A stretch of DNA of 63,587 bases, filler included, from 6 parts of 6 records of this genome joined end to end with filler, not necessarily neighbours in it, one strand, 5' to 3'; shown: positions 1 through 63,587, numbered from the whole stretch's first letter. Translations and numbers: made by a program. Notes: a model not told the origin generated them from the letters alone.

Positions 1-52
1 TCAGGTAGTTAACACCCGTTCTTTTCTCTTGTATTACGTTTATCTTGGGTGG

Positions 53-85
53 AAAGGTGAGTAAAAGGTGAGTAAAAGGTGAGTG
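53..85 (+). repeat. Three tandem 11-bp repeats AAAGGTGAGT(A/G); candidate integrase arm-type sites
   Basis: Copies at 53-63, 64-74 and 75-85; an identical 11-mer recurs at 8237-8247. Confidence 0.8.
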
Positions 86-595
86 GGGGAGAATTGCTTT
101 TAAGCATAGTTCGCGTCAGTTTTTTTGCAACCAGCAGGTCAGCTTTTATAATATGACAAATTTATTAGTATGGTTGTTCGCGAAGTCGTAAGTGCTTCCA
201 GCAGCAGGATTTCAGGTGTGAAAGCTGGCAACATTAAATTTCTTTTTTTTGAGAAAAAATTAATATGAACTTAAAATTAAGATTGACAAAATCATAACAC
301 TAAGAATATTAGCAGCAAAATAAATGCACCGCATATTGTTCGTATAAATGTTGGTATGCGTGAACTTGCGACTTTTAATTTGACTTTTGAGCTGTACATG
401 GTCGGGGGCAGCTTCAAGGAGTTTATATTTATGCGTTATATATTTTCATTACCCCGTATTGGCTATTTTGCTGTGATTATTTTACTTCATTTCAATTCTG
501 TTTTGTCCAGCCATTGGTCTTTCCTATCGAATTGTACGCCTACCTATTGTTCGCATTAATCTCGCAGTTTTTATTTAAATTTACGCTTAAGTTTC

Positions 596-622
596 TAAAG
601 ATATGAAATGTATTGCCGATAT
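596..622 (+). promoter_or_regulatory. Sigma-28 (FliA)-type promoter
   Basis: TAAA (596-599), 15-bp spacer, GCCGATAT (615-622); consensus is TAAA-N15-GCCGATAA. It lies 86 bp upstream of the ATG at 709, which has a GGAGG RBS. Confidence 0.75.
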
Positions 623-708
623 AATCAGTGTGCTCATGCGTTGATTAATTATGTGTGATTAAACTTAATTTATAGTTTTAAATTTTCTAACAACCACTGG
701 AGGATGAT

Positions 709-2298
709 ATGGCTTCTCCTATTTCAGGTCAGGGTAATGGGATTGAATCGCATTTAGTCTCAGAAGATAGATTGAATAAAAATCGGGAAACTCAGGCTGC
801 AAATGCTGTGGGTAAGATTAAGCAGGAATCCGGCAAAGAGGGGCTGGTCCAGAGCGACAAGATTGAGCTTTCTGACGATGCTAAGAACTTGGCTAAGTAT
901 CAGCAGGAGCCCTTGCAGCTTGCGGACGGGCAGTACTCTGTTACCGATAAGGCCCCGGAAGGCGCTACTACCCTGACCATGGCGAAAGCCACGACTCAAT
1001 CCGGGCGAACTTTGACCATCAATAAAGTCATGACAGGCGCAAGCGAAAATAATGAAGGTGGTAATTTCTTCGGTTTTCAGGCCAATGTTTACAAGCCTGA
1101 TGGGAAGCTTGAGTACAGCTTTTTTCTGCAAAAAGACACGATATTCAGTGAGAACGCCGATGGTTCGCTTAATGTGCAGGATTACGTGAAGGGTGCGGAA
1201 ACTGACGGTGATGACATAATCATCGGGCAGGAAGGCAAGGATCTGAGCGGCGGCAAGGGTAATGACACTATAGTTGATCTGTACAGCGAGAAAAACCAAA
1301 ACGGTCAGGACGGTATAAGTTCTTCAATTGATGGCGGTGACGGTGACGACACAATCATTGCCAAGGGCGGTATGCATAACAAGACGGTCACCACCGGGGC
1401 AGGGAACGATACCATCAAGGTTGATGGAAGTATCGGTAATTCCAGTATTGATACCGGGGCTGGAGATGACAACATCATTGTTTCCGGAAATTTCTCTTCA
1501 GTTACTGGCACTGATATTAAGATGGGTGATGGTGCGGATAGTCTTAATATGACAGGTGAAAATGCTGAACTGAATGGAACAATTGATACCGGAGCCGGGG
1601 ATGACAGTATTAACATGGCTAAAGGTGGAAAAGTAAATGGTGATGTCAATACAGGAGCAGGTGCTGATAACATATCTGTGCGTAAGGGCCGGATTGACGG
1701 GGATATCAAGACCGGTTCTGGTGATGACAATGTCGTAACTGGCTTGTTCGCAGGGACCATAGATACGGGTTCAGGTAATGACACGATCAAGGCAGAGAAT
1801 GTCAGTGGGGATATCAATACAGGAGCTGGAGACGATACGCTGAAAGTTGGCGAGGGAGGTATAGGGTCGTCAAATATCAGTATGGGGGCTGGAGATGATG
1901 TTCTTGATGCCAAGAATGGCGACGTTCACTTTAGTACAATCAATACCGGAAGCGGCAATGATACAGTTACTGTAATGGATACTTCGGACAGCACGATTAA
2001 TCTCGGTAGCGGCAATGATAGTCTTACTGCCCGTCTGGTGATGTCTAATTCGAGATTATACGGTGGTGACGGAGATGACTCGCTGAATGTTCTTGCTAGT
2101 GTTTTGGACAGCTTCATTGATATGGGGGCAGGTAATGACATGGTTCATATTGCGGGTGATCTGGTTAACAGCATTCTCGCAATGGGAGAAGGTGAAGAAG
2201 ACAGTGTGTTTATCGGTGGTGGTGCTTCCAGCAGCAAAATCTCCGGTGTGAAAGATAGCAACCTTTGGATTATGGGGAAGCGGGCTGATAAATATTAA
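709..2298 (+). CDS. Ca-binding beta-roll/RTX-like repeat protein with FlgM-like N-terminal motif
   Basis: 529 aa; many (I/V)xTG(A/S)G(D/N)DxI repeats; DKIELSDDAK near residue 50; no signal peptide. Confidence 0.85.
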   Translation: MASPISGQGNGIESHLVSEDRLNKNRETQAANAVGKIKQESGKEGLVQSDKIELSDDAKNLAKYQQEPLQLADGQYSVTDKAPEGATTLTMAKATTQSGRTLTINKVMTGASENNEGGNFFGFQANVYKPDGKLEYSFFLQKDTIFSENADGSLNVQDYVKGAETDGDDIIIGQEGKDLSGGKGNDTIVDLYSEKNQNGQDGISSSIDGGDGDDTIIAKGGMHNKTVTTGAGNDTIKVDGSIGNSSIDTGAGDDNIIVSGNFSSVTGTDIKMGDGADSLNMTGENAELNGTIDTGAGDDSINMAKGGKVNGDVNTGAGADNISVRKGRIDGDIKTGSGDDNVVTGLFAGTIDTGSGNDTIKAENVSGDINTGAGDDTLKVGEGGIGSSNISMGAGDDVLDAKNGDVHFSTINTGSGNDTVTVMDTSDSTINLGSGNDSLTARLVMSNSRLYGGDGDDSLNVLASVLDSFIDMGAGNDMVHIAGDLVNSILAMGEGEEDSVFIGGGASSSKISGVKDSNLWIMGKRADKY

Positions 2299-2341
2299 AA
2301 TACATTTTCCAATAACCCTTTAACTAACTAGGAGAAAAATT

Positions 2342-4267
2342 ATGGCAACAGATGTAAATGCCAAAATTCTTGAACTACACCAAGGAGCAACAAGGGCGTT
2401 CCGTTCTGATACTTTTAAGGACTTCACGATGCTTTGTTCTGGCTGGGGAGCTAACCCTGCCCCTAACGATCCGCAAATTACCCGAGGTGATTGGACAATT
2501 GTAGAACACCTTAATCCAAATGGTTATAATGCGTTAAGCCATGAGTTTCGTGTTACCGGAACTGCAAATGACCTTATTGAAGGAGATGTGGCCGGTTACA
2601 CTTTTGTACAAAATGATGTTGTCCCGGATGGCCCCGGATATAAGCCTCCTGTTGCGGCAAGTCCGTCAGACGGTAGGTATAAAGGACCGAAAAGGTCGTT
2701 TAATGACATTATTAAAGCCGGTGGCGGTAATGATGTTGTTTATGGAAAAACAGGTAATGATGAGCTGCATGGGGGCAGCGGTGATGACTATCTTAATGGT
2801 GGTTCCGGAAGAGATCAGCTTTTTGGTGGCACCGGTGATGATGTTCTTGTCGGTGATGCCCAAGATATAAAGATTGATGGCGGGGCAGGTCACGATGTGC
2901 TCATTGCCAATGGTGACATGTCTCAAGTCAAGATTTTGGGCATCGAAGAGATTTATGGTGGCGCCGGGGATGATAATATTAGAATTAATGGTGACACTGC
3001 GGCTACCCTCGTTGGCGGCGCAGGCAATGACATTCTCGAAGGTGGGAATGGCAACGACACCCTCATCGGTGGCGCAGGCGCAGACGTGCTCAAAGGCGGC
3101 GCAGGCGACGACATTATCGTAGCAGATAATGACGACACTCTTGTTGACGGCGGCGAAGGCACAGACAGCCTGTCTGTCAGCGGTTCCTTCAACATGGCTA
3201 ATACTGTTAACGTAGAGAAAGCTATCGGCAGCGATGCAGCGAACAGCATTATTGGTAACGCCGAGAACAATATCATCTACGGTAACGGCGGTAACGACAC
3301 CCTCGAAGGTGGTGCAGGCAACGACCAGCTTATTGGCGGTGCAGGTGCGGACGTGCTCAAGGGTGGTGCTGGTGATGATATTATCGCAGCAGACAACGAG
3401 GATACCCTTGTTGATGGTGGCGAAGGCATAGACAGCCTGTCTATCAGCGGTTCCTTCGACATGGCTAATACTACCAGTGTAGAAAAAGTTTTCGGCGGCA
3501 CAGCAGCGGACACTGTTGTCGGTAATGCTGAGAATAATATGATTTGGGGTAATGGCGGCAATGATACCATTTCCGGTGGTGCCGGTAATGACCAGCTTGT
3601 TGGCGGAAGCGGTGACGACACCCTCGACGGCGGCGCAGATAACGATGTGCTGCTCGGTGGTTCCGGTGCGGATGTACTTAAAGGCGGAGCTGGTGTTGAC
3701 GTTGCGGATTATTCTGCATCTTCAGCTGCGGTTACTGTTAACCTTACTGCTGGAACAGGCACCGGCGGTGATGCCCAGGGCGATACCCTTAGCGAAATTG
3801 AAAGTGTGCAAGGGTCCGCTCATAATGACACCATCGCCGGTGCTGCGAACGGTAACATCTTATACGGTGGTAACGGAAATGACAACCTGCTCGGCTTGGG
3901 TGGTGATGATATTCTTAACGGCGGTGCCGGTAACGATGCTTTGTACGGCGGTTCCGGCACAGACCATCTCCTCGGCGGAGCCGGTGACGATATCTACGTT
4001 TTCCAGCAAGGCAACCAGAACGATGTTGTTTATGAAGACGCCAACGGCGGAACAGATACAGCCTATATCAAGGATTTCAGTAGTGTAGGTATCTATAAGA
4101 ACGGTAATAACCTCCTCATTGCTGCCAACGGCAACAAGGATATCATGCAGTTCAAAGACTGGTATTCTTCCAAGTCCGTAGAGAAATTCTACTTTGAAGC
4201 AGTTAATGCCATGTACTCTGCTGACCAGATGGCAAGCATGGCTGTGGATATCACTCCCGCGTCATAA
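2342..4267 (+). CDS. RTX hemolysin-type Ca-binding protein, probable T1SS substrate
   Basis: 641 aa; many GGxGxDxLx nonapeptides; C-terminal 'NLLI...DIMQFKDWY' segment typical of RTX C-termini; AGGAG RBS. Confidence 0.9.
   Translation: MATDVNAKILELHQGATRAFRSDTFKDFTMLCSGWGANPAPNDPQITRGDWTIVEHLNPNGYNALSHEFRVTGTANDLIEGDVAGYTFVQNDVVPDGPGYKPPVAASPSDGRYKGPKRSFNDIIKAGGGNDVVYGKTGNDELHGGSGDDYLNGGSGRDQLFGGTGDDVLVGDAQDIKIDGGAGHDVLIANGDMSQVKILGIEEIYGGAGDDNIRINGDTAATLVGGAGNDILEGGNGNDTLIGGAGADVLKGGAGDDIIVADNDDTLVDGGEGTDSLSVSGSFNMANTVNVEKAIGSDAANSIIGNAENNIIYGNGGNDTLEGGAGNDQLIGGAGADVLKGGAGDDIIAADNEDTLVDGGEGIDSLSISGSFDMANTTSVEKVFGGTAADTVVGNAENNMIWGNGGNDTISGGAGNDQLVGGSGDDTLDGGADNDVLLGGSGADVLKGGAGVDVADYSASSAAVTVNLTAGTGTGGDAQGDTLSEIESVQGSAHNDTIAGAANGNILYGGNGNDNLLGLGGDDILNGGAGNDALYGGSGTDHLLGGAGDDIYVFQQGNQNDVVYEDANGGTDTAYIKDFSSVGIYKNGNNLLIAANGNKDIMQFKDWYSSKSVEKFYFEAVNAMYSADQMASMAVDITPAS
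3068..3601 (+). repeat. Intragenic tandem duplication, 267-nt (89-aa) period, in the RTX gene
   Basis: GGAGADVLKGGAGDDII...DTLVDGGEG.DSLS.SGSF.MANT..VEK...GNAENN.I.GNGGNDT starts at 3068 and again at 3335. Confidence 0.85.
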
Positions 4268-4279
4268 GTTGAATATTGA

Positions 4280-4308
4280 AAGGCCCGGAGATTTGTTTTC
4301 CGGGCCTT
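4280..4308 (+). terminator. Stem-loop between the RTX genes and the T1SS genes (terminator/attenuator or mRNA stabiliser)
   Basis: AAGGCCCGGA / TCCGGGCCTT 10-bp stem with only a weak U tail. Confidence 0.6.
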
Positions 4309-4353
4309 ATTCTATACGGCAGTAACTTTTCCGATATCATTAGGCGATTCTCA

Positions 4354-6510
4354 ATGCAGCACGATACCCAGTCGGCAGCTCTTGACTCAGGTCTGGAGTG
4401 CCTTGTTTTTATTGCGCGTTTTCACAATATCCCGATTTCCACGGAAGCTGTCCGTCATGAGTACCCTCCCCGTGGGGAATTCATGGACAGTATTGAAATT
4501 CTGCGGGCGGCAAAAGCGATCAAATTAAAAGCCAAGGAAGCCCGGAAAGATTTTGACGAGCTTTCAATACTGCCCACCCCGGCAATGTTCATGGGGCGGG
4601 ACGGGGTCTGGAAAGTTCTGGGCCGGGTCAGCGACGGTACAGCCCTGATCAGGGACCCCCGCAAGGACAGTGCGGAACTGGTCAAGGAAGAGGAACTGGA
4701 AAAGGACTGGAGCGGGCAGGTCATCATGCTCGCCCGTATGGGCATCCTGCCGGAAGGATTGCGTAAGTTTAACCTTAGCTGGTTTATTCCTTCGATCATT
4801 AAGTATAAAAAGCTGTTTGGCGAAGTCCTGCTGGCTTCATTTTTTTTACAGATATTCGCCCTTGTTACTCCTTTGTTCTTTCAGGTGGTGGTGGATAAGG
4901 TGTTGGTCAACAAGGGGCTGACCACGCTTGATGTACTTGCCGTCGGACTCATGATTGTTTCGGTTTTCGAAGTGGTACTCGGCGGCATGCGCACATGGCT
5001 TTTTTCGCATACGGCCTACCGGGTGGATGTCATGCTCGGTGCACGGCTTTTTAATCATATGGTCAAACTGCCCATCGCCTATTTCAACTCTCGGAGGGTG
5101 GGGGATTCCGTTGCCCGTGTGCGGGAACTGGAGAGTTTGCGCCGTTTTCTGACCGGATCGACTTTAACCCTAATAATCGACCTTTGCTTCACTGTAGTGT
5201 TTTTTATTGCCATGCTCTGTTACTCCCCGTTGCTGACCGGAGTCGTGGCGGCAATCATTCCGTTGTATGTGATCCTTTCCTTCTGTATTACCCCGATCCT
5301 GCGTAAATTTCTGGAAGATAAATTCCAGCGCGGTGCTGAGAATCAGGCTTTTCTGGTGGAGACCATTTCGGATATCCACACTGTTAAGGCTATGGCTGTT
5401 GAACCGCAGTTCCAAAGGCGCTGGGAAGATACCATTGCCAATTACGTGCGTTCGGCTTTCCGGGCGGACAATCTGGGTAACTTTGCGGTGCAGGCCACGC
5501 AATTCATTAATAAATTAACCACCGTGCTGGTTATCTGGTTTGGTGCGCGGGCTGTTATCGCAGGGGATATGAGTATCGGGCAGCTTGTGGCTTTCAATAT
5601 GTTTGCCCAGCGGGTCAGCGGGCCGATCCTGCGTCTTGCCAAGGTCTGGCAGGATCTCCAGCAGGCCGGGGTTTCCCTTGAGCGGCTTGGGGATATTCTC
5701 AACAACCCCACGGAAGCAGTGAATAATGCCGCAACTAATCCGGGAACCATCAAGGGACAGATCAGATTTGAGAATGTAAGTTTCAGGTATCGCCCGGATG
5801 GACCTTTTATTCTGGATAATATCAACCTGACCGTTAATCCCGGAGAATCGATAGGTATTGTGGGCCGTTCCGGTTCAGGTAAAAGCACTCTGACTAGTTT
5901 GTTGCAGCGGTTCTATCCACCTGAAAACGGACGTGTGCTGGTGGATGGTATCGATCTCAATTTGGTTGAAGTCTCATGGTTGCGCAGGCAGATCGGGGTG
6001 GTCTTGCAGGAAAGCAAGCTATTCAATCGTGACGTCCGGGACAACATTGCCCTGTCCGATCCCGGTGTGGATATGAATCGGGTCATGCATGCCGCAGCCC
6101 TTGCCGGGGCGCATGATTTTATCCTTGAGTTGGCCGAAGGTTATTCCACCATAGTTGGAGAACAGGGATCAACACTTTCCGGCGGTCAGCGGCAGCGAAT
6201 CGCCATTGCCCGCGCCTTGCTGACCAACCCGAGAATCCTGATTTTGGACGAAGCCACTAGTGCCCTTGATTACGAATCTGAACATATTATCCAAAACAAT
6301 ATGAGTGCCATCAGTCAGAATCGCACTGTAATGGTTATTGCGCATCGGCTTTCCACTATTCGCCTCTGTGACCGAATCATCGTTATGGATAAGGGTAAGA
6401 TAGTAGAACAAGGTACACATTCAGATCTTATCGCTCAGAATGGATACTACAGAAAACTCTGGGATTATCAGAATAAGGATATGGGAGGCGGCAGTGAAGA
6501 AGCGGCGTAA
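4354..6510 (+). CDS. hlyB: Type I secretion ABC transporter, HlyB family, with C39-like domain
   Basis: N-terminal DSGLECL (Ser at the C39 catalytic Cys position); ABC TM domain; Walker A GRSGSGKS; LSGGQRQR; ILDEATSALD. ATG 4354 preferred over TTG 4276, whose reading frame runs through the hairpin. Confidence 0.93.
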   Translation: MQHDTQSAALDSGLECLVFIARFHNIPISTEAVRHEYPPRGEFMDSIEILRAAKAIKLKAKEARKDFDELSILPTPAMFMGRDGVWKVLGRVSDGTALIRDPRKDSAELVKEEELEKDWSGQVIMLARMGILPEGLRKFNLSWFIPSIIKYKKLFGEVLLASFFLQIFALVTPLFFQVVVDKVLVNKGLTTLDVLAVGLMIVSVFEVVLGGMRTWLFSHTAYRVDVMLGARLFNHMVKLPIAYFNSRRVGDSVARVRELESLRRFLTGSTLTLIIDLCFTVVFFIAMLCYSPLLTGVVAAIIPLYVILSFCITPILRKFLEDKFQRGAENQAFLVETISDIHTVKAMAVEPQFQRRWEDTIANYVRSAFRADNLGNFAVQATQFINKLTTVLVIWFGARAVIAGDMSIGQLVAFNMFAQRVSGPILRLAKVWQDLQQAGVSLERLGDILNNPTEAVNNAATNPGTIKGQIRFENVSFRYRPDGPFILDNINLTVNPGESIGIVGRSGSGKSTLTSLLQRFYPPENGRVLVDGIDLNLVEVSWLRRQIGVVLQESKLFNRDVRDNIALSDPGVDMNRVMHAAALAGAHDFILELAEGYSTIVGEQGSTLSGGQRQRIAIARALLTNPRILILDEATSALDYESEHIIQNNMSAISQNRTVMVIAHRLSTIRLCDRIIVMDKGKIVEQGTHSDLIAQNGYYRKLWDYQNKDMGGGSEEAA

Positions 6511-7909
6511 GGGAATACTTCTGCATCTGCCCATGCGTGCCTACTCAAGCCTCGGCGGCTGGGCGGGAAAGATGGTTGAATCAAAGCCGAAGCAGGAAAC
6601 TGAATTTATGCCCGGAGCACTTGAGGTGGTGGAAACTCCTCCATCTCCCACGGGACGTATAATCATCAGGACAATTGTTCTTTTTGTCGTCATTTCAGTT
6701 CTCTGGGCAACCTTCAGTCGTATTGATGTGGTTGCCACTGCATCAGGCAAGATTATTCCCAGCGGCAAGGCCAAGATTATCCAGCCTGCCGAGATAGGTG
6801 TTGTTCAACAGATTTTGGTTAAGGAAGGACAGAGCGTAAATAAAGGCGACCTGCTTATTTCTTTGGACCCGACAATTAATGAAGCTGATATTACAGAGTT
6901 TGAGAATCAACTTATCCGGGCATATTGTGACAATATCCTCTACAGCGCATTGAGTCGTTGGAAAGTCGGTACTTCGGTCGGTAAAAAACTGGTTTTTACT
7001 GAGGGGACAGATTCCAACTTGAAGCTGCTTTATCAGCACCGTTTTGAATATGAGGCGATGGCCATTAACGACAAGTTGAGCGGCATTAACGGTGAGATAG
7101 AAAAAGACAAGATTCATCAGCAGAACATTAAGCATCAGATCAAGAAAAAATCTGCTGTTCTGGAGATCATTACGAAACGCACCGAGGCCATGCGCAAGCT
7201 TTACAAGCAGGATTCTGCCTCCGAACATGACTGGCTTTTTCAGGAACAGAAGCGTGTAGCAGCAGAGCAGGATTATGAGTCCGCCAAGCAGGAGGAGCAG
7301 GAGTGTCTTGCCTCCATTGAAAAGCTAGAGCGTGATAAGAAACAGGTTATATCTGAATTTAGGCGCGACACATTGCATAAAAAGTCGGATGCGCAAAATA
7401 TGATTGAAATGCTCCAGCAGCGTCTGGCCAAAGCTGAACAACGCAACAGATTGCAGCAACTGACAGCCCCTGTTGATGGTGAAGTTCAGCAGCTCTCCGT
7501 GCATACCATCGGCGGAGTGGTTAAGGAAGCGCAGCCGCTTATGGTTATCGTTCCGGAGCAAAGTGTGCTGGAGGTTGAAGCCAGTATACTTAACCGTGAT
7601 ATCGGTTTTGTTAAAGAAGGGCAGTTGGCGGAGGTCAAACTGGAAGCTTTTCCATACACAGAATACGGGTCCATTCCCGGTGAAGTCATGTCCGTTTCCA
7701 GTGACGCCGTGCAGGACAGGGAAGGAAATCTTACCTTTTTGTGCCGGGTGAAGCTTAATCAGGATTTTATTCCGGTGAATGGGCAGAAGGTTAGATTAAT
7801 CCCCGGTATGCGCGCAACAGCGGAAGTTGCAATTCGTAAACGCAGGCTCATCACCTATTTTCTTTCCCCGCTGATGAAGTACAAAACTGAAAGTTTGAGG
7901 GAACGGTAG
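6494..7909 (+). CDS. hlyD: Type I secretion membrane fusion protein, HlyD family
   Basis: EFMPGALEVVETPPSP, single TM, coiled coil, APVDGEVQQL, EAFPYTEYG, PGMRATAEV. GTG at 6494 has a GGGAGG RBS. Confidence 0.93.
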   Translation: MKKRRKGILLHLPMRAYSSLGGWAGKMVESKPKQETEFMPGALEVVETPPSPTGRIIIRTIVLFVVISVLWATFSRIDVVATASGKIIPSGKAKIIQPAEIGVVQQILVKEGQSVNKGDLLISLDPTINEADITEFENQLIRAYCDNILYSALSRWKVGTSVGKKLVFTEGTDSNLKLLYQHRFEYEAMAINDKLSGINGEIEKDKIHQQNIKHQIKKKSAVLEIITKRTEAMRKLYKQDSASEHDWLFQEQKRVAAEQDYESAKQEEQECLASIEKLERDKKQVISEFRRDTLHKKSDAQNMIEMLQQRLAKAEQRNRLQQLTAPVDGEVQQLSVHTIGGVVKEAQPLMVIVPEQSVLEVEASILNRDIGFVKEGQLAEVKLEAFPYTEYGSIPGEVMSVSSDAVQDREGNLTFLCRVKLNQDFIPVNGQKVRLIPGMRATAEVAIRKRRLITYFLSPLMKYKTESLRER

Positions 7910-8190
7910 CGACGGACTTGTGAGTCTGTGTTTTTTATGGTTGCAGTCCACAAAGTGTACGCAAATTTGCGAATAAAATAGGTGCTGCTCCAACAGACAC
8001 GTCTGTGGACTGGGATGTTTCAAAGTTATTGCCGTCCGTGTTCCACGGATGCGGTTTGTATTCAGGCTGAAATTTCCGAGAAGTTTTCCGTGGGAAGGGA
8101 CTGCAACCCTCAGCGTCAGCTGAATCAAGAGTCCATGATCCAGCGTCGTTTTCAGTACCTGCGGAAAGGCTGGCCCCTTATAGAAGGTAT

Positions 8191-8215
8191 AAAAAAGCCT
8201 GTTCATCCGAACAGG
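8191..8215 (-). terminator. Rho-independent terminator downstream of the tRNA fragment
   Basis: Minus strand reads CCTGTTC-GGAT-GAACAGG-C-TTTTTT. Confidence 0.7.
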
Positions 8216-8224
8216 ATTGAAAAA

Positions 8225-8381
8225 TTAGGCTAGTAAAAAGGTGAGTAGATTTGTTAGTTATTCACTGTTTTCCGCTGTAACCTATTGAAATAATTGGCTG
8301 GCAATACGGAGTTCGAACCTGTGGCCTTCAGCTCCAGAGGCTACGGAATCGTATCCGGTGTATGTTATTTCAGGTAGTTAA
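8225..8381. other. attP-like junction: two arm repeats, inverted IHF-like sites, tRNA core
   Basis: Arms: TTAGGCTAGTA (8225-8235, degenerate) and AAAGGTGAGTA (8237-8247). TAACCTATTGAAATAA (8278-8293) and TTATTTCAGGTAGTTA (8365-8380) are a 12/16 inverted pair resembling WATCAANNNNTTR. Confidence 0.7.
8295..8341 (-). pseudogene. Degenerate tRNA 3' half (most like tRNA-Arg CCG; Gln CTG not excluded)
   Basis: Minus strand GCCTCTGGAGCTGAAGGCCACAGGTTCGAACTCCGTATTGCCAGCCA shows anticodon loop, variable loop, GGTTCGAA T-loop and CCA end. T-stem is imperfect and there is no 5' half. Confidence 0.7.
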
Positions 8382-8481
8382 NNNNNNNNNNNNNNNNNNN
8401 NNNNNNNNNNNNNNNNNNNNNNNNNTTAATTAATTAANNNNNNNNNNNNNNNNNNNNNNNNNNNNNNNNNNNNNNNNNNNN
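8382..8481. other. Artificial contig linker
   Basis: 44 N + TTAATTAATTAA + 44 N. Confidence 0.99.
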
Positions 8482-8482
8482 C

Positions 8483-9001
8483 TGGGGTATGGCAGAGCTA
8501 ATTGATATTTTAGGCGGAGTAAATGTAAATCTCACAGAAGCAGAAATTGAAGTTCTAAACATTTATGTATTAGGTCATAATAAACTGTGCAATTATGAAA
8601 ACTTACAACAGGACATCTATACAGGCCAAGCTGGTGATGTTACCATCAATGGTCGTCAAGCAGTAGCTTATATGAGAAATCGCAAGATTGGGGCAGACTA
8701 TGAAAGAGTGAAAAGGCAGTACGAAGTGCTTCATGCTCTAAAGCATGAACTATCTGATATGAGTTTTTTAGAAATTAATAAGATAATCACTAAGCTTCCA
8801 GATATACTCTCTACAGATATGACACAGATAGAAATAATAAAGACTGCATCAACTTTATTCAAAATGCGTGACTGCGAGATGGAACATGCCCGGGTTCCAT
8901 TTGATAATACATTTCAATCGTCAACCTATAAGAAAATGTGGATACTGGATATTGACTTTGACGAAAACAGAGAATTACTCAATGAGTTTATCTATGAATA
9001 G
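8483..9001 (+). CDS. LCP (LytR-CpsA-Psr) family protein, 5'-truncated
   Basis: LIDILGGVNV, INGRQAVAYMRNR, DYERVKRQ motifs; frame is open to the contig edge. Confidence 0.88.
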   Translation, partial: WGMAELIDILGGVNVNLTEAEIEVLNIYVLGHNKLCNYENLQQDIYTGQAGDVTINGRQAVAYMRNRKIGADYERVKRQYEVLHALKHELSDMSFLEINKIITKLPDILSTDMTQIEIIKTASTLFKMRDCEMEHARVPFDNTFQSSTYKKMWILDIDFDENRELLNEFIYE

Positions 9002-9182
9002 TAATTCAAGCGTGTATTAAAAAATCTCAAAAGGTGGGGTCAGCTCCGCCTTTATGTATTGTTTAAATAATATAGATAATTTTTAGTATATTGTTAATAT
9101 GGAATAAAATACTTACATCTGTCTTTTTTATTGCCTCGTAATGTGTTAAAATACTTTTTGGTACATTGATTAAGAGGTAAAT

Positions 9183-10415
9183 ATGAAAAAATTCTTTATT
9201 ATAGTAATTATATTATGCACTGTGTTGGCTCTTTCATCATGCTCTACGCTCCTTTATATATTAGAAGAAGCCCAAGAGACTGATTCACAAACATCAGATT
9301 TGGAGCTGGATACTACATCAAGTGATAAGAAAATAACAACTGATATGCCTACATTACCAGACTTGGATTACTCAGATATGAAACTTCTGGAAGATGGTTA
9401 CGAGATAGTAGAATTCCGTACAAATCCTGATGGGGATACAGCAACATTTATTGTAAGCGGTACACCGCTTGTTACTCGCTTTCTGGCAATTGACACACCT
9501 GAGATGAATTACGATGAAAACAATCCCGAACCATATGCAGAGCAAGCACTTGAATATACTGAAAACATACTAAAAAATGCCGATACTATCATTCTGGAAA
9601 TTGACGAAGAAAGCGATATTTTTGACGACTACGACAGGCTCTTGGCATGGGTATGGGCAGATGGCGAACTTGTTAATTACGGCTTGGTAAGCCAAGGATA
9701 TGCCTATGTAAAGTATTTATACGGTGATTACAAGTATAACAATGTACTGCTGGAACTAGAATCTGAAGTAGAAAACTATGGTATAGGACTGTGGGGAGGA
9801 AATGTACCATTACCTACAGAAAATACTACTAATCTAAACACAAATAACTCAGAAGCCTCCTCAATAGCAATATCTGATGCGAGAAATGCAAGCATTGACT
9901 CAAAAGTAGAAGTAACTGGTGTTGTTACAAACATTATTGGTAACTCTGCATTCATTCAGGATGAAACAGGCGGTATATACGTCTATGCAAAGAAGAATTA
10001 TAATGAACTAGAAATCGGCAATGAAATTCAAATAGCAGGTAAGATAGCTGAATATAATAATCTTCTTGAAATAACTGACATTGGAGATAAGATAATAACT
10101 ATACTTAATACTAATATTAGTACTGAGCCAAAAGTTGTAGAATTGAATCAGCTAGGGGAAAGTCTGGAGGCTCAATATATCAGAGTCAATAACCTGACAA
10201 TAAAAGACATAGAAACATCCAGCGAAAAAGGATACAATATCTACGTAACTGACGGCAATACTACGGGTGTAATCCGAATCGACAGATATCTTTCGCCATA
10301 CCCTGATTCTTCATTTGTATCAATTGGTGATAATATTGACGTAGTTGGAAACGTCGCACAACATATGGATTCATACCAAATAATGATTGGCTCAGAGTAT
10401 GATATAATAAAGTAA
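9183..10415 (+). CDS. Lipoprotein with thermonuclease (SNase) domain and C-terminal OB-fold domains
   Basis: Lipobox LSSC; DGDT, RFLAIDTPE, DDYDRLLAWVW, LVSQGYA; C-terminal VTGVVT...FIQDETGGIYVY. Confidence 0.85.
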   Translation: MKKFFIIVIILCTVLALSSCSTLLYILEEAQETDSQTSDLELDTTSSDKKITTDMPTLPDLDYSDMKLLEDGYEIVEFRTNPDGDTATFIVSGTPLVTRFLAIDTPEMNYDENNPEPYAEQALEYTENILKNADTIILEIDEESDIFDDYDRLLAWVWADGELVNYGLVSQGYAYVKYLYGDYKYNNVLLELESEVENYGIGLWGGNVPLPTENTTNLNTNNSEASSIAISDARNASIDSKVEVTGVVTNIIGNSAFIQDETGGIYVYAKKNYNELEIGNEIQIAGKIAEYNNLLEITDIGDKIITILNTNISTEPKVVELNQLGESLEAQYIRVNNLTIKDIETSSEKGYNIYVTDGNTTGVIRIDRYLSPYPDSSFVSIGDNIDVVGNVAQHMDSYQIMIGSEYDIIK

Positions 10416-10442
10416 GTACATTAAATATACAAGGAGTGTGTA

Positions 10443-11093
10443 TTGAAATATAAATATATTCTATTTGACTTAGACGGAACAATAATCGACTCACAAAAAG
10501 GTATTACAAACGGTGTAAAGTATACACTGAATAAATTAGGTATTACTGAATACGATATGGATAGCCTGACTAAGTTCATTGGCCCTCCTTTGGAATATTC
10601 ATTCCGTGAATTCTATTCATTAAATGAGGAAAAAACAAAAGAAGCAGTATCTTATTACAGAGAATATTATTCGGCAAAGGGTATAATGGAAGTTGAACTC
10701 TACGAAGGAATATATACAGTACTAAAGATACTAAAACAAAATGGTGCAATGATAGGTATAGCAACTGGAAAACCTACAATATATGCAAGAGAAATCGTAA
10801 ATAGCTTAGGACTTGATAAATATATTGATGCTTTAGTAGGCTGTAATCTGGACGGTACACAGCACGATAAGGCTGAAGTAATGCAATTGGCTCTAAAGGA
10901 TATGAATGCACAAAATAATGCAGATGTATTAATGATTGGAGACAGATTATTTGATATTATAGGTGCAAGGGAGTGTAATGTCGATTCCATTGCAGTACTA
11001 TATGGCTTTGGCTCACAGGAAGAATTGGAAAAGGAAAATCCCACTTTCACTGTCAATAAGCCAATAGAGATACTGGACATTGTATTTGATTAG
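10443..11093 (+). CDS. HAD-superfamily phosphatase (phosphoglycolate phosphatase/5'-nucleotidase-like)
   Basis: FDLDGTIIDS, FIGPPL, ATGK, MIGDRLFDIIGA. Confidence 0.9.
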   Translation: MKYKYILFDLDGTIIDSQKGITNGVKYTLNKLGITEYDMDSLTKFIGPPLEYSFREFYSLNEEKTKEAVSYYREYYSAKGIMEVELYEGIYTVLKILKQNGAMIGIATGKPTIYAREIVNSLGLDKYIDALVGCNLDGTQHDKAEVMQLALKDMNAQNNADVLMIGDRLFDIIGARECNVDSIAVLYGFGSQEELEKENPTFTVNKPIEILDIVFD

Positions 11094-11140
11094 AGAATAA
11101 CATAAATATCGTACTATATAGTCTGAAAAGGGGAGATATT

Positions 11141-12274
11141 ATGGAATATCGTGAATTCGGAAAAACTGGAGAAAAGCTAAGTATACTGGGATTTGGCGCT
11201 ATGCGTCTACCTGTACTAGATGATGACAACGGAAAAATCAACTATCCTGAAGCAATAAAAATGGTAAGGCATGCAATTGACAATGGTGTAAATTATCTTG
11301 ACACAGCGTACCCTTATCATAAAAGAACAAGCGAAGCATTCTGTGCTGCTGCACTAAAGGACGGATATAGAGAAAAGGTAAAACTGGCAACAAAATTGCC
11401 TTCATGGTCAGTAAATGAACATGATGACATGATGAAATATCTGGACGAACAATTAAAGATATTGGAAGTAAATCAGATTGATTTCTATCTTCTTCATAAT
11501 TTGAACACAAAATTCTGGGAAACTTACAAAAAATGTGACTATAAGTCATTCATTGAAGAAGCAAAAAAATCCGGAAAAATTAAGTATATGGGCTTCTCAT
11601 TCCATGATAATCTGGATTTATTTAAAGAAATTGTTGATGATTACCCTTGGGATTTCTGCCAGATTCAGCTTAATTACCTTGATGAAGAATATCAAGCTGG
11701 TCTAGAAGGCTTGAAGTACGCTCACGAAAGAGGCTTGGGAGTAATCATTATGGAGCCATTAAGAGGCGGTGCACTAGCCGGCGGAGACAATCTGCCTGAT
11801 GATATTAAAGCACTATGGGATAGTGCTGAGACCAAGCATACTCCAGTAGAGTGGGCACTAAAATATCTATGGGATAAAGAGGAAATAAGCGTAGTACTTA
11901 GCGGAATGTCTGCTATGGAACACGTTGAGGAGAATTTGGCTACTGCCAGCGACTCAGAAGTAAATTCATTAACTGACAATGAAAGAGCATTAATCAAAAA
12001 GGTTTCAGATATTTATCAAAACAGAATGCCGGTAAACTGTACTAAATGCAGATACTGCATGCCTTGCCCTCAGGAAGTGGATATACCCGGGAATTTTTGG
12101 GTGTACAATCACAGTGCAATGTTTAATGACTTTGATGGAGCAAAAAAGCTTCTTGGCTGGATAGGCAAGGATGCATCTAACTGTATTCAATGCGGAATAT
12201 GCGAATCAAAATGCCCACAGAATATAGAAATTGTAAAGCATTTGGCAGATATGGTAGAGGTTTTTGATCTGTAA
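11141..12274 (+). CDS. Aldo/keto reductase with C-terminal 4Fe-4S dicluster
   Basis: LGFGAMRLP, DTAYPYH, GFSFHD, MEPLRGG; CTKCRYCMPCP and CIQCGICESKCPQ. Confidence 0.92.
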   Translation: MEYREFGKTGEKLSILGFGAMRLPVLDDDNGKINYPEAIKMVRHAIDNGVNYLDTAYPYHKRTSEAFCAAALKDGYREKVKLATKLPSWSVNEHDDMMKYLDEQLKILEVNQIDFYLLHNLNTKFWETYKKCDYKSFIEEAKKSGKIKYMGFSFHDNLDLFKEIVDDYPWDFCQIQLNYLDEEYQAGLEGLKYAHERGLGVIIMEPLRGGALAGGDNLPDDIKALWDSAETKHTPVEWALKYLWDKEEISVVLSGMSAMEHVEENLATASDSEVNSLTDNERALIKKVSDIYQNRMPVNCTKCRYCMPCPQEVDIPGNFWVYNHSAMFNDFDGAKKLLGWIGKDASNCIQCGICESKCPQNIEIVKHLADMVEVFDL

Positions 12275-12295
12275 TAAACAAAACTAATAGACATC

Positions 12296-12325
12296 AAAAA
12301 GCACAGCTGAAAACTGCTGTGCTTT
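12296..12325. terminator. Probable bidirectional terminator between the reductase and leuS
   Basis: AAAAAGCACAGC...GCTGTGCTTT between convergent genes. Confidence 0.7.
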
Positions 12326-12352
12326 ATATTTATTGTTTACTCGCATTATCTT

Positions 12353-14761
12353 TTATTTTACTACGATATTTACAATCCTGCCCTTTACTACAATAATTTT
12401 CATAATATTCTTGCCATCGGTATGGGATTTAACTTTTGTACTTGCAAGAGCCTGCTCACGAATTGTATCTTCCTCAGCATCAGCAGCAATTTCTATAGTA
12501 TCACGAACCTTACCGTTTACCTGTACTGCTATCTTTATAGTGTCATCTATACACTTTGCTTCATCCCACTCAGGCCATTTTCTTAATGAAAGCAATCCTT
12601 CGCCACCCAAGTTCTCATAGATTTCCTCTGTCATATGTGGAGCTACAGGATTAAGCAGAGTTATCAGTATAATCAGCTCCTGCTTAGAGATTGAGCCTTT
12701 TGCATAAATCTCATTAACGAAAGTCATCATCTGAGCAATAGCAGTGTTGAATTTCATTGCTTCATAGTCCAGTGTTACCTTCTTGATAGTCTTATGCACC
12801 AGACTCTCTACATCGCTTCTGATATCTTCACCCTCTATCATATCCTGCATACGCCATACTCTGTCCAGGAACCTTCTGCATCCCTTAACGCCCTTTGTTG
12901 ACCATGGAATAGGCTGGTCAAAAGCACCCATAAACATCTCGTATGTTCTGAATGCATCTGAACCAAAATCATCAATCATGTCATCAGGATTGACCACATT
13001 CCCTCGTGATTTACTCATCTTTTCGTTGTTTCCACCTAGTATCATTCCTTGGCTTGTGCGCTTTTGGTATGGCTCAGGTGTATTTACAACGCCGATATCA
13101 TACAGGAACTTGTGCCAGAATCTAGAATACAACAGATGCAGTGTGGTATGCTCCATACCGCCGTTGTACCAGTCTACAGGCATCCAGTAGTTGATTTTTT
13201 CTTTAGCTGCCAATTCATCATCGTTGTGCGGATCAATGTATCTTAAGAAATACCATGATGAACCTGCCCACTGAGGCATAGTATCAGTTTCACGCTTTGC
13301 ACTCTTTCCGCACTTTGGACATGTAGTATTTACCCAATCCGTCAGCGGTGCTAATGGTGATTCGCCGTTTTCTCCCGGCTTAAACTCATCCACTTCAGGC
13401 AAAGTCAGCGGCAGTTGCTCAAATGGTACTGGTACCCATCCGCAGGTATCACAGTACACCAATGGGATTGGCTCACCCCAATATCTCTGTCTGGAAAATA
13501 CCCAGTCACGCAGTTTGTAATTAACTGTCTTTGTTCCAACGCCCTTTTCCTCTAAATATGCAATTATCTTCTTCTTGGCATCAGGTACTTTTAGTCCATC
13601 AATAATGCCTGAATTAATTAACACCCCGTTTGCACTGTCAGTATAGGCTTCTTCCTCAATATTACCGCCTGCTACAACCTCAATAATCGGCAAATTGTAG
13701 ACTTTAGCAAACTCATAGTCACGGGTATCATGAGCAGGAACAGCCATAATAGCACCCGTACCATAGGTTACAAGTACATAGTCAGCAATATATACAGGTA
13801 TCTCGTTATTATTAACGGGATTTATAGCTTTTAATCCCTTTAGCTCAACACCTGTCTTTTCCTTGTTTAGCTCCGTACGCTCCATATCTGACTTCATAGC
13901 AGTTTTCTTCTGGTATTCACGCACTTCATCAATATTTGTTATCTCATCTTTATATGTTTCAACAAGGGGATGCTCTGGAGAAACAACCATATATGTTGCA
14001 CCATACAATGTATCAGGGCGAGTAGTAAATACCCTGATTTTGTAATCATGATTTGCTAATTGGAAGTCAACTTCTGCGCCTTCTGAACGACCAATCCAGT
14101 TCTTCTGCTGGATTTTAACTCTATCGATAAAATCAATTGTATCTAAATCGTCAATCAATCTCTGAGCATATTTTGTAATCTTCAGCATCCACTGCTCTTT
14201 TGTCTTTCGGACAACATCAGTACCGCATCTTTCACAGCTTCCGTCTACTACTTCCTCATTTGCCAAACCAACTTTACAGCTAGGGCAGTAGTTAATATTC
14301 ATCTTGTCCTTATATGCTAAGCCATTTTCAAATAACTTAATAAAAATCCACTGGGTCCATTTATAATAAGCTGGGTCTGTTGTATAGACCTCCCTGTCAT
14401 AGTCAAATGCAAAGCCAATTTTCTGCAGCTGCATTCTGAAATTATCTACATTGTTTTTTGTAACCTCTGCAGGATGTATATTATGCTTAATAGCAAAGTT
14501 CTCTGTTGGCAGACCAAATGCATCCCAACCGATAGGGTAGAGCACATTGTACCCTTCCATTCTCTTTTTGCGAGATATAATATCCAGAGCTGTATATGAG
14601 CGTGGATGGCCTACATGGAGACCATTGCCGGATGGATATGGAAACTCAACCAAACAATAATATTTTGGCCTAGTAAAGTCATCCGTTGCGGCATATGCTT
14701 TCTTATCAAGCCATACTTTCTGCCACTTTTTTTCTATCTTACTTGGAATATAATCAGCCAT
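12353..14761 (-). CDS. leuS: Leucine--tRNA ligase
   Basis: [13 protein letters not shown] (HIGH), [36 protein letters not shown]. Confidence 0.98.
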
Positions 14762-14824
14762 TTGAAATCCTTTGTTAAACTTCGGTGTTTAACCCTTTCT
14801 ATGTAAAAATATAATCTAGTTGAT

Positions 14825-14853
14825 ATTGTAATATGTTGCATGTCGTAAGTCAA
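14825..14853 (-). promoter_or_regulatory. Sigma-A promoter of leuS
   Basis: TTGACT-N17-TACAAT on the minus strand. Confidence 0.65.
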
Positions 14854-14966
14854 GGTAAGAAGATATATAGATTGATAATAAACTTAAATTTATATAAATA
14901 ACCTGCATACAAAAAATCAGACACATCCTTTAAGATGTGCCTAAGTACATTTGAATTATTATAATA

Positions 14967-16118
14967 CTATTTCCTAGCTACCGTTTCCTCTACAGGCAGT
15001 GAATAATAAACTATACTTTCAAGGAAATCTCCCTGATATTCATCATTGTAATAAATAAACCCATCAGCTTGTGTCATGATGCTTGAATATGGTGTATCAA
15101 GAGTCACGTCAGCAACAGCAGGAAGAAATCCGGGATTCTCTTTAAATAATACCTCTGATTGTGCATACAGCTTGTCTATAAAGTCCGTAACAGTTTCTGT
15201 GTCAGTACCACTTACTACACCAATACTTATCGGACGAACAGGAAATGATGCCTCCTGCCCCAGATAGTTTAATTTAAATGTTCTATCAAATATATCAATA
15301 TTATTTTGATATATGTAGTTTAGTCCATAGCCGTCAACATAAGTACTTGCAACAGCATCATTTGTGTATGCTACAGCACATCCCATATCATCTACCATGC
15401 CCGAATCAGGAGGTATACATTGATTCTGCCACATAAAGTCTAGAATTGTTGCAGCGTATACATTGCCGTCGCCGTATTTATCTGTTATCTGCTTGGCATA
15501 CATTGCACTGGTGGTATCATTGCCTGCAACAGAAAATCCATATAAATAACTGTCAGTAGATATTGTCCTGGCAAATTCCATTATATCGCCGTAGTCCTGA
15601 GGAATCATAAGCTCTAAGGATTGGGCAATGTCATATCTGAATAAATACCCGTAAATGCTAAATGCAAACGGAACATAATTAGATGTAGGGTTGCTAACTG
15701 CCATCTGAGTGTAATTATATTGGCTGGTATCAAAATCTGTGTATTCTATATTCATCTTACCAAGAATATCCTGAGGGGCAATAATAACAGCATTCTCGTA
15801 GTCAGCTATTGCTTCCAAGATATCATCTATATCGCTATAATCTTTTTTTATATATATATTTTCCGTACCATACAATGTGCCAATATCATTTACAATAATC
15901 TCTATTGTATCAGCTGTATTCATATTACTAGCATCTATAACCATAAGAGGCTCGTTGGGAATTGGTGTAGCAGTCGGAACAGGTGTAGCTGCTGCTATCG
16001 AAATATCTTCTTCCTTTAGCTTGTTATTGTCATATATAACCTTACCGACAAGAAAAGCAAAAACGAGAAAAACAATTACGCTTACAGCTATCAATATTAT
16101 CTTTATTCTTTTTTCCAT
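14967..16118 (-). CDS. Membrane-anchored extracytoplasmic protein, possibly a degenerate solute-binding protein
   Basis: N-terminal TM, TPVPTATP linker, YVPF...YLFRYD segment resembling sugar-binding proteins. Confidence 0.55.
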   Translation of the reverse strand: MEKRIKIILIAVSVIVFLVFAFLVGKVIYDNNKLKEEDISIAAATPVPTATPIPNEPLMVIDASNMNTADTIEIIVNDIGTLYGTENIYIKKDYSDIDDILEAIADYENAVIIAPQDILGKMNIEYTDFDTSQYNYTQMAVSNPTSNYVPFAFSIYGYLFRYDIAQSLELMIPQDYGDIMEFARTISTDSYLYGFSVAGNDTTSAMYAKQITDKYGDGNVYAATILDFMWQNQCIPPDSGMVDDMGCAVAYTNDAVASTYVDGYGLNYIYQNNIDIFDRTFKLNYLGQEASFPVRPISIGVVSGTDTETVTDFIDKLYAQSEVLFKENPGFLPAVADVTLDTPYSSIMTQADGFIYYNDEYQGDFLESIVYYSLPVEETVARK

Positions 16119-16829
16119 CTAGAAGATTGTACCTTTTATTAAATTTATAATGAAATTCTTATAGTAATATGTATCTGCAAACCGCGAGCCATTGACGTAT
16201 CCTATAATTTCATCAAACGGCAAAAATGCAAGTATCAGCGGGATTACCATAAACACCACACTTACTAAGCCCATACCTAAGAACAATCCAAGCAAAGAGC
16301 CAGCTGCAGAGTCAAACATCCTTAGTATGGGATATGTGAAAATATAGTCTGTGATATTAATTATAATTGTAAGAATTATAAATGAAATAGAAAAGACTAG
16401 AGCAAATGAAATAATATTAAGCGTCATATGTCCAATCGTAAGCCCTAGGTATTCTCCCAATGTAGTGAGTCCGATTGAAGCATATTCCTGATTGCTTATA
16501 TTCTCTAATGCTAAATCTGCCAATGGATGGGGCAGTCCAAGATTAGAAAATATTGCTTCTATTTGTTCATAAGCTACATTATAGATATTAATGCTCTCAT
16601 ACTCAATTCCGCCCAACATCTGAGACGATTCACTAAAATGAACAATAGTGGGTACAATGTTAGGATCTGCGGCAATATCATTAGCTACAGCAGAATAAAA
16701 TATCAAAGCAATCAGCACTGATATAAAGAAATTAACTAGCGAAAAAGCAGACTTAACAAATCCCTGATTCCACCCAATCAGAGCAAACAGTCCCAAAGTA
16801 AGCAGTATAAATAAATCGATTAAATTCAA
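16119..16829 (-). CDS. CvpA (colicin V production) family membrane protein
   Basis: MNLIDLFIL...GWNQGFVKS and FDSAAGSLLG patterns. Confidence 0.8.
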   Translation of the reverse strand: MNLIDLFILLTLGLFALIGWNQGFVKSAFSLVNFFISVLIALIFYSAVANDIAADPNIVPTIVHFSESSQMLGGIEYESINIYNVAYEQIEAIFSNLGLPHPLADLALENISNQEYASIGLTTLGEYLGLTIGHMTLNIISFALVFSISFIILTIIINITDYIFTYPILRMFDSAAGSLLGLFLGMGLVSVVFMVIPLILAFLPFDEIIGYVNGSRFADTYYYKNFIINLIKGTIF

Positions 16830-16846
16830 TTAATTTGTCCTTTCTT

Positions 16847-17950
16847 TTACTTCAGAGGCAGTAGATATATATGATCACTGCCTTTTAACACCACAGCTTC
16901 TCCTGGAATAGTGCCCATTACTTCCTCAATTATGAATGACAGTTTGTCAAAAGATTTACGTTGTTTCGCTATATCATACACATACACTTCATCATCACCA
17001 ATTGCATATATATTCTCTTTCGTCATAACCGCATCAGAAATATCATTAGGTAAAGATACACGGAACTGATTTTCATCACTGCCGATATACCAGAGAGCGG
17101 ATATTGGTGACTCATATTCACCGCTTTGTGTAGTTCCCATCAAGAAGCTTATATTCTGATCGTCTACAACATAGTCCTGCATTGTCCAACCATATACCAA
17201 CTGCTCAGTTTCCTTCACACTAGTATAGCTATAGGACTGAATATGATGAGTACCTACAATATAGACCACATCTCTTAAAGGAATAATATCATAACAAACC
17301 TGATTCAATATAGAAATAGAGCCAGTCATTGATTTACCGGGGTGATCAGTCCTCACCTTAGTAATAGGTATAGTACCATGAGAGTCCAGCAGGAGTACCC
17401 ATAATTGTTTTCCAGTACTGCCGAAAAAGCCAAGATTCATCATACTCTGATATGGAAAGAGCATATCACTGACTTCATTTGCTTCATAGTCATAAATTCT
17501 GGCTTTATACTGTTCTTCTTCAATAGTAGCTAGTACAAAATAATCCTCACTCGTTCTGCCAAACAGTATTTCGCTGTCAGCAGTCACAAGATACTTTGTC
17601 AGAATTTCAACACCCTTTTCATTATAAATCAAAGCAGTTTCACTATCCCAAACAACAGTTGCATTGCCTGATCTGTATGCCTGCATATCATATTTGGGCA
17701 AGTCAACCCGAAGCTCTTCCTTGCCATTTTTGTCATACCAGATAAGTTCCTTCTGGTCAACTACAACTAAGCCGTCTTCATACGGATAAACCTTAGAATA
17801 GACTGAGCAATTCAGTTCTACCATTTGTTTTTCCAGTTTGGTTACCGGCTGTATTATAAAGAAGATCCATATATTTATTAATATTACAACCAATGCAATG
17901 GCTACACCAATTGTATATTTTAACACTTTACGTTTTGTCGAATATCTCAA
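16847..17950 (-). CDS. Membrane-anchored beta-propeller-like protein (DUF5711-like)
   Basis: Single N-terminal TM, beta-rich repeats, TTG start with GGAGG RBS, adjacent to cvpA as often seen in Clostridia. Confidence 0.55.
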   Translation of the reverse strand: MRYSTKRKVLKYTIGVAIALVVILINIWIFFIIQPVTKLEKQMVELNCSVYSKVYPYEDGLVVVDQKELIWYDKNGKEELRVDLPKYDMQAYRSGNATVVWDSETALIYNEKGVEILTKYLVTADSEILFGRTSEDYFVLATIEEEQYKARIYDYEANEVSDMLFPYQSMMNLGFFGSTGKQLWVLLLDSHGTIPITKVRTDHPGKSMTGSISILNQVCYDIIPLRDVVYIVGTHHIQSYSYTSVKETEQLVYGWTMQDYVVDDQNISFLMGTTQSGEYESPISALWYIGSDENQFRVSLPNDISDAVMTKENIYAIGDDEVYVYDIAKQRKSFDKLSFIIEEVMGTIPGEAVVLKGSDHIYLLPLK

Positions 17951-18263
17951 AATTCCTCCAAAATGATATTAGATTTCGCTTTATGCAAAGAACATCATCT
18001 CGTAATTATCAAATGATATTATACTACAGATATATTAAAGGTGCAAAAAAACTTTTTGTTTATTATTGTATAATTGAGTTCTCATATATCAATAAGTAAT
18101 CAAGAAACCTTATACGAATATTTCAAAATTTTTCACTATTAGATACTATTTTTGTCACTATAATTTATTATATTTGAAAAAGCTGAATTTTTGGATATAT
18201 TAACCATCCAATTCAGAAAGCATATATTGTATATAAATCAGAAAGCGGTTAGAATATATAAAC

Positions 18264-18932
18264 ATGGAAAAAAGAGAAAATAAAAAAACTGTTAACATTA
18301 TAATATCTGTATTGCTGACAGGATTAGTAATCATCCTAGTATTCTTCTATGACAGAATATTTGGTCTCTCACAGAGTGCTCTAAAGGATAAAATTGAATC
18401 ATATGGAACTTTTGCGCCAATTGTGTTTTTCATTGTACAATTTCTACAGGTTATAATATCTCCAATTCCCGGTAATATAACAACCATGGCAGGTGGTGCA
18501 ATCTTTGGCTTTGGAAAAGCATTTTTAATCTCATCTGCTGCAATAATATTGGGAGCCATTGCAGGATTTGCTTTGGCAAGAAAATTCGGTAAACCATTAG
18601 TAATTCGAATAGTCGGCAAAGAAAACACAGAAAAATATTTAGATACATTATCAAATACAAAAACAAAAAAGCTGATTTTCATTTTGGTAATGCTTCTGCC
18701 GTTTTTTCCAGACGATATAATTTGCTTTATAGCAGGGCTGACAGAAATGAAATGGATCTTCTACCTATCTTCAATTATCATTACCAGACCAATAGGATTG
18801 CTTATTGCGGCTTTTATCGGTTCAAGAGGTTTGACATATGAGCCATGGATGTGGATAACTATGGCTGCTGTTTTCATTCTTACAATTGTCCTTTCATTAG
18901 GCATATTCAGGTATATTGATAACCATAAATAA
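18264..18932 (+). CDS. TVP38/TMEM64 (DedA/VTT) family membrane protein
   Basis: LQVIISPIPG, GGAIFG, LLPFFPDDIICFIAGLT. Confidence 0.9.
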   Translation: MEKRENKKTVNIIISVLLTGLVIILVFFYDRIFGLSQSALKDKIESYGTFAPIVFFIVQFLQVIISPIPGNITTMAGGAIFGFGKAFLISSAAIILGAIAGFALARKFGKPLVIRIVGKENTEKYLDTLSNTKTKKLIFILVMLLPFFPDDIICFIAGLTEMKWIFYLSSIIITRPIGLLIAAFIGSRGLTYEPWMWITMAAVFILTIVLSLGIFRYIDNHK

Positions 18933-18936
18933 ACAG

Positions 18937-19232
18937 TAATTCACAATTTACTAAGCATTAATTAACAATAATTAACCCACTTATGCACAAATTATGTGGA
19001 TAAGTCAGTTGTTTTTGTGAATAAGTGAGGATTTTCATGATTGTTACTCTTTTAATTTCACTTTTTAATAACTTGCAATTCACATATATGAACACTTTAT
19101 TAACAACTAATGTTAACAATTAAATGATATTAATTTTACACTATTGATTAATAGGTTTTACACTTACTCAAATTCATAAGCAAAGTAATTATTTCACGTT
19201 TGCAAAGAATTTATACTTAAAAGCTATGCACA
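18937..19232. promoter_or_regulatory. Cluster of DnaA boxes
   Basis: TTATGCACA 18981-18989, TGTGGATAA 18995-19003 (perfect), TGTGAATAA 19016-19024; one-mismatch boxes at 18937, 19097 and 19224. Confidence 0.65.
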
Positions 19233-19306
19233 TATAATTTGGTTTGTATTAGATTATTATACTATATATATGATATAATAAAGTAGTATAAAGAAATATT
19301 TAACTA

Positions 19307-20542
19307 ATGTTAGGAGAGATGCATATGTTCAAATTTGTCCATATTTCTGATGTTCACCTTGATTCATTAGTTCATGGCTATGATAAGCACAGACAAAAAA
19401 TCTTGGATGCTGTTCTAAAATCATTTGAGAAAAGCGTAGATTTAGCCATCAGTGAGCAGTGTCATGCATTATTAATATCCGGTGATTTATTTGACAGTGA
19501 ATACATAACATTTAATACCGAATTAAATCTCCGTGATAATTTTAAAAAACTTTTTGATAGCAACATTAGTGTGTTTTATTGTCTTGGTAATCACGATCCT
19601 GCTACATCAAAAACCAGAATGGAGAAACTAGGCAAGAATGTGTTTGTATTTGACAGTATAAACCCAATAAAAGTTAACATCACAGATGAAGATGGTACTT
19701 TGGTGGGTATAGTTGCAGGCGCAGGATATGAACAAATGCATGTTAAGGAAAATATCGCAAAACGCTTTGCTCCCATTGATGCAGATGTACCTGTTGTGGG
19801 AATGCTTCACACAAGCCTTGACAAGGGAAATGATGCCAATTACGCTCCATGCAAAACAGAGGATTTGGAGGCAGCGAAATATGATTACTGGGCACTTGGT
19901 CACATTCACGAGAGAGAAATTATCTCAAAAGCAAATACAACAATAGTGTATCCCGGCTGTATATCAGGAACTCATTGGAATGAAACTGGAGAAAAGGGAT
20001 GTATGCTGGTAACAATAAAGAAGAATTCCCCTCCTGACTGCAGACCCATAGTCTTATCAGATGTCGTATGGCACAAAACTAGACTAAGTGGATTCTTGGA
20101 AGCTAGTGCTCTTACTGATATTGTAGATATCTGTTCTGATGCATTATATGAGATAAATCAGAACGGCAAAACTAATTTCATAAGAATAACATTAGTTGGC
20201 TCCTGTCCAATTGCCAGTGATTTGACTGATGATAATATTTTGACATTAGAAAACACTCTGGAAGAAATAAGCGGAATGAAAGTATCTGTCAAAAGTCAAT
20301 TGACTTCAGTAATTAATCCAGAGGACTATAAAAATGATAAGCACTTATTGTCTATTGCACTGGAATACTCAAAAGATATAATGCATAATCCTGATAAAAT
20401 AGTAGAAATACTTACTGCCACAGCAGAAGAATACAAGGGACTTGTTGGGGGGGAATCTCCTGAATATATTGCATCACTTTTTAGAGGCATTGATAAACTT
20501 CTATGTGAATCAATGCTAAATATGGACAAGGTGAGTGAATAA
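19307..20542 (+). CDS. Mre11/SbcD-like metallophosphoesterase nuclease (YhaO family)
   Basis: HISDVHLD, SGDLFD, GNHD, MLH, YWALGHIH, YPG, ETGEKG. Confidence 0.92.
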   Translation: MLGEMHMFKFVHISDVHLDSLVHGYDKHRQKILDAVLKSFEKSVDLAISEQCHALLISGDLFDSEYITFNTELNLRDNFKKLFDSNISVFYCLGNHDPATSKTRMEKLGKNVFVFDSINPIKVNITDEDGTLVGIVAGAGYEQMHVKENIAKRFAPIDADVPVVGMLHTSLDKGNDANYAPCKTEDLEAAKYDYWALGHIHEREIISKANTTIVYPGCISGTHWNETGEKGCMLVTIKKNSPPDCRPIVLSDVVWHKTRLSGFLEASALTDIVDICSDALYEINQNGKTNFIRITLVGSCPIASDLTDDNILTLENTLEEISGMKVSVKSQLTSVINPEDYKNDKHLLSIALEYSKDIMHNPDKIVEILTATAEEYKGLVGGESPEYIASLFRGIDKLLCESMLNMDKVSE

Positions 20543-23213
20543 AATGAAGCTGAATGAACTAAACATAAAAAATTACGGATGTATAAAAGATACTACTATT
20601 CATTTTGATGAAGGTATTACTATAATAAAAGGCAATAATGAGAGTGGTAAATCTACAACCCATCAAGCGATACTAGCATCAATGTTTGGATTTAGAAATA
20701 CTAAAAATACCAAAGCCTTCAAACTAAGCCCAAAGGTAAAATCTAATAAGGGCGATTATCCATCACTTAGCGGGATATGTTCTGATAATATGGGACTATT
20801 TTCATTCAACAGATATTTTGTGGACAAAGAACCTAGACTGGATGTAAAACGAAATAGCGTAGTAACAAGATACTATAATACACCTCTTGAATATATAAAA
20901 AGTATTTCCCGAGATACATATGAAGGGATATACTCACTTGACATTGACCAGATTGCAAGATTAAAAGAAAACTGGGAACAAGAACAGACCTCCATCCTTG
21001 CTGGACTATATCCGGAGTTTCTTTTGTCTTACAATACCATTTTAAGTAATCTGGATAAAAAAATTAAACTAGCGTGGAAGGGAAAAAATCCAACAAAGAA
21101 TCAAAAAGAAATAGATGAAAATATTAATAATCTTCTCAGGCAGCTGCAGCAAGCAAAAGATAATCAAAATCAGCTTCATCAATTAGAAATCCTAGAAGAA
21201 CAGCAAAAAAAACAATTAGACAAGTACCAAAAAACACTTGCGAATTTGGAAGTCAAGATAAAAGAAACAGAAAGAACATGTGAATTCTACAACGAAATCC
21301 AAAGAATAAATGAGATAAGCCTTAATACAATTGATGTAGAAAAATATGATGAACTGCCACGTGATCTGGATATGTATTTTGATGAAAAGCAAAAAGACAT
21401 TGACAAAAAGCGAGACAAAATAAATGCTCTATATGAAGAATATGACAAAGTAAAAGCCAAAAAGAGCATGTTCTCACAAGATCATAAAAAGCTATGTATG
21501 AATGAAGGAGAAATTGGAAAAGCAGAAAACCTCTCTAATACTATAAACAATTGTCAAGAGAATGTAATTCATATAGAAAACAAAAAAGAACATGCACAAT
21601 CCGACTTCAATGAGATTGCAGGAAGAATGTTCAACAGTAATTATACTGAGAAACAAGCTGAAGAAATAAGGAATATAGATATTGCTTCATGTATGTCAAT
21701 CTATACAAATATGATTCGAATTGCACGGGATAAAGCTGCAAATAACGATACAATAATAAAAATGGGAAAATTGAACATAGGCAATCTGAAAACCTTACTG
21801 TACATTCTGGTAATAATACTAGGACTGGTTATGATATTTGTATCCGGAAACGATAACATTATTAGTAAAATATTAGGTGGAACAATTAGTATTGGTATGA
21901 TTGCTATGACATTCTTTCATCGTCCAAAGAAGAACTCCATTCAGGATATCAAAAAGATGAATGAAGCCCTAGACGTAGAATATCAAAAAAATCTATCTAG
22001 ACTTAAAAGTATACTGCATTTCAACTTTCTGCCAGTAGAATCACAGAACAATCCTGACGAATACCTCTTAAATTCTCTTCGTTCAGCACAGATACATTTA
22101 AATGATATTGCCCAGTGCAGTAATGAGATAGAAGAGCATAAATCAAAAGTAAGTGAAATGAAAAATGAAATAAGTAATATTGCAGAAAAAATATTAGGCT
22201 ACAGTAATACTTATCAGCAGGATGTATTTGAGATGGCTAACAGACTAAAGGAAGCTCAGATAAAGCAAAAAGATGCCCGGGACGCTGAACTTACCGAAAA
22301 GTCATTGTATAGCCAGATACAAGAGCTTGACAAGGAAATTGAAGGACTAAACAAACAGCTGAGTAATTACAGCAAAATTTTGAACAATCTAAAAGGTAAC
22401 AGTGATAAAGAGAGAATTGCTCTACTAAATAAAATGCGACAGGATAAAATTGAGATTGATAGTGCCGCAAAGAGGCTAAAGAGGAAATATCATGATTTCG
22501 ATACCCTTGTACTTAAAGCAAAGGACAATGTGCCAAAATTAATTGACGGATTAATTGAGTATAATAGTACCTTGCAGTCAAAAAGAGATGATATAAATCA
22601 ATCACAAAACAAACTGCATAAAGAGAGCGGTGAGACAAAACAAAAGATAATAGCCTTAAGAGAAAGTAATCTCCACCCAGCCATTATTGACAGTAAGCTA
22701 CAGGATGCATTAGAAGATAAAGGCCAGAGAATAAAAATGCGTGATACACTGGCTATTTCACATGCTATAATAAGAAAATCGAAGGAATTGTTCTTTAAGG
22801 ACAATAAACCTGAATTCCTAGACTTTGCCAGTGATTATTTGATGCAGATAACTGACGGCAGATACTCCAAAGTCTTGCTGAGTGACAACGGAGACTCAAT
22901 AATGGTAGAAAACTATGAGGGGAATATTCTGGACTTTGAAGCTATAGAGCAGACTGTAAGCCGTGGTACAAAAGAACAGATATTCTTGTCACTGCGTCTT
23001 GCAATGCTTGGGAGATTCGATCCTCCTGATGATAAACTTCCGGTTATTCTGGATGAAGCTCTGGTTAACTGGGATTCAGGGCGATTCACAAGACTTATGA
23101 AAATATTAAATGATATCACTAAAGAACGTCAGGTGTTTATGTTTACTTGCCATGATTTCTTAATAAGGAATGCTGATATTGCTATGATTGACTATACAAA
23201 GGTGGAGATCTAG
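20535..23213 (+). CDS. Rad50/SbcC-like ATPase with central TM hairpin (YhaN family)
   Basis: Walker A GNNESGKST, long coiled coils, two hydrophobic helices, SRGTKEQIFLSLRLA, LPVILDEALVNWD, FTCH. Confidence 0.9.
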   Translation: MNKMKLNELNIKNYGCIKDTTIHFDEGITIIKGNNESGKSTTHQAILASMFGFRNTKNTKAFKLSPKVKSNKGDYPSLSGICSDNMGLFSFNRYFVDKEPRLDVKRNSVVTRYYNTPLEYIKSISRDTYEGIYSLDIDQIARLKENWEQEQTSILAGLYPEFLLSYNTILSNLDKKIKLAWKGKNPTKNQKEIDENINNLLRQLQQAKDNQNQLHQLEILEEQQKKQLDKYQKTLANLEVKIKETERTCEFYNEIQRINEISLNTIDVEKYDELPRDLDMYFDEKQKDIDKKRDKINALYEEYDKVKAKKSMFSQDHKKLCMNEGEIGKAENLSNTINNCQENVIHIENKKEHAQSDFNEIAGRMFNSNYTEKQAEEIRNIDIASCMSIYTNMIRIARDKAANNDTIIKMGKLNIGNLKTLLYILVIILGLVMIFVSGNDNIISKILGGTISIGMIAMTFFHRPKKNSIQDIKKMNEALDVEYQKNLSRLKSILHFNFLPVESQNNPDEYLLNSLRSAQIHLNDIAQCSNEIEEHKSKVSEMKNEISNIAEKILGYSNTYQQDVFEMANRLKEAQIKQKDARDAELTEKSLYSQIQELDKEIEGLNKQLSNYSKILNNLKGNSDKERIALLNKMRQDKIEIDSAAKRLKRKYHDFDTLVLKAKDNVPKLIDGLIEYNSTLQSKRDDINQSQNKLHKESGETKQKIIALRESNLHPAIIDSKLQDALEDKGQRIKMRDTLAISHAIIRKSKELFFKDNKPEFLDFASDYLMQITDGRYSKVLLSDNGDSIMVENYEGNILDFEAIEQTVSRGTKEQIFLSLRLAMLGRFDPPDDKLPVILDEALVNWDSGRFTRLMKILNDITKERQVFMFTCHDFLIRNADIAMIDYTKVEI

Positions 23214-24520
23214 GTCTTTATGGACAAGTTTTTTGTCATCTTTGGCATATAAACTAATATCAGAATTAGGCGCAGAATACCTGCAGTAACAAAAAGCGCT
23301 TTATACCTGTCCATATAAGTTATACCCTCCCAAATACCTGCCTTCGCCTGCAATTCAAGTGATGCACCGCCTATTAGAAAGCCTATAAAAGCGCATATTG
23401 ATGTTGCTGCAGAATAAGTAGCCAAATACATAGCTCTGTTCTTAGGGGGAGTAGACTGAAACAACATACTTTGTGATACTGTATTTATTGCCGTTAAGGA
23501 GAAGCCATTAAGCAAATTAAATACTAAGAAAGTCCACATGCTCCCTTTAGTCGAAAATAACATTATTATCGGGATTACGGAAGAAATTAGCCCTGCTCTC
23601 AACAAAACGAACTTTATACCCTTTGAATCCATCCATTTGCCCCACCTTGGTGCCATCAATGTTGCAATCACACTATACGCAATTTGTCCTGCTATTGCTA
23701 ATTGAACAAATGATAGTTCTATATATTTTAATGCATACAGGTTGTAGAAAGCATTAGATAAATTAAACATAAACAGCCATAATGACCAGAATGTTACATA
23801 GGTCTTGAAAGAAGTATCAGTAAATGCTTTCTTCACAAATTTTAATATAGGAGGACTGGGATGCCTTTCTATCGGAGTATCAGTTACAAAAAAGAAATGG
23901 ATAATATCAATTGTGCCTACAATTGCAGCGATAGTAAAAATTATAGCATAAGCTTGATATGAATCATTGTTATCTAGAAAAACGCTAACTAAAAGTGTAA
24001 TAACCATACAGACAAATGTACCCGTAGATTCACGAATACCAAGATAGCTACCCAGAAGCTGCTTCGGAATCAAGTCACTCATCCATGAATTAAACCCAAC
24101 TCCAATCATTCCATTTTGCACAGAAGATATCATCAAAATCGGGATAATAAAAAGCAGAGGATTTACACTATCGCCTACTATCAACGGTATTAGGCCTATT
24201 AATATCCATGGCAAACGATTGAGAACCCCTGAAATCAGAAAATATTTTTTTCGCTTATTTGTACGTTCTATTATAACACTTGCGACCATTTGGAATACAT
24301 TGCCTAGTACAGGCAAAGCTATTAAAAGAGAGTAAAAGAAATCTCCTGCTCCTAACTTATTAGCAAATCCAGTGAGTGCTGCACCAGTAGTTATAGGATA
24401 AAATACCATGAAACATGCCAATGATGTTATCACTAAGTTTAGATTAGTGCGTGTTTTACTGGGTAGATTATACTGATTATATAGGGAATATAGCGGACTG
24501 AGTGTTCTTAGCTTTCGCAT
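23210..24520 (-). CDS. MFS transporter
   Basis: About 12 TM helices; WMSDLIP, WGKWMDSKG motifs. Confidence 0.88.
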   Translation of the reverse strand: MRKLRTLSPLYSLYNQYNLPSKTRTNLNLVITSLACFMVFYPITTGAALTGFANKLGAGDFFYSLLIALPVLGNVFQMVASVIIERTNKRKKYFLISGVLNRLPWILIGLIPLIVGDSVNPLLFIIPILMISSVQNGMIGVGFNSWMSDLIPKQLLGSYLGIRESTGTFVCMVITLLVSVFLDNNDSYQAYAIIFTIAAIVGTIDIIHFFFVTDTPIERHPSPPILKFVKKAFTDTSFKTYVTFWSLWLFMFNLSNAFYNLYALKYIELSFVQLAIAGQIAYSVIATLMAPRWGKWMDSKGIKFVLLRAGLISSVIPIIMLFSTKGSMWTFLVFNLLNGFSLTAINTVSQSMLFQSTPPKNRAMYLATYSAATSICAFIGFLIGGASLELQAKAGIWEGITYMDRYKALFVTAGILRLILILVYMPKMTKNLSIKT

Positions 24521-24598
24521 AGTTTACCTCATAGTACTAAATAAATTTAACATGCTTTCTTCTTGCAGTTAGTCCAGTGTTTTTCTGCAATTAAGGGT

Positions 24599-24626
24599 AT
24601 TATAATACTAAATTCCTATATGTCAA
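24599..24626 (-). promoter_or_regulatory. Sigma-A promoter of the MFS gene
   Basis: TTGACA-N16-TATAAT on the minus strand. Confidence 0.7.
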
Positions 24627-24699
24627 TGGATTCTGTTTATGTTTATTGAATTCCTTTATGTAAATAGATATATTTTATCCAATCAAACTATGTTTCAAT

Positions 24700-26448
24700 C
24701 TATTTAGTCAATTCATAAACATATATAGTATACAAAGATTTTTGATTATTATATTTTCCAGCAAGCTGCAGCCCAACATCATCTGCATTTGTAATAGTAC
24801 CATTGGAGAATATATATCTCCCACCAAGTTCACGAAACTTATCCATGTTAATATTCAGCTCTTCACCGCTGTCTCCTACCAAAGAATCATATTCATAGGA
24901 ATTCATCTGAGCTATTGATATTTCATTTGGATACAAATATGCTCTGCCGCCCCAGTCCACAAAATAATCATAGTATTCCTCATTATTCTCAATCTGAGGT
25001 AAAATCAATTCAAAAAATTCTTGTTTGTAGTCCAGCGGATAATATGATAAATATCCATCCAAAGTACTGATACCATTGTAGTTTAATACTGCTGGCTGCA
25101 ATCTGAATGCAACAGATTTCTCACCATTATAAGAAATATCATCCTTTATCTCTCCAAACAAATCCCCTGAATAGAATTCGCTAAACGTATACCATTGGCT
25201 TCCATTTTCAAATACCCCTATATCGAAATATTTGCTCAGTGTCAGATTGATATCGCTGCATCTAAAAGGTAAAAGGATAATTAAAAACATCTGAATTATT
25301 ACTATTACTTGCTTTATTCCTTTCCAGACCATTTTTGTGTTTAGAGCTATATAGAAAAACAAGCAATACCAAAAGAACGGATTAAAAAACACTGTACGAC
25401 TGTAATTTATTCCGCCGATAAATTTGAATGTCTTTTGGTAGAAACTTCGGAAAGTTTCATTATAATATAGTGAAAATACCGATGAGTTAAACAATATAAT
25501 CAACATAAGCAGATTTGGCAGAGTAAAAACTGATTTTTTCTTCACAATATTATTAATATTATGCACAACAAAATATACAAAAGCTATCGGAACTATTATG
25601 TACAACTGACCTGACTCTGCATGATACTGCCCTGCACAAAAAGTATATATAGTACTTTTAATGAAATTCAGATTTGGTGTGTTGCCTGAACATTCCTTCA
25701 ATGTTGGTATATCCTTTATAAGTACTAGATATACCAATCTATAATCAACAATTAAGTACCCTGCAATTAAAATGGCAAAGGGTATCAGCATACGGAAACT
25801 TTTATTCTTAATAATATCAATAACAATAAAAATCAGAAGATATCCGCATATAAACACACCATATAGTATAAAATTTGAAATAATAGGATAAACAAGTATA
25901 AGTATATAATGTATTATTTTTTTAGGTTCTCTATATACTTTAATCAGAAGAAACACTAACAACGGAATAGAAGCATTTGCAAAATATGCTGTTGGGTATC
26001 CTGGCAATAGTCCATAAGTAAACGCTATTATCAATATTAAATTCTTATTCTTTTGAAATTTTTCATTTCCTGCAATCTCTTTCACAAGCAGTGTAAATGA
26101 AATTAATGCAACAAGAATCTTTAGGAAGAAAACCCCAACATATCCCCAGAATGGACCAAGTAAATAGAATACGAAACTATTCATAGTTAAACTAGATGGA
26201 AGAAACAATCTGGATATTTCATTCAGATAATCTACTTTGCCATCAAATGCCCAGTAGGTATCGCTTTGTTTCATCATCTCCATTTCTACTACATCAGAAT
26301 CCAGATTATCGTGAGCTACGATAACCACATCTTCACCTAATATTACCACTCCACAAAATAATAGTAATAGTACAATAGCTATTAAAACAGCTGACCAATT
26401 GCTTTTTAATCTCTGAAATAAACTCTTCTCTGCTTTTGTATTTATCAT
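24700..26448 (-). CDS. Polytopic membrane protein, DUF6044-like (possible GT-C fold)
   Basis: HDNLDS, GQYHA, LDGYLSYYPLDYK, WGGRAY, GGRYIFS motifs. Start uncertain (26448 or 26541). Confidence 0.65.
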   Translation of the reverse strand: MINTKAEKSLFQRLKSNWSAVLIAIVLLLLFCGVVILGEDVVIVAHDNLDSDVVEMEMMKQSDTYWAFDGKVDYLNEISRLFLPSSLTMNSFVFYLLGPFWGYVGVFFLKILVALISFTLLVKEIAGNEKFQKNKNLILIIAFTYGLLPGYPTAYFANASIPLLVFLLIKVYREPKKIIHYILILVYPIISNFILYGVFICGYLLIFIVIDIIKNKSFRMLIPFAILIAGYLIVDYRLVYLVLIKDIPTLKECSGNTPNLNFIKSTIYTFCAGQYHAESGQLYIIVPIAFVYFVVHNINNIVKKKSVFTLPNLLMLIILFNSSVFSLYYNETFRSFYQKTFKFIGGINYSRTVFFNPFFWYCLFFYIALNTKMVWKGIKQVIVIIQMFLIILLPFRCSDINLTLSKYFDIGVFENGSQWYTFSEFYSGDLFGEIKDDISYNGEKSVAFRLQPAVLNYNGISTLDGYLSYYPLDYKQEFFELILPQIENNEEYYDYFVDWGGRAYLYPNEISIAQMNSYEYDSLVGDSGEELNINMDKFRELGGRYIFSNGTITNADDVGLQLAGKYNNQKSLYTIYVYELTK

Positions 26449-26706
26449 AATATATATGTAAGTTCTCCTAATTACTACATTAGCAATGCAATGCTTTTTG
26501 ACAATTAATCTAATTATATTACTATATCTACTATCTTTCAATATAAAAATATATCAATATATTAATCTGTAGCATTAGCATAATTTACATATATATTATG
26601 CTAATAAACAAACAACTCAAAACACATTCTTTCTCTAAAAAAACATATCCTTTAATATATTGTATATCATATCAGCAAATGGTATTATTGCTTACAGGAG
26701 GCTATA

Positions 26707-27297
26707 ATGAAAAACAAATTAATGATAATTATTTTAATAATGCTATCAGTTGTATCAGGGTGCAAAAGCAGCTTAAAAGCTGATACATTGACTACTATAG
26801 ATTTATCCCAACGGGAAAGAGATCTGATTACTCTAGTAGCTCCAAATACAGAGAATAATATTTTTGAATTTAACTTCCAGGATTTATCAGAAGTACAAAT
26901 ACTTCTTCAAGTATATAACAATGGAGAATTAATACAGGAAAATATACTAAGTTCTTATCACGATAACAAAGATATTGATGTCAGTTCCGGTAAAATATGC
27001 TTTTGTACTGACAGTGATAACAATATTAAGTGCTCGGTAGCTTCAGGAGATTATTTATCTACATATAGCCTAGACTCTGAAGAGATTGCAATACCTAACG
27101 ATGGCAGAAGTTCATTATCAACATTTTTACATGATGAAAAAATATCAATTGAACCAAACAACGAAATAACTATATTCTTTAAGGCTTTCGTCTCTGATAG
27201 TCAAGACGGTCTACATGGTATAACCCTACTAAATTATGAGCAAGAAGATTTGAAGGAATATGAGTATTGTTATGTTATTAAGTGCAGGTTCAATTAA
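26707..27297 (+). CDS. Hypothetical lipoprotein
   Basis: Lipobox VSGC; AGGAGG RBS. Confidence 0.75.
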   Translation: MKNKLMIIILIMLSVVSGCKSSLKADTLTTIDLSQRERDLITLVAPNTENNIFEFNFQDLSEVQILLQVYNNGELIQENILSSYHDNKDIDVSSGKICFCTDSDNNIKCSVASGDYLSTYSLDSEEIAIPNDGRSSLSTFLHDEKISIEPNNEITIFFKAFVSDSQDGLHGITLLNYEQEDLKEYEYCYVIKCRFN

Positions 27298-27389
27298 GGC
27301 ATTATAATATTTAATATTTGCAAAAGTTACGCTGCGTTAATTTTTGAAAGATTGTTTTAAATTGGCTTCACTGCACTTGTTTCGCTTAC

Positions 27390-27489
27390 NNNNNNNNNNN
27401 NNNNNNNNNNNNNNNNNNNNNNNNNNNNNNNNNTTAATTAATTAANNNNNNNNNNNNNNNNNNNNNNNNNNNNNNNNNNNNNNNNNNNN
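27390..27489. other. Artificial contig linker
   Basis: 44 N + TTAATTAATTAA + 44 N. Confidence 0.99.
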
Positions 27490-28868
27490 AAAAAAACGCC
27501 TCTATCTTTTTTTGGTCTGTAACTTTTGACAGCTGTTGCAGGAAAGTGTTTGACGTACTTTTGTTGAGCATTGACAAGTAAAGCAGTTCCAAGGGCCGTA
27601 AGTTCAGTAGAATTTTGAACGGTAATATCATGCTGTAGAGTGTCTGCGAGCAGTTGGCAAAAATATGGATTTGACGATAGTCCTCCGTCGATAGAGATGC
27701 TTTTTTCAAGGGGGGTTAAATCCTGCATCGCAAAAATAACTTCAGCCGTTCGAAATGCTATCCCTTCCAAAACTGATAACATCATTTCTTGGTGAGTCGT
27801 ATTTAATGTGAGCCCTAGCCACGTTCCAGCAGCTTTTGTGTCCCAGTGCGGGCACCCAAGTCCCGTAAGTGCTGGGACGAAAAAAAGATCTTTTTGTGCA
27901 GCGAGAGTATTCTGGTCGAACCCGTTGAGCTCCTCAAACGATTTAAAAAGTCCAATTCCTTTGGCCCAGTTTACAGCAGAACCTGCTGAGAAAACTCCGC
28001 CGTCAAGAGCATAGGTCACTGGGGTTTGGTCAAGTTGCCATGCAACGGTAGGAAGTAAGCCTGTCTCGGGAGCTGCGATCAGTGTGTCACCTGTCACGGC
28101 CAAGGCAAAAGCGCCTGTACCAAAGGTTATTTTCACATCACCTCTTTTTTGGCAGCCATGACCGTATAAAGCTGCTTGCTGGTCAACAACGCTTGCTGTA
28201 ATTGGTACAGAGCGCTTGTTAGCTTGAACTTCGCCAAACCTTCCTGTGGTTGAAACTATTTCGGGCAAGCAGTCTATGGGAACGTTGAAAATATCGCAAA
28301 GCTCCTGATCCCATTGGCAGGAGCTTATATTCATCAAGGATGTTCTTGATGCTGTTGTTATGTCAGTTGCAAAATTATCAGTCAGGCTATCAAGGAAGAA
28401 AGCGTCTGTTGTCCCCAGGCGTAATCGTCCCTTGTTGTGAAGTGAGGCTGCTTTCGGGATGTTCTGGCAAATCCAGGCAAGCTTCGAAGCAGAAAAGTAC
28501 GGGTCTAGCGGGAGTCCTGACTTCTCGAAAACGCAGCTTCCCAACCCTTCTGCCGCCATGTTCTTGATATTGTCTGCCGTCCTGTTGTCCTGCCACACAA
28601 TCACAGGGCTCACAGGCTCTTTAGTTTTGCCGTCCCAGGCGAGGCAGCTTTCTCCTTGGTTGTCGATTCCAATTGCCTCAATATCGTCACAGCGGTTGAT
28701 GCACAACGAAATGTTGTTTAGTAATTCTTCAGGGTTATGTTCAACCCATCCTGGGTTTGGATAGCTCTGTTTATGTGCTGTCGATTGGATTATTTTTCCA
28801 TGGCCATCATTGTTAACGAGGAAGCCTCGGGTGCTTGTAGTCCCTTGGTCAATTGCAAGTATCGTCAT
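27490..28868 (-). CDS. FGGY-family carbohydrate kinase, glycerol kinase-like, 3'-truncated
   Basis: AIDQGTTSTR, PGWVEH, VWQD, DPYFSASK, TTASRT, DQQAAL, KITFGTG, DGG. Confidence 0.88.
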
Positions 28869-28892
28869 GGTAATCTCGATAATGTTTTGTGG

Positions 28893-29882
28893 TTAAGAAG
28901 CTGTAGGTTTCCAGGGCAGTCTCCCTTTAAGGTCTTGTATGATATACTCCGCTGTTTTTTTACCGTCTAGCCAGCATTTTCCTGCCATGTTGACCGGCGG
29001 CAGAATGTTGCCAGCGACATAATAAAAGGGGTCTGAGCATCTATTGTATTTGTCAATTTCAGGGTTTCCCGCTGCCGCATCCATTTTCAAAAGACTAGCT
29101 CTTGCTAAAGATGATTCAGGGGTGAATTTTCCTGTAAAAATAACTCCGTCACACGTGATCTCCTTTTCTTTCCCTTTTGAGTCTACCGCAGTGACAGATT
29201 CCACCTGCTCTTTACCTTGTATGGATGATATGTTGGTATCAAATAAAAAAGGAACCCGAAGCAGGTTTGCGCCGTAGCACAAAAGGGGCGATATTGACGC
29301 TGAATTTTTTTCTGCAAGCATTGCCTTGGGGGAGATGCCGGCTTTCTTGCAAGTCATGAGCGCAGAAAAACTCACTGTTTCTGAGCCGACAATGACAGGT
29401 GCTTTAAATGGGATTATTTTTTTTAAATAAATGACCGATTGGAGTGCGCCGGTAGTATAGATGCCGGCAACTCTTTTTCCTGAAACGAGGCGTGCTGACC
29501 TTGGTGTCTCGCGAGTACCCGTAGCAAGGAGTACTCTTCTGCCGTTAATCTTTGCTATTCCATCTGTCGTTGCAATCGTTAAGTAGCCGCCCTTGTTAAG
29601 CTCAAGTACGTTGGCGCCGCATAAAATTTCTACTCCGCTTTGGCTTGCTGATTGAAAGAGTCTATGCGAGTAATTTAGGCCAGTCATGAATCTTTTATAT
29701 TCAATGATGCCAAAAGGTGGGTGTGCGCAATGACGAGGTATGCCGCCAGCTTTCATTTCGCGTTCAAGAACCAGGACTTTTTCTACCCCTTTCTTTTTAA
29801 GGGTCGTTGCTGCAGCAAGTCCTGCTGGGCCAGCTCCTACTATAATAACATCCCAGCTGTTCTCTGTTAAAGTGTTACTCAT
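28893..29882 (-). CDS. NAD(P)/FAD-dependent oxidoreductase, partner subunit of the adjacent dehydrogenase
   Basis: GAGPAG, GGIPRHCAHPPFG, ATGTRETPR, GIYTTGALQ. Confidence 0.88.
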   Translation of the reverse strand: MSNTLTENSWDVIIVGAGPAGLAAATTLKKKGVEKVLVLEREMKAGGIPRHCAHPPFGIIEYKRFMTGLNYSHRLFQSASQSGVEILCGANVLELNKGGYLTIATTDGIAKINGRRVLLATGTRETPRSARLVSGKRVAGIYTTGALQSVIYLKKIIPFKAPVIVGSETVSFSALMTCKKAGISPKAMLAEKNSASISPLLCYGANLLRVPFLFDTNISSIQGKEQVESVTAVDSKGKEKEITCDGVIFTGKFTPESSLARASLLKMDAAAGNPEIDKYNRCSDPFYYVAGNILPPVNMAGKCWLDGKKTAEYIIQDLKGRLPWKPTAS

Positions 29883-31263
29883 CTTTATCTCCAGTCTTTG
29901 CGGGGTGGTTGTTGAGCTTGCCCTTTGTTATCTCGGCAAGGTGGCCAGAACAGTAAAATCCCTGGCACCTGCCCATTCCAGCACGGGTGCGCCGTTTAAG
30001 TCCGCCCAGGTTTCCTGCTGGTACAGGTCCGATCATTGCTGCTTCTATTTCTCTGCGGGTAACCATCTCGCAATGGCAAATCATTTCTCCATAGCCGGGA
30101 TCGTTGTAGTCACGCGGGAGATGTTCCGCCAGGTTTGGAGTGGTGGCTTTTTGGGGATAGCTTAGAGGTGTCAGTTGAGCCCCCATTTCAGAGAGGAGCT
30201 TAGATGCGTGTCGGGCTAGCCCCAGGGCAGATGTGAGTCCAGTTGACCTGATTCCGCCGAGGGTGATCCAGTTACGTTCCTTGTCGTTCGTTATTCTGTA
30301 GTGCGGTTTTTCTGTTGCTGGGCGGATTCCAGCGTAGGTGGCAGTTGTCTGGGCAGCTTTAAGGCCAGGGAGCTTTTGGTGTGCCTGCTCGATAAGTGAG
30401 GTGAGGATTTCTTTGTCCACCGAGCTGTCGTTTCTGCTTTCCTGCTCTTCAGCAGTTGGGCCGACTACGATGTTGCCAAAAATTGTCGGAAACAAAACAA
30501 TTCCTTTTGTTCGTTCTGTTGGAACAGGGAGTATGATAGATTTAAGAAGGGGGGAGGCTGTTTTGTCAAAGACAACAAATTGACCTTTTCTTGGTTTGAT
30601 TGTGAATTTGCTCTCTCCGCGCACCGCTAAGTCTAGAGTGTCTCCGTAAAGCCCTGCGCAGTTTATAGTGTATTTTGTTTTTACGGTACCTTTTGGAGTT
30701 TCCAGGAGCCAGTGCTCGCCCTTAAAGGAGCCGCCGGTTACTTCGGTGTTGTATAAAACCTGCCCTCCATTTTCTACAGAGTGCTTTAGGTAGGCAAGCG
30801 GTGTTGACCAGGGGTCAATAATAAATTCTCCTGGTACATGAATAGCAGCTTTTACACCTTCGCCAAGGTGTGGTTCCATGGAGTAAACTTCTCTGCTGCT
30901 TAAAATATTCAAGGTCTCGATTCCGTTTTTCTTTGCCTTGTCTACGATTTTGCTAAATTTTTCCTCTTCTTCTTCCGTCCAGGCTGTCAGTAACGCGCCT
31001 GTTTCTTTTAGAGGCAGGTTTAGTTCTTTATGGATTTCGAGGTATTCTCTGTATCCCAGGGTTACGCATTGATGTTCCAGGGTTTCGCTGGGTGCGTCAA
31101 ACCCAGTGTGAAGAATAGCGCTGTTCCCCTTGCTAGCTCCCTCTAGGATATCGGAACCCTTTTCCAGGAGGATCACTTTAGCTCCGTCCAGGGTCATTCG
31201 TCTTGCTACCGCGCAACCAACAACTCCTCCTCCTATGACTGCTATGTCTGTATCTGCTAACAA
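29875..31263 (-). CDS. FAD-dependent oxidoreductase (GlpA/LhgO-like) with C-terminal BFD-like [2Fe-2S] domain
   Basis: GGGVVG, ASKGNSAILHTGFD, PRKGQF, GIRSTGLTSA, CHCE...KRRTRAGMGRCQGFYC. Confidence 0.9.
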   Translation of the reverse strand: MLADTDIAVIGGGVVGCAVARRMTLDGAKVILLEKGSDILEGASKGNSAILHTGFDAPSETLEHQCVTLGYREYLEIHKELNLPLKETGALLTAWTEEEEEKFSKIVDKAKKNGIETLNILSSREVYSMEPHLGEGVKAAIHVPGEFIIDPWSTPLAYLKHSVENGGQVLYNTEVTGGSFKGEHWLLETPKGTVKTKYTINCAGLYGDTLDLAVRGESKFTIKPRKGQFVVFDKTASPLLKSIILPVPTERTKGIVLFPTIFGNIVVGPTAEEQESRNDSSVDKEILTSLIEQAHQKLPGLKAAQTTATYAGIRPATEKPHYRITNDKERNWITLGGIRSTGLTSALGLARHASKLLSEMGAQLTPLSYPQKATTPNLAEHLPRDYNDPGYGEMICHCEMVTRREIEAAMIGPVPAGNLGGLKRRTRAGMGRCQGFYCSGHLAEITKGKLNNHPAKTGDKDE

Positions 31264-31303
31264 AATGTCTCCTTATTGTAAATATTGTAGCCTGCTCCCT
31301 GTC

Positions 31304-31338
31304 TGACCTAATGGTAACCTTGTGTGACCATTCGGTCA
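31304..31338. promoter_or_regulatory. Two TGACC-N4-GGT(C/A)A palindromes; candidate TetR-type operators
   Basis: TGACCTAATGGTAA 31304-31317 and TGACCATTCGGTCA 31325-31338, upstream of the oxidoreductase operon. Confidence 0.55.
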
Positions 31339-31657
31339 AACAAAAAAATAAGGAAAAATCCTGTAGTGATGTGAGAGAAGCTATGGCGAAAAAATTACAT
31401 ATTTGAAGTTTATGGTTTGGGGTGTCGCTATTTTTGGAGGGGTTAGATGCAGGAAGACGCTCTATTGCTATAGTAGAGGTGAGTATTGGATATACGTAAT
31501 AAAGACCTGTTATGTGATACAGTGAGGTCATATGTTTTCCTCCTACCAATCCATTAAATATTGGCTTAACTGAGTGTCCACTTTTTTATAGCAGGATCAA
31601 AGTGTGCTCAGGACAGTGAGGTCAAAAACCAGAGACTCTATTGACTAGTATGAATAT

Positions 31658-31673
31658 AGTTAATACCTTAACT
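31658..31673. promoter_or_regulatory. Candidate MarR operator (autoregulatory)
   Basis: AGTTAA-TACC-TTAACT immediately before the ATG at 31677. Confidence 0.6.
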
Positions 31674-31676
31674 TTC

Positions 31677-32133
31677 ATGAGTGAGAATCAACGTCAAGAA
31701 TATTATGATGTGAACGAATCCTTCCCAATGCTGATCGCTGAGTGCGAGAAGCATATGCGTGAGAGTTTGAACGCACGCTTTCGTTATGCCGGTTATTGTA
31801 TAACAGTTGAACAGTGGGTTATTCTCGTCCATCTCAATCAACAAGATGGAATTTCGCAGCAGGAACTTGCCAATAGGTGTAATCGCAGTAAGGTTTCTGC
31901 CCTTAACTTGATAAAAAAAATTAAAAAAAGATGCATTTGTATTACGAAAAAATGACCCAAGTGATGCGAGGGTAAAGTTGATATACTTAACTGCAAAAGG
32001 GCACAGGCTGTTGCAGGCACTGATTCCAATAGCCAAAACTAATATAAAGGCAATGAGCCAGGGGATTAGTGAAGAGGAAATCACACTTTTAAAAAGAGTG
32101 GTGAGGAAAATCATCGGGAATTATCCAAAATGA
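31677..32133 (+). pseudogene. MarR-family regulator with a one-base insertion frameshift in an A8 tract
   Basis: ITVEQWVILVHL..QDGISQQELA. Deleting one A at 31913-31920 restores IKKLKKDAFVLRKNDPSDARVKLIYLTAKG...NYPK*. Span is 457 nt = 3x152+1. Confidence 0.85.
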
Positions 32134-32151
32134 AAACAATTTTCACGAATT

Positions 32152-32169
32152 TAGTTAGCATGTTAACTA
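32152..32169. promoter_or_regulatory. Second candidate MarR operator, upstream of katG
   Basis: TAGTTAG-CATG-TTAACTA, same geometry as 31658-31673. Confidence 0.6.
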
Positions 32170-32335
32170 TATGTGTGTGAGCCCAGAAAAAGAAGTGCTG
32201 GAAAATATAAAAATGGCATCATTGATGTGGAACGAAAAACAGAAAATAGCCTTTAGGCTCCTTTAGCTGGAGAATCACAGGTAAGAGACATCAAGACATT
32301 CTTTTTTAAGATAGTTACAATCAGCCAAAATATGA

Positions 32336-34561
<2,226 letters not shown>

Positions 34562-34615
34562 TGCATAAGAAGCAACTGCTGATGGTCTAACTCTAGACCT
34601 TGGAAGCGCCCTTAC

Positions 34616-34653
34616 AAGTGCACAGTTTTCCTAATTGAAACTGTGCACTTTTT
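34616..34653 (+). terminator. katG terminator
   Basis: AAGTGCACAGTTT...AAACTGTGCACTT followed by T residues. Confidence 0.75.
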
Positions 34654-34757
34654 CATGTCAGTGTACTCATCCCTTAAGTAGACGGTTGTTTCCTTTCTGT
34701 CTGATGTTCAACCCCATATTACAATAAACCCGATGCACCCGTTTATGGTTCCAGCCA

Positions 34758-34857
34758 NNNNNNNNNNNNNNNNNNNNNNNNNNNNNNNNNNNNNNNNNNN
34801 NTTAATTAATTAANNNNNNNNNNNNNNNNNNNNNNNNNNNNNNNNNNNNNNNNNNNN
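34758..34857. other. Artificial contig linker
   Basis: 44 N + TTAATTAATTAA + 44 N. Confidence 0.99.
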
Positions 34858-34893
34858 CCAAAACCAGGTGTGTTACCATTACACCATAGGTCA
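34858..34893 (-). tRNA. tRNA-Gln(TTG), 5' half, truncated by the contig edge
   Basis: Minus strand TGACCTA-TG-GTGT-AATGGTA-ACAC-A-CCTGG-TTTTGG; Bacteroidota -7 element TACATTTG at 34924-34931. Confidence 0.85.
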
Positions 34894-35063
34894 ATCATAA
34901 TGTGCCTTTTCGCAAAGACTCTGCAAATGTAATAATTATTTTTTTTCCGCAAACAAAAAGTTCAAAATATTCTAAAGTAATTCGAGGTATACACTGAAAA
35001 TTGACTATTTTCGTTCCAATTATTTTTGCTTAGAATCAATACAAAACAAAAAATACACACAAG

Positions 35064-38000
35064 ATGAAGTCGAATTACAATTTGGTTAATAATGTGTTAG
35101 GCTGGGTAGCTTTTCTTATCGCAGCCATTACATACTTGTTGACAATAGAACCTACTACCAGTTTATGGGATTGTGGTGAATTTATTACTACAGCTTACGG
35201 ATTGGAAGTTGGTCACCCACCAGGAGCACCTTTGTTCATGATTATGGCACGCTTTTTTGCCTTATTTGCTCCTAGTCCATCACAAGCAGCACTAATGGTG
35301 AATGTGATGTCGGGAATGGCTTCGGCTTTTACCATTCTGTTTTTATTCTGGACCATTACGCATTTGGCGAAGAAAATGGTTGCGAATGGAGAAGAACTAT
35401 CTAAAGGAAATTTATTTGCTATTATGGGAACCGGTATGGTAGGTGCCTTGGCGTATACTTTTTCTGATACTTTCTGGTTCTCGGCAGTTGAGGGAGAGGT
35501 TTATGCATCTTCATCCTTGTTTACAGCAGTGGTTTTTTGGGCAATTCTAAAATGGGAGAATGTAGCTAATGAGAAACATGCCAACCGATGGATTATCTTG
35601 ATTGCCTATTTAATGGGATTATCAATTGGTGTTCACCTTTTGAATCTATTGGCAATTCCGGCAATAGTATTTGTGTACTACTTTAAAAAATACGAACCAA
35701 CCCGAAATGGAATTATTGGAGCGGCACTCCTTTCGGTTGCCATATTAGGTGTTATCATGTACGGAGTAATTCCAGGTGTAATAAAAATAGCATCATGGTT
35801 TGAATTGATGTTTGTGAATGGTTTTGGTTTGCCATACAATACAGGTGTAATGATTTATGCAGTATTGGTAATATCGGGTGTGATATGGGCTATCAATTAT
35901 ACTCTTAAAAAGAACATGGTGATTTTGAATACTGTTATTACTGCCTTTATGGTGATTGTAATCGGTTATTCTTCTTTTGCCATGATTGTAATTCGTTCTT
36001 CGGCAAATCCACCAATGGATGAGAACAATCCGGATAATGTTTTCGCTTTGTTGTCATATCTCAACAGAGAGCAGTATGGAGATAGACCATTGATGTATGG
36101 AGAATATTTTAATGCTCCGGCTATTGATTTGGTTGAAACAAAACCAAATTATATTCAGAAGAAAGATAAAAAAGGAAAAGATAAATATGTAATTGCTTCG
36201 AGAAAACAGCAATATAAGTTCGATTCCCGATTCGAAACCATTTTCCCACGTATGTATAGTTCGCGAGGTAATCATGTGCAACAGTACGAGTTTTGGGGAG
36301 ATGTGAAAAAAGACAATCCGATAACGTTAGGTAATGGAGAGGTTGCATACAAACCTAGTTTTGGTTCCAACTTGAAGTTCTTCTTTAAATATCAGGTTGG
36401 ATGGATGTATTGGCGTTATTTCATGTGGAATTTTGTTGGTCGTCAGAACGATATTCAAGGACATGGAGGCATTTTGCATGGGAACTGGATTTCTGGTTTT
36501 GATGTTCTCGATAATGCTAAGGTTGGAAATCAGGACAAATTGTATCCTGAATTAAAAAATAAGAAATCGAGAAATACCTATTACTTCCTTCCATTTTTGT
36601 TAGGATTAATAGGATTGATCTATCAGTTTAGATCCGGTAAAAAAGGCAAACAGGATTTTACGGTGGTAATGCTTTTGTTCCTGTTTACAGGCTTGGCAAT
36701 TGTTGTTTACCTGAATCAATATCCATATCAGCCGCGTGAGCGTGATTATGCTTATGCTGGTTCATTTTATGCCTTTACCATTTGGATTGGATTGGGTGTG
36801 ATGGCATTGTATCAAACCCTTAAAAAGCACATGCCAGAAGTGGTAACTGCAGGTTTGGTTACAGGACTTTGTTTGGTGGCAGTTCCGGGATTAATGGCTC
36901 AGCAAAACTGGGATGACCACGATCGTTCGGGACGATATGCTACTTTGGCTTATGCTAAGAATTACCTGAACTCATGTGCTCCAAATGCCATCTTGTTTAC
37001 TTATGGTGATAACGATACTTTCCCACTGTGGTACGCGCAGGAAGTAGAAGGAATTCGTCGCGATATTCGTATTGTGAATTTGAGTCTCTTGGCTGGTGAT
37101 TGGTACATCAACCAAATGAGATCGAAAGCCTACGAATCGGCACCATTAGCAATGAGTGTAGCTCAGGAAAAGGTTGAACCAGGTGTAAGAGATCAGATTC
37201 CTATTATTGAACGTTTTAAGGATCCACAAAAACTTAGTGATATGATTGCTGTTGTGGCAAGTGATTCTGATAAATCGAGAGTGGAAATGCAGAGTGGTAA
37301 AAAACTGGATTTCTTCCCTGGTAGAAATGTTTACGTACCCGTTGATTCAGCAAAAGTAGTTGACAATGGTACTGTTCGCCCTGAGGATGCTCATTTGATT
37401 GCGGACAAAATGGATTGGAAAATCAAAAGAAGCTACTTGTACAAGAACGACCTGATGGTTTACGATATAATTGCAAGTAACAATTGGGAGAGACCAATTT
37501 ATTTTTCAGTAGGTATGGGAGTAAGTAGCTTTTTAGGAATGGAAGATTACTTCCAGTTAGAAGGTGCTGCCTATCGTTTGGTTCCGATAAAAACCAAATC
37601 TGAAACTATGGAATTGGGTAGAATCAACAGCGATTTGTTGTATGATAATTTCATGAATAAATTTGAGTTTGGTAGAATTAAAGAGCCGGATGTTTATATC
37701 GATCAATTCCATATTTTAACTGTAAATATCATGTCTTTCCGTTCCAACTATAGTCGTTTGGCAAGTCAGTTAAACGATGAGGGTAAGAGCGAAAAAGCGA
37801 TTGATATTTTGGATAGATGTATGGAAGAATTGCCAGTAAGTAAGATTCCTTACGACAATAGTTTAATTGGTTTTATTCAGGAATATTATCGTGCAGGAGC
37901 AACAGAAAAGGCAAATAACTTGCTAAAAGATATGGCTCAACAATCTCATGATAAGTTGGATTACTATTTCTCATTGGAATCAAATCTTGGGAACAGTTTC

Positions 38001-38132
38001 CGCACAGAGCAGGAAAGAGAAATAAGAGTGGTTCAAATGCTTTTGGGATTAGCCGAAATGGGTGAACAAACAGAGTTGAAAAATGAAACACAGCAAAAAT
38101 TTGAATTGTTGTTTAAATCATATAGGGAATAA
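35064..38132 (+). CDS. DUF2723 / TMEM260-like GT-C glycosyltransferase, paralog 1
   Basis: WDCGEF, HPPGAP, AVEGEVY, GVHLLNLL, RERDYAYAGS, NWDDHDRS, GDNDTFPLWY. Confidence 0.9.
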   Translation: MKSNYNLVNNVLGWVAFLIAAITYLLTIEPTTSLWDCGEFITTAYGLEVGHPPGAPLFMIMARFFALFAPSPSQAALMVNVMSGMASAFTILFLFWTITHLAKKMVANGEELSKGNLFAIMGTGMVGALAYTFSDTFWFSAVEGEVYASSSLFTAVVFWAILKWENVANEKHANRWIILIAYLMGLSIGVHLLNLLAIPAIVFVYYFKKYEPTRNGIIGAALLSVAILGVIMYGVIPGVIKIASWFELMFVNGFGLPYNTGVMIYAVLVISGVIWAINYTLKKNMVILNTVITAFMVIVIGYSSFAMIVIRSSANPPMDENNPDNVFALLSYLNREQYGDRPLMYGEYFNAPAIDLVETKPNYIQKKDKKGKDKYVIASRKQQYKFDSRFETIFPRMYSSRGNHVQQYEFWGDVKKDNPITLGNGEVAYKPSFGSNLKFFFKYQVGWMYWRYFMWNFVGRQNDIQGHGGILHGNWISGFDVLDNAKVGNQDKLYPELKNKKSRNTYYFLPFLLGLIGLIYQFRSGKKGKQDFTVVMLLFLFTGLAIVVYLNQYPYQPRERDYAYAGSFYAFTIWIGLGVMALYQTLKKHMPEVVTAGLVTGLCLVAVPGLMAQQNWDDHDRSGRYATLAYAKNYLNSCAPNAILFTYGDNDTFPLWYAQEVEGIRRDIRIVNLSLLAGDWYINQMRSKAYESAPLAMSVAQEKVEPGVRDQIPIIERFKDPQKLSDMIAVVASDSDKSRVEMQSGKKLDFFPGRNVYVPVDSAKVVDNGTVRPEDAHLIADKMDWKIKRSYLYKNDLMVYDIIASNNWERPIYFSVGMGVSSFLGMEDYFQLEGAAYRLVPIKTKSETMELGRINSDLLYDNFMNKFEFGRIKEPDVYIDQFHILTVNIMSFRSNYSRLASQLNDEGKSEKAIDILDRCMEELPVSKIPYDNSLIGFIQEYYRAGATEKANNLLKDMAQQSHDKLDYYFSLESNLGNSFRTEQEREIRVVQMLLGLAEMGEQTELKNETQQKFELLFKSYRE

Positions 38133-38155
38133 GAATCTCCAATAAATGAATTTCT

Positions 38156-38192
38156 AAAATGGTCGTCCTTTGTAAAGACGACCATTTTTTTT
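38156..38192 (+). terminator. Rho-independent terminator
   Basis: AAAATGGTCGTC...GACGACCATTTTTTT. Confidence 0.8.
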
Positions 38193-38393
38193 GTTTGTAA
38201 CTAACTAATAATTTAGTGTAGATAATTAGATTATTGATGTATAAAACGCATCACTTATACATTTAAAGTTGGGAAAATTTAGGATTGAAAAATGTTCCTT
38301 TAAGGTTTTTTCACATAATATTTAACAATACTTTTTGCTAAAAATGGTACCTTCGAGTACTATTTTGAAAATTTATAACCTTACCTCTAAGAT

Positions 38394-41300
38394 ATGAGCA
38401 AGTATCAAAAAATCAACCTGATAATTGGTTGGATTTCCTTCGCTGTTGCAGCAGTGGTTTATTTGTTAACCATTGAACCCACTGTTAGCTTCTGGGATTG
38501 TGGAGAGTTTATCACATCATCGTATAAATTGGAAGTAGGACACCCTCCGGGAGCGCCATTTTTTATGATACTAGCAAGAGTGTTTTCACTGTTTGCACCA
38601 GGCACCGAATATGTTGCCTTAATGATTAACAGCTTATCGGCATTAGCAAGTGCATTTACAATTCTATTTCTTTTTTGGACAATTACTCATTTGGCGAAAA
38701 AATTGATTGTGAAAAATGGTGAAACTTCTTCGACTCAGCTTTGGACTATAATGGCGAGTGGTTTTATTGGAGCAATGGCGTATACTTTTTCCGATACATT
38801 TTGGTTTTCAGCAGTCGAAGGTGAGGTTTATGCAACATCATCGCTTTTTACAGCAATTGTTTTTTGGTGTATTTTAAAATGGGAGAACGAGGCTGATAAG
38901 CCATTCGCCAATAGATGGATTATTTTGATTGCCTATTTAATGGGTTTATCGATAGGAGTACACTTGCTTAATTTATTAGCAATACCAGCTATTGTTATGT
39001 TGTACTATTTTAAAAAGTACGAACCTAGCCGAAATGGCATTTTAAAAGCAATGGGCTTGTCTGTTTTATTGCTTGGAGGTGTAATGTATGTTGTTATTCC
39101 GGGAATTGTTAAAATCGCATTTTTATTCGATTTATTCTTTGTGAATGTAATTGGCTTACCATTTAATACGGGCTTGATCATATTTATTCTGGCTTTGATA
39201 GGTGGAATTGTTTGGGGCGTTCGTTATACGGTAAGTAGAAATAAGGTGGTAGCCAATACTATTTTAATGGCATTTACAGTTGTTTTAATAGGATATTCCT
39301 CTTATGCCTTAATCATGATTCGTTCAGCGGCTAATCCTAGTTTAGATCAGAATAATCCTGAAGATTTACAAACATTATTGTCTTATCTGAACAGAGAGCA
39401 GTATGGCGATACTCCATTAATTTACGGTCAGTATTTTAATGCGCCATTGAATGAAAAGGACAATTACGTTAAGGATAAAAATGTCTACATTAAAAAAGAT
39501 GGGAAATATGTAGTTTCCTATGAAAAGAAAAAGGCAAATTTTAAGGACACTCATAAATCAATTTTTCCTAGAATGCATACCAAAGGAATGACAGGTAGGA
39601 ACCCTGTTGAATATGCAAAATGGACGGGAATTGATCCAAAACAGGAAGAGAAACCTAGCTTTGCACAAAATCTTGATTTCTTTTTTTCTTACCAGACCAA
39701 CTACATGTACTTCCGATATTTCATGTGGAATTTTGCAGGTCGTCAATCCGATAAGCAATCGTATGGAGGAGTAGTTGATGGGAACTGGATTTCTGGTATT
39801 CCGATAATCGATAATATGCGTTTGGGAGATCAGAGTTTGCGCGCTCAAGGTATGCAGAACAATAAGGCAAATAACAAATACTACTTTTTGCCTTTACTAC
39901 TTGGGCTTGCTGGCTTATTTTATCATTACAAAAAAACCAAGGAAGGGAAACAGGATTTTTGGGTAGTAACACTCCTGTTTTTATTTACAGGTTTGGCAAT
40001 TGTCTTGTATTTGAATCAGCCTCCATTGCAACCACGTGAACGAGATTACGCTTATGCAGGCTCATTTTATGCCTTTGCTATTTGGATTGGATTGGGTCTT
40101 TTGGCAGTTCTCGAATTGTCTAGAAAAGTGATTAAACAAGACAAACTTGCCTTGCCCATAGTTTTTACCATCTGCTTACTTGCTGTACCAGGATTAATGG
40201 CTCAACAAAATTGGGATGATCATGATAGATCGGATCGTTATTTGGCAAGAGATATAGCCTACAATTATTTGAATTCATGCGAGCCGAATGCCATTTTGTT
40301 TACTATGGGCGATAACGATACCTTCCCACTTTGGTATTTGCAGGAAGTTGAAGGTGTAAGAACAGATGTTCGTGTATGTAATTTGAGTTATTTGTCAACT
40401 GATTGGTATATCGATCAGATGAAACAACAGAATTACGAATCGGCACCGCTACCAATATCAATGAAAAAAGATCAATACCTGTTCGGAAAGCGTGATGTGG
40501 TTTATATGGTTGATGATCCTCGTCTTAGAGCTTACGTTAATAAGAATAAGGGATTGGATTTGAAAGACGCTTTGGAGTATGTGATGAGCGATGAGGATAA
40601 CACTAAAAAGGTTTATGGATACAATGAAAGAATTGATCATTTTCCTGCAAATAAATTTCGATTAAAGGTTGATAAAGAACAGGTTTTAAGAACAAAAACT
40701 CTTGGAATTAAGGATACCGCAAATATTGTTGATCAATTGGAATGGAAAATAGATGGGAATTACATAGAAAAAAGCGGATTGGCATTATTTGATATGTTAC
40801 TGCAAAACAATTGGGAAAGACCTATTTATTTTGCAATTACTGTTCCTCCAAGTGGTTATTATGGTTTGGATAAATATTTTCAGTTGGAAGGATTTGCTTA
40901 TCGTTTGGTTCCGGTTGAAACTGTTAATGAGGATCAACAAACTGGACGTGTAAATACCGATGTAATGTACACCAATATGTTGCAGGAATTTAAGTGGGGA
41001 AATATTAATAATCCTGGGATTTATTTGGATGAAACTTGTTCAAGAATGACTTTGAGTATACGCAATAATTTTCTACGCTTAGCAAATTCGCTAATGGATG
41101 AGAAAAAGCGTGATTCAGCAGTTATGGCTTTAGATAAATGTATGGAATTGGTGCCAAATGAATCTGTTCCATTGGATCTGTATGGTGTTTTAATTGCTCA
41201 GGCATATTACCGAGCAACAGAGTATGAAAAAGCCAATCATATTATCGAACAAATATCGGATAGATTGGTTAAAGAATTGGATTACTATGCAACTTTAAAA

Positions 41301-41456
41301 CCGGTGTCCACATCAGAATTTCCACGTTGGCAGAATCGTAATTTGTATTTGATGCAGGAGATGTATCAGATTACTGCAAAATATGAACAAGAAGATTTAA
41401 ATCGAAAAATTGAATTGGAGTTTAAAAGATTTTTAGGGAATTATAAAAATGGATAA
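38394..41456 (+). CDS. DUF2723 / TMEM260-like GT-C glycosyltransferase, paralog 2
   Basis: Same motif set as paralog 1. Confidence 0.9.
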   Translation: MSKYQKINLIIGWISFAVAAVVYLLTIEPTVSFWDCGEFITSSYKLEVGHPPGAPFFMILARVFSLFAPGTEYVALMINSLSALASAFTILFLFWTITHLAKKLIVKNGETSSTQLWTIMASGFIGAMAYTFSDTFWFSAVEGEVYATSSLFTAIVFWCILKWENEADKPFANRWIILIAYLMGLSIGVHLLNLLAIPAIVMLYYFKKYEPSRNGILKAMGLSVLLLGGVMYVVIPGIVKIAFLFDLFFVNVIGLPFNTGLIIFILALIGGIVWGVRYTVSRNKVVANTILMAFTVVLIGYSSYALIMIRSAANPSLDQNNPEDLQTLLSYLNREQYGDTPLIYGQYFNAPLNEKDNYVKDKNVYIKKDGKYVVSYEKKKANFKDTHKSIFPRMHTKGMTGRNPVEYAKWTGIDPKQEEKPSFAQNLDFFFSYQTNYMYFRYFMWNFAGRQSDKQSYGGVVDGNWISGIPIIDNMRLGDQSLRAQGMQNNKANNKYYFLPLLLGLAGLFYHYKKTKEGKQDFWVVTLLFLFTGLAIVLYLNQPPLQPRERDYAYAGSFYAFAIWIGLGLLAVLELSRKVIKQDKLALPIVFTICLLAVPGLMAQQNWDDHDRSDRYLARDIAYNYLNSCEPNAILFTMGDNDTFPLWYLQEVEGVRTDVRVCNLSYLSTDWYIDQMKQQNYESAPLPISMKKDQYLFGKRDVVYMVDDPRLRAYVNKNKGLDLKDALEYVMSDEDNTKKVYGYNERIDHFPANKFRLKVDKEQVLRTKTLGIKDTANIVDQLEWKIDGNYIEKSGLALFDMLLQNNWERPIYFAITVPPSGYYGLDKYFQLEGFAYRLVPVETVNEDQQTGRVNTDVMYTNMLQEFKWGNINNPGIYLDETCSRMTLSIRNNFLRLANSLMDEKKRDSAVMALDKCMELVPNESVPLDLYGVLIAQAYYRATEYEKANHIIEQISDRLVKELDYYATLKPVSTSEFPRWQNRNLYLMQEMYQITAKYEQEDLNRKIELEFKRFLGNYKNG

Positions 41457-42073
41457 TGAGATTGAGATGGATGAGAGCGCCGGGGATATTGAAATTGATG
41501 TTCCCGAACTTTGTGTGGAGGTATAATTCTGGAGATAAAAAGGTGTATTTAACTTTTGATGATGGACCTATTCCGGAATCTACTTTGTGGACTTTGGATT
41601 TATTAAGAGAGAAGAATGTAAAAGCTACATTCTTTTGTGTTGGTGAAAATGTAAAAAAACATCCTGACTTGTACAGAAGGATTGTTGAGGAAGGTCATGC
41701 CGTGGGGAATCATACTCACAATCATTTGAAGGGATGGAAAACCAATACTCAAAAGTATGTGGAGAATGTAATACTGGCTTCGGAATTCGTAGATTCTAAG
41801 TTGTTCCGACCACCATATGGATTGATAAAAAGAGCGCAGGCAAAATACTTGTCTTCGGACTATAAAATTATCATGTGGGATATCTTAAGTGGTGATTATC
41901 GTCAGGATATTTCACCAGAGAGATGCTATCGCGATGTATTGAATAAAATTCGTCCGGGTGCTATTATGCTTTTTCATAATCATGTAAAATCAGAGAAAAA
42001 TATGCGGTATACAATTCCACGATTGATAGATGAATTGCATTCTCAGGGATATGAATTTGACATTTGCCACTAG
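41456..42073 (+). CDS. Polysaccharide deacetylase (CE4/NodB)
   Basis: LTFDDGP, GNHTHNH, FRPPYG, LFH. Confidence 0.92.
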   Translation: MRLRWMRAPGILKLMFPNFVWRYNSGDKKVYLTFDDGPIPESTLWTLDLLREKNVKATFFCVGENVKKHPDLYRRIVEEGHAVGNHTHNHLKGWKTNTQKYVENVILASEFVDSKLFRPPYGLIKRAQAKYLSSDYKIIMWDILSGDYRQDISPERCYRDVLNKIRPGAIMLFHNHVKSEKNMRYTIPRLIDELHSQGYEFDICH

Positions 42074-42234
42074 AAAAACAAAAAAATCCTGCCGATAAGA
42101 GTACGATAAAGCATTTGAATCCGTAAATTTGCTCTCAATCAAACGATTTATACCATTTTATAACTGAGATCTGTTGCAGTTTGAATGCTAAAATACGCAC
42201 AAATAGTAACAGAAACATACAATTAATCTGACAG

Positions 42235-43503
42235 ATGAGAGTACTTCTTTTGGGGTCCGGAGGACGTGAACATGCTTTTGCATGGAAATTTAATCAAAGC
42301 AAAAAACTGGAAAAACTATTTGTAGCACCTGGAAATGCGGGAACTGCTGAAATAGCCGAAAATATCGATTTGAATCCAAACGATTTTCCTAAAATTAAGG
42401 AATTCGTATTGGCAAATAAGATTGATATGCTTGTAGTTGGTCCTGAAGATCCATTGGTAAATGGAATTCATGATTTCTTTTTAGCAGATGAGCAAATCAA
42501 GCACATTCCGGTTATTGGTCCTGAAAAATTGGGTGCACAATTAGAAGGAAGTAAAGATTTTGCTAAGGAATTCATGTTCCGACACAATATTCCAACGGCT
42601 CAATACAAATGTATCACTAACGATAATATTGAAGAAGGATACCAGTTTTTAGAATCACTTAAAGCTCCATATGTATTAAAAGCAGATGGATTGGCTGCGG
42701 GTAAAGGTGTTCTTATCATTAATGATTTGGATGAGGCTAAAAACTCTCTGAAAGAGATGTTAGGCGGAATGTTTGGTGAAGCTGGAAACCGAGTAGTAAT
42801 TGAGGAATTTTTATCAGGGATTGAATTGTCGGTTTTTGTTTTAACTGATGGTAAAAATTATAAAACTCTTGCTGAAGCTAAGGATTACAAAAGAATTGGA
42901 GAAGGAGAAACCGGATTAAATACTGGTGGTATGGGTGCAATTTCGCCTGTTCCTTTTGCCAAAGGTGATTTCATGGAAAAAGTAGAGGAGAGAGTTATTC
43001 TTCCTACTATTGAAGGATTGAATAAAGATAATATTCCATATAAAGGTTTCGTGTTTATTGGATTGATGAATGTTGGGGGAGATCCTTATGTGATTGAATA
43101 CAATGTGAGAATGGGCGATCCTGAAACAGAGGTGATTCTACCTAGAGTAAAATCGGATTTGTTGGAGTTGATGGAAGCTGTTTCAAAACAAGAATTGGAT
43201 AAGGCTGATTTTGAAATGGATTCAAGAACTGTATCAACTGTAATGTTGGTTTCAGGAGGTTATCCTGAAGCTTACGAAAAGGGAAAAGCCATTTCCAACT
43301 TAAAAGATGTTGAAGGTAGCATTGTTTTTCATGCCGGAACTACAAATTCAGGATCTGAAGTTGTGACCAATGGAGGACGTGTGATCTCTGTAAGTTCTTA
43401 TGGTGAGAATATGTCAGAGGCTTTGAAATCTTCGTTTAAAAATGCAGAATTGATCGATTTTGAAGGAAAATATTTCCGTAGAGATATCGGATTCGATTTA
43501 TAA
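42235..43503 (+). CDS. purD: Phosphoribosylamine--glycine ligase
   Basis: [51 protein letters not shown]. Confidence 0.98.
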
Positions 43504-43566
43504 GATAATATACTTCATTGCTCTTTTCACATGTATTAGAGCAATGAACTTTTAATTTCTCGTTAC

Positions 43567-44541
43567 ATGCTGTTAAAGACATTAAAGGGCAGACATTATT
43601 TGCTACTGGTATTTGTGCCAATTTTAATTTTACTGTTGTGGTTTAAAGCTTTTATGAACCCAGTATCCTTAACAGGGAGTCACCCACAAATGCCAATTTA
43701 TTCTTTACTCCAAAGTATTACCGGAGATAGTTTAATTGCATTAAACATTATAGGATATTTAATTCTTGCATTTCTGTCTTTAATGATGGTTCGTTTGAAC
43801 GAGCGATATGTTTTTATTCGACAACGAACAGATTTACCTGCCTTTGTTTTTGCTCTAATTGCAACCGGAACTGTCTCCCTATACGGTATGCATCCATCTT
43901 TATTGGCTTCATTGCTGTTATTTTTTGCCATAGAAAGAGTCTTTGGAATTTATCATGGATCATCAACTTTGGCTAAATCATTCGATGCTGGTATACTAAT
44001 TGGTTTGGCAAGTTTGGTTTATATTTTCGCTGGAGTTTATTTGATATGGTTCTGGCTTTCATTAGCCTTTTTGGGATATTTTAGAGGACGTGAAATTTTA
44101 GCAGGCTTAGTTGGTTTTATCTTACCCGTTTTTATTGCAGTAAGCTGGTTTTATCTGAATGGTAATTTAGAGGATTTAATTCAAACTTTTAAAGCACTTT
44201 TGAGTCAAAATTTAGGAGCTGAATACTCATTATACCAGAAAGTATTTTGGTTAGTTATTGGCTTTTTAGTGTTAATTTCATCAGCCTTTATGACTCGTGT
44301 TGTTGAAGAAAAGAAAATTAGTTCAAGAAAATACTTTACCATTTTGTTGATATTTTTTCTTTGTACAATAACTAGTTTTCTACTTTTTAATGGAGCTGGT
44401 GTTGAGTTGTATTTTATAACTCTTATTCCTGTTACATATATTATCAGCCACTATTTTGTGCTTAGCAGATATTCCTGGATGATGGAAGTGTTGTTTGTTA
44501 TTTTCGTATTATCAGGAATATTAATTCATTTTATGGCATAA
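43567..44541 (+). CDS. Polytopic membrane protein (DUF6427-like)
   Basis: About 10 TM helices, FDAGILIGLASL; position after purD as often seen in Bacteroidota. Confidence 0.6.
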   Translation: MLLKTLKGRHYLLLVFVPILILLLWFKAFMNPVSLTGSHPQMPIYSLLQSITGDSLIALNIIGYLILAFLSLMMVRLNERYVFIRQRTDLPAFVFALIATGTVSLYGMHPSLLASLLLFFAIERVFGIYHGSSTLAKSFDAGILIGLASLVYIFAGVYLIWFWLSLAFLGYFRGREILAGLVGFILPVFIAVSWFYLNGNLEDLIQTFKALLSQNLGAEYSLYQKVFWLVIGFLVLISSAFMTRVVEEKKISSRKYFTILLIFFLCTITSFLLFNGAGVELYFITLIPVTYIISHYFVLSRYSWMMEVLFVIFVLSGILIHFMA

Positions 44542-44593
44542 AAAAATGCCATCCCGTAATAGGATGACATTTTCTATATAGAACAGGTTGTAT

Positions 44594-46471
44594 TTATTTT
44601 TCAATGATATTTTCTGTATCAAATGCCGTAGCAACTAAATTATCTTCTTCATTATCAGTTATGGCAAAAATAATATCGTTATAATCTTTATCTCCATCAG
44701 GTAGTTTAATATCTTCAAAGCAAAGCACAATATCTTTACAGTTATTTTCGATAAATAAAACATGTTGCTGATTGTCTAAAGGATTAAGGTATGTATTTGT
44801 GTAATGACGATAAACACCTTCAACAGTAGCACCATTCTTCCATCCTTTTGCAATTAGGCAGAACCCAATAACTGTGTTTTCTGGGAATGCTTCATCACCT
44901 AGTTGTACGCGATCTCCAGAAGTTAATCCGCCACCTTCTCCTTCTTTAGAAACATTAGGGAATAACATATGTAGCTCAACATCATCTTCATCCGATGGTG
45001 GATTCGCTGCATCATAAGTGTAATAAGCCAATGAGTTTCTCCAACCAGCACCTTCATCAATAAAAGTTAGATAAACAGGTGATTCTTTTGTTAATCGTAA
45101 AATTAAATTATTTTCATCAGTGAACAGATCAGAATGTGTATCTATATTGTTTGTTCCTGGAGGAAACATTGCAACAATATTATCGATTAAAGTAGCACAA
45201 GGTTTGGTAGGAATAATATCCTCAGGAATTCCTTCATCCAGTTCAATGGTTAATATTTTTAAGCCACCTGTTCCTGCTGCAACAAAAATGTACTCATCTT
45301 TTGATTCAACAAAATTAACAGAAGCATCAAAATCCATACTTCCAAGAAGTGTTACATCGTCATTTTCTTCAGGAATCATAGCACCAACATATAATCCGGC
45401 ACCACCATTTCCAATTAGTAAAAGCTCTTCGTTCAGCGCTACCGAATTGGTTACATAGTTTTCATCTAAACGGTCTTCAGGAGTAGGAGGTCGTTCAATA
45501 TGTTCTTTTAATTCTCCGTTTAATAATCTGATATCTAATCCACCTTCGTTTAATGCTGCTAATACGTATTCTTCATTCACATCAATTTCAGTTTTTGATT
45601 CGGGAGTTACCGGACCGTTAACTGAAAATGGACTTAATGCAGTAAAATCAGACTTAGAGAAAGATTGTATCTGAGGAGTATCTCCATCTAAAACATAAAT
45701 GTTATCAGAATTTACACTTAAAGATCTAGCATCATTAATAGCAGTGCTTGTTGCTAAACTAAAATCGTGATTAAGGATTGTTAATGATCCTGTAGAACCA
45801 CTTGTTACATATATATAGTTTTCATCCACTTCCACATCAGTAGCAACATAGGATGAAATATCATATGTATTTGTAATGTACAGAATTTGACCGGATGGAC
45901 TAATTTCCAACTCAATAAGAATTGCTGGTGAATCATATACAAATCCAACACTTTCAGGATCAAGTGCTCCAGCTAAATACAATTTGCCGTTGTAATAATC
46001 AGCAGCACTTACATCAACATCATGCAATAAAGCTTGAGCCTGAAGAACTGGGTTACTCTTATCTGTAATATTAAATAGTTCTACACCACCATTATACTCA
46101 GGTCCTTTTGTATTGTAGGTTACAAATGCCATGTTTTCAACTATTTTTACATGGGTTGCCTGAACGTATTCTCCTTTAACCATAGGAGCATCTACTTCAG
46201 CTCTTAGTTTAAAAGCATAGTTTTTTGTTAAATCTATTTCGGGAAATTCTTTTGTGGATTTAACAGATCCTATTGGTAAATCTACAACCTTCAGCAATTT
46301 GTCGGAATAGTTTACACGGGCATTTAGCTCTGTGGAATTATTGTTAATACTTACATTTTTAATAATGTCATTGTCTTTTTCTTTCTCTTTATCAGGACTT
46401 TTAAAATTGTCATCTGAACAGGAATAAACTAGTGATAATGAGAAAATAAATAGTAGTAAATACTTTTTCAT
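44594..46471 (-). CDS. Lipoprotein with beta-propeller (LVIVD-like) and C-terminal DUF4114-like domain
   Basis: MKKYLLL...VYSC lipobox; EGAGWRNSLAYYTY and CFEDI...GDKDYNDIIF. Confidence 0.7.
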   Translation of the reverse strand: MKKYLLLFIFSLSLVYSCSDDNFKSPDKEKEKDNDIIKNVSINNNSTELNARVNYSDKLLKVVDLPIGSVKSTKEFPEIDLTKNYAFKLRAEVDAPMVKGEYVQATHVKIVENMAFVTYNTKGPEYNGGVELFNITDKSNPVLQAQALLHDVDVSAADYYNGKLYLAGALDPESVGFVYDSPAILIELEISPSGQILYITNTYDISSYVATDVEVDENYIYVTSGSTGSLTILNHDFSLATSTAINDARSLSVNSDNIYVLDGDTPQIQSFSKSDFTALSPFSVNGPVTPESKTEIDVNEEYVLAALNEGGLDIRLLNGELKEHIERPPTPEDRLDENYVTNSVALNEELLLIGNGGAGLYVGAMIPEENDDVTLLGSMDFDASVNFVESKDEYIFVAAGTGGLKILTIELDEGIPEDIIPTKPCATLIDNIVAMFPPGTNNIDTHSDLFTDENNLILRLTKESPVYLTFIDEGAGWRNSLAYYTYDAANPPSDEDDVELHMLFPNVSKEGEGGGLTSGDRVQLGDEAFPENTVIGFCLIAKGWKNGATVEGVYRHYTNTYLNPLDNQQHVLFIENNCKDIVLCFEDIKLPDGDKDYNDIIFAITDNEEDNLVATAFDTENIIEK

Positions 46472-46639
46472 AACTATTGCGAATTTTATATTATTCATAT
46501 TTTGTTCACACAAGTTACACTCTTTGATTGACAATAAGATATTGATTATGGTCAAAAAGCTTAAAATGTTGATGAAGAGCATGTTTTCTTCTGTCAAATT
46601 TTGTAAAACATTGTTTTATAAAAGTTTATGCTGTGAGGA

Positions 46640-47704
46640 TTAAAAGTTCTTTTTAATCCATCGTGGAAGAAGATAAACACCGATAAACAGGTAAGGATAA
46701 TATGATATGAGACGCCAAATAAGAGCCATACTTGCAGCTAAACCAGCCGAAGGTAAAAAATCGCCTAAATACTGTGTGAAGACCCACTCGGAAAATCCAC
46801 TTCCTCCAGGAGTTGGACTAACTAGCATCATGATCCACATTACCAATTGACGAGCAAATATCATTATATGTTCTGAGAAACTATACCCTTGAAACCAAAA
46901 TGCCAAAAGCATAGCATTTACGACCCAATACCTGGCTGTCCATGAGCAAAAGGTAGCCATAAAAGCTTTTAACCAAAAGCGAAATGGTTTTCTACGCAAT
47001 TCTTTTGAGCTTTCAATGATATCGCTTCCTGCTTTATTGGCACCATGTTTCCATTTACGTAATACCGGTAGTTTAAAAATCCAAAGTAGCAACCATTTTA
47101 AACCTCGAGGATTCCAAAATAGACCATAGGTTAAAACAATTAAATAAATAAGTTTTACCAAATATCCACCCAAAGCAAAATAAAGAAGAGAATCTAACCA
47201 TAGTGAATGTTCAGGAGAATCTACCATGAACAGTTGTTGTACATCTAATAACAATATCAACAAAGGAAACATGACGATGAAATACAATTCGTCAAGAAAA
47301 GAAGTTGACATAACAACAGCAGAACTTCTACCTACCTTTAAACCTTCCTTATTAAGGTATAGAATCGCTACAGAAGTACCTCCAATTGCGGATGGTGTAA
47401 CGGCGGAGGTAAATTCCCAAAGCATTATAATTCGAAAAGATTTGCGCCATGAAAATTTTCCATCAGTGAGAATTCGAAGTCTTACTATATAGCCTAAATC
47501 TCGAATAACCATCATTAGAAGTGCAATACACAGCCAAAACATCGAATACCAGGTAAATTCTATTAAAGAAAATGTGTTGGCATCAACTTCTTTAGATAGC
47601 ATATATACAACCACAGCCAAACCAAATAAAATCGGATAAACGATTCTACTAGGTCTAACCCCATTCAGAAGTTTTTTTTGATTTCCTGGCTTGGTTTGAC
47701 TCAT
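46640..47704 (-). CDS. Lysylphosphatidylglycerol synthase TM domain / UPF0104 flippase-like protein
   Basis: EFTSAVTPSAIGG, SPTPGGSGFSE, WRLISYY. Confidence 0.85.
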   Translation of the reverse strand: MSQTKPGNQKKLLNGVRPSRIVYPILFGLAVVVYMLSKEVDANTFSLIEFTWYSMFWLCIALLMMVIRDLGYIVRLRILTDGKFSWRKSFRIIMLWEFTSAVTPSAIGGTSVAILYLNKEGLKVGRSSAVVMSTSFLDELYFIVMFPLLILLLDVQQLFMVDSPEHSLWLDSLLYFALGGYLVKLIYLIVLTYGLFWNPRGLKWLLLWIFKLPVLRKWKHGANKAGSDIIESSKELRRKPFRFWLKAFMATFCSWTARYWVVNAMLLAFWFQGYSFSEHIMIFARQLVMWIMMLVSPTPGGSGFSEWVFTQYLGDFLPSAGLAASMALIWRLISYYPYLFIGVYLLPRWIKKNF

Positions 47705-47920
47705 TTTTAATGTTCTAAAGGGTAATAAATTTACACAAATAATAAGTTTCACAAACAATCCGATTGTAAGGGAAATGTTAAAAATACATAAATAAGGTAG
47801 AAGCTAAACAATTGCTAAATCAAGAAAGATTTCTAGAAGAAGGAAAGTAATGACTATTAATATTTATTTGATTAGTAGTTTTTTCCTATTTTTAATAGAC
47901 TAACGCTCAATTTTTAATCT

Positions 47921-50143
47921 ATGTCTTCAATACACAATTCTCAAAAATTTGGAACGGCTCCTGTTTTTTTTACAGCGATTTCTACCATTTTAGGTGCTAT
48001 TTTATTTTTACGATTTGGTTATGCCGTTGGAAATGTTGGTTTCTGGGGAGTAATATTTATTATTTTATTGGGACACGCTGTAACTATTCCAACTGCCTTT
48101 GCGATATCTGAAATTGCAACAAATAAACGAGTAGAAGGTGGAGGAGAATATTTCATTATATCACGGTCATTTGGTTTAAATGTAGGAGCAACAATTGGGA
48201 TTGCACTTTTTATGTCCCAGGCAATTAGCGTGGCATTTTATGTCATTGCTTTTACAGAAGCATTTGAACCTATTTTTAATTGGCTAAGAGAAACATATGG
48301 ATACGATCTTCCTCGTCAGGTAGTAAGTGTGCCGGCTATGTTGTTACTTTCGATTTTAATTCTTAAAAAAGGAGCTAATTTGGGTGTAAAAGCTCTTTAT
48401 TTCGTTGTGGCTATTTTATTTGCTTCATTAATATTATTTTTTTTAGGAAAGACAGAATATTCTGCTGTTAGCAACTTCAATTTATGGAATGCTGATTTTC
48501 GAAACTCTGATAATTTCTTCATTGTATTTGCAATAATTTTTCCCGCGTTTACGGGAATGACTGCCGGTGTTGGATTATCGGGAGATTTAAAGAATCCCTC
48601 AAAATCTATTCCATTAGGAACAACTGCAGCTACAATAATTGGCATGGTCATCTACTTTTTCATCGTTTATAAATTAGCAGGATCGGCAAGTAGTGAAGAT
48701 TTGGTAGAACATCAATTAATCATGTCAAAAATTGCACTTGGCGGAGCTATTGTTATTCCTTTGGGCTTGGCAGCTTCAACCATTTCATCGGCTTTGGGTT
48801 CGGTAATGGTTGCTCCGAGAACTTTACAAGCTCTCTCAATCGATAAGTCTTTTCCATCGAAAGGATTGAATAAATGGTTGTCGAAAGGTAGATCTTCCGA
48901 TAATGAACCAATTAATGCTTCATTAGTAACTTGTATCATTGCAATGATATTTGTTATATTGGGAGATGTTAATGCCGTTGCAGAAATTATATCGATGTTC
49001 TTTATGCTTACCTATGGAGCTCTTTGTCTGATATCTTTTTTGAATCATTTTGGATCTTCGCCTAGTTATCGTCCATCATTTAAATCAAAATGGTTTTTAT
49101 CTCTTATCGGATTTTGGATTTCGATTTGGGTGATGTTTAAAATAAATACCTTATATGCTTTTAGTGCCGTTGTGCTAATGACTTTGATCTATTTGTATAT
49201 TAACAGATATCACAAGCATAGAAATGGTTTGGAGTCCATTTTTCTGAATTCACTTTATCAATTGAATCGAAATATGCAGGTATTTTTGCAGAAAGCTGGT
49301 AAAAGAAAGATGAGGGAATGGCGACCAAGCGCAATTTGCATATCAAAGGATTCGTTCGAACGAGATACAGCATTTAAATTGTTAAATTGGATTTCGTACA
49401 AATACGGCTTTGGAACCTATTTGCATAGAATTGAAGGCTATTATTCAAAAGCTACATATTCTCAATCACAAGATGAATTACATAAGCTTATCAATAGTTT
49501 TGATAAAATGGAAAATCATGTTTATGTTGATACGATAATATCTCCATCTTACACATCGGCTATTGCACAAGCTATACAATTACCTGGAATTGCAGGTATG
49601 GAAAATAACATGGTAATATTTGAATTTGATAAAGATAATCCGGATCGCTTAGATCTGATTATTGAGAATTATTCGTTGGCTAAAGCTGGAAATTTTGATT
49701 TCTGTATTTTAGGTAGTTCACGACGAAAATTCAACTATAAGAATAATATTCATGTATGGATAAAATCTTCGGATACCGATAATGCCAATCTCATGATATT
49801 ATTGAGCTTTATAATAGGTGGTCATCCTGATTGGAATAAGGCTGATATTAAAATCTTTAATATTTGTAAAGAGGAACAAGCATCAGAAACTCGCAAACAA
49901 CTTGATGATCTTGTCGTATCTGGCAGGTTGCCAATTACCAATTCCAATATCGAAATCATTCATGAGCAGATAGATGTATCATCTCGAGAATTAATTAATA
50001 AACGATCTGCTGATGCAGGTTTAACTATTATTGGTTTTAGAGGTGAATCTTTGAAACATGAAAAATCTGAATTGTTTAAAGGATACCAAGAGATAGGAAA
50101 TATACTTTTTATCAATTCAAATAGTCAGAAGACCATAGATTGA
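47921..50143 (+). CDS. APC-superfamily transporter, cation-chloride cotransporter (SLC12)-like
   Basis: GAILFLR, GGGEYFIISRSFG, FPAFTGMTAG, SGDLKNPSKSIPLGT, YRPSFK, WRP; large cytosolic C-terminal domain. Confidence 0.85.
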   Translation: MSSIHNSQKFGTAPVFFTAISTILGAILFLRFGYAVGNVGFWGVIFIILLGHAVTIPTAFAISEIATNKRVEGGGEYFIISRSFGLNVGATIGIALFMSQAISVAFYVIAFTEAFEPIFNWLRETYGYDLPRQVVSVPAMLLLSILILKKGANLGVKALYFVVAILFASLILFFLGKTEYSAVSNFNLWNADFRNSDNFFIVFAIIFPAFTGMTAGVGLSGDLKNPSKSIPLGTTAATIIGMVIYFFIVYKLAGSASSEDLVEHQLIMSKIALGGAIVIPLGLAASTISSALGSVMVAPRTLQALSIDKSFPSKGLNKWLSKGRSSDNEPINASLVTCIIAMIFVILGDVNAVAEIISMFFMLTYGALCLISFLNHFGSSPSYRPSFKSKWFLSLIGFWISIWVMFKINTLYAFSAVVLMTLIYLYINRYHKHRNGLESIFLNSLYQLNRNMQVFLQKAGKRKMREWRPSAICISKDSFERDTAFKLLNWISYKYGFGTYLHRIEGYYSKATYSQSQDELHKLINSFDKMENHVYVDTIISPSYTSAIAQAIQLPGIAGMENNMVIFEFDKDNPDRLDLIIENYSLAKAGNFDFCILGSSRRKFNYKNNIHVWIKSSDTDNANLMILLSFIIGGHPDWNKADIKIFNICKEEQASETRKQLDDLVVSGRLPITNSNIEIIHEQIDVSSRELINKRSADAGLTIIGFRGESLKHEKSELFKGYQEIGNILFINSNSQKTID

Positions 50144-50149
50144 CAAAAT

Positions 50150-50226
50150 AAAAAAGTCCGGGAACCACCCCGGACTTTACTCTAACCCATTTTAATCTAT
50201 GAAAACCTAATCCTCTCGGAAAGGAT
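50150..50226 (-). ncRNA. Candidate small RNA
   Basis: Promoter element TACTTTTG at 50231-50238, 5' hairpin ATCCT/AGGAT, U-rich linker, terminator AAAGTCCGGG/CCCGGACTTT with U tail; no ORF. Confidence 0.5.
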
Positions 50227-50354
50227 GATACAAAAGTATGAATTCTAGCTAATCTGAATATTTAAAAGTTGTTAAATAAGGTTAAATACGTGGACTTATA
50301 GGGAATTGAGTAGAAGGAGAAATAAAAAAGCGGCCACAGCATAAATGCCATAAC

Positions 50355-50454
50355 NNNNNNNNNNNNNNNNNNNNNNNNNNNNNNNNNNNNNNNNNNNNTT
50401 AATTAATTAANNNNNNNNNNNNNNNNNNNNNNNNNNNNNNNNNNNNNNNNNNNN
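50355..50454. other. Artificial contig linker
   Basis: 44 N + TTAATTAATTAA + 44 N. Confidence 0.99.
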
Positions 50455-50455
50455 C

Positions 50456-50830
50456 GCGGAGAGTTTCCTTGCACTTCTGGCACCGCTTGGCGCGGATAGT
50501 GGAATTGGCCTTTGGGCAGCGGTTTCAGTCCTTACAACAGGGGTCACCAATACGATGTCCAACGGCGCAGCCGTGGCCGTATTGGGACCGATCGTCTTGA
50601 AGCTGGCGGTGGTCGCCGAAGAAAGCCCGATAATCATCGGCTTCATCACCGCTGTTTCATCAGCGTTCGCTTATTTAACCGTGATAGGCACCCCAGCCTG
50701 CACCATCGTCTATGCTTCAGGATATTTAAAAACGACCGATTTCTTATCTGTCGGGTGGAAGATGGCGATAATGTCCACCATCGTGATGTTAGCGGCGGCA
50801 GCTATATATTGGCCGCTTATTGGCGTCTAG
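50456..50830 (+). CDS. DASS/SLC13 anion transporter, C-terminal part (5'-truncated)
   Basis: TNTMSNGAAVAVLGP, SSAFAYLTVIGTPA, YASGYL...DF..VG. Confidence 0.82.
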   Translation, partial: AESFLALLAPLGADSGIGLWAAVSVLTTGVTNTMSNGAAVAVLGPIVLKLAVVAEESPIIIGFITAVSSAFAYLTVIGTPACTIVYASGYLKTTDFLSVGWKMAIMSTIVMLAAAAIYWPLIGV

Positions 50831-50854
50831 AAGCCATCCGTAGGGAGTTAACTG

Positions 50855-51799
50855 ATGGACGAGTATGATGATCAACGATTCCGGATTCTTGTTTGTATAG
50901 ATGGCTCCGAAGAATCCTATCGAAGCCTCCGCTATGCCGCAAAGATGGGCAAAGGTGTTGAGGCTGATATCGTATTGCTCTATGTGCGTCAAATGGATCA
51001 TGGTTTGCGTTCGGGAGGGCTGCAAGTCAATGTCGCCCGCCAAAACATGCTGGACTGGGGGCTCGAACTCCCGGGCGTTCAATACCTCAGGAAGGGAAAA
51101 GATCTTCTGATCGACGTCGGATATATGGCGCCGGACCGCCGTGCAGAATTTAGCCACGCCGATGTCGCCGGCGATCCTCTCGGTGACAACAAAGTGGTCT
51201 ATATAGGACGCAATAAACGTCGGGTAATCCTCAAGTTTAAAGTTGCGACAGATATTGCCAGCGGAATTCTAGAGCAATGGGAAATCGGGAACTATGACTT
51301 GATAATCATGGGTGCCTCAGAACGTTGGAACCGCAAGCGCTTTCGGTCCTTCTGGGATCCACCAACTGCCGAAAAGGTGGCTCTGCACGCTCCCTGTCCG
51401 GTAATGATCGCTCGTCAACTATTGGTCGGTCACAGCCATTTAATTTACACGGATGGCACTGAGATGGCGAAGGAAGTCATTCGCCGCGACGCCCAATTTG
51501 CACACCTTACAGAGAGCTTAGTAGCAGTTGTCGCTGTTGCACCCGATGCCGAAAGCGAACCCGAGGCCGCCCAACATGCCTCCGAGGCTAGGGATATTAT
51601 CGAATCTATGGGCATTGATGTTTTTGAAACCATCGTCCGCGTCGGCGATCCAGTAACGGAGCTTATTGAAGCTGGTGCCGACCATTCCGTAATTGTGGTT
51701 CCTGATCCCGAAGACAAAGGTCTGAAAAGGCTTTTCACCCACAATATGGAAATAGAACTGATGCGTCGCGCCCAATGCTCGGTTATGATTTTTCGATAG
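50855..51799 (+). CDS. Tandem universal stress protein
   Basis: ILVCIDGSEES, DLIIMG, AEKVALHAPCPV, LMRRAQCSVMI. Confidence 0.9.
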   Translation: MDEYDDQRFRILVCIDGSEESYRSLRYAAKMGKGVEADIVLLYVRQMDHGLRSGGLQVNVARQNMLDWGLELPGVQYLRKGKDLLIDVGYMAPDRRAEFSHADVAGDPLGDNKVVYIGRNKRRVILKFKVATDIASGILEQWEIGNYDLIIMGASERWNRKRFRSFWDPPTAEKVALHAPCPVMIARQLLVGHSHLIYTDGTEMAKEVIRRDAQFAHLTESLVAVVAVAPDAESEPEAAQHASEARDIIESMGIDVFETIVRVGDPVTELIEAGADHSVIVVPDPEDKGLKRLFTHNMEIELMRRAQCSVMIFR

Positions 51800-52113
51800 A
51801 TAAAATTAATTTTGATTCTCAACAGACTTATTCCGGTAACACATCGAAATAGAAGATAGTGGATCGTTTTATTAAGCTCGCGGTTTGGCACGATTTTTTG
51901 GTCCAAACAACACTCCCGTTTATCATCATCTCTTTTCGCCGTCAGTTTCCCAGACAATTTTACAACATCGCTGTCAAGTGCAGAAATTTACAGTGAACTG
52001 ATGACTGCAATTTGATGGAGCCCCACCGCGCCAAAGCCGTGGACGAAGAATATATTTCAGTTTAAATTAGAGAAATCTAATTTCTTGGCTGTTGAACCGA
52101 TGAAAGAAGCGAA

Positions 52114-52614
52114 ATGTCTGCCATCGAATCAAATCATAAAAAAATGACAATAATCGTTACCAAGGGCACACTTGACTGGGCCTATCCGCCATTCATTTTG
52201 GCAACCACCGCTGCCGCAATGGATGTCCAAGTAACGATGTTCTTTACATTTTATGGGCTTCAACTCCTGAAAAAAGATATCAGCCATTTAGAGATTTCAA
52301 CTCTAGGAAATCCTGCAATGGAAATGCCATTAATGGGTATGCACCTGAAGATGCCTAATCTGATTTCAACTCTTCCAGGCGTTGATGCCGCCTGTTCAAC
52401 AATGATGAAAAATCTAATCAAGAAGAAAGGTATTGCTTCGATCGAAGATCTTCGTCAGGCGGCAGTAGATTGTGACGTCAAATTGATCGGATGCCAGATG
52501 ACGATGGATCTTTTCGAGTGGACACAGGAAGAAATGGTCGATGGGATCGAGATCGGCGGCGCAGCTACTTATATGGAGCAGGCACTTGCTTCTGATATCA
52601 ATCTGTATATTTAG
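52114..52614 (+). CDS. dsrE2: DsrE2-type sulfurtransferase (DsrE/DsrF/DrsH-like)
   Basis: TKGTLDWAYPPFILATTAAA, FFTFYGL, LGNPAM, CQMTMDLF. Confidence 0.85.
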   Translation: MSAIESNHKKMTIIVTKGTLDWAYPPFILATTAAAMDVQVTMFFTFYGLQLLKKDISHLEISTLGNPAMEMPLMGMHLKMPNLISTLPGVDAACSTMMKNLIKKKGIASIEDLRQAAVDCDVKLIGCQMTMDLFEWTQEEMVDGIEIGGAATYMEQALASDINLYI

Positions 52615-52656
52615 CAATTGAAAAAACTGCGAATGTTCGTGACGAAGGAGGTCTAC

Positions 52657-52878
52657 ATGGAAGAACTTGATGCCCGTGGCCTTAATTGCCCACTACCAAT
52701 ATTGAAAACGAAAAAAGCACTCAAGGAACTACCCGCCGGCGAATCTCTTAGGATCGTTGCGACAGATCCGGGTTCGGTTAAAGATTTCGAATCATTTTGT
52801 CGGACCACTGGAAACGAGTTATTGGAATGCAACGAGGACAACGGGACTTACACCTACGTGATCAGGAAAGGAAACTGA
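52657..52878 (+). CDS. tusA: Sulfur carrier TusA family
   Basis: LDARGLNCPLPILK, ATDPGS; AAGGAGG RBS before the ATG at 52657. Confidence 0.92.
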   Translation: MEELDARGLNCPLPILKTKKALKELPAGESLRIVATDPGSVKDFESFCRTTGNELLECNEDNGTYTYVIRKGN

Positions 52879-53092
52879 TTCGGTCATTGTGAGATCGGAC
52901 CGATCTACCTCTGTCATTGCACCCGCCAAATCCCAAAAATTTTATTTAAACTGGTATCCGCACTCAGTTGTCGCAATGCGAAAGGCGCTTTCTCGAGGTA
53001 GTTTGACATTCGAATTGCTACCCTATCCAACCGCCGAAATGGGTGCCTTTCGGTCGGTCTCCTTAACAATTTCTGGCAGACCAAAGCCAATT

Positions 53093-53620
53093 TCAGGCGA
53101 TCTTTTCCCACCTACATGTCAGTCCTAACTCGCCAGCCGTATTGTCGACTGTTGCCAAACACGTTGGCGCCCGACCATCGGGTATCCAGACGCTCAATGT
53201 AATCGTGTAGTGGTTTTCTGCACCACCAGGGATTTTCTCCGCATTGAGTCGAACGATATTGGCCTTGAACTGAACAAATACTTCGCACAGTCGAGCGATC
53301 AAACCTGGCCGGTCTCCGCCAATTACCATGACGCGATGGGTTATCTTCCCAGAAGGTCCATGCACAGACGCCATGTCAAACGGCCTAACGACGAGTTCTG
53401 CACCTTCAAGAACCTGGATTTTCTTCAGGTCTGATTCGACAGTCTTGAGCTCGACGGTTTCGGGTAACTCGCAAATGGCTGTGAATTCGGCACCCCCTCC
53501 GAGTACCGCAAAGGTCGTATCGCTTAAATTTCCTCCAAGATCGAACAAACACCCGGTAATCGCTGCCACAAGTCCAACTCGATCTGGACAAATGGCCGAA
53601 ATCAACACTGTTTTGCTCAT
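53093..53620 (-). CDS. Double ACT-domain protein (GcvR-like)
   Basis: CPDRVGLVAAIT and GGDRPGLIARL; GGAGG RBS before the ATG at 53620. Confidence 0.85.
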   Translation of the reverse strand: MSKTVLISAICPDRVGLVAAITGCLFDLGGNLSDTTFAVLGGGAEFTAICELPETVELKTVESDLKKIQVLEGAELVVRPFDMASVHGPSGKITHRVMVIGGDRPGLIARLCEVFVQFKANIVRLNAEKIPGGAENHYTITLSVWIPDGRAPTCLATVDNTAGELGLTCRWEKIA

Positions 53621-53831
53621 TGATCCTCCAATAACTGAACTCGGAAATGTCTCAATCGATTTCGACAAACACACAATCAGGCACATCATAATGTCGCATT
53701 CCAACCCAATTGTAAGCCCATCATGGCTCGTGAAGAGGTTTCGGGCAACTGACAGAAGATCAGGAACCGTGGTAGGTTGACCATATCGCTTCGATCATTT
53801 GTAGAGTAGGGCGATCGCAAAGAGGGTAGGC

Positions 53832-54941
53832 ATGAAGTATTGCAGAAGCGGAATCGGCGTTTTGATGACGCTTCTTATCGTTCTTGTTGTTGCGATACCG
53901 AGCTCTGTGGCTCAGTTGGCGACTGAGAACACCTATACTCATCCGACGAGGAAGTATTCGGTATCGATTCCTCTCGATGCGCGGATTCGCGAGCCAGGTG
54001 GAAACGTCGATATCGCGATCGATTCCGAGAAGGGATTCGGCGTTATTCTCCAATCGGCAGATATTGGGCCGAGTACTTCCATCAGCGAAATGGCCGCCAC
54101 TTTGGAATCAGCTTATTTGGGACCAGACAAAGCGTGGCAACGAAAAGTCGGCCAGGAAATATCACTCGTTGCGGGGCTTGTATCATTTAACGGATATTAC
54201 GAAGGCAATGGCGCAAGCTATCGGGTCGTAATTGTACGCGGTCAGGTCAACACTTATACTTTCATTTTCCGGGCACGAACCGAGTATTTCGCCGAATTTG
54301 ATACTGAATTTTCATGGATATTGCAGCACTTTCGTCCAGCCTTAGGCGACCTACCGCCCGAAGCACCTTCAGAAGTACTAAACAGCTCAATTCCTCCGAC
54401 AAAGGCTTCGAATTCGGAATCCGGTGAAAGCCAGCCTTCTGTGCGCAAATTTGCAGAGCTTCGGCTCGGGTATTCGGTTGAATACGATGCTGATTGGATT
54501 GTCGAACGCCCATCGCCTGAAGCTGTCATGTTCAGCGGTCCAGAAGGAAGTGACGCGTTCTTTGCCACCGTAAGTATTCAGAATGTTGCGCCGCCAAGAG
54601 CAGAAACACCAGTGCAAGCGGCTTCTCAGATCGTGGATCAAATTCATCGTCAATTTGAAAATAGCGCTAAAGACGTGGCCTTCTCGCACGAAGCGCCATA
54701 CATCTATCAAAAGGGCGATATATTCCTGCTCGGAAGGGAATTGGGAGTAACCTATGTTTCAAGCGGTGAAAAGATTCGCCAGTGGACGCTCGTTGTGCCT
54801 CGACCGGATGGAAAGGTTGCTCATATCTGGTCTTATCGGGCTCCTCAAGCCGAGTTTGAAAAGTCCCTTCCAGTCGCGCAGTCTATTCTCAACTCTTGGA
54901 CAATATTGAAACGTGAGGGAACTGAAGTTGATCCGCAGTAG
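53832..54941 (+). CDS. Exported protein with two PsbP/DcrB-like domains
   Basis: Signal peptide; two YSVxxxxDW-like starts; C-terminal ILNSWTI; the domain call is tentative. Confidence 0.55.
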   Translation: MKYCRSGIGVLMTLLIVLVVAIPSSVAQLATENTYTHPTRKYSVSIPLDARIREPGGNVDIAIDSEKGFGVILQSADIGPSTSISEMAATLESAYLGPDKAWQRKVGQEISLVAGLVSFNGYYEGNGASYRVVIVRGQVNTYTFIFRARTEYFAEFDTEFSWILQHFRPALGDLPPEAPSEVLNSSIPPTKASNSESGESQPSVRKFAELRLGYSVEYDADWIVERPSPEAVMFSGPEGSDAFFATVSIQNVAPPRAETPVQAASQIVDQIHRQFENSAKDVAFSHEAPYIYQKGDIFLLGRELGVTYVSSGEKIRQWTLVVPRPDGKVAHIWSYRAPQAEFEKSLPVAQSILNSWTILKREGTEVDPQ

Positions 54942-55719
54942 CCATTATTGTCGCCAAAAGAAGTTGAGATTTGCCGCTCTGGCCATTTGTGTTTTGGTGT
55001 TAACTTCTCCGCAAATCAGCCAAGCTGAAGAGAACAGAAAACTCCCGATCGACCAAGTAGTCGAGTACTTTGATACGATCGTTTTCGGATCCGAGCTGGA
55101 TCCAAAATATGCCTCATCCGTTATAGCAAAATGGCAGAGTCCGGTAGGCATCAGCTTCCAAGGTCGTGATACGCATGAACATCGTAAAACGGTGGACAAT
55201 TATCTGAAACCAGTCGCCTCCTTGTCGAAACTCACCTTTAATATGGTCGAACCTACTGACGAAACTCCCCAAATAACTTTCATTTTTGGTACGACGGAAG
55301 AAATTTCAAAAATCGGTCTCCCCACAGAATACAGAACAGCTCTCCCTGAATTAATGGCAACAAATCCTAACTGCTTTTTTCTGAGTTGGAGAAAGCCAGA
55401 AAGCAGGTTTGTTAGAGCGATTATCGTTGCAGACATTGACCGGGACCCAGCCATCATCAACAGTTGCCTATTGGAGGAATTGGTTCAGAGCTTGGGGCTG
55501 CCAAATGATAGCAATGACTTGCGGCCCTCAATCTTCAGCGATCGTGATCGTCTGTTTGAATTATCGCCGCAAGATAGAATCCTTCTCTACACGCTTTACC
55601 ATCCTGAAATGAAGCCAGGTTTTAGTCGGGAAAAAGCGTTGATTGCGGCAAAGAAAATCATTTCTGACTTGGCGAAGAAACACGCAAAACAGACCACATC
55701 TCGTGGGCAAGGCGGATGA
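54913..55719 (+). CDS. DUF2927-like exported protein
   Basis: SCLLEELVQSLGLPNDS...PSIFSD...D.ILLYTLYHPEMKPG. Confidence 0.8.
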   Translation: MRELKLIRSSHYCRQKKLRFAALAICVLVLTSPQISQAEENRKLPIDQVVEYFDTIVFGSELDPKYASSVIAKWQSPVGISFQGRDTHEHRKTVDNYLKPVASLSKLTFNMVEPTDETPQITFIFGTTEEISKIGLPTEYRTALPELMATNPNCFFLSWRKPESRFVRAIIVADIDRDPAIINSCLLEELVQSLGLPNDSNDLRPSIFSDRDRLFELSPQDRILLYTLYHPEMKPGFSREKALIAAKKIISDLAKKHAKQTTSRGQGG

Positions 55720-56116
55720 TTCGATCAGTTTCGCTCCAAAGCGCTAGTGTGTCTATATCCTCCATTTCAAACCAACCGACTTCGGCCGCATCGTCCGCAG
55801 CGATTGCTTCTCCTCTGACGGCTTCGGCTAAAACGTCAACAAGCGTATAGTGGTATTGAACTCTTCCGCTATCATCACGTTGGATCGAATCCACCACATC
55901 GACAACACCAAGAACATCGATATCCAGGCCAGTTTCTTCCTTGATCTCCCGCGTGGCGGCTTCCATCACCGTTTCCCCGAGATCCTGAGCTCCGCCGGGA
56001 AGACTCCAATCGCCCACTCGCGGCGGCTTACCACGGCGTGCTAAAAGAAATTTGTCATCTCGTAAGACGACAACGCCAACACCGACAATTGGCATTTTCG
56101 GGTATTCTCGTATCAT
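55658..56116 (-). CDS. Nudix hydrolase
   Basis: PGGAQDLGETVMEAATREIKEETGL Nudix box; REYPKMPIVGVG N-terminus. Confidence 0.92.
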   Translation of the reverse strand: MIREYPKMPIVGVGVVVLRDDKFLLARRGKPPRVGDWSLPGGAQDLGETVMEAATREIKEETGLDIDVLGVVDVVDSIQRDDSGRVQYHYTLVDVLAEAVRGEAIAADDAAEVGWFEMEDIDTLALWSETDRIIRLAHEMWSVLRVSSPSQK

Positions 56117-56327
56117 TGGGAGGGTGCTTCCTAGGCGAATTGTTGTTGTCGTAGTCCAAACTAGAAGTGTAACGTAATTTGAACAATCGTTTGGGGACAA
56201 GGGGACGCGCGGACAAATCGGAACGTGCCAACTCTATGATTTTGTCGGAAAGTGAAACCGCACCAAGGCTGGCGATTTTGAATCGTTTGATTGCATTGGA
56301 AGACTTGATCGGCGGATAGGGGACATC

Positions 56328-56702
56328 ATGGCGCAGGGACAAGACAAGATTCTGGAACGAAAAGTGTACCAGATGGGCGAGGTCATCTTCAAAGAAGGTG
56401 AAGAGGGAAACCGCGCTTTCGTTGTTCAAAGAGGAGAGGTCGAGATTTCAAAGACCATCGACGGAAAAAGAACAGTTCTTGGAGTCGTCGGACCTGGGGG
56501 AATTTTCGGCGAAATGGCGTTGATAGACGACGCCCCTCGGATGGCAACAGCCGTCACCCTGGATGTAACTACCGTTATTCTCGTGTCGCGCCAAATGCTC
56601 GAGCTAAAACTGTCCAAGGCAGATCCATTTCTGCGCGGCCTTATCAATATCTTCGCTGCCAATCTGCGTTCGCTTGGACAAAAAAAAGCGGAGCAGGAAT
56701 GA
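56328..56702 (+). CDS. Stand-alone cyclic-nucleotide-binding domain protein
   Basis: IFKEGEEG, GEVEI, FGEMALID..PRMATA. Confidence 0.9.
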   Translation: MAQGQDKILERKVYQMGEVIFKEGEEGNRAFVVQRGEVEISKTIDGKRTVLGVVGPGGIFGEMALIDDAPRMATAVTLDVTTVILVSRQMLELKLSKADPFLRGLINIFAANLRSLGQKKAEQE

Positions 56703-56774
56703 GGCCCGCTTCCAGAAGAAATTGCTGACCAAATAGTATTTCCAACCAAACTCCATGAAACGCGCAATTCCTAC

Positions 56775-58286
56775 CTATTTTCCTCGTAATCGTGAGACTA
56801 TCCGCAACCCGGCGTGTGCAACCACGCCAATCAAAGTAAAGATGAAGGCCAACCAGCCTATGTTCGAAAGCCAGGGAAACGAATCGCGACCCGGCATGTA
56901 AAATCCGGTCAACGAGGCCATGCGGCCGTTATTGGTGGTGTGACAGTCGTTGCAGGCCAGCGCGTCTTTTTTGGGAGCCACCATATGCTCAACTGGCAGG
57001 AAGTACTGTGTTTCGACAAAACCATATTTGCCGCTGAAATCCAATCCAACCGTGTCCATCCCAGAACGGATCGCTTTTTCCCAATCAAAATTCGACCAAT
57101 AGGATGTGTCATCGCGTCCCGATAGGTGAGGGACCGCTAATGTTTGGTTGTTCGTGTCGTAAGGTTGGCGGCCATGCATAACTTTAAAGGGCCAAATGCG
57201 CGACCCTGGATCATCGTGGCTGCCTGAAATCCGATTGATATTTAGGATTCGGGAATCATCAAAAGCTTGCCCTGCCAACTGGTACTCAACCTGTCCATTA
57301 AACCAATAGTATTCGGGTTGCACATTTTCTCCCCATTCCATCGAACCTTTTAAGGAATTGTAGGCCGGATAGCTATCTTCACCCTTTTTCATGAAGGGTT
57401 TGCGTTTTCGATTTAGCTCGCCAGCAGTAGACCAGTCCCAGTTCATCAACGTCTTGACACCTCCTCGAGCGAATTCCGGAATATGACAGGTCGGGCAGGC
57501 CACTCGATCGGTGTGATCATTCAATTTCGGGTGGTTGGATTCTGGGTGAGGTGTCATGCCGTGACAGGATTCGCATGTCGATCTGGAGGCGTCCGATTTC
57601 CCGGGAATGTCGATCCCACTGAAATCCGCCGTTTGAACAGCGTAGCGACTGCCGGTCAATTGATGTCCGCCCAATGTATGACAAGCCGTACAGGAGAAGT
57701 TGAGGCCGTCAGCATCCATATGAACATCGAGGGCACGGTTCGGATTCAGGAGAGAGGAATCCAAATCGCCATGCTTAACGCCATCACCGCCGTCGCTTTG
57801 AAAATGGCATGCTCCGCAATTTTGCCGCGATGGTTTTCCGACGGCCTGAGCCAGTGCAGCCAAATCGGGACGCGACCGTTTACGCCGCTTTTTCGTGGTC
57901 GGCTTTTCTTCATGGCAGGAAATGCACTCTCCTTCGCCCGGATGGAATTTTTCGAAAGAATATTCACCGGTCGTGTCGTGGCAGACGAGACAATCCACGG
58001 CTTCTTCCGCAGCAAAATCAAAACTATCGTCCAACCAGCCATTTCCGATATGGCATTGGGAACAACTCTCGAGATTGGTAGCCGTCGACATGAAAAAGCT
58101 GTTGATGACATGACGCATGCCCAGGGTTTGACCTGTATCCGCGTTTTCGAATTGCCAAGTCCAATGGATGGTCTGATGCAATTGCTTCGATGCCTCGGTA
58201 TGGCAATTCAAGCACGCCTTGGTTACCTCAATACCAGAACGAAAATCCTGCTTTAATACCTCAAATCTACCGTGATCAGCCGTCGA
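56775..58286 (-). CDS. Otr (tetrathionate reductase)-family multiheme cytochrome c with nine CXXCH motifs, 5'-truncated
   Basis: Frame is open to the contig edge (STADHGRFEVLKQDFRSGIEVTKACLNCH); GGDGVKHGDLDSSL, DVHMDADGLNF, PFKVMHGRQPYD; C-terminal TM helix. Confidence 0.88.
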   Translation of the reverse strand, partial: STADHGRFEVLKQDFRSGIEVTKACLNCHTEASKQLHQTIHWTWQFENADTGQTLGMRHVINSFFMSTATNLESCSQCHIGNGWLDDSFDFAAEEAVDCLVCHDTTGEYSFEKFHPGEGECISCHEEKPTTKKRRKRSRPDLAALAQAVGKPSRQNCGACHFQSDGGDGVKHGDLDSSLLNPNRALDVHMDADGLNFSCTACHTLGGHQLTGSRYAVQTADFSGIDIPGKSDASRSTCESCHGMTPHPESNHPKLNDHTDRVACPTCHIPEFARGGVKTLMNWDWSTAGELNRKRKPFMKKGEDSYPAYNSLKGSMEWGENVQPEYYWFNGQVEYQLAGQAFDDSRILNINRISGSHDDPGSRIWPFKVMHGRQPYDTNNQTLAVPHLSGRDDTSYWSNFDWEKAIRSGMDTVGLDFSGKYGFVETQYFLPVEHMVAPKKDALACNDCHTTNNGRMASLTGFYMPGRDSFPWLSNIGWLAFIFTLIGVVAHAGLRIVSRLRGK

Positions 58287-58386
58287 NNNNNNNNNNNNNN
58301 NNNNNNNNNNNNNNNNNNNNNNNNNNNNNNTTAATTAATTAANNNNNNNNNNNNNNNNNNNNNNNNNNNNNNNNNNNNNNNNNNNN
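58287..58386. other. Artificial contig linker
   Basis: 44 N + TTAATTAATTAA + 44 N. Confidence 0.99.
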
Positions 58387-60876
58387 TTTAGATTCGGTAA
58401 TGTCGGTGAAATTTCCCTGCCCGTCGTTTTCAAGCAAATATTGTTTTGGATTAATACCATATATTCTTGACACACCTAAATTTCCGACAAACAAATCCAA
58501 ATCACCGTCGTTGTCGAAATCATTTTCCTTTATAACAGAGGTATTGTATCTAATATCAGGAATTTGATTTGTTGAATTGGAAAGATTTCCTTTTCCATCA
58601 TTTATGTATAATCGGTCGGCTAATAATGAAGAGTTATCCGATTTATCATTACCTCCGGAGCCTACATATAAATCGAGATCCCCATCTCCGTCTAAATCAA
58701 AAAAGTTAGCAGCGGTGTCTTCATAATCTTTATCTTTTGTGAAATCTGCATTTGCTTTTTTTATGAATTTCCCGTTTTTATTTTGTATCCATAATTGTGC
58801 GGTTTCACCTGAGGCGCTGCCAATAAAAACGTCTTCCAATGTATCATTATTTATGTCTGCAATTTCTATTACCGGTCCTTCATGAGAAGATAAATGCGGA
58901 ATTAATCCTTCAAAATCAAAATCAAAATAGAAGTTCTCTTTATGTTTATTAAAAGGGATATCAACTTTTTCAAAAAGGGTATCGGAATTTGTAATTTTTG
59001 CTATTGGATGAAAATCGTCTTTTGCATTTTCAAGGTTTAACTCCAGCAATTGATTGGCTGTTACATTTTCAATTCGCTGCTTTTTTCCATTTGGCCAGTT
59101 AACTATTACAGAATCGGCAGTTTCAGTTTTTCCCATACCAAAATGAAGTACATAATCTACAGATGACTGAAAACCTCGGGTGGGAAACTGTTCTTGTTTG
59201 TGGATTTGATTATCGAAATAAACTAAAACCGTTGCACCTACTCCAAAAGTATTTGGCTTTTGTCCTTCAAGTTTTACTCTAAGAAAATTATTTTGTTGTA
59301 TTTCATTGCTGTTGTTTTTGATAATAAAACAGGGTTGATTTACATTATTTACCACCAAATCGAGGTCGCCATCGTTGTCGAGATCTCCATATGCCGAACC
59401 ATTTGAGAAACTGGGAATATCAAGGCCCCATTCTTTTATATTATCGGAGAATGTAAGGTCTCCGTTGTTTTTAAATGCATAATTTGAAATTGGAGTACTT
59501 GGCATTCGGTTAATTATGGTTTCCACCTCTTCTTTTTTTCCGGTAAGTGTCATTTCCTGAACTATTTCATTGGCAAAAAAGTCCATAAAATCCATGTCTG
59601 TAAGATCATGATAAACGCCGTTTGATACGTAAATATCCCGGAATCCGTCGTTATCCATGTCAAATAATAAAGCACTCCAGCTCCAGTCGGTTTCTGCAAC
59701 ACCACTGTAAAATGCAATTTCGGAAAATGTATTGTTTCCATTATTTAATTGTAAGGTGTTTTGCATAAACTGATGATAAAAATCGCGTTCCTGTTTAAGG
59801 TCGTAGATTTCAAAAGTTTCAAATTCGGTAGTGTTTTTTAATCTTTCATCTTCTTTTGGAAGCATGTCGGTAACATAGATTTCTGATAATCCGTCGTTAT
59901 TAAGATCGGCTATATCGGCGCCCATCGACGACATACTCATATGCGAGAACCAGTCTTTTATTTGCTCTTTGTAAGTTCCGTCTCCTTGATTTATGTAGAG
60001 GTAATCACGTTCATAAAAATCGTTTGAGATATAAAGATCAGGGAATAAATCATCATTTACATGACCGACTGTGACGCCCATTCCAAACCCAATTATACTT
60101 CCATAAATTCCTGCTTGTTCGCTAACATCAGTAAATTTCCCATTGTCGTTTCGCATTAATTTATCGCCGCCACCAAGAAACATTTCCGGTAATTTCCAGT
60201 TTTCACTTCTCAAATCGCGATTATTCGACAAATTCATGCTATTTACCGGAATAAAACTATTGTTAAGAATGTATGCGTCAAGATCTCCATCTAAATCATA
60301 ATCGAAAAAAGCAGCATGTGTAGTATAGCCATCGTCGTCAAGTCCGTATTCTTCAGCTTTTTCTGAAAAGGTGAGATCGCCGTTATTAATAAAAAGCTCG
60401 TTTTTATGATTGTCGCCTTTCACATTGCCTGCATTACAAACATATAAGTCAATAAAACCATCCGCATTAACGTCAACCATTGCAATTCCGGTTGACCATG
60501 CATGATTCCCGCCTACGTTGGCTTTTTCGGTGATATCGGTAAATGTAAAGTCACCGTTATTTAAGTAAAGTTTGTTTGCTTCTCTGTTTGAAATTAAATA
60601 AACATCAGCAAATCCATCGTTGTTGATATCTGCAATTCCAACTGCTCCTCCGTTGTAAAAATTACGATAAGTAAATATGTTGAACCCTTTTTCGTTGTCT
60701 ATCTTATTAATAAAATCGATTCCACTTTTTTTTGAAGAAACAAAATCGAAAAGAGTATCTCCAGAGCTTGTAATTTCACCTTTATCTTTACAAGCAAAAA
60801 ATAGTAACATACTAATTAAAAAGGGGAGGATATATATTTTCCAATAAATTTTGTTTTTGCGTAAACTACAGATCAT
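58387..60876 (-). CDS. FG-GAP/VCBS-repeat lipoprotein with ASPIC/UnbV domain, 3'-truncated
   Basis: Lipobox FFAC; repeated DxNxDGxxDLYV; GFQSSVDYVLHFGMG...VNWPNG. Confidence 0.9.
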
Positions 60877-61119
60877 TTCAATTTCAAATAGTTTTGAATA
60901 ATAGTATTCTAAGATTTTGTAAGTTGGTTTTTTGTTTCAGTTGTCGTTAACATGTCAATTTCTGGTTTACAAGCAAGATAGCAAAGAGTTTTCTTTTTTT
61001 GAAGATTTTTCTGCCTTGTTAAACATTCTACGAAATTTCTGCTGTTGAATTTAGGAGCAGAGAATTAATTTTAACTAATAAATAATGGAATTTATTTAAT
61101 TTGTTCATTAAAATCGTTT

Positions 61120-61157
61120 AAAAAAAACCAGTGAGTTTTAAACTCACTGGCCTTTTT
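61120..61157 (-). terminator. Terminator after the SusD-like gene
   Basis: CCAGTGAGTTT/AAACTCACTGG stem; the A run at 61120-61127 is the minus-strand U tail. Confidence 0.75.
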
Positions 61158-61205
61158 AAAATTTGTAAAACTTAACTTTTAACGAGGATGAATTATGTTA
61201 TTTGT

Positions 61206-62717
61206 TTAATATCCAGGATTTTGTTCCAGATTCGGATTGGATGCAATCTGGGACGATGAAAAAGGGAAAAGCAAATATTTTGCTTCCGAAGCTGATTTTT
61301 CTGACCAGGCTTCCAGGTATTTGCCATATCGTACCAAATCATTTCTCCTCCAGTTTTCACTGTATAACTCACGACCACGTTCTGCAAGCATTACCTCTGC
61401 GTTTACTGATGTTAACTGAGATGCATTACGAACCGAGCGCAATTGATTTACAATTGTTAGCGCTCCGGCTTCATTTCCCGATCTCATTTGTGCTTCAGCT
61501 TTGCAAAGAAGGATGTCGGCATAACGGAAAAATACAAGGTCATTTTCAGGAGAACTGGTGTTCCCATAATCAGGTGTATATTTCATAATTCTAATTCCAC
61601 TGGTTTCAAGCGTGGCACCACCCGAAATTATTGGACTTTCTTTAGTGAAGAACAGTGGATTACCGGCGCGGTCTTCCAGTGCTACTCCATCTTGGTCGTA
61701 TTGTTGTCCGTATAATAGCCCGGCGTCTAAGCCAGAAGCTGCTTTTACGTCAGCAACTTCGCCATGTCTGCGAATATCTGATTCTTCAAACGAGTCATAA
61801 AAATCGGCTAAGGTTGTAAAACCATTCCATCCACTTGGGTTTTGATTGTAGTGCAACGTTGAATGGTAACGTCCGGCTACACCATTCGACTGTGTCCCTC
61901 TGGTATTTCTTGAACTGAAGATGATTTCACCCGAGTTTTCATTATCTGCCGAGAAAATACTGTAAAAATCGCTTTCCAATGCAAAATTTCCGGAACTTAT
62001 AATTGCATCGCAGTTACTAACAACTTGTGCCATGTTATCATTCGAGAATGAAAATGACTGTCTGTCGCTTTCGTAAACGTCTTTATTCAGGTATGCTTTT
62101 GCTAATAAAGCATGTGCTGCAGATTGTGTTGCTACCCAGGGGTCATCACTCGCAGGTAAATTGTTCATAATTGCTTCCAGCTCTGAAATTACAAAAGCAA
62201 TAGCTTCGGTACTTGACATTACGACAGGATCTTCAGCAAGTGGACCACCCGGATCTCTCATTGGTACTTGTCCCCAGCCATCGCAAATCCAAAAAACATA
62301 AAGTGCTCTGATAAAACGTGCTTCTGCTTCCTGCTGAGAACTGGTTTGGTATTGTAGCATATCGATTGCTGAGAATAAACCAGCGGTATATGATTGGTAA
62401 CGTGAAGCAATTCCTGCGTGTTCAGGATCCCATTTATGTTGGTGTAATGCGCGCCATGCACCGTTGTCATCCCAGTCTCCACCACGGGTTGGTGCCATTA
62501 AAATATCGGTTGTATGTTCGAAAATAATATCTGCTCCCGAACCATCGACATTTGAGAGAGTTATATATAACTCTGTTAAAAGATCGGAGACGTTCGCTGC
62601 AGATACCTGATCTTTGGTTAAGCGATCTTCTAGAGCTTCATCCAGGTTGGTACAACCGGAAATGGTTAACCCAACAATCGCTGCAAATACTGCTAAAAAT
62701 TTAAATATATTCTTCAT
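61206..62717 (-). CDS. RagB/SusD family lipoprotein
   Basis: Lipobox ISGC; EARFIRAL, FRYADILLCKAEA, ERGRELYSE..RRNDLVRYG, NPNLEQNPGY. Confidence 0.95.
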   Translation of the reverse strand: MKNIFKFLAVFAAIVGLTISGCTNLDEALEDRLTKDQVSAANVSDLLTELYITLSNVDGSGADIIFEHTTDILMAPTRGGDWDDNGAWRALHQHKWDPEHAGIASRYQSYTAGLFSAIDMLQYQTSSQQEAEARFIRALYVFWICDGWGQVPMRDPGGPLAEDPVVMSSTEAIAFVISELEAIMNNLPASDDPWVATQSAAHALLAKAYLNKDVYESDRQSFSFSNDNMAQVVSNCDAIISSGNFALESDFYSIFSADNENSGEIIFSSRNTRGTQSNGVAGRYHSTLHYNQNPSGWNGFTTLADFYDSFEESDIRRHGEVADVKAASGLDAGLLYGQQYDQDGVALEDRAGNPLFFTKESPIISGGATLETSGIRIMKYTPDYGNTSSPENDLVFFRYADILLCKAEAQMRSGNEAGALTIVNQLRSVRNASQLTSVNAEVMLAERGRELYSENWRRNDLVRYGKYLEAWSEKSASEAKYLLFPFSSSQIASNPNLEQNPGY

Positions 62718-62738
62718 GATTGTTTATTTCTTTGTTGA

Positions 62739-63587
62739 TTAAAATGAAACATTAAGACCGAATGTGAAAGTTCTGGCAGTTGGGTATGGAACATAGTCAA
62801 TACCAAACGATGGAACTCCGTCGACAGCTTTGTTTACGTTAACTTCCGGATCGAAGCCGGTATAATTTGTAATAATAAATAGATTTTGACCTGTAAGTGA
62901 GAACCGCATCGATTTAAAGAATAAAGGTGCTGTACTTAAATCGTATGATAAGGTGAGGTTGTTTAATCGTAAGAAATCACCTTCTTCCAAATAACGGGTT
63001 GAACCTTTTAAAGCATTATCGGCACTTTCTCCGTCAAGCGTATAAATTGGAGATGTATTTCGTCCTTTAGTTGGATTACTAACAACCAGTACTGAAGTTG
63101 CTGTATTGTTATAAACCATATGACCAAATGCACCATTAAAATTGGCAACAAGGTTCCAGTTTTTATAATTCAGGTTTGCTGAAAGCCCTAAAATCTGTTT
63201 TGGATTCGGGTCTCCTACATATTGTTTTTCTTCACTGTAAATACCAAGTCCATCTGCATCAAGTCCCTGGAATTCGAGTAGGTAGAATACATTTAGTGGC
63301 TGTCCTTCTATAAAACGCTGACTCCGCACTCCCGACATCCCTTGTCCGTGCAATCCGCCGGTTTCAACAATTCTTGCAAAGTTATTCAATTCGTTTTTCA
63401 GGAAACTTATATTTCCACTTAAATCAAAATTAAAATCTCTGGTGTCGACAATTCTTGCATTTAATGCAATTTCAACTCCACTGTTTAAAACATCAGCATC
63501 TAAATTAGACCAAACTTTTCCTGAAGATGGACTAGGGTAAGCGGCTTCAGCATAAAATAAAAGGTCGTTGGTAATTTTATTGAAATA
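62739..63587 (-). CDS. SusC/RagA TonB-dependent transporter, C-terminal part
   Basis: GDPNP, YLEEGDFLRLNNLTLSY, YTGFDPEV, YPTARTFTFGLNVSF; runs off the window. Confidence 0.95.
   Translation of the reverse strand, partial: YFNKITNDLLFYAEAAYPSPSSGKVWSNLDADVLNSGVEIALNARIVDTRDFNFDLSGNISFLKNELNNFARIVETGGLHGQGMSGVRSQRFIEGQPLNVFYLLEFQGLDADGLGIYSEEKQYVGDPNPKQILGLSANLNYKNWNLVANFNGAFGHMVYNNTATSVLVVSNPTKGRNTSPIYTLDGESADNALKGSTRYLEEGDFLRLNNLTLSYDLSTAPLFFKSMRFSLTGQNLFIITNYTGFDPEVNVNKAVDGVPSFGIDYVPYPTARTFTFGLNVSF

Follow-up and report, generated by a model that had tools for sequence, protein, structure and literature searches.

A probable decayed, integrase-less tRNA-Arg(CCG) island carrying a type I secretion operon in a Desulfovibrio-like bacterium

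We consider it probable that contig 1 of the DNA analyzed here is a decayed, integrase-less island of a family that inserts at tRNA-Arg(CCG), most likely located distally in a tandem with a related element. The observations behind this reading are the anatomy of the ends, their homology to integrase-linked sites, the missing integrase and, in run X1, a second P' arm; its tandem position and any present mobility are what we infer. The window, that is, the whole stretch of 63,587 nt that was analyzed, consists of six contigs joined by N/TTAATTAATTAA spacers, with contig 1 at positions 1-8381 (GC 0.474). Contig 1 matches, with 0 differences over 8381 nt, a Logan contig of run X1. The contigs of the window fall into two GC classes (about 0.35 and about 0.47), so run X1 is a community. 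The source of contig 1 is taken to be a Desulfovibrio-like bacterium.

Cargo genes and loss of the integrase

As the preliminary description had stated, the unit carries a four-gene secretion cargo, comprising two repeat proteins (one of them RTX), an HlyB-like ABC exporter and an HlyD-like fusion protein, all encoded on the plus strand. The first gene (709..2298) encodes a 529-aa protein that has GxGxD-type repeats but no Pfam match and could be considered a putative type I secretion substrate because of its repeats and its position. It is followed by genes for a 641-aa RTX calcium-binding repeat protein (2342..4267; PF00353, E 4e-60), the exporter, which has an N-terminal C39-type domain (4276..6510; PF00664/PF00005/PF03412), and the HlyD-family membrane fusion protein (6440..7909; PF13437). 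The closest relative was found in G001 (Desulfovibrio sp. UBA2564), with 84% nucleotide identity across the operon and 91% amino acid identity of the HlyD-family protein (best aligned segment, query residues 1-489). The three parts of a type I secretion (RTX) operon, namely an ABC exporter, a membrane fusion protein and a substrate with RTX repeats, were all identified by Pfam searches, and no outer-membrane component was present in the 8.4-kb unit. Two minor features lie upstream on the same strand: a possible short remnant at 192..235, which over 44 nt resembles the 3' end of the 529-aa gene at 84% (10/14 aa; a weak match, E 0.035), and a 67-aa ORF without a family match (356..559) in a region that is conserved in G001:C163. 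None of the small ORFs had a Pfam or PHROGs match.

The reported absence of an integrase from the unit was borne out by a tblastn search of the whole window with the G001 integrase (best E 1.9), and Pfam, PHROGs and this same search found no integration or transfer genes in the unit. Replication initiator and partition genes were likewise absent among the ORFs scanned in the unit, and the other five window contigs contained no integrase, intact tRNA-Arg or prophage. The place of the glycosyltransferase and integrase genes of relatives is occupied in contig 1 by a minus-strand fragment (7980..8177) resembling a cadherin/Ig-repeat adhesin of G001:C19 (42% amino acid identity over 69 aa), such that roughly 3.8 kb of G001 with these two genes corresponds to about 280 bp in contig 1.

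Anatomy of the ends and the tRNA-derived core

Contig 1 begins and ends with the same 12-mer, TCAGGTAGTTAA (1-12 and 8370-8381), which has no other exact copy in the window; the chance of an exact end-to-end match of this length is arithmetically ~6e-8. When the ends are joined there, the P' arm, an element-specific segment, a tRNA 3' half and the P arm form the attP-like junction that had been described. Alignments with relatives confirmed that family-specific P arm and P' arm sequences are both present in contig 1. No long inverted repeat was found at its ends.

The P' arm consists of three tandem 11-nt arm-type repeats, AAAGGTGAGT(A/G), on the plus strand (53..85), of which relatives have one or two. 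It is separated from the 12-mer by a conserved spacer (13..52, plus strand) that could be aligned with G001:C19, G078, G155, G123, G010 and an IMG/VR provirus; the block TCAG..AGTTAACACCC was kept in all seven att sites aligned. The P arm (8225..8247, plus strand) comprises two arm-type repeats, a degenerate one at 8225-8235 (7/11 positions) and an exact one at 8237-8247, in agreement with the earlier account of three tandem repeats at one end and a fourth exact copy at the other. Exact AAAGGTGAGTR occurs four times in the 63.6 kb (53-63, 64-74, 75-85 and 8237-8247), always at the ends of contig 1, and allowing up to one mismatch gave 11 matches versus 2.07 expected (maximum of 5 in 100 shuffles). 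Beside the P arm, a hairpin with an adjoining A run (8191..8215; stem 8198-8204/8209-8215) corresponds to one that in relatives directly follows the integrase stop codon. On the core side, a conserved block with CTATTGAAATAAT (8278..8294) adjoins the tRNA 3' end and is nearly invariant in 4/4 P-arm sequences. It should be noted that the candidate IHF-like blocks are conserved among relatives and that, as IHF sites, they are motif resemblances only.

In the attP of phage lambda, the core is surrounded by IHF sites and by the arm sites P1, P2 and P'1-3. The junction of contig 1 is similar in that two plus three direct arm-type repeats and A/T-rich conserved blocks flank a core within about 230 bp; it differs in having a tRNA 3' half as core, in encoding no integrase or Xis, in the putative status of its arm and IHF sites, and in that its relatives have only one or two P' repeats.

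The core region (8295..8342, minus strand) holds the 3' half of tRNA-Arg(CCG) in degenerate form, reaching from the anticodon loop to the CCA end. ARAGORN detected no tRNA in the window and Rfam gave no tRNA match in 7900-8381 at E<=10, so the identity of the fragment was taken from G001, whose intact tRNA-Arg(CCG) matches it at 42 of its 3' 47 nt; the proposed minus-strand tRNA 3' half was thereby upheld. The two matches that Rfam did give in 7900-8381 were sub-threshold sRNA matches (OmrA-B at 17.9 bits versus a cut-off of 40), and both reflect the hairpin. The changes relative to G001 are an anticodon CTG in place of CCG, a broken T stem and one acceptor base. Because the half is degenerate, its use as an attP would rebuild a defective tRNA. 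Such degeneracy would be expected of a displaced copy, and matches that of G001's own distal copy. Beyond the anticodon loop, the bases at 8343-8381 are indeed not a tRNA 5' half; comparison with relatives defined an element-specific segment, X, in its place (8343..8369, plus strand), and the same crossover boundary at the anticodon loop was found in G078 and G155.

Relatives sharing the same ends

The predicted neighbour of the intact cognate tRNA, a tyrosine integrase accompanied by the same arm repeats, was identified in G001, G155, G123 and G010. In G001, the sequence 3' of hlyD contains a glycosyltransferase gene, a gene for a 419-aa tyrosine integrase (PF00589; phrog_1 integrase), the hairpin, two arm repeats, the conserved block and an intact tRNA-Arg(CCG). 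The far end of relatives' elements consists of a tRNA half, segment X, the 12-mer and then arm repeats. G155 contains an entire element on one contig: the integrase (74% amino acid identity), arms and tRNA are at one end, and the tRNA half, X, the 12-mer block and two arm repeats are at the other, about 43 kb away. The end-to-start join of contig 1 is contiguous DNA in G001:C19, G078, G155 and G123, and thus represents natural contiguous DNA.

Among the 201 family genomes sampled for integrases and junctions, integrases of at least 74% identity were present in four, each within about 150 nt of a tRNA-Arg match, and the junction of X, the 48-nt att segment N that begins within it (see below) and a P' arm was present in five. 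The P arm and tRNA half together with X and N occurred in none of the 201, and matches covered one side or the other. No precedent for a tandem junction was thus seen in this family, which counts against the tandem reading.

Between genera, conservation of the att segment is about 80-85%, and the att ends flank differing cargo: prophage genes in G078, and type I secretion, adhesin and glycosyltransferase genes in G001, while the similarly arranged element of G155 is filed as a provirus in IMG/VR. In G078, the direct repeat covers the part of the tRNA between anticodon loop and CCA end, identical at 46/46 nt. The tRNA-proximal side of G078 bears four copies of another repeat, GTGTACC, together with a 459-aa ORF without an integrase match, and from this arrangement it looks like a hybrid of two elements. 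These data define a tRNA-Arg(CCG) integration system of Desulfovibrionaceae, with its integrase, arm repeats, conserved 20-nt block and anticodon-loop crossover. Prophages and a secretion/adhesin island are delimited by the same ends, which is a clear case of phage integration modules that are reused for non-phage cargo and then decay.

Several searches extended beyond these genomes. A viral scan with the 20-nt N-block pattern gave two loci, both integrated proviruses in attR form, and no free-phage attP; the integrase search of viral contigs found relatives of 35-37% identity only. Megablast of contig 1 against plasmids and E. coli genomes gave no match. The same pattern in metagenomes matched 70 sites at 67 loci, all of which were discarded (61 from an unrelated repeat family and nine by chance). 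The type I secretion locus of G002 (Maridesulfovibrio) was also considered and rejected as the same system, being neither at tRNA-Arg nor bounded by such att ends; the element at the tRNA-Arg(CCG) of G002 is another one, 27 kb long, that lacks these arm repeats.

Assembly context, alternative readings and known systems

In the preliminary description, an excised circle was one of two readings of the joined ends. Logan contigs presumably come from an assembly at k=31, in which an isolated cycle would end in a 30-nt overlap (8399 nt in total). The overlap of contig 1 is 12 nt, and therefore 18 k-mers should lie in a node shared with other sequence. This implies a shared node of 48 nt, from which the 12-mer follows arithmetically, and the 12-mer is no evidence of a closed circle. 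The node corresponds to the segment N (8352-8381 plus 13-30): its first 30 nt are the k-1 overlap at the contig end (8352..8381, plus strand, including the 12-mer at 8370-8381), and its last 30 nt are positions 1..30 (plus strand, including the 12-mer at 1-12), common to at least one other X1 contig. For contig-level scans, a note of caution is that short identical end words of a de Bruijn contig need not mean a circle, since they can arise when a shared node is shorter than 2(k-1).

A second P'-arm contig of X1 (record 2, 555 nt) leaves the same 48-nt node: it ends at window base 1, matches 1-41 with one mismatch and then bears a different P' arm, with another arm-repeat arrangement. A second in-edge of the node is presumed but was not seen among the pieces listed for X1, which also counts against the tandem reading. 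No joint that leads back from the end of contig 1 to its start is listed for X1, although contigs could not show one here. Depth was 226.6 for contig 1, 171.1 for the second P'-arm contig and 226.3 for a 49-kb contig of X1; the difference between 226.6 and 171.1, a further point against the tandem reading, is as compatible with a second strain or additional copies of the unit as with local coverage noise. Run X2 contained no more than a relative of roughly 90% whose left end differs, run X3 contained almost nothing, and neither run is taken as evidence of habitat or of absence.

The P arm and tRNA half of contig 1 run into X and N, not into a tRNA 5' half, so it is not a lone island beside a functional tRNA. 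The parent family would be Desulfovibrionaceae integrative elements whose phage-type tyrosine integrase inserts into the anticodon-loop region of tRNA-Arg(CCG). The element has kept its P arm (hairpin, two repeats and block), P' arm (12-mer block and three repeats), tRNA-derived core and, as cargo, the type I secretion operon with two repeat-protein substrates, whereas the integrase gene and neighbouring glycosyltransferase gene, both present in the closest relative, have been replaced by the about 280 bp that include the adhesin gene fragment. Its position is most likely distal in a tRNA-Arg tandem array, adjoining a second element of the same att family, whose integrase could in principle excise the island in trans or together with itself, in a manner similar to cis-mobilizable elements (CIMEs).

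Other readings were also weighed. The joined ends have the exact P'-core-P order of an attP and the graph permits a path from the end through N to the start, as for a free 8,369-bp circle excised by an integrase in trans, alongside or instead of the integrated form; however, the unit has no replication or partition gene and its overlap is 12 nt rather than 30 nt. We regard such a circle as unlikely. The depth excess over the other P'-arm contig could reflect extra circular copies, yet a non-replicating circle at about chromosomal depth (226.6 versus 226.3) would be unexpected, and the depth evidence is weak. The lack of this junction type in all 201 sampled chromosomes speaks for a circle, whereas reintegration through the degenerate half would yield a defective tRNA-Arg. 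It seems quite improbable that the unit is a live non-autonomous cassette, in which a co-resident tRNA-Arg(CCG) prophage integrase excises the 8,369-bp circle appreciably and circles explain the depth excess; if true, whole secretion operons would travel between hosts through att-site piracy, carried by temperate phages of sulfate reducers.

Very doubtful, too, is the reading that two related strains or species, with one att-family element each, are mixed in the sample and merged by the graph at the 48-nt segment, in which case the contig would be silent on its neighbours. The two GC classes in the window, the differing depths and the cross-genus conservation of the att segment are in line with a mixture; nevertheless, the P arm and tRNA half are linked to X and N within contig 1 across more than 31 nt, and thus the element is not in simple integrated form in its own genome, where N must in any case be followed by the element's own P' arm or by a second one. 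The further proposal of an integron-like store, in which many operon cassettes with tRNA-derived att bounds are shuffled by one integrase, is hardly credible. Identical att ends do surround differing cargo in different genomes and the arm repeats here are expanded to three copies, but genomes whose loci were compared had at most two tRNA-Arg-derived sites per locus, the other cargoes were whole prophages of about 38-43 kb rather than operon cassettes, and the metagenome scan yielded no relevant locus. No integron integrase, attI or attC was found, and the unit is bounded by a tRNA-derived core and direct arm repeats, not by attC imperfect inverted repeats. The integron-like label is accordingly unsupported, and tandem integrase-less islands have already been described.

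Thus, the decayed, possibly hitch-hiking island favored here is of a known kind. ICESt1/CIME work is reportedly that of Pavlovic in 2004 and Bellanger in 2011. Tandem islands that lack an integrase and lie at tRNA or tmRNA genes are described in PMC5704250 and PMC3146451, and CIMEs and the tandem accretion of islands are defined in the former. CIMEs are understood here as elements without integration and transfer genes that keep functional attL and attR and lie in tandem with an integrase-providing element. The contig 1 element is similar in having lost integration genes while keeping both att-type ends, in its derivation by deletion from an integrase-bearing relative (by comparison with G001) and in probably lying beside a related element able to supply an integrase. 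It differs in that its parent has a prophage-type integrase at tRNA-Arg(CCG) in Desulfovibrionaceae and is not a streptococcal ICE, that its core is degenerate (five changes including the anticodon), and that its tandem partner and mobilisation are deduced only. Dehalococcoides ssrA islands, according to PMC3146451, lie in tandem downstream of the small RNA gene, each bounded by a 3'-end direct repeat; fifteen without an integration module carry operons (rdhA) and were proposed by the authors to be cis-mobilizable. Those islands depend on a serine recombinase, and their tmRNA repeat is 20 bp long, whereas the system of contig 1 has a tyrosine integrase, arm-type repeats and a roughly 47-nt tRNA half, with no array of more than two seen. 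Crossover in the anticodon loop is familiar from tRNA-integrating prophages and genomic islands. The copy in contig 1 differs from these in having neither an integrase nor an adjoining intact tRNA, and resembles them in its tRNA direct repeat from the anticodon loop to the CCA end and in the integrase that adjoins the tRNA 3' end in relatives.

Termini of contig 1 and the repeated 12-mer

Contig 1 occupies positions 1-8381 of the window (GC content 0.474), in which the contigs are separated by N runs and TTAATTAATTAA spacers. The six contigs (1-63587) are mutually unrelated; by GC content they form two groups, one near 0.35 and one at about 0.46-0.49. They carry housekeeping genes, such as those for leucyl-tRNA synthetase, an FGGY kinase, a catalase-peroxidase, a multihaem cytochrome and FG-GAP proteins. 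Therefore, the source is a community and not one genome.

The 12-mer TCAGGTAGTTAA reported for both ends of contig 1 was indeed found at 1-12 and 8370-8381, with no further exact copy in the window. The arm-type repeats of these ends are AAAGGTGAGTA repeats. The window contains four exact copies of the 11-mer AAAGGTGAGTR, which are confined to the ends of contig 1 (three tandem copies at 53-85 and one at 8237-8247), and a degenerate copy could be read at 8225-8235; with one mismatch allowed, 11 matches were observed versus 2.07 expected.

Contig 1 matches, without a single difference over its 8381 nt, a Logan contig of the public sequencing run X1 (record 1), whose depth is 226.6. Logan contigs are, we assume, de Bruijn contigs built at k=31. 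At this word length, an isolated circular unitig is computed to have an end repeat of 30 bases and a length of 8399 nt, as against the 12 bases repeated here. On the simplest reading, contig 1 overlaps a single shared node by k-1 bases at each end (its first 30 and its last 30); this node is 48 nt long (8352-8381 plus 13-30; 2x30-48 = 12) and is kept separate because other sequence enters and leaves it. Record 2 of the same run is 555 nt long, with a depth of 171.1, and its end coincides with window base 1; it shares window positions 1-41 with one mismatch and then continues with another arrangement of the same arm motif. The depth of the last bin of contig 1 (252 versus 226.6) fits another contig overlapping this end. 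Thus, the 12-mer shows that a conserved att segment follows the end of contig 1. It does not show that this segment returns into the same contig.

An integrase-linked att family at tRNA-Arg(CCG)

Species-representative genomes were scanned with the HlyD-like protein of contig 1, and two loci were identified. The one in a Maridesulfovibrio chromosome showed 69% identity to this protein. In Desulfovibrio sp. UBA2564 (G001), the best aligned segment (query residues 1-489) was 91% identical at the amino acid level, and the locus matched window positions 3359-7912 at 84% nucleotide identity. The operon of G001 is followed by a family-4 glycosyltransferase and a 419-aa tyrosine integrase (PF00589; phrog_1 'integrase'), beyond which lie a hairpin, two copies of the arm motif found in contig 1, the block CTATTGAAATAATTGG and, on the minus strand, an intact tRNA-Arg(CCG). 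Integrases at least 74% identical were present in 4 of 201 sampled Desulfovibrionaceae genomes (G001, G123, G010 and G155), in every case no more than about 150 nt from the tRNA match. The proposed search, for the cognate tRNA with an adjacent integrase and shared arm repeats, was thus positive in relatives.

Neither ARAGORN (whole window) nor Rfam (7900-8381, E<=10) gave a tRNA, so the tRNA half of contig 1 needed outside evidence. This was provided by G001: positions 8191-8342 align at 79% with its hairpin-to-tRNA stretch, and 8295-8341 are identical at 42 of 47 positions to the last 47 nt of its tRNA-Arg(CCG). The five differences affect the anticodon (CCG to CTG), one acceptor base and three T-arm positions (the last T-loop base and two bases in the 3' T-stem strand, with loss of stem pairing); therefore, the fragment could not belong to a working tRNA. 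The homology reaches as far as the 5' edge of the anticodon loop (8342); beyond it, 8343-8381 are unrelated to a tRNA 5' half, just as the preliminary description had stated. Its claim that the unit lacks an integrase also held: none was found by tblastn in the whole window (best E 1.9). Where G001 has roughly 3.8 kb with the glycosyltransferase and the integrase, about 280 bp stands in contig 1, including a fragment resembling a cadherin/Ig-repeat adhesin of G001 (42% over 69 aa).

The other end of the island was located on a second contig of G001 (C19), where a degenerate tRNA-Arg 3' half, a segment resembling 8343-8369 (hereafter X), the 12-mer block, the sequence of window positions 13-23 and one arm repeat are contiguous. 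This stretch, flanked by the 3' end of a large adhesin gene on one side and housekeeping genes on the other, is the distal junction (attR) of the island, the integrase-tRNA end being the proximal one. A search with this junction in the 201 genomes matched its tRNA part in 120, and the match extended into X, the 12-mer and the P' region in five (G001, G078, G010, G123 and G155). The complete arrangement is present on a single contig in G155: an integrase (74% amino acid identity), a hairpin, two arm repeats, the conserved block and an intact tRNA-Arg(CCG) at one end, and about 43 kb away a tRNA half, X, the 12-mer block and two arm repeats. This element is listed in IMG/VR as a 43.6-kb provirus, and its ORF layout is similar to that of the G078 element, whose products include capsid, tail and primase proteins. 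The distal junction of G078 contains an exact 46-nt tRNA copy, while its proximal side lacks the integrase and arms of the G001/G155 type, so this element looks like a hybrid.

Alignment of four P-arm (8225-8247 in contig 1) and seven P'-side (53-85) sites showed the arm repeats, the CTATTGAAATAAT block and TCAG..AGTTAACACCC to be strongly conserved. By these alignments, the joined ends of contig 1 read P' arm, X, tRNA-derived core and P arm, the order expected of the attP of this family. Lambda attP has two plus three arm sites together with IHF sites, and the contig 1 junction, with its candidate arm and IHF sites, may be likened to it. We conclude that contig 1 carries a type I secretion operon and belongs to a phage-derived integrative family specific for tRNA-Arg(CCG), of which it is a decayed member without an integrase.

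Such an element fits a known kind. Cis-mobilizable elements (CIMEs) are defined as elements without integration and transfer genes but with attL and attR; they arise by decay, and also when a second element is added at an occupied site by accretion (PMC5704250). In Dehalococcoides, tandem islands lie downstream of ssrA, and 15 of them have no integration module but still carry operons; the authors of that study proposed that they are cis-mobilizable or fixed (PMC3146451). Contig 1 is not an integron: it has no IntI, attI or attC, and carries as cargo a four-gene operon with its own upstream region. Overall, the observation behind the preliminary description was confirmed and its interpretation partly supported: the attP-like anatomy and the integrase-tRNA link stood, and the 'integron-like' reading found no support.

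Other att-like sites were also observed. A second one in G001 (C62, 4442-4660) combines an exact 30-nt copy of the tRNA-Arg 3' end with the conserved block, a variant arm motif (AAAGGTGGGTA) present as an inverted pair, and a hairpin. Its neighbours are hsdR, a type I restriction gene, on one side and core genes (ApbE, NqrF-like) on the other. Upstream of the site are two GTGTACC-type repeats resembling those beside the G078 tRNA, which suggests a second integrase family at the same tRNA. In Maridesulfovibrio (G002, C1 1033337-1060785), a 27-kb element with genes for portal, LPD38, KAP NTPase and ParA proteins but no AAGGTGAGT arms is bounded on one side by tRNA-Arg(CCG) and on the other by a 50-nt copy of the 3' half of this tRNA. 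Thus, tRNA-Arg(CCG) is a recurrent integration site in Desulfovibrionaceae. The 20-nt pattern ATTTCAGNNAGTTAACACCC also occurs within an abundant repeat of a few metagenome projects (L049-L115; 61 sites, sometimes two per contig and about 8.6-8.7 kb apart), which is unrelated to the finding on contig 1.

Circle or tandem array

In the simple integrated form, the P arm adjoins a whole tRNA. In contig 1, the P arm and the tRNA half are continuous with X and the 48-nt segment, so its element is not in this form. We favour a tandem array in which this element follows, on the distal side, another member of its att family. An excised circle (or a self-tandem) remains the alternative, and two observations speak against the array: the configuration of P arm, core, X and 48-nt segment was seen in none of the 201 sampled genomes, and the two P'-arm contigs differ in depth (226.6 versus 171.1). 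In favour of the array, the unit has no replication function, a second P' arm exists in run X1, and the tRNA half of contig 1 is degenerate, as in displaced copies (the distal copy of G001 differs from its own tRNA; that of G078 is exact). The depth of contig 1, about that of a 49-kb contig in the same run (226.3), is a weak further argument for the array.

Secretion operon and its variation

The cargo comprises an HlyB-like ABC exporter with a C39-type domain, an HlyD-family fusion protein, a 641-aa RTX protein and, encoded directly upstream of the latter, a 529-aa protein (709-2298) with no Pfam match. The 529-aa protein contains about a dozen GxGxD-type repeats, (I/V)(D/N)TG(A/S)G(D/N)D; it probably serves as a second T1SS substrate, unclassified and beta-roll-like. 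Upstream of the operon, 192-235 are 84% identical over 44 nt to 2222-2265 at the 3' end of its gene and look like a relic of the C-terminus of a lost paralogue. A relative of the operon, roughly 90% identical, was found in run X2 from another study (records 9 and 13). It lacks the counterpart of 1604-3049, which covers parts of both substrate genes, and its sequence to the left of base 152 differs from that of contig 1; therefore, the substrate genes and the left end differ among strains.
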